From positions 139,469 through 163,468 of the forward strand of contig JAFOFB010000015.1 of assembly GCA_017387505.1 (NCBI GenBank): DNA of 24,000 nucleotides, given 5' to 3'. This document shows positions 1-24,000 of this stretch, in pieces (position 1 is the stretch's first letter; every line of letters starts with the position of its first letter). The position numbers were made by a program, and so were the translations under genes. The notes under the pieces are model-generated. The model was not told where the DNA came from, made no database searches, and worked only from the letters and a program-made list of their open reading frames with translations. This DNA is from Methanocorpusculum sp. (GTDB lineage Archaea > Halobacteriota > Methanomicrobia > Methanomicrobiales > Methanocorpusculaceae).

Positions 1-602
1 ATACTACTTTAGATGACATTCTTCTTCTCGGAAAAGCAACAGGCGCAGATGACGAGGCAGAAGCTCTTCTCTCTTCGATGAAGGAAGACCTTGCAGAGAT
101 TGCAGAAAAAACAAGTGCTGAAGAAAAGCCTACTATCCTTCACTGCATGTGGACTGACCCGCTTTGGGTTTCAGGAAGCGGAACATTCCAGGATGAAATG
201 ATTACTGCCGCAGGCGGAGTTAATGCCGCAGCAGATGAAGGCGGGTGGGTTGCGCTTACGATGGAAAAATTCCTGACAATGAATCCTGATATTATTGTGG
301 TCGATTCAGGAAACGGAATGGGTGTTGGTGCAGATGATGCTCTGCGTGATTTCTTCTTAAAAGACCCGCGTATGCAGTCTTTATCTGCAGTTCAGAATGA
401 ACGTGTCTATGTTGTAAATGCTGACATCATCGACAGAGGAGGTCCGCGTATTGTAGAAGGCGTTGAAGCTCTCGCAGAAATTGCTCACCCTGATATCTTC
501 GGCGAGTATGGCGGAAATACCAATTCTGCAAAGTCTCCGGGATTCAGCGTTCTTGGAGTTCTGGCAGGACTTGGTGCAGTTATCACTCTTAGAAGAAAAT
601 AA
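1..602 (+). CDS. ABC-transporter solute-binding protein, BtuF/FecB (Fe3+-siderophore/cobalamin, Peripla_BP_2-like) family, 5'-truncated by the window edge, with C-terminal PGF-CTERM sorting signal
   Basis: Frame 3 is open from nt 3 (TTLDDILLLGKATGADDEAEALLSS then MKEDL...), so the gene begins upstream of the window. The C-terminal half fits the family pattern (MNPDIIVVDSG, AVQNERVYVVNADIIDRGGPRIVEGVEALAEIAHP). The last residues are PGFSVLGVLAGLGAVITLRRK. A T6 run follows the stop. Confidence 0.7.
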   Translation, partial: TTLDDILLLGKATGADDEAEALLSSMKEDLAEIAEKTSAEEKPTILHCMWTDPLWVSGSGTFQDEMITAAGGVNAAADEGGWVALTMEKFLTMNPDIIVVDSGNGMGVGADDALRDFFLKDPRMQSLSAVQNERVYVVNADIIDRGGPRIVEGVEALAEIAHPDIFGEYGGNTNSAKSPGFSVLGVLAGLGAVITLRRK

Positions 603-610
603 CATCCCTC

Positions 611-616
611 TTTTTT
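611..616 (+). terminator. Oligo-T tract after the binding-protein gene
   Basis: CTCTTTTTTC begins 7 nt after the stop codon. Archaeal intrinsic termination uses oligo-T. Confidence 0.4.
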
Positions 617-660
617 CACGTAAACTCTTTCACCTCTCAAAATCATACATATATTCACTA

Positions 661-1521
661 ATGACAATCTCCGCCGAAGATATCAAAAATCTCCATAAAT
701 ATGAAGTCCGCATTCTAAAAGCCTTAGAGCGGATGATGAGAAGGTACCGCTGGGTTCCGGAAGATGACTTAAAAGCTGCAGTCCACTTATCGGATTCGGA
801 ACTTAAATTCCGCTTGGGAAATCTCATCCACAAAGATTTAGTTCGCTCTGATTCAGTTCCGTACAAGGGATATGCTCTTGTATTTGCAGGATATGATGCT
901 TTAGCTCTTTCGGCTCTTGCAGACAAAGGAAGCATCACCGCTCTTGGAGCACACATTGGTGTTGGAAAGGAATCCGAGATTTACGAAGCGCTCGGATTCG
1001 GTGTTGTTGTGTTAAAGCTCCACAAAATCGGTCAGCGTTCATTCAATACAGTCAGAACCAACCGCGAATACATGCCGGAAGGCGGCCACTGCCCGTGGAT
1101 TTTTGCATCCGCAAAATCCGCAGAACGCGAGTTTGAAGCACTTCAGGCATTAAACGGCAAGGTAAGTGTGCCTGTCCCAATCGACATCAACCGCCATACA
1201 ATTGTGATGTCATTTGTTCCGGGAGTTAACTTAAACCGCTGTACTTTAGAAAATCCTGAGGCAACATGGGACGAAATTATTTCTCAGCTTAAAATCGCAT
1301 ACGGTCTTGGATACATTCACGGAGATTTATCCGAGTACAACATCATGATTTCTGATGACTCTCTCTGGATTATCGACTGGCCTCAGTGGGTAACTCCGGG
1401 ACATAGGAATGCTGATGCAACTCTTCTTCATGATCTGGAGACTGTTGCTGAGTTCTTCCGCAAGAAGTATCAGATTGAGCCGGATGTAGAGGCCGCTGTT
1501 TCGTTCATCAAATCCGCATGA
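661..1521 (+). CDS. rio2: Rio2-type atypical serine protein kinase (N-terminal winged helix plus RIO domain)
   Basis: ORF-track ORF 463..1521 overlaps the upstream gene. There is no ATG/GTG/TTG in frame between that gene's stop (602) and ATG 661. N-terminal wHTH-like KYEVRILKALERMMRRYRWVPEDDL, then RIO core motifs IGVGKESEIYEA, VLKLHK, YIHGDLSEYNIMI, IIDWPQ. Confidence 0.85.
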   Translation: MTISAEDIKNLHKYEVRILKALERMMRRYRWVPEDDLKAAVHLSDSELKFRLGNLIHKDLVRSDSVPYKGYALVFAGYDALALSALADKGSITALGAHIGVGKESEIYEALGFGVVVLKLHKIGQRSFNTVRTNREYMPEGGHCPWIFASAKSAEREFEALQALNGKVSVPVPIDINRHTIVMSFVPGVNLNRCTLENPEATWDEIISQLKIAYGLGYIHGDLSEYNIMISDDSLWIIDWPQWVTPGHRNADATLLHDLETVAEFFRKKYQIEPDVEAAVSFIKSA

Positions 1522-3728
1522 CAACCGTTTTTGGTATCGACATCCAGAAGGGAAACATCAGAAGCCAGAGCGTTGCTCCACGCTTCTGTCTTGTAAGAGT
1601 AGAGGACGGCAAAGTAATCTCTGAAGAGAAAGGAGTGTCGATTCCAAAACTCTTCCGTCTGCTTCGAGCAGAACGTCCTGATATTTTAGCGGTTGATTCC
1701 GTGCAGGAAATAGCGCCATCCGATAAAGAACTCTTTTCTTTTCTTTCCGCTATGCCTGCTGAGACAAAACTTGTGCAGGTCACAGGTGACGGAATCAAAA
1801 TGGAATCTCTGCCGGCAGTTGCCGCACGATACAATCTGAAATTTGACAAAACAAATCCGGCAGAAGAAGCAAAAGCCTCAGCGCTTGTTGCCTCCTTCGG
1901 CGGAGGGTATGAGGTTGTGGCTTTCGAAGGGGTAACTACTGTTACTATTTCACGCGGCCGTTCTCTTGGACGCGGAGGCTGGAGTCAGAATCGATACGTC
2001 AGGAAAGTTCACGGAGGAGTTAAAACACGCGCCCGCGAGATTGAAGCAAAGCTTGCAGAGGCAGGTCTTTCATATACAGTAGAATCCAGACGTGCTTTCG
2101 GCGGAGAAAGCCGGACGATTATTTCGGTTCGAGCCCCAAGAGCGGAAGTTCCTGTGGCCGGAATGAAATCCGGGGATATTCAGGTTCATGTAATCCCGAA
2201 GCGAAAGGACAAGATAAGCTATCTTCCGCTTACCAAAAAAACATCGTATGTAATTGTGGGACTTGATCCCGGAACCACTGTCGGTCTTTCCATTCTTGAC
2301 CTGAATGGAAACCTTCTCCACACAGCAAGTGTTCGAGCTCAGTCTCCTGCAGAAGTAATCGCTGAAATTTCACGGATTGGAAAGCCGGTTGTTGTTGCAA
2401 CGGACAAAGCCGAGATGCCGGCAGGTGTTGAAAAAATCCGCCGTGCCTTTGCGGCTGTACCTTGGACTCCGAAAAAAGATATTCTGATTAAGGAAAAATA
2501 TGCCGCGGCTGAAGGATACGAGTTTGCAGACGATCATCAGAGAGATTCTCTTGCAGCAGCAGTTCTGGCATTTCGCAGTTTCCAGCCGAAGTTTGAGAAT
2601 CTGAAAAAGCGTCTGCCTGCCGGAACAGACATCGATTTTGTAAGAGCCGGGATTATTCGAGGCAAAACACTTGACAAGATATTGTCCGTTCCGGTAATTC
2701 AGGATGAAGAAGTTCCGGAAGCAGAGGTGGAAGTTTTCGCAGACGAAAAGGATTTGGAGATTGCCCGCCTTGAAGGCGAGGTTGCAAAACTGCGTAAACT
2801 TATTCGAGGTTTATCTGAGGATTTAGAGGCAAAAGACAAGGCTGTGAAAAAACTTCAGAGAAGGCTTTCTCTTGAGAGAAACGAAAGAACTGCTGATGTT
2901 CTTTTGTCTGAGGAAATTACTTCCCGCGACCTAGAACTTGCTCAGACCAAAAAGGCTCTTCGAAAAGAGGAACGCAGAAACAAAACTCTGCGTACCAGAA
3001 TTGATAGGATGAAAAATTATGTGGCTCTTCAGGCAGGAGATGGGTGTCTTGCGATAAAAGTCATGGAGCTATTATCACGTGATGCAGTAAAAAGTGTTGA
3101 CGAAGAGATGGGAGTAAATGACGGAGACATTCTCTATGTCTTAAAAATTGACGGATGGGGAAAGTCTGTTATTCGTGACCTTTCTGATGCAAAGATTAAG
3201 GCTGTCATTTTCCCGAAACTCACATACGACAGAGCACGCGAACAGCACTTAATCGAAGAGTTTAGAAAAATAAATCTCCCGGCACTCTCAGGAGTGAACC
3301 TCTCACCACGCGTTAAAGGAAAGATTGGTGTTGTAAACGAGGCCGCATTCACAAGAGCTCTTTCTGAGTGGGATACAGCAGAGGAGGTTTTCCTAAAAGA
3401 ACGCCGTCAGGAAGAGTTTTCAGGAATGGTTGAAGAGTATCAGGTACAGCGCCGCCGCGAAGTAAATGTTCTTGGAATTGACCCGACAACCCTTCCATAT
3501 AATCAGCCTGCGGTTGAAGTACCTCAGAAACCAAAAGTAAAACCTGCTCCGGTCAAGGAAGCTCCAAAGCCGAAGCCAAAACCGATTCAGCAAAAGATTA
3601 CTGTTCCAGAAAAACCGAAGAAGGTTGTACAGAAAGAAGAGCCGAAGACTGAAGATATCTTCAGTGCGGTTCTTCAGGCATACAGAAAAGAACGTAAGAA
3701 AGAGATGGAGAAGACCGAAAATGGATGA
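1518..3728 (+). CDS. Conserved archaeal protein of the DUF460 / COG2433 type (two RNase H-fold-like modules, coiled coil, Lys/Pro-rich tail); function unknown
   Basis: 736-aa ORF. ATG 1518 overlaps the rio2 stop (ATGA). Module 1 is VFGIDIQ...ILAVDS. Module 2 is YVIVGLDPGTTVGLSILD...VVATDK...DDHQRDSLAAA. A charged heptad-like region spans about aa 400-500. Tail is PQKPKVKPAPVKEAPKPKPKP... Family assignment is from memory of the motif pattern, not from a search. Confidence 0.7.
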   Translation: MTTVFGIDIQKGNIRSQSVAPRFCLVRVEDGKVISEEKGVSIPKLFRLLRAERPDILAVDSVQEIAPSDKELFSFLSAMPAETKLVQVTGDGIKMESLPAVAARYNLKFDKTNPAEEAKASALVASFGGGYEVVAFEGVTTVTISRGRSLGRGGWSQNRYVRKVHGGVKTRAREIEAKLAEAGLSYTVESRRAFGGESRTIISVRAPRAEVPVAGMKSGDIQVHVIPKRKDKISYLPLTKKTSYVIVGLDPGTTVGLSILDLNGNLLHTASVRAQSPAEVIAEISRIGKPVVVATDKAEMPAGVEKIRRAFAAVPWTPKKDILIKEKYAAAEGYEFADDHQRDSLAAAVLAFRSFQPKFENLKKRLPAGTDIDFVRAGIIRGKTLDKILSVPVIQDEEVPEAEVEVFADEKDLEIARLEGEVAKLRKLIRGLSEDLEAKDKAVKKLQRRLSLERNERTADVLLSEEITSRDLELAQTKKALRKEERRNKTLRTRIDRMKNYVALQAGDGCLAIKVMELLSRDAVKSVDEEMGVNDGDILYVLKIDGWGKSVIRDLSDAKIKAVIFPKLTYDRAREQHLIEEFRKINLPALSGVNLSPRVKGKIGVVNEAAFTRALSEWDTAEEVFLKERRQEEFSGMVEEYQVQRRREVNVLGIDPTTLPYNQPAVEVPQKPKVKPAPVKEAPKPKPKPIQQKITVPEKPKKVVQKEEPKTEDIFSAVLQAYRKERKKEMEKTENG

Positions 3729-4587
3729 CCGAAAACTGCTTGATACAATCCGCCCTTTAATTGGCGAGGCTGAAACAGCAGACGACTGCTCAATGTTTGA
3801 TTTAGGAGATGGGAGAATTCTTGTCTCAAGTACAGACATGCTCCACGAAACAACCGACTTTCCAAAAGGAATGACCGAGTTTGAGATGGGCTGGATGAGT
3901 GTTGCTGTCACTTTATCAGACATTGCATCAACAGGTGCTGCACCATCTCAGGTCTTGGTTGCTGTAGGTCTCGACAATCCTGAAAGGCTCTATCCGTTTA
4001 TGGAAGGGGCTGTCTACTGTGCTGAAAAGTTCGGCACCAAAGTTGCAGGCGGAGATATCGACTCTCACAAAGAACTGACTGCTGTAACAACAGCATTCGG
4101 AATCGTTGACAAATCTGTTTACTGCAGAAGAAGCGGGGCTTTTGTTGGAGATGCTGTATGTGTTACAGGAATTCCTGGAAGAGCTCAGGCGGCACTTGAT
4201 GGCCGAGAGGAGTTTAGAGAGTTCCTTCTAACTCCAACTCCGCAGGTCTCATCCGGTCAGAAAATTGCTCACGCGGGTGCTTCATCTATGATGGATGTAT
4301 CAGATGGTGTTGTTATTTCTCTCTATGATATCGCTGATGCATCGTCTGTTGGAATTGTTCTTGACGGCAAGTCATTCCCCCTCTTCGAGGAAAGCGAGTA
4401 TGCAAAGACCTGCTTCCTCTACGGGGGTGGAGATTTTGGTCTGCTTTTTACTGCATCAGATGCAGTTATTGAAAAGCTTGACATTAATTACACTGTAATT
4501 GGTCGTGTTGTAGAGGGTAATTCTGTAATTCTTGACGGAGTTGTTCTTCCAAGAAAAGGTTACGCCCATGTTTGGGGCGATGCCTAA
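3721..4587 (+). CDS. thiL: Thiamine-monophosphate kinase (AIR synthase-related / PurM-like fold)
   Basis: ATG 3721 overlaps the upstream stop by 8 nt; the ORF-track start at 3625 lies inside the DUF460 gene. Motifs DDCSMFDLGDGRILVSSTDMLHETTDFP, AGGDIDSHKELT and MMDVSDG, together with a length of 288 aa, fit ThiL better than PurM, HypE or SelD. Confidence 0.75.
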   Translation: MDDRKLLDTIRPLIGEAETADDCSMFDLGDGRILVSSTDMLHETTDFPKGMTEFEMGWMSVAVTLSDIASTGAAPSQVLVAVGLDNPERLYPFMEGAVYCAEKFGTKVAGGDIDSHKELTAVTTAFGIVDKSVYCRRSGAFVGDAVCVTGIPGRAQAALDGREEFREFLLTPTPQVSSGQKIAHAGASSMMDVSDGVVISLYDIADASSVGIVLDGKSFPLFEESEYAKTCFLYGGGDFGLLFTASDAVIEKLDINYTVIGRVVEGNSVILDGVVLPRKGYAHVWGDA

Positions 4588-6050
4588 ACGATTCCAAGGG
4601 ATGAAAACACAGCAGTTCCAGCCGCAAACATAATGCAGGCGTGTTTAACTCCTGCAAAAACCGACTCTTCTGCGAGTTTTCCTGCTGCAAGACCTGAACA
4701 TATGCCGTGAATCAGGACTGCATTTACAAGAAGCGTCTCGTAGATTTCAGTTGGAACGGCTGTTACAGACATCGCTTCAAGAAAAACTGTCAGTATCACA
4801 ACAGTTACGAATAGAAACACGAAGTATGCGAGGTACATAATAACTGTGTACATCGACATCGAGTTTCTTCGATTCTCTGACGCCAGAAATCTCATTTTCT
4901 CTTCGGATGCAGTAAGGCTTAGCATATCTGATGCATCTGATGAAAACCGTCCGCTTTCTTTTATCAGAACAACTATTCTGTTGACAGAACTAAGTCTCAT
5001 TCTGTTTGCAAATCTGATAAGGGCTGAAACTGCAGTTTCACCCCAGATAATTTCAGATGACGCTCTTTTTAGTTCACGCTTGAGGCTTCCTGTCTCATCA
5101 TCTGCTGAAAGACACACTGCATCAGCGAGTGTCATACCCTGAGAAATAGATTCTGCTAGCCTCCTGCAAAAATTAGGGATGGAAGCCTCCGCTTTTCTCT
5201 GCCGTGCTGTCTGTATGGTATGGAAAACTGCAAACGGTACAAAGACTGTCATAAGAAACACTGCTGTCCAGAGGTACGGACTTTCCGTGATTGGAAGACT
5301 AAACAGAATTCCTGCAGGAAGACTGATAAAGAATATCCTCTCCGGATATTCCATAAAATACGAAAGCGGGTTTTCGAAAACTGCATTCCTTTCCAGTCTT
5401 TTTTCATATGACTTAAGGGATGCAAACTGCTCTTCTTCACCCTCAACATGTACGGCAGTACTTCCGGCAAATACTTTCAGCTCTGGAAAATTTCTGTGCG
5501 GAATTGAAACAGTGTTGTCCATACTGTCTAGCAGAATCAGATATGCGACAGCTCCGAGCGGAAGCACTGCGTATATGACAGCTGAAAGACCAACTGTGTC
5601 TGCTGAGGAAATAATTCCAAGAACCATCCCCGCGGTTACTGCAAACAATGGTCCTGCGACAAAAAGTGTCAGATATATTTCTGCAAAGACACCGAGAGAC
5701 GAAAGATACTTTTCCTGCAAAATACGCTGTTCCTCTCTCATGGTATTTACCATGTCTTCCAGATAGGGGACTGCGTTTCCTGTTGTTCGAACCGCTGCCG
5801 CATATCCTGCGGCAAACCGTCTGAGTTTTTTTGATGGAGTATCCAATGAAAGCAAAGCATCATGGATTCCAACTCCAAGCTCTGTGTCAGAAATCACCTG
5901 TGAGAACTCTCTTGCGGCATCTCCAAAGTATTCAGAATTCTCTGAAAGAGATTTTACTGCTTCGTACTGTGAGGCCCCGCTTTTGTGGAGGATGTAGAGA
6001 TACTGCACAGCATCGAAAAGGGTGGCGTCAATTCTTCGCTTCGATCTCAT
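4584..6050 (-). CDS. Type II/IV secretion system F-family membrane platform protein (FlaJ/TadC-like)
   Basis: 488 aa with several hydrophobic helices separated by soluble helical T2SSF-like segments. It starts 1 nt after the stop of the upstream secretion ATPase, the typical ATPase-platform pairing. Confidence 0.75.
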   Translation of the reverse strand: MRSKRRIDATLFDAVQYLYILHKSGASQYEAVKSLSENSEYFGDAAREFSQVISDTELGVGIHDALLSLDTPSKKLRRFAAGYAAAVRTTGNAVPYLEDMVNTMREEQRILQEKYLSSLGVFAEIYLTLFVAGPLFAVTAGMVLGIISSADTVGLSAVIYAVLPLGAVAYLILLDSMDNTVSIPHRNFPELKVFAGSTAVHVEGEEEQFASLKSYEKRLERNAVFENPLSYFMEYPERIFFISLPAGILFSLPITESPYLWTAVFLMTVFVPFAVFHTIQTARQRKAEASIPNFCRRLAESISQGMTLADAVCLSADDETGSLKRELKRASSEIIWGETAVSALIRFANRMRLSSVNRIVVLIKESGRFSSDASDMLSLTASEEKMRFLASENRRNSMSMYTVIMYLAYFVFLFVTVVILTVFLEAMSVTAVPTEIYETLLVNAVLIHGICSGLAAGKLAEESVFAGVKHACIMFAAGTAVFSSLGIV

Positions 6051-6051
6051 C

Positions 6052-7050
6052 TTATTCTCCCGTCATGTATTCGGAAATTACGGAAGATACTGTCTGGAAA
6101 TCTGAGATTCCTGCTTCAACCATATCCAGAAGAAGTTTCCTTCTTCTTTCTGCTTCTGCCTCGAACTCGTCTTTTGTCATTCCGGTATGTGACAGAATAT
6201 CATAATAGACTTCTGAAAAACCTGAGAACACTGCGTTGTCATCTTTTTCGACGTAGCTGAACACCTTGTTTGTATTCAGTTCGATTCCATCTGAAATTTC
6301 CTCGATATCTGTGATGCGTCTAATCTGCTCTCCGTCTTTTACAATTCTTTTCTGGGTTAGAATGATGTCAAGCGATGAAATCATCGCACGAGGGACTGAA
6401 AGCGGCGGATTTTCCAGACGGTTAATCGCATTTCTTAGATTTCCTGCATGGAAGGTGGAAAGCGAAGTGTGACCTGTATTTATCGCCTGGAAAAGAGCTG
6501 ATGTCTCTTTTCCTCTGACTTCACCCACAATCAGATACTCAGGCCGCTGCCTCATAGCTGCTGTTACCAAATCGAAGAGTGTGATGTTCTCTCTGCTTCT
6601 TCCAGGTGGAACTACGGATGGAAGCCAGTTTCCGTGACACAACATCAGTTCCTGTGTGTCTTCGAGGGTTACAATTTTTGAAAGCGGCGGGATAAACTGA
6701 GATAGTGCATTCAGTGTGGTTGTTTTTCCAGAAGCCGTTCCTCCGATGATAAGGATTGAGTGATTGTACTCAACGGCAAACCAGAGATACACCATCTCGT
6801 CTACTGTGAATGTGCGGTTTTGTATGAGGTCGATTACAGAGTATGGAACTTCTTTGAATTTGCGTATTGTAAATGACGTACCTCTGGCTGATATAGAAGA
6901 GCCGTATGTTATCTGAATCCGGGAGCCTCCCGGAAGTGTTCCGTCGATAATCGGACTTGATAATGAAATTTGCTTTCCTGCTTTCTGTGCGAAAAGAGTT
7001 ACTGCGTTGTCGAGTTCATCTTCGGATTCAAAGAAGATGTCTGTTTCCAT
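6052..7050 (-). CDS. Type II/IV secretion system ATPase (FlaI/TadA/VirB11-like). Coordinates run from the first available start; the homologous reading frame continues upstream to 7365.
   Basis: Walker A GGTASGKTTTLNAL, Walker B/Asp box EYLIVGEVRG, His box GHTSLSTFHAG. The frame is open upstream to 7365 and encodes ...GWGKLEVLRLDKNIEDISCVGINYPIYIYHRKY..., typical of the N-terminal domain of this family, but it holds no ATG/GTG/TTG (see findings). Confidence 0.8.
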   Translation of the reverse strand: METDIFFESEDELDNAVTLFAQKAGKQISLSSPIIDGTLPGGSRIQITYGSSISARGTSFTIRKFKEVPYSVIDLIQNRTFTVDEMVYLWFAVEYNHSILIIGGTASGKTTTLNALSQFIPPLSKIVTLEDTQELMLCHGNWLPSVVPPGRSRENITLFDLVTAAMRQRPEYLIVGEVRGKETSALFQAINTGHTSLSTFHAGNLRNAINRLENPPLSVPRAMISSLDIILTQKRIVKDGEQIRRITDIEEISDGIELNTNKVFSYVEKDDNAVFSGFSEVYYDILSHTGMTKDEFEAEAERRRKLLLDMVEAGISDFQTVSSVISEYMTGE

Positions 7051-7450
7051 GTCGCGGTATTTTCTGTGGTAGATGTATATTGGATAATTTATTCCAACGC
7101 ACGAGATATCTTCGATATTTTTGTCGAGCCGAAGAACCTCGAGCTTGCCCCATCCAAAGACAGTTGTCTCAAGATAGTGTCTGATTTTATCACGTGTTGT
7201 ATCAGTTACTTTGTGTTTTGTAAGAATCCTGTCTGCTGTTTTGAACAGCTCCTCTTTTGTTTTTTCAGCATTGTTTTTTGCGAGGATGTTTCTGCATTCC
7301 TTGAGAGTTGTTTTTAAGAGTTCTTTTTCGAATGGGGTGAGTTTTGGCTCTATTACATGTATAGTTTACGTCTGTAAAAATCTCTGATGTCCTATTCATT
7401 TCCTTTATCTTTTCTCACCGCAAATAGTAATCTGCGGAAGAGAGAAAGAT

Positions 7451-9079
7451 ATGGGATTTGAAAACAGAAGTGATTTTCATGTACTTGTGATTGGTTCAGG
7501 AGGGGCAGGAATCCGTGCCGCTGTTGAGGCGGAAAAATACGGCTCTGTTGTCTTAATCTCTAAAACAATCACAGGAAAAGGCGGATGTACTGTCATGGCT
7601 GAGGGAGGATATAATGCAGTTCTCTCAGATAACGATGCAGTCTCAATACACTTTGAAGATACAATAAAAGGAGGTGCTTATCTAAATGATGAAGCACTTG
7701 CAGAGACTCTTGCCTCAGAAGCACCTGCAAGAATCCGTGATTTATTCAACTGGGGTGCTGTTTTCGATCTTTCTCCGGAAAATACTATAGCGCAGAGACC
7801 GTTTGGCGGTCAGAGATTCCCAAGGACTTGTTACGCAGGAGATCACACCGGACACGAAATGGTCATGACGCTTTTAGAGCGTCTGCGCGGTTCGAATGTG
7901 GAAATCAGAGATGAAACAACTGCTCTTGAGCTGTTAAAAGAAGGGGATAAAGTAATCGGTGCCGTGACTGTTGACAGGAATGGTGAACTTGGAGTAATTA
8001 CTGCTGACGCTGTAATTCTGGCAACAGGGGGTGCTGGTCAGCTCTATAATGTAACAACCAACTCAACAGCCGGTACTGGAGATGGATATGCTCTTGGATT
8101 TAGGGCAGGGGCTAAACTCATCGATATGGAGCAGGTTCAGTTCCATCCGACAGGCGCTGTTTTCCCTGTGGATTCCAGAGGACGCCTCATCACTGAAGCT
8201 GTTAGGGGCGAAGGCGGAATCCTCAAAAATTCTCTCGGCGAGCGTTTCATGGAAAAGTATGATCCTGCAAGAATGGAGCTTTCAACAAGAGATATCGTAG
8301 CCCGCGGTATCGCCACAGAAATTCTGGAAGGAAGAGGGACTCCTTCCGGCGGAGTGTATCTTGATGTAACACATCTCTCAGCAGAACAGATTGAGACAAG
8401 ACTTCCTGTTATGCTTCATCAGTTCCTGCAGTTTGGAGTAGACATCAGAACTCAGCCGATGGAAGTGGCTCCAACCGCTCACCACTTTATGGGGGGTCTT
8501 GCAATCACAAAAGATGCCATGACAACAGTTCCGCATCTTTTCGCGGCAGGAGAAGTAACAGGCGGCGTGCATGGAGCAAATCGTTTAGGCGGAAATGCTC
8601 TTGCAGACACCCAGGTGTTTGGAAGAAGAGCTGGAATTTCTGCCGGAAAGTGTCAGTCTTTCGTAAAAGAAATCGACACCTCAGTTCTTGATGCTGTTGA
8701 GGAAAAGATTTCCCGTCTCTATGATGGTGAGGCTGTGATTTCTTCAGTTCGCAAAAACCTCAAATCACTTATGTGGAACAATGTTGGAATCTACAGAAAC
8801 GAGCTTGACTTAAAGGTTGCAGAGCGTGAGATTTCCCGCATGCAGAAACTTCCGCTTAAGATTTCGTCCGCTCATGAAATAGCAGATGCCTTCATTACAG
8901 AAAATATGCTGATCACAGCATCACTTGTAGTATCAGGAGCACTGCTTCGCCGCGAATCCAGAGGCGCACACACGAGAACTGATATCAAACAGAAATGGAC
9001 TGCTGATAACTCCCCATTCGGTCATACATGGTTTGCAGGAAAGAAGGCAGGAATCGATATTGTGGAGGCAAACTTATGA
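7451..9079 (+). CDS. tfrA: Thiol:fumarate reductase subunit A (FrdA/SdhA-type flavoprotein)
   Basis: N-terminal FAD fold VLVIGSGGAGIRAA. Flavoprotein motifs QFHPTG, EAVRGEGG, HHFMGG, RESRGAH. Paired with a CCG-domain iron-sulfur subunit. Confidence 0.8.
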   Translation: MGFENRSDFHVLVIGSGGAGIRAAVEAEKYGSVVLISKTITGKGGCTVMAEGGYNAVLSDNDAVSIHFEDTIKGGAYLNDEALAETLASEAPARIRDLFNWGAVFDLSPENTIAQRPFGGQRFPRTCYAGDHTGHEMVMTLLERLRGSNVEIRDETTALELLKEGDKVIGAVTVDRNGELGVITADAVILATGGAGQLYNVTTNSTAGTGDGYALGFRAGAKLIDMEQVQFHPTGAVFPVDSRGRLITEAVRGEGGILKNSLGERFMEKYDPARMELSTRDIVARGIATEILEGRGTPSGGVYLDVTHLSAEQIETRLPVMLHQFLQFGVDIRTQPMEVAPTAHHFMGGLAITKDAMTTVPHLFAAGEVTGGVHGANRLGGNALADTQVFGRRAGISAGKCQSFVKEIDTSVLDAVEEKISRLYDGEAVISSVRKNLKSLMWNNVGIYRNELDLKVAEREISRMQKLPLKISSAHEIADAFITENMLITASLVVSGALLRRESRGAHTRTDIKQKWTADNSPFGHTWFAGKKAGIDIVEANL

Positions 9080-10518
9080 GAGTTACAATCTCACGTTTCA
9101 ATCCGGAAAGGGATTTGGAGCCTCACTTTGAGACATATGATGTCTCGGTTTCGGAGGGAGCTCGTGTGTTGAATGTGCTTGATGCAGTTCACGATACTCT
9201 CGATGCCTCTCTTGGATACCGTCACTGCTGTCGCGGAGGTCAGTGCGGTTCATGTGCGGTTCGAGTAAACGGTGAGCCTGCTCTTGCATGTATGCATGAA
9301 GCAAAGGACGGAGATGTTATCGAGCCGTTAAATCTTCCTCGTATTCGCGATTTGATTGTTGATATCGCACCGGCAATCGCACAGATGGCCTGGCTTAACA
9401 CAGGTTCATGCCTTGAGTGCTCTCATGTTACCGCAGACGATATTGAGGAGATAAAACCTCTTCGCGAGTGTATCGAGTGCTTCTCATGTATTTCATCATG
9501 CCCTGCAGTTGGTGCTTCATCCTACGCAGGCCCTACAGCCATTCGTCAGGAAAGACGTCTCAACTTAGACCCGCGAGATAAAGCAGAGAGAGTTGAAGAG
9601 GCAGTGTCAAAGGGACTTTTCTCATGTACAACCTGCCACAAATGTGTGGAGGTATGTCCGAAGGGAATCGAGACTCCAAGAAAGGCTGTTGAAAAACTTA
9701 GAGCTCTCGCAGTCGCCCGCGGTCTTTCTCTTCCGGCACACAAAGCTCTTGCTGCCCTCATTGAATCAACCGGACGTTCCGTTGAGAGGAAAGAGCCGAC
9801 TTTCCTTGAGCGTGTTGCTGATGTAATCGAACCCGAGGGCGAAGTCAGAGCCACCGTTGGATTTTTTGTTGGATGCATGTTCAACGGGCGTGTTGTTCAG
9901 CCGGCACTCGATGCTATGGAGGTCTTGAAGAGAAACGGCATCCGCGTGATTATTCCAAAATCACAGGTTTGCTGCGGCTCTCCGTTAATCAGAACAGGAT
10001 TTACTGGATTCATCCCGGAACTTCAGGAGAGAAACATCAAAGCGTTCGTTGATGCCGGTGTTGATACTGTTCTTACTATGTGTGCGGGATGCGGTTCAAC
10101 TCTGAAGAATGATTACAATACTCCGTTCAGGGTTGCAGACATCACTGAGTATCTTGCAGAGCTTGGATTCGAAGAGCCTGCAAAGGTTAAAGGCAGCTAC
10201 ACTTATCACGACCCGTGTCATCTTCTCCGCGGTCAGCACATCTCAGAACAGCCGAGAGTTCTTCTTAAATCTGTTGCAGAAGAGTTTGTTGACATGGCTC
10301 CAAGATGCTGCGGAGCGGGTGGCGGAGTAAAGTCCGGACAGCCTGAAGAGGCGGCAAATATTGGTGCAGTCCGTGCCGAGATGGTAATAGAGACAGGAGC
10401 AGATTATATCGTAACGGTGTGTCCTTTCTGTGAGTTCCATCTGCATCAGGTAACCGGTCTGCCTGTTAAAAATATTGCAAGCCTGATGCTTGAAGGGTAT
10501 TTGAAGAAGGATTTCTGA
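9076..10518 (+). CDS. tfrB: Thiol:fumarate reductase subunit B (FrdB-like Fe-S domain fused to HdrD/GlpC-like CCG domains)
   Basis: ATG 9076 overlaps the tfrA stop (ATGA); the ORF-track start at 9028 lies inside tfrA. 2Fe-2S pattern CCRGGQCGSCAV..AC. 4Fe-4S patterns CIECFSCISSCP and CTTCHKCVEVCP. Two CCG-type Cys-rich regions (QVCCGSP, CCGAGGG...CPFC). Confidence 0.8.
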   Translation: MRVTISRFNPERDLEPHFETYDVSVSEGARVLNVLDAVHDTLDASLGYRHCCRGGQCGSCAVRVNGEPALACMHEAKDGDVIEPLNLPRIRDLIVDIAPAIAQMAWLNTGSCLECSHVTADDIEEIKPLRECIECFSCISSCPAVGASSYAGPTAIRQERRLNLDPRDKAERVEEAVSKGLFSCTTCHKCVEVCPKGIETPRKAVEKLRALAVARGLSLPAHKALAALIESTGRSVERKEPTFLERVADVIEPEGEVRATVGFFVGCMFNGRVVQPALDAMEVLKRNGIRVIIPKSQVCCGSPLIRTGFTGFIPELQERNIKAFVDAGVDTVLTMCAGCGSTLKNDYNTPFRVADITEYLAELGFEEPAKVKGSYTYHDPCHLLRGQHISEQPRVLLKSVAEEFVDMAPRCCGAGGGVKSGQPEEAANIGAVRAEMVIETGADYIVTVCPFCEFHLHQVTGLPVKNIASLMLEGYLKKDF

Positions 10519-10533
10519 GAGTAATTATTATTC

Positions 10534-10542
10534 TTTTTTTTT
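10534..10542 (+). terminator. T9 tract after tfrB
   Basis: ATTCTTTTTTTTTCT begins 13 nt after the tfrB stop. Confidence 0.5.
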
Positions 10543-10546
10543 CTAA

Positions 10547-10638
10547 GTGAATCAGTTCTTGAATAATATTATTGGAAATAATATTACCAAACAATCAAAG
10601 TTTTCACATTGCTGAAATATCCATTGGTGAATTCAGTT
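10547..10638. promoter_or_regulatory. Repeat-dense AT-rich region upstream of the integrase (promoter and/or candidate recombination site)
   Basis: GTGAATCAGTT (10547-10557) and GTGAATTCAGTT (10627-10638) bracket two copies of AATAATATTA (10562-10571 and 10577-10586, period 15). Confidence 0.25.
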
Positions 10639-10639
10639 A

Positions 10640-11572
10640 ATGAAAACCAAACACGAACCAATTACAGAATTTATTGACAACTATCAAAACGAAAAAACAA
10701 AAAACAACTACCTGACATCACTCAGCCATTTTCTCAAATTTGTTTCATACACTAACCAGACTGGAGAATATTCAGATATCAATAAATTGGCAAAACGATA
10801 CTTACAAAAAATCAGAATCGGAAAGCATGACTACAAAAAAGATCTTGGGGCATTTGCATCATGGCTCAGCAAAAAATATGCCCCGACAACAGCAAACCTC
10901 TATTTACGCAGTACAATTATGTGGCTGACAGATAATGGATACACCATAAATCGGAGAGAACTACAGCGTATCTATACACGTCTTCCAAAACCGATTCCAA
11001 TTGAAAATGGTATCGAACTAAAAAGGAAGGTATTCAGAGAACTGTACTACTACTTTCCAGAGGATGTTCAAACTCTCTTACTTGTAATGCTTGCCTCCGG
11101 GATGCGTCTTGGTGAAGCTCTCCTGCTTAACATAGATGATGTGATTTGGAATAAAGAACGCGCTGAAATACATATCAGAGCAGAAATTACCAAAACAAAA
11201 AAAGCAAGGACAGCTTACCTGACAGCCGAAGCTTGTGAATCTCTTATAGAATACCTCAATGGAAGAATGGACAGCTGTGAAAAGCTCTTTACTATATCAT
11301 ACTCCCGTGCTCAGGCTGTCATGCTGAATGCATCAGAGAATCTTGGATACTCAAAGATAATTAATGGCAGAAATCGCGGGATGCATTGGCATATGACACG
11401 AAAATGGTTCATCAGCCGCTTCACACTTGCTGCGAATAAGGATGTTGCAGAGTTCATTGCAGGACACGAAGGATATTTGTCTACTTCATATCGACGATAC
11501 ACCAGAAAACAAATTCTCAAACAATACAGAAAAGCAGAGAAAAAACTAAGTATTCTAAAAGATGGGTATTAA
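10640..11572 (+). CDS. Tyrosine recombinase / phage-type integrase
   Basis: 310 aa. Core-binding-like N-terminus, catalytic-domain motifs ASGMRLGEAL (Arg), HWHMTRKWF (HxxR), IAGHEGYLSTSYRRY (His...Tyr). The gene is AT-rich: hand counts on two 60-nt samples gave about 32% and 42% GC. Confidence 0.85.
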   Translation: MKTKHEPITEFIDNYQNEKTKNNYLTSLSHFLKFVSYTNQTGEYSDINKLAKRYLQKIRIGKHDYKKDLGAFASWLSKKYAPTTANLYLRSTIMWLTDNGYTINRRELQRIYTRLPKPIPIENGIELKRKVFRELYYYFPEDVQTLLLVMLASGMRLGEALLLNIDDVIWNKERAEIHIRAEITKTKKARTAYLTAEACESLIEYLNGRMDSCEKLFTISYSRAQAVMLNASENLGYSKIINGRNRGMHWHMTRKWFISRFTLAANKDVAEFIAGHEGYLSTSYRRYTRKQILKQYRKAEKKLSILKDGY

Positions 11573-11596
11573 ATGCCCATCATATCGAATCTCTTA

Positions 11597-12235
11597 TCAA
11601 AACCCATGCGCAATCCTTACAAACTCTCTCGTCCGCTCTAAATCCCGCACACCCTCTTTCTTCACCCATGAGTGCACATCCACAACATAGGACTTTACAA
11701 CAGACATAGCCTCAACTAAATTCTCAGGCTTCAAACCGCCTGCAAGAATAACTGGCTTTGACACTGCCTCTACAACCTTAGCAGAAATAGACCAGTCATG
11801 CGTAATGCCTGTCCCGCCTAATCTATCTTCAGTTCTGCTGTCTAAAAGAATTGCATCTGCAAACATCTCGAACTCTTTTGCAACAGAAACCGCAGACTCA
11901 TCTAAGACATGAACTGCCTTGATTATGAAAAGATACGAAAACCTCTCACGAAGAAGAGCAAGTGTTTCTACAGAAACCATATCCTGAATCTGCAAAACAC
12001 TGCATCCTGTCTCTTCCACAAGGTGAATCAAATCATCAGCATCAGTCAGATGAGTTACAACAACACCGGAAACAAAAGGCGGAAGAGAACGTATCATTTC
12101 TCTCGCCTCGGAAGTGGAAATTGAGTCCTCAGATTTGTGAGTTGTTCCGACAATAAATCCGACAGCATCAGCTCCTGCAGATACAGCTATCTCCAAATCT
12201 TCTTTGGTTTCAGTCCCGCAGATTTTACACTTCAT
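11597..12235 (-). CDS. trpF: Phosphoribosylanthranilate isomerase
   Basis: The ORF-track start is a GTG at 12265. ATG 12235 is preceded by GAGGA at about -13..-9 and gives the canonical N-terminus MKCKICGT. Motifs LLDSRTEDRLGGTGITHDWS and ILAGGLKPEN. No other trp genes are in the window. Confidence 0.8.
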   Translation of the reverse strand: MKCKICGTETKEDLEIAVSAGADAVGFIVGTTHKSEDSISTSEAREMIRSLPPFVSGVVVTHLTDADDLIHLVEETGCSVLQIQDMVSVETLALLRERFSYLFIIKAVHVLDESAVSVAKEFEMFADAILLDSRTEDRLGGTGITHDWSISAKVVEAVSKPVILAGGLKPENLVEAMSVVKSYVVDVHSWVKKEGVRDLERTREFVRIAHGF

Positions 12236-12290
12236 TAGATTGTCCTCGATGAATAGTATGGTCACTCAACTTACAAAAAATACGCGAATC

Positions 12291-12379
12291 TACGCGAATA
12301 TTAAATTTATATTTGTGAAAGTGCTGTCGCTTCGTCGCTTATCGCTCCTGCGTTGTGAACATCATGCTATCGCATGATG
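12291..12379. repeat. Left inverted arm of the GxxExxY cassette
   Basis: Outer block tACGCGAATA (12291-12300). Middle block GTGCTGTCGCTTCGTCGCTTATCGCTC (12321-12347). Inner hairpin CATCATGC-TATC-GCATGATG (12360-12379). Confidence 0.7.
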
Positions 12380-12879
12380 TCTGCTGTGTTGTTATACTCT
12401 GCTTCATTTTCTGTAAGGTTGTTTGATGAATATCCGGACTGTGATTTGAGATATTTTTTGTTGGTGAAGACATATTTCTTCCATTCAAGATAACGTGGAT
12501 TTCCAAAATTAATTACAAGCCCGACTTCACATCCTGTCGCTTTCAGATAATTAACAATCTGTGTTCTGTCGTGTCCATCAATTTCATGTTTGATTTTGAG
12601 TTCAAGAATGATTTTATCATAACAAACAACATCTGCGAAATAATTCTTCTTTAATTTCTCACCATCATAGTATATTGACAGAGGTTTCTGTGTTTGGAAG
12701 GGAATGCCACGTCTGCCAAGTTCAATTCCTAGGGCCTCTTCATATACTGCTTCCAGAAAACCATATCTAAGTGTATTGTAGACTTTGAAAGCAGCACTCA
12801 TTATCTGGTATACTTCATCTGCGAGAATAATATCATCATTCTCGGAAACGAAATAGGAAAAACATGGATTCTCAGTCAT
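12367..12879 (-). CDS. GxxExxY family protein (PD-(D/E)XK nuclease superfamily, PDDEXK_3-like)
   Basis: Contains the name motif GFLEAVYEEAL, then IPFQTQKPLSIYYDGEKL...ADVVCYDKIILELK...QIVNYLKATGCEVGLVINFG. The core is about 125 aa, with a ~25-aa N-terminal and a ~30-aa C-terminal extension. The last codons and the stop lie inside the left-arm hairpin. AT-rich (about 32% GC in one hand-counted 60-nt sample). Confidence 0.85.
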   Translation of the reverse strand: MTENPCFSYFVSENDDIILADEVYQIMSAAFKVYNTLRYGFLEAVYEEALGIELGRRGIPFQTQKPLSIYYDGEKLKKNYFADVVCYDKIILELKIKHEIDGHDRTQIVNYLKATGCEVGLVINFGNPRYLEWKKYVFTNKKYLKSQSGYSSNNLTENEAEYNNTADIMR

Positions 12880-12932
12880 TTCAGCCCACTATGATTCAAA
12901 CATACTCGTTGAAATGTGATAATACTTTGCCC

Positions 12933-12964
12933 AAAAATCAGGAAGCTGTGCGATAGCACAGCTT
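12933..12964 (-). terminator. Hairpin plus T5: possible terminator of the thiM-thiE-trm5-like operon (this is also the inner hairpin of the right cassette arm)
   Basis: On the minus strand, AAGCTGTGC-TATC-GCACAGCTT is followed by CCTGATTTTTGGG. Confidence 0.3.
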
Positions 12965-13032
12965 AACAGCTGAAGAGCGATTAGCTCTGAAGCGACAACA
13001 CCTCATTAATTCTTAATCCATCTATTCGCGTG
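12943..13032. repeat. Right inverted arm of the GxxExxY cassette
   Basis: Inner hairpin AAGCTGTGC-GATA-GCACAGCTT (12943-12964). Middle block GAGCGATTAGCTCTGAAGCGACAACAC (12975-13001) is the reverse complement of the left middle block at 22/27 positions. Outer block TATTCGCGTg (13023-13032) matches at 9/10. Confidence 0.7.
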
Positions 13033-13043
13033 TTCTTAATCAA

Positions 13044-13970
13044 TCAGCACCCGATTTCAATATCGTAAACTGCATGCCAGCTTGTTGGAGAATACGAGCG
13101 TATGAACTTCTCTGTAATCTTTGCATCAGGGAAGGCACGGAGGATATCCTCATTGTGTTCACCTTCACGTTCTACAAGTGAATAGAGATGAATCGTACAG
13201 CGTTCTTCCGCAAGTTTTGCTGCTGCCTCTAAGAATTCATATGCAGCGAATGGCAGATTCATAATGATGCGGTCGAATTTGAGTGGAGAAAGCATATTTG
13301 GCAGATTCATCGCATCTCCAACGGTTGCGGCGACTGTTTTTATTTTGTTTAAGCGGAGGTTTCTCTGCATCAGATAAACTGCGGACGGATTTAAATCATT
13401 TGCAACCATCAGTGAGGCCTTAGGTCCAAGCATCACAGCAAATGGTCCAACACCCGCAAACATATCGAGAACCTTCTCGCCTTCACGCATCTGGGACAGA
13501 AGGCGCTGTCTTTCGTTTGACAGACGTGCTGAGAAGTATGCAGCAGTCAGGTCGACAATCATACGTTTGCCGTACTCATGGTACATCGTCTCTGTTGTAT
13601 CCTGACCTGCAAGAACCTTGAATGTGCGGGTTCTAAACTCACCTTCGACAGGCGATGTTGCATAGAGCGCTGTGTGAACATTTGGTCTGTGCTGCAGAAT
13701 CTTCTTTGCACCTTCAACATCCTCGTCCTGCAGGATAACAAGACCTCCAACCTGCTCATGACGCGGAAGTTCCTCTCTCTTCGGGCTTGCCGCAAAAGGC
13801 ATCTGCACAGCACCCTCACGCTTTTCGCAGATTGGAATCAGTAAAAACCCGTCCTCCGCACGCGGACGAAGTGTCCTGTCTGCTGTTCCGTCTGATATCA
13901 TCTGCCGGCGCATTGCTTCCCCTTCCTGAATCGGGACGCGAATGCACCACTGTATTACCTCTTCACTCAT
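13044..13970 (-). CDS. Trm5/Taw2-family (Met-10+ like, COG2520) SAM-dependent tRNA modification transferase
   Basis: Class I SAM-binding motif VLDMFAGVGPFA, then NDLNP and the catalytic-loop-like IIMNLP. 308 aa. Its ATG overlaps the thiE stop (ATGA on the minus strand). I cannot separate Trm5 from Taw2 by eye. Confidence 0.7.
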   Translation of the reverse strand: MSEEVIQWCIRVPIQEGEAMRRQMISDGTADRTLRPRAEDGFLLIPICEKREGAVQMPFAASPKREELPRHEQVGGLVILQDEDVEGAKKILQHRPNVHTALYATSPVEGEFRTRTFKVLAGQDTTETMYHEYGKRMIVDLTAAYFSARLSNERQRLLSQMREGEKVLDMFAGVGPFAVMLGPKASLMVANDLNPSAVYLMQRNLRLNKIKTVAATVGDAMNLPNMLSPLKFDRIIMNLPFAAYEFLEAAAKLAEERCTIHLYSLVEREGEHNEDILRAFPDAKITEKFIRSYSPTSWHAVYDIEIGC

Positions 13971-14596
13971 ACGCTTCTTTTAGCCTCCGCAATTATAGCA
14001 GATAATTCTGCCGCAGAAGCGGATATATTTTCCTGAGAAACTACAGCAGAAATTACTGCAATGCCGTCAATGCCTGCTTTGATAACTTCTGCAATATTTT
14101 CTTTGTTCAGTCCGCCGATTCCAACAACAGGAACAGACACTGCTTCGCAGATTGCGCGTGCTGTATCTAATCCGTGACCAACTCCTGCATCGCTTTTGGA
14201 TGGTGTGGAAAACACCGGACTTACTGCAACATAATCTGCTCCGTCTCTAACTGCTTTCTCCGCTTCTTCGACAGAACCAACAGAAACTCCAATCAGGAAA
14301 TCCTTAGGCACAAGTTTTCGAACAACATCAGCAGGCAAATCGCTTTGACCTACATGCACTCCGTCTGCCTCTGCGGCAAGCGCAATGTCAAGGCGGTCAT
14401 TTACGAAAAAGAGAGCCTTGCCTTTGCAGATTTCTGCAATCTCTAATGCTGCAGCATACAATGATGCAGACTCCATGGTTTTATCGCGGAGCTGAATAAC
14501 ATCAGCTCCGCCGGCAACAGCTTCGCGAGCGATTTCTGCGTGTGTTTTTCCGCGTGAAAGTCCTTCGTCTGTTACTACATACAAATCGTACTTCAT
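13967..14596 (-). CDS. thiE: Thiamine-phosphate synthase
   Basis: 209 aa. LYVVTD, GADVIQLRDK, GVHVGQSDLP, IGVSV, ADYVAVSPVFSTPSK, VVGIGGL are typical ThiE motifs. Confidence 0.9.
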   Translation of the reverse strand: MKYDLYVVTDEGLSRGKTHAEIAREAVAGGADVIQLRDKTMESASLYAAALEIAEICKGKALFFVNDRLDIALAAEADGVHVGQSDLPADVVRKLVPKDFLIGVSVGSVEEAEKAVRDGADYVAVSPVFSTPSKSDAGVGHGLDTARAICEAVSVPVVGIGGLNKENIAEVIKAGIDGIAVISAVVSQENISASAAELSAIIAEAKRSV

Positions 14597-14598
14597 AT

Positions 14599-15426
14599 TC
14601 AGTATTCAATAATTTTTGCCGATGCTTCGAACTGTTCGGTAGTTAAATTGTAAACGGCATCGAAGAATGCAGGCTTGAATGTGCCTGGCCCTGCACAAAT
14701 CGCTGCCGCTTTTTCTCCGGCGATTCCAAGGGCACACATTGCAGAAGCACATGCATCAACTGTTTCTGCAACACAGCATGCTGCGGCAACGCACGGGTTT
14801 GCCATACATCCTGTACCTGAGATGCTTCCCATCAAAGGCACTCCGTTTTTCACGCCAAGAGTTCGAACGCCGTCTGTGATGATGTCTTCTGCTCCGCTCA
14901 TGACAACAGTAACTCCGCATTCGCGTGCAAGGCTGCGTGCTGCATCCTTTGCATCTCCTTCGATACCTGCAGAATCAACTCCGCGAACCTTTGCGGCAAC
15001 GCCTGCGAGCACACCAATCTCTCCTGCATTTCCTTTCACCACAGCAATCGGCAATTCTTCCATAAACCTCTCCGCAGTTTGTGTACGATATGGAGTTGCT
15101 CCAGCCCCTACCGGATCGAGGATAATTGGTATGTTTCTTTTCGCGGCAGTCTCTCCTGCGGCAAGCATTCCCTCAATCTGGTTCTCATCAAGTGTTCCGA
15201 TATTTAGAACGAGTGCGCTTGCGATATTGTCAAGATCAATGACATCTTTTGGCGCATGCGACATAACTGGTGCCGCGCCAAAACAGATAGTCATGTTGGC
15301 ACAGTCGTTTACCGTTACGTAGTTCGTAATCTGATGAACAAGAGGGTTTGCTCCCCTCACCAATTCCAGAATCTGAGAATACTTCTTCATGTCTCGAATC
15401 TCAGAAATATTGTATGTGCTCATCAT
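14599..15426 (-). CDS. thiM: Hydroxyethylthiazole kinase
   Basis: NPLVHQITNYVTVNDCANMTICFGAAPVM, VLNIGT, ILDPVGAGAT, ISGTGCM. The stop is 2 nt before the thiE start. An alternative start at ATG 15390 (MKKYSQ...) is possible. Confidence 0.9.
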   Translation of the reverse strand: MMSTYNISEIRDMKKYSQILELVRGANPLVHQITNYVTVNDCANMTICFGAAPVMSHAPKDVIDLDNIASALVLNIGTLDENQIEGMLAAGETAAKRNIPIILDPVGAGATPYRTQTAERFMEELPIAVVKGNAGEIGVLAGVAAKVRGVDSAGIEGDAKDAARSLARECGVTVVMSGAEDIITDGVRTLGVKNGVPLMGSISGTGCMANPCVAAACCVAETVDACASAMCALGIAGEKAAAICAGPGTFKPAFFDAVYNLTTEQFEASAKIIEY

Positions 15427-15467
15427 GTATAATCGTGATAGATTCGAATGTACAATCGTGATAAATT
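15427..15467. promoter_or_regulatory. Two 18-bp direct repeats in the divergent thiM / hmgA intergenic region (candidate operator)
   Basis: GTATAATCGTGATAGATT (15427-15444) and GTACAATCGTGATAAATT (15450-15467) match at 16/18 with a period of 23 bp. They lie between a TATA-like AATAATTTAT (minus-strand sense) and the thiM start. Confidence 0.3.
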
Positions 15468-15516
15468 ATTGGGCTAAGGCGAATGCTATTTAGTATTTCC
15501 ATGCATATAGTTTCTC

Positions 15517-16710
15517 ATGGATAATCCGCAGGAAATGCTGCGTACCGGTGAGCTGAAACTCTATGCTCTGGAAAAATATATGGAAGCAGATGAGGCAGTA
15601 AAAATCCGGCGTGAATATATTGAAGAGATAACAGGTGCTAATCTGTCTTCAGTCGGCAAATATACAATCCCGATCGACCGTGTAGTCTCACGCAATATAG
15701 AAAATATGATTGGCTGTGTTCAGATTCCTCTTGGAACTGCAGGTCCTCTTTCTGTAAACGGTGAGTATGCCAAAGGTTCATTCTGGATTCCGCTTGCAAC
15801 AACAGAAGGGGCACTTATTGCATCAATTAACCGCGGATGCAGTGCGATTTCAAAAGCAGGAGGGGCAGATGTTCGTATTTTCCATGATGCAATGACCAGA
15901 GCTCCTGTCTTTGCCGCAAAAAATATCCTGCATGCGGCAGACTCAGTTCGCTGGATTGAGGAGAACTTCTCTGCAATAAAAGAGGCTGCAGAGAAGACAA
16001 CATCTCATGGAAAACTTGAAAGTATTTCCACATACACTGCCGGAACAAGCGTGTATGTCAGGATGTCATACAAAACAGGCGATGCTATGGGGATGAATAT
16101 GGCAACAATTGCCTCAGAAGCCGCGTCAAAAATAATCGAAGAGGCAACGGGTCTTCGGCTTATCGCATCAGCCGGGAATATGTGCTGCGACAAAAAACCA
16201 GCAGCGATAAATGCCGTTGAAGGCAGAGGCAAAACAGTTTCAGCAGGTGTTTTCTTATCAGATGAACTTATCCGTACTGTTCTGAAAACCGAAGCCGGGC
16301 TTTTAATCGAAGTAAATATGAGAAAGAATCTGGTGGGTTCTGCAAGGGCTGGAGCACTTGGATTCAATGCTCATGCAGCAAATGTGGTTGCAGCCCTTTT
16401 CCTTGCCTGCGGACAGGACGCAGCACATGTTGTTGAGGGAAGTAACTGCATTACAACTGCCGAGGCAGTCGATGGCGGAGTTTATGTTTCTGTCACTCTT
16501 CCATCACTTCAGGTTGGAACAGTCGGAGGCGGCACTTCTGTTGCCTGTCAGAATGAATGTCTTAGAATGCTTGACTGCGCAGGAGACGGTAAAGCAATGA
16601 AGTTTGCAGAAATTGCGGCCTCTGCAGTTTTAGCAGGAGAACTCTCTCTTCTTTCCGCCCTTGCCGCAGGACAGCTCGGGAAAGCTCATAAAGAGCTTGG
16701 TAGAGGGTAA
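15517..16710 (+). CDS. hmgA: 3-hydroxy-3-methylglutaryl-CoA reductase, class I (archaeal mevalonate pathway)
   Basis: 397 aa. TTEGALIASINRGC, DAMGMNM, GTVGGGT are hallmark HMGR motifs. A TATA-like TATTTAG lies about 30 nt upstream of the ATG. Confidence 0.9.
   Translation: MDNPQEMLRTGELKLYALEKYMEADEAVKIRREYIEEITGANLSSVGKYTIPIDRVVSRNIENMIGCVQIPLGTAGPLSVNGEYAKGSFWIPLATTEGALIASINRGCSAISKAGGADVRIFHDAMTRAPVFAAKNILHAADSVRWIEENFSAIKEAAEKTTSHGKLESISTYTAGTSVYVRMSYKTGDAMGMNMATIASEAASKIIEEATGLRLIASAGNMCCDKKPAAINAVEGRGKTVSAGVFLSDELIRTVLKTEAGLLIEVNMRKNLVGSARAGALGFNAHAANVVAALFLACGQDAAHVVEGSNCITTAEAVDGGVYVSVTLPSLQVGTVGGGTSVACQNECLRMLDCAGDGKAMKFAEIAASAVLAGELSLLSALAAGQLGKAHKELGRG
16692..16710 (+). repeat. 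Direct repeat copy 1: last 16 nt of hmgA plus its TAA stop (AGAGCTTGGTAGAGGGTAA)
   Basis: Perfect 19/19 identity with 16768-16786. Confidence 0.9.
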
Positions 16711-16767
16711 CTGGAGCTAAGGCGAAAGCCGCATGCTCCACAGGCGTCGCGGAGATATGGGCGATTG
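16711..16767 (+). other. 57-bp GC-rich insert between the hmgA 3'-end duplicates; possible small structured RNA or insertion scar
   Basis: Hand count is 35/57 G+C (about 61%), above the ~47% of the surroundings. It can fold as GGAGC-UAA-GGC-GAAA-GCC-GCAU-GCUCC (16713-16739), a GNRA-capped hairpin. No tRNA, C/D or H/ACA features. Confidence 0.25.
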
Positions 16768-16786
16768 AGAGCTTGGTAGAGGGTAA
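16768..16786 (+). repeat. Direct repeat copy 2 (AGAGCTTGGTAGAGGGTAA), non-coding, immediately followed by a T-rich tract
   Basis: Perfect 19/19 identity with 16692-16710. An in-frame TGA (16766-16768) overlaps its first base, so it is not a coding extension. Confidence 0.9.
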
Positions 16787-16802
16787 TTTTTATTCTTTTT
16801 TT
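16787..16802 (+). terminator. T5 plus T7 tracts after the second hmgA 3'-end copy
   Basis: TTTTTATTCTTTTTTT directly follows repeat copy 2. It overlaps the 3' end of the convergent flavodoxin gene. Confidence 0.45.
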
Positions 16803-17278
16803 AGTGAATTAATCAGCGGCATTACTGCATCGCGTGATACATGATTCTGATGTAAATCCAGTTTGTTCCTCATAGAGGAGTTAATCATCTTCAGCAGGAT
16901 TTTGTGTCCCAAGGTCAGATTTTTGTATTCAAGTGCTCCCTGGAAATGGAACGTCTCTGCATGCTTCATCATCGAATCAGTGTAGTTCTTTTCAAGCAGG
17001 TCTGCCAGAATTTTCTCAGCATTTGGAGGTGTGATTCCAACTGTGAAAACAATCAGCCGTTTATCTTTTAGGATATGCATATTTTCTGAAATTTTTGCGA
17101 TTCCCATAATCGCCCCGCCAAAAACTGCCCCTCCAAATATAACTGTATCATATGATGCAAAGTTTTCAGCCGGGAAACTGTCTGCCCTAAAGATATCTGC
17201 ACCAAGCTCTTCAGCAATCCATTCTGCATACTGCTTTGTGCTTCCGTATTTTGACATATAGAGAACGACTGCGTTCAT
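16790..17278 (-). CDS. Flavodoxin-domain protein
   Basis: 162 aa. N-terminal FMN-loop-like VVLYMSKYGSTKQYAEWIAEEL, then TVIFGGAVFGG and LIVFTVG, a short-chain flavodoxin-like layout. Confidence 0.65.
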   Translation of the reverse strand: MNAVVLYMSKYGSTKQYAEWIAEELGADIFRADSFPAENFASYDTVIFGGAVFGGAIMGIAKISENMHILKDKRLIVFTVGITPPNAEKILADLLEKNYTDSMMKHAETFHFQGALEYKNLTLGHKILLKMINSSMRNKLDLHQNHVSRDAVMPLINSLKKE

Positions 17279-17320
17279 GTATAGGGTAAATTACGGCGGC
17301 TGCTGGTATAAGTTTATGGT

Positions 17321-17327
17321 AAAAAAA
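17321..17327 (-). terminator. T7 tract after the radical SAM gene
   Basis: A7 on the plus strand equals T7 on the coding strand, about 17 nt past the stop. A TATA-like ATAAACTTATA for the flavodoxin gene follows. Confidence 0.45.
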
Positions 17328-17343
17328 GTGTGATTGTTTTTAT

Positions 17344-18720
17344 TTATTCTACTGCGGCCATTTTTGCTGCACGATTCTCTTTCCAGAGTTCATCTGCATG
17401 TTTGCCCCATGCTTCAGAGACCGGCTCACACTTTGCGGCTAAATCATGAACATCCTCCGGGGCCTGAACGTCAGTGGATTTTGCTCCGGATTTTTCCACC
17501 ATCTCGACTAATTTATGCGGATTGTCGAGACATGGGCATGGACGGAGGTGGTTTTTGTTGAAAGGCTGGTTTGCATGGTACTGCATAAACAGTGGTGACT
17601 TGTATGCTTCAAGCAGAGTTTTCTCTCTGATGTTTGAGTCTGAGTAGTGAATGAATGCACACGGTTCGATATCTCCGTTTGCATTGATGTGGAGATAGAA
17701 TCTGCCTCCTGCAACACATCCGTTTACATACTCTCCGTCATTCCAGAAGTCGAGAGCAAAGATTGGTCTTGTCTCTCTGACGTGTCTTACAAAGCGGTAC
17801 ATGTGTTCCCTCTGCTTCGGGCTTGCGATAAGTTCCGGTACTGCATCGCGTCCAACAGGCATGTAGGTGAAGAACCATGCAAACTTTGCTCCCTTCTCAA
17901 TCATGTCATCGATGAATGCATCGTTTCCGATTGCTTCAACATTTTTACTTGTGTAACAGCAGGAGATTCCAAATGGAAGTTTGTTGCGTTTGAGAATCTC
18001 CATTCCCTTTGTAAGACGCTCGTAGACATTTTCACCGCGGCGTTCGTTGGTTGCCTTGGCATCTCCTTCGACACTGATTGCCGGAATGAAGTTTCCAACA
18101 CGAAGCATCTCCTGTGCGAACTCCTCATCGATTAAGGTGCCGTTTGTGAATGATAAGAAGATGCAGTCACTGTGCTTTTCGCACATCTTGATGATGTCCT
18201 TCTTCCTGACAAGCGGCTCACCTCCGGAGTAGATGAAGAAGTATGTTCCCATCTCCTTAGCCTGAGTGATAATCGAATCCCACTCTTCTAAGGTGAGCTT
18301 CATCTGGTGACCATACTCAGCGGCCCAGCATCCAACACACTTTAAGTTGCAGGCGGATGTCGGGTCCATCAAAATAGCCCATGGGATATTGCATCCCTCC
18401 TCCTCACGGAGACGGATTTTCTTCTCGCGTCCAAGGATGACGGAGTTTACAATAAAATTCTCAAAAACTTTCTTTCTGACATCATCGTCAACATCTGAAT
18501 ACAGGTCGCGGACAAACTTGTACCATACTCCATCTTTATCAGATAAGACACGTTTGACGGTTGGAAGCGGACCATCTTCAATTAAGGTCTTATCTTTATC
18601 GAACTTCTCAACCCAGTCGAGAACCTTTGGGATATTCTCATCCGGGTTTGAATCAAGATAATTCAGAATCCGTCTGATTCCAAATGCCTGAAGTCTCTGT
18701 TTCATACTAATATCGGACAT
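17344..18720 (-). CDS. Radical SAM enzyme with Cys-rich C-terminal (SPASM-like) region; substrate unknown
   Basis: CX3CX2C motif in TSACNLKCVGCWA, GGEPL SAM-binding motif. C-terminal Cys set NGCVAGG...GDIEPCAF...RPCPC. The ORF-track start is a TTG at 18729; ATG 18720 (MSDISMKQ...) is more conventional. Confidence 0.8.
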   Translation of the reverse strand: MSDISMKQRLQAFGIRRILNYLDSNPDENIPKVLDWVEKFDKDKTLIEDGPLPTVKRVLSDKDGVWYKFVRDLYSDVDDDVRKKVFENFIVNSVILGREKKIRLREEEGCNIPWAILMDPTSACNLKCVGCWAAEYGHQMKLTLEEWDSIITQAKEMGTYFFIYSGGEPLVRKKDIIKMCEKHSDCIFLSFTNGTLIDEEFAQEMLRVGNFIPAISVEGDAKATNERRGENVYERLTKGMEILKRNKLPFGISCCYTSKNVEAIGNDAFIDDMIEKGAKFAWFFTYMPVGRDAVPELIASPKQREHMYRFVRHVRETRPIFALDFWNDGEYVNGCVAGGRFYLHINANGDIEPCAFIHYSDSNIREKTLLEAYKSPLFMQYHANQPFNKNHLRPCPCLDNPHKLVEMVEKSGAKSTDVQAPEDVHDLAAKCEPVSEAWGKHADELWKENRAAKMAAVE

Positions 18721-18844
18721 AATTATCAACTATTTCAAGTCTGTAATTAGAGATTTGTGTCATTTGTATATATACTTGCTGTAAGCATACATATTTATAT
18801 GTGGTTGGAATTCGACGCACTATTTTGACAAAGATATGGTGCAG

Positions 18845-18852
18845 AAAAAAAA
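18845..18852 (-). terminator. T8 tract after the NSS transporter gene
   Basis: A8 on the plus strand equals T8 on the coding strand, 14 nt past the stop. Confidence 0.5.
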
Positions 18853-18865
18853 CAGAAGGGGGGTG

Positions 18866-20206
18866 TTAGAACATTTCGATGATGTTGGTTACAAGGATGA
18901 TGATGATACAGACTGGACAGATAATCTTAATCAGAACCATCATTCCATAACGCAGGGGCGATTTTTCTTTGAGGTTCATCTCATCTAAAATAATCTTCGG
19001 GCGTGAGAAGTATCCAACCAGAAGACAGATTAACAGAACCATTAACGGGAGAAGAATTGTACCGCTTACGAAGTCGAATATCTCGAGAAGGTACATATCG
19101 CCGATGCGAATCCAGTCGAGCACTCCGTATCCAAGTGAGATGATTCCGGCAACAATAAAGACATAGATGCCCATTATGAGAACTCCCTTGAGACGTGAGA
19201 ATCCAAGCCTGTCTTTGAGTGCAGTAACCACCACTTCAAACTCAGCAATCGTAGAGGTTAAGGCGGCAAATGCGAGCAGGATGAAGAATGCGCATCCGGT
19301 TAGTGTGCCAAACGGCATCATGGAAAATACCAGCGGCAGTGATTCGAAAAGTCCGCCGGAACCGATTGCTGCCGGATTGCCGGCGGTATAGAGGTAACTT
19401 GCCGGAACAATGAGTGCTCCGGATAGCATGGAGACGATGAAGGTGAAGAATACTGCAGAGCCTGAGGATTTGAAGATGTTGGCCTTTTTGTTCAGGTACG
19501 AACCGAAGGTAACCATTACTCCAAGCCCAAGTGACAGCGAATAGAACACCTGTCCAAGTGCTGCCAGAACTGAATCTGCACCGAAGTTTTCCGGATGAGG
19601 AGCTAAGAAGTAGACAAGACCATCTATTGCTCCCGGAAGACTTAAGCAGTCATAGACCAGAATTGCGATTAAGATAATCTCCATTGGAAGAACTACTTTG
19701 CAGACGCGCTCAATACCTCCCTGCACTCCGCAATAGACAATAATTCCGGCAATTATAATATAGAATCCGAGCCATAAAAGCGGCTCAAAGGTTGATGCGA
19801 TATATGCAGAGTAGAATCCGGGAGAGGCTGCCTCCGCTCCTGCTCCCGAAAGATACATGAATCCATATTTGGTAATATTGGCGCCTAGAACGGCAAAATA
19901 CGGCTGACTGAGCGCACAGACAACGATGCAGGTTACCCCTAAGAATTTGAACTTAGGGTTTAGATTGGTGAATGCATCAAGAACACCAAGTCCGGTTCGT
20001 CTGCCGATGGCAAACTCAACAGCCATCAGGGCGATTCCAAATGTCAAAAGAATAGTCAGGTAACAAAGGATGAATAGTCCTCCGCCGTGCTCGGCGGTAA
20101 GGTAAGGGAATCGCCATATACATCCAAGACCGACGGCTGTCCCTGCTGCAGTCAGAATAAATCCCAGTGAATCGCTGAATCCTCCGCGTCCTCCATCATC
20201 TGACAT
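18866..20206 (-). CDS. Sodium-dependent transporter, neurotransmitter:sodium symporter (SNF/NSS) family
   Basis: 446 aa, polytopic. N-terminal signature AAGTAVGLGCIWRFPYLTAEHGGG. A T8 run follows on the coding strand. Confidence 0.85.
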   Translation of the reverse strand: MSDDGGRGGFSDSLGFILTAAGTAVGLGCIWRFPYLTAEHGGGLFILCYLTILLTFGIALMAVEFAIGRRTGLGVLDAFTNLNPKFKFLGVTCIVVCALSQPYFAVLGANITKYGFMYLSGAGAEAASPGFYSAYIASTFEPLLWLGFYIIIAGIIVYCGVQGGIERVCKVVLPMEIILIAILVYDCLSLPGAIDGLVYFLAPHPENFGADSVLAALGQVFYSLSLGLGVMVTFGSYLNKKANIFKSSGSAVFFTFIVSMLSGALIVPASYLYTAGNPAAIGSGGLFESLPLVFSMMPFGTLTGCAFFILLAFAALTSTIAEFEVVVTALKDRLGFSRLKGVLIMGIYVFIVAGIISLGYGVLDWIRIGDMYLLEIFDFVSGTILLPLMVLLICLLVGYFSRPKIILDEMNLKEKSPLRYGMMVLIKIICPVCIIIILVTNIIEMF

Positions 20207-20245
20207 ATAGTGTCATTGACCGCAGGAGAATATAAAATAAGATGG

Positions 20246-21898
20246 TTAGTTTTTGATTTTACGTGAACGGGCACGCATTGTCCAGAAGACAACGATAATA
20301 ATTATGACTGCGGCAACGTATGCGAGAATCGGAATAAAGCTCATTGTGAAGTTCTGGCTCATCACAACAAGGGACAGACCTATAACTATTGATGCCATCA
20401 TAAGTCCGATTACAAGTTTGTCAACCGAACTGCTGATAGTATCGCTAAGTCTTCCAACTTCTTTTGCGGCAATGTCTACTTTGAGTTTTCCTTCAGATGC
20501 CATCTCAAGAACTCCGCTTAACTGCTTTGGAACATTTGCGAGGTCTTCGAACTTCATCTTCGCTTCAAGCATACGCTTTTGCATGTTGTCCGGGCTTTTG
20601 ATATCGTCAGCTAAAATCTGTTTCAAGAACGGCTGTGCCTCGTCAACAAATTTAAGCTCAGGGTCAAGAGTGAATGCAATGTTTGAGACTAGCATCAGGG
20701 CCTTTAAGAGCTGCATGATGTTCTGCGGGATCCTGATATTGTATGTCTGGAAAAGCTCCTGCACAGTTTCTAAGAGTGCCGAGAAGTTCATGCGGCTTCC
20801 CATCTCTTTGAAATCCTGAAGTGCAAGATAGAGTTCGGACCTTACTTCTTCATATCCTTCCTGCGGGATTTTGATGTTTAAGTTTTTGATGCACCGAAGA
20901 GTTAAGTCAGTGTCAGCAGAGAAGAGAGCAAGCATCAAAGATATGAACTTGTTTCTCATATCCTTCATCAAAACTCCGCATACTCCAAAGTCGAGGAATA
21001 CAATTTCTCCTTTCGGAGACACCTGAATGTTTCCTGCGTGAGGGTCTCCATGATAGAATCCGTCCTGGAAAATCTGAATCATGAATGCTTTGAGACCTAA
21101 GTTTGCAAGCTCTTTTGTGTCAATTCCGTGAGCTCTGATAGTCTCCACATCATCACTTCTAAAACCGGAAACAAACTCCATTGCCAGAAGTTCGCGTCCT
21201 GAGTATTCCCAGTAGATTTTTGGAACTTTGATTCTTGGAAGACCTGAGTTTTTCATATTCCGGGCAAGACGCTCTGCGTTTGAACCGTCCCTTGTAAAGT
21301 CAAGCTCTTTTTTGATCTGTACTCCGAAGTCTTCAACCAGAGCCACAGGATTATACATCCGAAGCTCAGGCTTTCTCTCTTCGATGAGTTTTGCAATCGA
21401 GCGAAGAAGTCCTATGTCCTGCTCGATTTTTTCAGAAATTTTTGGTCTCTGAACTTTGAGAGCGATTACTGTTCCATCCAGCGTTACAGCACGGTAAACC
21501 TGTGAGATGGATGCTGCTGCAAGAGGTTTGGGGTCGATTGAGGTGAAGAGGTCACGCCAGTCCGGAATATAGTTGTCAAGGGTAGGGATTACTTCATCGA
21601 ACGGAACTACACCTACTCTGTCCTGCAGTTTGGAGAGTTCTGCAATCATCTCCTGCGGGAACAGTTCGGTTCTGGTACTCATGAGCTGACCGAATTTGAC
21701 AAAGGTTGGACCTAAGTCTTCGAGAGCCATGCGGAATCTTGCATATGCAGAATACGCACTGTACTCTTCTGCCTGATTCTTTTTCGCAGTTCTGGAGACG
21801 GCGGCTCCGGGGAATAGCTCATTTAAGTAGAAACCGAATCCGTATTTTACCAACACATCGGCAATTTGTCCATATCGTCGAAGACTTGTGTATCCCAT
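20246..21898 (-). CDS. ABC1/UbiB (AarF) family atypical kinase with C-terminal transmembrane helices
   Basis: ATG 21898 (MGYTSLRRYGQIADVLVKYGFG...) matches the family N-terminus and is preceded by AAGGT. The 30-codon extension to 21988 looks non-homologous. Motifs GPTFVKFGQ, AAASISQVYRA, ALKVQRP, YHGDPHAGN, FLDFG. Confidence 0.85.
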   Translation of the reverse strand: MGYTSLRRYGQIADVLVKYGFGFYLNELFPGAAVSRTAKKNQAEEYSAYSAYARFRMALEDLGPTFVKFGQLMSTRTELFPQEMIAELSKLQDRVGVVPFDEVIPTLDNYIPDWRDLFTSIDPKPLAAASISQVYRAVTLDGTVIALKVQRPKISEKIEQDIGLLRSIAKLIEERKPELRMYNPVALVEDFGVQIKKELDFTRDGSNAERLARNMKNSGLPRIKVPKIYWEYSGRELLAMEFVSGFRSDDVETIRAHGIDTKELANLGLKAFMIQIFQDGFYHGDPHAGNIQVSPKGEIVFLDFGVCGVLMKDMRNKFISLMLALFSADTDLTLRCIKNLNIKIPQEGYEEVRSELYLALQDFKEMGSRMNFSALLETVQELFQTYNIRIPQNIMQLLKALMLVSNIAFTLDPELKFVDEAQPFLKQILADDIKSPDNMQKRMLEAKMKFEDLANVPKQLSGVLEMASEGKLKVDIAAKEVGRLSDTISSSVDKLVIGLMMASIVIGLSLVVMSQNFTMSFIPILAYVAAVIIIIVVFWTMRARSRKIKN

Positions 21899-22057
21899 TT
21901 TGACCTTAGTAAAGTATGTTCTCCGCGTAGGTAAAAATAGTATCTTTTCAGGAATTATTTTGCAGATGTATGTATCAGGCTGACCCATCCGTGAGATTCT
22001 TATTCTAGAGAGGGCAATATATCTATGCCTTAAATCTTAAGGAAGGAATGATTTAAA

Positions 22058-22213
22058 ATGGACAAATTCCGCTGTTTAATCTGTGGATATGTATACGACC
22101 CTGAAAAGGGAGCAGGAATCATGTACCCGGCAGGAACCGAGTTTGAAGCCCTTCCGGACACCTGGAAATGCCCTGTCTGCGCTGCAGGAAAAGCCCAGTT
22201 TAAAAAGGTGTAA
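22058..22213 (+). CDS. rub: Rubredoxin
   Basis: Below the ORF-track size cut-off. Hand translation gives [51 protein letters not shown] (51 aa) with the two CxxC pairs and aromatic core of rubredoxin. AAGGAAGGAA lies upstream of the ATG. Confidence 0.9.
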
Positions 22214-22218
22214 TTCAG

Positions 22219-23403
22219 ATGGCCGCTCGTGAGATTGTTGAGAATATCTACGCTGTCGGAACGATTAACTGGGATCTTCGTTACTTCGATGCAATTATGC
22301 CGACTCCGAGAGGAAGCAGTTACAATGCATACCTTGTAAGAGGAACGGAGAAGGTTGCGTTAGTTGATACCGGAGAGCCGAATGACGAGGCTGAGTTCAT
22401 CACCAATCTCATGAGACTTGACCAGAACTCGCTTGACTATATCGTCTGTCTCCACGGTGAGCAGGATCACTCAGGAATGCTTCCGCTTCTCCTTGATGTG
22501 TTCCCGATGGCAAAAGTCGTAACCAACGAAGTCTGCAAGGGACTCCTTGTCGAGATGCACAACCTCTACGAAATGGATGACCGTTTCATCATCGTTGGAC
22601 AGGATGACACCATTGATTTAGGCGGAAAGACGCTTAAGTTCTATCTTGCTCCGTGGGTACACTGGCCGGACACAATGTTTGCAGAAGTGGTTGAAGACAA
22701 AGTGCTCTTCACTTCCGACTTCCTTGGAACCCACTATGCATCCGAGACTCTCTTCCAGAATTATGATCTTCCGGATTATCTTGAGGCAGCAAAGAGATAT
22801 TATGCCGCAATTATGATGCCGTTTAGAGCATCTGTCCGCGAATATCTTGAGCTTGTCAAAACAATCGATCCAAAGATTATTGCTCCGTATCATGGTCCGG
22901 TTTTAAAGATGCCGGCAAAGATTGTCGATCTTTATGCAGACTGGGCAAGCGAGACCCCGAAGAACAAAGTTGTTGTTGCATATGTTTCAATGCACGGAAG
23001 CACAAAGCAGATGGCAAACTTCCTTGTCGATGCTTTAATCCAGAGAGGAGTTCCGGTAAACCAGTACAACCTGCTTGATACTGATTCCGGCGTTCTTGGA
23101 AGTGCAATTGTTGATGCGGCAACTATTATTCTCGCAACTCCGACCGTACTATTTGGTCCTCACCCGGTTGCAGTAAATGCGGCATACCTTGTCCGCGCTC
23201 TGCGTCCGAAAACTAAGTATCTCGGTGTCATGGGTTCATACGGCTGGGGCACAAACGCTGTAAACTATCTTGCCGAAATGCTTGAACCTGTCGGCGCTGA
23301 GATTCTGGAGCCCGTTTACATTAAAGGTCTTCCAGACGAGACGACCATTGTTGACATCAACAAGCTCGCAGACGTCATTGCTGAAAAGCACAAAGACCTC
23401 TAA
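22219..23403 (+). CDS. fprA: Flavodiiron protein (FprA-type F420H2 oxidase / A-type flavoprotein): metallo-beta-lactamase-like domain plus flavodoxin domain
   Basis: Di-iron motif LHGEQDHSG. C-terminal flavodoxin-like VVVAYVSMHGSTKQMANFL. It starts 5 nt after the rubredoxin stop, with AAGGTG just upstream. Confidence 0.85.
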   Translation: MAAREIVENIYAVGTINWDLRYFDAIMPTPRGSSYNAYLVRGTEKVALVDTGEPNDEAEFITNLMRLDQNSLDYIVCLHGEQDHSGMLPLLLDVFPMAKVVTNEVCKGLLVEMHNLYEMDDRFIIVGQDDTIDLGGKTLKFYLAPWVHWPDTMFAEVVEDKVLFTSDFLGTHYASETLFQNYDLPDYLEAAKRYYAAIMMPFRASVREYLELVKTIDPKIIAPYHGPVLKMPAKIVDLYADWASETPKNKVVVAYVSMHGSTKQMANFLVDALIQRGVPVNQYNLLDTDSGVLGSAIVDAATIILATPTVLFGPHPVAVNAAYLVRALRPKTKYLGVMGSYGWGTNAVNYLAEMLEPVGAEILEPVYIKGLPDETTIVDINKLADVIAEKHKDL

Positions 23404-23407
23404 CTCA

Positions 23408-23418
23408 TTTCTTTTTTT
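23408..23418 (+). terminator. T-rich tract after fprA
   Basis: TTTCTTTTTTT begins 5 nt after the fprA stop. Confidence 0.5.
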
Positions 23419-23537
23419 CATCATCTCACATATTGACAGATGCTTTTTCACTGCTTCTTTGAGGCATACTATACGCTAGTCTTATCTCATACTACAACCC
23501 ATATTTTAAGCAATAATTATTGGCAGGTGCAGATAAG

Positions 23538-24000
23538 ATGCGAGTCGTAATGAAGTTTGGTGGAACATCCGTCGGCGACATTGATGCCATCCGTAAGGTT
23601 GTTGCAATTATTAAGGAATCACACGATAAGGGGAACGAGGTAGCTGTAGTGGTTTCTGCGATGACCAGGGTAACTGATCAGATTATCGCAGAGGCAGAGC
23701 GCATTGTAACCTGTACTGACAGGAAAGTGCTCGATAACTTCATGGCTGACTTACGCACCCGTCATATCACCACCCTTGAAGCGGTTGCTCCGGATTATAT
23801 CGAAGAGGTTACAAAACACATCGATATCCGCTTAGACCGCCTGAAGAATATCTTAGTTGCAGTTCACAATCTCAGAGAGCTTACCCCGCGCTCCAGAGAT
23901 TACATCATCTCCTTTGGTGAGAAACTTTCTGCACCAATCGTTTCTGCCGCACTTCGTCAGGTTGGAATCCCCTCCTTCCAGATCAGCGGCTGTGACGCCG
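23538..24000 (+). CDS. Aspartate kinase, 3'-truncated by the window edge
   Basis: Hand translation from ATG 23538 gives [50 protein letters not shown]... This contains the amino-acid-kinase motifs KFGGTSV and VVVSAM. The frame is open to the end of the window. Confidence 0.85.

Follow-up and report, generated by a model that had tools for sequence, protein, structure and literature searches.

The closest described systems to the locus reported here are the REPIN-RAYT systems, in which REP-associated tyrosine transposases occur with REP doublets (PMC3116915, PMC3337134, PMC5581495). In these, as in the cassette described below, one small gene of nuclease or transposase type lies between inverted, hairpin-capable repeats, gene-less doublets are found elsewhere, and the elements are mostly chromosomal, long-resident and rare on plasmids. 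IS/MITE elements share with the cassette defined inverted ends, insertion polymorphism, differing flanking contexts, and gene-less derivatives. ORF-bearing intervening sequences (IVS) in the 23S rRNA of Leptospira and Coxiella resemble it in having a small ORF, from a multicopy family, within inverted repeats able to form a long stem, and integron cassettes resemble it as small promoter-poor or single-gene units with an imperfect palindromic hairpin site (attC) and a tyrosine recombinase nearby. PD-(D/E)XK enzymes are used by mobile DNA, as in TnsA of Tn7 and the PD-(D/E)XK homing endonucleases.

The GxxExxY/PDDEXK_3 family comprises 10,585 representatives at 50% identity, and its function was given as unknown in a 2012 superfamily survey (PMC3424549). 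In the literature searched on GxxExxY/PDDEXK_3, on the array sequences, and on PD-(D/E)XK enzymes with inverted repeats, nothing relevant to the architecture reported here was found; this kind of cassette was not found described, and the family is almost without literature. Within the window (the whole 24-kb stretch of Methanocorpusculum DNA that was analysed), a GxxExxY gene flanked by inverted arms lies between trm5b and trpF. The feature is probably a GxxExxY cassette, a DNA-level mobile element with array ends that are recognised by the nuclease it encodes. It differs from REPIN-RAYT in its enzyme, a Cas4/RecB-like PD-(D/E)XK protein rather than an HUH/Y1 transposase, in its ends, tandem arrays of a 6–7 bp motif with a 9–10 bp period rather than REP hairpins, and in belonging to a family present in both domains, often in several copies per genome. 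From IS/MITE elements it differs in its ends of multiple short repeats, in having neither a DDE, HUH, serine or tyrosine transposase nor a clear target-site duplication, and in the near absence of the family from plasmids and phages. A loose analogy may be drawn with a RAYT and its REPINs, or with a transposase and its terminal repeats.

Extent of the insertion

Comparison of the trm5-trpF spacer in relatives, which the original prediction had proposed as a check, revealed three loci (L095, L096 and L097) in which the two genes overlap or abut (junction sequences, L095–L097: TGAGTTTG, GAATGAAG, TTTTGAAG). Because of this arrangement the three loci were taken as empty sites and the ~808 bp between the genes in the window as an insertion (Table 1), so that the junction is polymorphic for presence and absence. 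The ~66 bp spacer that had been expected after removal of the cassette is not seen at these sites, and the inserted segment is correspondingly longer than had been proposed. Its interior is AT-rich, as originally described (GC 0.33–0.39, vs 0.41–0.53 in the flanks). The inverted repeat leaves ~45 bp on the 3′ side of the insertion uncovered, a point counted against a mobile cassette; a TATA-like stretch in this part may now drive trpF.

Between the window and L006, divergence was 0–6 per 100 bp in the cassette and 10–15 per 100 bp in the flanking genes, with 0 differences over the 90 bp of the 5′ arm and differences at 0.32–0.40 of host-gene 4-fold sites; from the lower divergence of the cassette, its history is separate from that of the host genes. 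L014, considered as a 69%-identical variant at the same site, was rejected because its copy is truncated or chimeric, with no difference from the window sequence beyond codon ~80.

Table 1. Positions of the insertion and its component features in the window.
Feature	Position	Strand	Basis or remark
Whole inserted segment	12236..13043	-	trm5b stop codon (13044) to trpF start codon (12235)
A-rich terminal extension and ~35 bp before trpF ATG	12236..12280	-	Absent from empty sites
3′ terminal array, two ATTCGCG (sense strand) 10 bp apart; TACGCGAAT twice on + strand	12281..12299	-	Direct repeat
3′ arm core block GGAGCGATAAGCGACGAAGCGAC (sense strand)	12321..12359	-	Inverted repeat, arm alignment
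3′ arm inner hairpin CATCATGC-GATA-GCATGATG (sense strand)	12360..12379	-	Sequence, folding, covariation
GxxExxY / PDDEXK_3 nuclease gene, 170 aa	12367..12879	-	Pfam and NCBIfam matches
Conserved box AAAGTATTATCACA, ~46 nt upstream of ATG	12915..12928	-	Between hairpin and ATG in L180, L005, L008
5′ arm inner hairpin AAGCTGTGC-TATC-GCACAGCTT (sense strand)	12943..12964	-	Sequence, folding, covariation
5′ arm core block, diverged copy of GTCGCTTCGTCGCTYATCGCTCC (four TCGCT repeats)	12963..13001	-	Inverted repeat, arm alignment
Hairpin within 5′ arm core, AGAGC-TAATC-GCTCT	12974-12988	-	
5′ terminal motif CGCGAAT (sense strand), one copy in window	13024..13030	-	Two copies 10 bp apart in relatives

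The encoded nuclease

The assignment of the ORF to GxxExxY in the original prediction was borne out by profile matches above cut-off to PF13366 (E 6e-36; 123.8 bits, cut-off 22) and TIGR04256 (E 2e-38; 131.1 bits, cut-off 35), with the name-giving motif at G40-F-L-E43-A-V-Y46. In an alignment of 60 sequences, the catalytic residues E43, D83, E93 and K95 were invariant or nearly so and were followed by Q107xxxY111; D83 and K95 were invariant, and E93, Q107 and Y111 nearly invariant. An AlphaFold model of the window protein (pLDDT 82) gave Cas4 SSO0001 (4ic1), lambda exonuclease (3slp) and RecE (3h4r) as top Foldseek PDB matches, all weak (TM ~0.3–0.46). Judged by the modelled fold and the catalytic D...(D/E)xK and QxxxY motifs, the gene encodes a PD-(D/E)XK nuclease of the Cas4/RecB-like branch whose active site is intact. 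This nuclease shares with Cas4/RecB the catalytic fold and motifs (E...D...ExK, QxxxY), Cas4 SSO0001 being the best structural match, but is much smaller (~125 aa core), has no noted Fe-S cysteines, and has flanking arrays of its own but neither cas nor tns partners.

This protein is the only ORF of the element, in which no transposase of the DDE, HUH, Ser or Tyr class was found, and it gave no Y1_Tnp/HUH match (RAYT, IS200-like). Measured against TIR-bounded elements of the IS/MITE kind, the cassette is delimited by terminal inverted repeats, is polymorphic for its insertion and occurs in different contexts, and lacks a transposase of a recognised class.

Architecture of the cassette ends

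The arms had been described as inverted repeats in three co-linear blocks, and the blocks were recovered at the same coordinates: local alignment of the left arm with the reverse complement of the right arm scored 58, compared with a mean of 19.3 (sd 3.4, maximum 37) for 2000 dinucleotide shuffles, and the arms (~90–110 bp) are co-linear with one 1-nt indel. The outer limit had been set too far in, as the left arm runs on to a second TACGCGAAT copy at 12281–12289. The outer block itself had been reported but under-weighted, since its two CGCGAAT copies at 10 bp spacing represent the signature general to the family; the 3′ terminal array is the sole one of its kind in the window. On the right arm the second motif copy was lost by a 13-bp deletion, which the aligned L006 and L003 arms do not have.

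The 3′ arm core of the window is near-identical to the cores of the L005 arms (one R position), and the 5′ arm core of L003 reads AGGGC..GCCCT, a compensatory change inside the arm. As had been noted, the ORF ends inside the left inner hairpin, with its TAG stop codon in the loop. The compensated stems of the inner hairpins proved even more pronounced over eight arms, in which both sides were altered in 7/8 stem pairs and no G:U pair occurred. Methanocorpusculum elements carry, in each arm between array and gene, an extra two-fold-symmetric module made of the TCGCT-repeat block and a hairpin whose pairs are strictly Watson-Crick and whose centre, TGC-TATC-GCA, is conserved. We infer that this module forms a DNA structure (cruciform or single-strand), with the hairpins acting on DNA. 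The conserved box upstream of the ATG is predicted to serve the GxxExxY gene as an archaeal BRE/TATA promoter.

Arrays at other GxxExxY loci

Generality was assessed on distant, mostly bacterial relatives among the matches listed from genome and metagenome contigs. At 147 further GxxExxY loci of many phyla among these matches, C[A/G]CG[A/G]A was enriched 6–14 fold, lying upstream on the sense strand and downstream on the antisense strand with 9–10 bp spacing, at a density on the expected strand and flank of 10–12 per kb, vs a background of 0.75–1.8 per kb. Both the density excess and the 9–10 bp spacing peak were present in two independent locus sets. A flank-to-flank inverted-repeat score of at least 28 was reached by 74% of 61 GxxExxY loci, vs 0/89 neighbouring control ORFs, none of which had comparable flanking repeats. 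Comparable arms, for which a search at other GxxExxY loci had been suggested, thus occur in archaea and bacteria, and the architecture common to both domains consists of 2–8 copies of C[A/G]CG[A/G]A with a 9–10 bp period. The outermost copy is distinct, (A/T)NCC[A/G]CGAA, with uniform termini across 51 cassettes.

Identity between the two arms of a cassette was 96.8% in motif columns and 72.3% in spacer columns. Mismatches between arms comprised 44 G:U and 37 A:C together with 66 transversion mismatches, without G:U excess in either strand. From the motif/spacer conservation and this lack of between-arm G:U bias, selection acts on the motif and not on arm-arm pairing.

The nearest protein neighbour had the same 6-mer in 33/47 cases (15 expected), and most CGCGAA-class proteins, including that of the window, have a C-terminal xxT(N/K) extension, which CACGAA-class proteins are without; from these two observations, gene and motif travel together. 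Residue-to-motif mutual information was suggestive and confounded by phylogeny. A protein-motif association can come from co-inheritance alone. The best flanking direct repeats per cassette averaged 2.18 nt, vs 1.69±0.17 in permutations, with no consistent target-site duplication.

Pairing of the arms in RNA

The second reading of the original prediction had likened the arms to rRNA-processing stems and IVS. In this explanation, the arms of a read-through transcript would pair into a long helix around the ORF that is processed or controls translation, and the hairpins would be stability or termination signals. The arms can indeed be co-folded at -90 kcal/mol (16 bp, a 3x3 internal loop, 3 bp, a 1x1 mismatch, 9 bp), all three genes are carried on one strand, and bacterial 5′ arrays can extend over the start codon and ribosome-binding site. 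Against RNA pairing stand the mismatch spectrum between arms, the conservation of motif columns far above spacer columns, and the hairpin stems without G:U; moreover, since the hairpins are symmetric as DNA, their RNA loops would differ (UAUC vs GAUA). The compensatory change in L003 keeps the intra-arm hairpin and breaks the inter-arm pair, and the promoter-like box lies on the gene side of the 5′ arm hairpin, which would place the 5′ arm outside the gene's own mRNA.

No sign of RNA-level stem selection was thus found, and the likeness to 23S rRNA IVS did not hold: the window element lies between protein-coding genes, its protein belongs to another family, and rRNA genes contain 0/60 of the scanned GxxExxY loci among the matches listed. 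Rfam gave nothing in 12000–13300 at E ≤ 1, and over the 60 related loci a tRNA was the sole match, with no rRNA. A bulge-helix-bulge (BHB) intron or processing stem, defined by two 3-nt bulges on opposite strands with a 4-bp helix between them, was rejected, as no BHB register fits the co-fold. We consider an RNA-level role of the arms very improbable.

Copies at other sites and alternative explanations

The search for further copies, solo arms and empty sites that had been suggested yielded, besides L095–L097, a 68%-identical GxxExxY gene flanked by homologous arms at an unrelated locus (L005) and arm copies without the gene (L006, L015, L180 and L182); cassettes of like architecture occupy other sites in L008, L015 and L016. 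The boundaries of the gene-less L006 unit were not obtained from L003 and L095, where the intergenic region is too diverged. Back-to-back arm doublets were considered as an 'inside-out' element and rejected, L180 showing that in at least some cases the doublet is the junction between two neighbouring elements. Two pairs of cassettes lie in unrelated flanks: L053 and L073 are 94% identical over 506 bp, from ~13 bp outside the left array to ~50 bp past the right array, and L137 and L144 are 90% identical, with identity stopping at the arrays. The arrays are element boundaries, homology between cassettes at different sites stopping at or within ~50 bp of them.

Rejection of the mobile reading had been tied to the lack of any other copy or polymorphism and of comparable arms at other GxxExxY loci; because a polymorphism at the junction, the copy at L005 and comparable arms were found, those grounds fall away, and a mobile or formerly mobile cassette, the first reading of the original prediction, is upheld.

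The arms might instead be MITE-like ends moved in trans, for example by the tyrosine recombinase encoded at 10640–11572, with GxxExxY as cargo. That gene lies ~0.7 kb from the cassette, tyrosine and HUH enzymes typically use hairpin-containing sites, and arm copies without the gene exist. However, the L003 cassette has no adjoining recombinase and the empty site L096 has one, the array motif is bound to GxxExxY genes over many phyla with no common partner gene seen, and motif class follows protein class; such a passenger is hardly to be expected here. An integron gene cassette was rejected as well: the element has two symmetric arms where an integron cassette has one downstream attC, the array motif has no attC counterpart, and the neighbouring recombinase, which scored 20 bits against an integron-integrase cut-off of 265, does not accompany the cassette in L003.

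Numerous metagenomic cassettes keep one locus across strains 81–99% identical, which indicates long vertical residence and was counted against a mobile cassette. The family was found in 6/72,556 plasmid records, 0/50,697 phage records and two IMG/VR loci, a near absence that is atypical of an actively transposing element, and the arm-core pattern had no match in viral contigs. These observations would suit a resident, domesticated module with a host-level function (repair, defence or DNA structuring), its arrays being operators or landing sites for autoregulation or DNA looping, an explanation that is also favoured by 5′ arrays that often abut or overlap the start codon, the position of an operator, and by the failure to find a target-site duplication, which, like the lack of a canonical transposase, was counted against a mobile cassette. 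It is opposed by the insertion exactly between two overlapping genes, the near-identical cassettes in unrelated flanks with homology ending at or ≤~50 bp from the arrays, the gene-less array or arm copies, the distinct outermost repeat copy, which is like transposon termini, the lower divergence of the cassette than of the host flanks, and the lack of any PADLOC defence-model match. We regard a resident module as unlikely, and hold the same doubt about its corollary, that spread was by ordinary horizontal transfer and recombination only and the nuclease is not the mover.

Proposed mechanism and significance

For the mobile cassette, we propose that a ~0.8 kb element with inverted CGCGAAT arrays at 10 bp spacing as its ends entered between the translationally coupled trm5b and trpF in a Methanocorpusculum lineage. 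The Cas4/RecB-like nuclease would most likely bind the arrays on duplex DNA and act where the element terminates, whereby gene and termini would propagate as a unit and gene-less copies could also be mobilised; both the binding of the arrays and the catalysis of mobility by the nuclease are put forward as putative activities. More tentatively, and with the balance of our judgement somewhat against it, GxxExxY cassettes could be pan-prokaryotic minimal selfish or persistent elements, with a ~125-aa nuclease as their sole enzyme and a mechanism unlike that of DDE, HUH, serine or tyrosine enzymes. The nuclease would in that case recognise inverted 6–7 bp motif arrays at helical spacing, and would move or maintain its own gene together with gene-less array doublets.

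For annotation, the arrays can be used as element boundaries, and they account for small ORFs that are spurious and for operons that are disrupted, as trm5-trpF is. The GxxExxY family gains a testable biology, with systematic inverted motif arrays, gene and arrays moving as a unit, and gene-less copies that remain. A nuclease that acted on the arrays around its own gene would be a new enzyme class among the few DNA-mobilising proteins and would contain a very small sequence-specific DNA-recognition module, and the origin of the short dispersed CACGAA/CGCGAAT repeats in many genomes would be explained.

The cassette and its gene neighbourhood

The window derives from Methanocorpusculum, a methanogenic archaeon, by exact-sequence match and homologue names, and every gene around the cassette is carried by the minus strand, with transcription in the order thiE, trm5b-like, 170-aa ORF and trpF. 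Both arms were recovered as originally predicted, with three co-linear blocks, both inner hairpins, an AT-rich interior and the ORF stop codon within the left hairpin loop, and aligning the left arm with the reverse-complemented right arm gave a score of 58 (2000 dinucleotide shuffles, 19.3±3.4, maximum 37). The blocks of the left arm stand, but its extent had been set too short, with a further TACGCGAAT copy lying beyond it; the right arm has no second motif copy because of a 13-bp deletion present in the window and not in relatives. Conservation is poor over protein residues 140-170, a stretch with predicted disorder whose codons extend into the 3′ hairpin. Probably the reading frame simply continues into the arm up to the TAG in the hairpin loop.

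An AT-rich island (GC 0.26-0.40) immediately past the end of trpF holds an integrase gene transcribed towards trpF. At orthologous loci, this position holds a PGF-CTERM protein gene (L003, L095) or an integrase gene (L096), and the integrase is probably a separate integrated element without linkage to the cassette.

Features of the cassette and its surroundings, in window coordinates
Feature	Position	Strand	Match
AT-rich island	10519-11596		
Tyrosine recombinase/integrase gene	10640-11572	+	Phage_integrase E 1e-12; PHROG integrase E 6e-22
trpF	ATG at 12235, end 11597	minus	
Inserted segment, ~808 bp	12236-13043		
Stretch between element 3′ terminus and trpF ATG, ~45 bp	12236-12280		
Further TACGCGAAT copy	12281-12289		
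Left (3′) arm	12291-12379		
Opposite-orientation copies, left arm	12321-12359		
GxxExxY/PDDEXK_3 ORF, 170 aa	12367-12879	minus	PF13366 E 6e-36; TIGR04256 E 2e-38
Codons for residues 140-170	12367-12460		
Right (5′) arm	12943-13032		
Opposite-orientation copies, right arm	12963-13001		
trm5b-like methyltransferase	13044-13970	minus	
thiE	13967-14596	minus	

Inverted motif arrays at GxxExxY loci

Two locus sets were drawn from among the matches listed, one of 80 loci in species-representative genomes and the other of 80 metagenomic loci, mostly bacteria of many phyla. The upstream flank carries 2 to 8 tandem sense-strand motif copies (e.g. ATCCACGAAGGACACGAAGAAACACGAAG, or CGCGAATGAA x8) and the downstream flank the reverse-complement array, and flank-to-flank inverted-repeat scores are therefore high: 28 or more in 74% of the 61 loci scored, compared with 0/89 neighbouring control ORFs (Mann-Whitney p = 1e-21), which bears out the expectation of arms at other GxxExxY loci. 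C[AG]CG[AG]A has a density of 10-12 per kb where its strand and flank are as expected, versus a background of 0.75-1.8 per kb, its spacing peaks sharply at 9-10 bp in both sets, and the outermost copy is distinctive, in pairs such as ATCCACGAA...TTCGTGGAT, AACCGCGAA...TTCGCGGTT and AGCCACAGAT...ATCTGTGGCT. The window's TACGCGAATCTACGCGAAT is an array of this general type, the sole one in 24 kb, and the outer block is the universal feature of GxxExxY cassettes. The sole Rfam match in 60 loci was a tRNA gene with a bacterial cassette immediately after it (L107, 212-283).

Relatives, insertion site and element boundaries

The proposal of a mobile cassette gained support from a 68%-identical GxxExxY gene with homologous arms between unrelated genes on contig L005. 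Its arms are better preserved than those of the window, with termini GACGCGAAT...ATTCGCGTC, a perfectly complementary 30-bp core (GTCGCTTCGTCGCTCATCGCTCCTTCGCTG), and hairpins GACGTGC-TATC-GCACGTC and ACGATGC-GAGA-GCATCGT. More distant paralogues (L008, L015, L016) have arms of 126-138 bp on the same plan of CGCGAAT-like outer repeats, structured middle and inner hairpin, with unrelated middle sequence. Motif-like copies oriented opposite to the outer array also lie inside each Methanocorpusculum arm (the window, L008, L015, L016), as AGCGA x4 at 7-8 bp period in cassettes with window-type arms and as TTCGCGG/ATTCGCC in L008, so each arm resembles a small array-spacer-inverted-array unit.

The cassette occupies the same place in orthologous loci L006/L007 (GxxExxY protein 96% identical) and L003/L004 (90%). 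On three more Methanocorpusculum contigs (TrpF 83%, 78% and 71% identical) it is absent and trm5 and trpF abut or overlap (...TGAGTTTG..., ...GAATGAAG..., ...TTTTGAAG...); the spacer of ~66 bp expected after removal of the cassette does not exist at these empty sites, and the inserted DNA therefore amounts to ~808 bp, placed between two translationally coupled genes. The ~45 bp next to trpF (12236-12280; 4412-4461 in L006) are missing from empty sites and include a TATA-like sequence, and trpF starts with ATG in filled sites and with a TTG overlapping the trm5 stop in 2/3 empty ones; a new trpF expression signal seems to have come along with the insertion.

Between the window and L006, host genes show 10-15 differences per 100 bp (0.32-0.40 at four-fold degenerate sites) versus 0-6 in the cassette (13006 to about 12420; 5′ arm 0/90), which would reflect either exchange after the hosts split or constraint at nearly every site. 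Contig L014 (1-745) is identical to the window from GxxExxY codon ~80 through the 3′ arm, trpF and integrase. The ~330 bp at its start are unrelated sequence closed by a bacterial-type terminator hairpin; either the cassette is truncated or the metagenome assembly is chimeric.

Cassettes 90-94% identical within unrelated flanking DNA lose homology at the arrays (L137/L144) or ~13 and ~50 bp outside them (L053/L073), which marks the arrays as the ends of the mobile unit; no convincing target-site duplication was found at cassette ends. Many metagenomic loci keep synteny from end to end at 81-99% identity, and the family occurs in 6/72,556 plasmid records, no phages and 2 IMG/VR loci; by this distribution, GxxExxY cassettes are mainly long-term chromosomal residents, not fast-spreading insertion sequences.

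Gene-less copies

Arms also occur without the gene. In L006, trpF is closely followed by [hairpin-core-array], 33 bp and [array-core-hairpin]; a comparable pair stands 1.1 kb away from the L015 cassette, and homology between the two ends at the hairpins GCAACAC-GATA-GTGTTGC. At the trm5-trpF site, L180 carries a cassette of 84% identity and, 16 bp past its 3′ terminus and before trpF, a second, gene-less element (1040-1370) made up of a 5′ arm (hairpin CAACAC-TATT-GTGTTG), then ~60 bp and one ATTCGCG copy as the 3′ terminus. In at least some cases, then, a back-to-back doublet is the junction between neighbouring elements; the second element in L180 suggests that elements accumulate beside one another's ends. 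In bacteria, L182 (1520-1680) has two ~60-bp ORF-less units of convergent arrays after the gene (AACCACGAAT x3 ... ATTAGTGGT x3), and L045 (about 1930-2110) has repeated back-to-back arrays as tandem gene-less mini-units; these array-only units resemble REP or MITE elements.

Evidence bearing on a DNA or RNA role

When the paired arrays of each of 30 non-redundant cassettes are compared, motif columns are 96.8% identical versus 72.3% for spacer columns (Fisher p = 7e-21); selection acts on the motif, as expected of a protein site that recurs with each helical turn, where an RNA helix would be under uniform selection. Arm-to-arm mismatches in eight Methanocorpusculum cassettes comprise 44 G:U, 37 A:C and 66 transversions, with no strand bias. 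The inner hairpins covary strongly, with 7/8 stem pairs changing on both sides (eight arms) and 90.6% of cells paired versus 67% in shuffles, none of them G:U. Compensatory differences keep within-arm hairpins and break between-arm pairs, as in AGAGC/GCTCT (window) versus AGGGC/GCCCT (L003), CATGC/GCATG versus CGTGC/GCACG and CCGGC/GCCGG versus CCCGC/GCGGG (L016), and TCTCG/CGAGA versus TTCCG/CGGAA (L015). A cassette's two hairpins are related by two-fold symmetry, TGC-TATC-GCA being read outward from each end, and their RNA versions would therefore differ. An AAAG(T/C)ATTATC box between 5′ hairpin and ATG is conserved in four cassettes and, if it is the promoter, would put the 5′ arm outside the gene's own transcript. 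Searches found no BHB motif, no Rfam match in the window region, and no rRNA context in 60 GxxExxY loci. Taken together, motif-focused selection, the unbiased mismatches, the hairpin evidence and these negatives leave low weight on pairing of the arms as a processing stem in read-through RNA, and favour a DNA-level reading.

The encoded protein

Across 60 homologues, V33, G40, F41, E43, V45, E53, Y71, D83, K95, G120, N124, F125, G126 and L131 are invariant and E93, Q107 and Y111 nearly so, which yields both the E...D...ExK and the QxxxY signature found in RecB/Cas4-type nucleases. The AlphaFold model (pLDDT 82, residues 147-170 disordered) has as best PDB fold matches, all weak, Cas4 SSO0001, lambda exonuclease and RecE; sequence search found no PDB relative, and PADLOC and PHROGs searches gave no GxxExxY protein match. 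PDDEXK_3 function was unknown in a 2012 PD-(D/E)XK superfamily survey (PMC3424549). Clustered at 50% identity, the family comprises 10,585 representatives (E ≤ 1e-3). Several members (P0012, P0245, P0247, P0257 and others; 250-390 aa) have two query-matching stretches, two GxxExxY domains fused in tandem.

Protein and array motif go together, in that nearest protein neighbours share the array 6-mer in 33/47 cases versus 15 expected. A C-terminal xxT(N/K) extension (...EWKKYVFTN in the window) occurs in most CGCGAA-class proteins of both bacteria and archaea and is lacking in CACGAA-class proteins; this class-specific tail is consistent with array recognition by the encoded protein, and shared descent could also explain it.

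A model for GxxExxY cassettes

Full-text literature search, of incomplete coverage, returned nothing on this cassette architecture, and an earlier description elsewhere is possible. The closest analogy is REPIN-RAYT (PMC3116915, PMC3337134, PMC5581495), from which GxxExxY cassettes differ in enzyme class and end architecture. We propose that the minimal cassette is a nuclease gene bracketed by inverted arrays of the motif putatively recognised by the nuclease, and that the Methanocorpusculum lineage has added a symmetric module of TCGCT-repeat core and hairpin. The nuclease would bind the arrays on duplex DNA and act at the outermost motif copies, and action at these ends may let the unit, and gene-less array pairs, be copied or moved.
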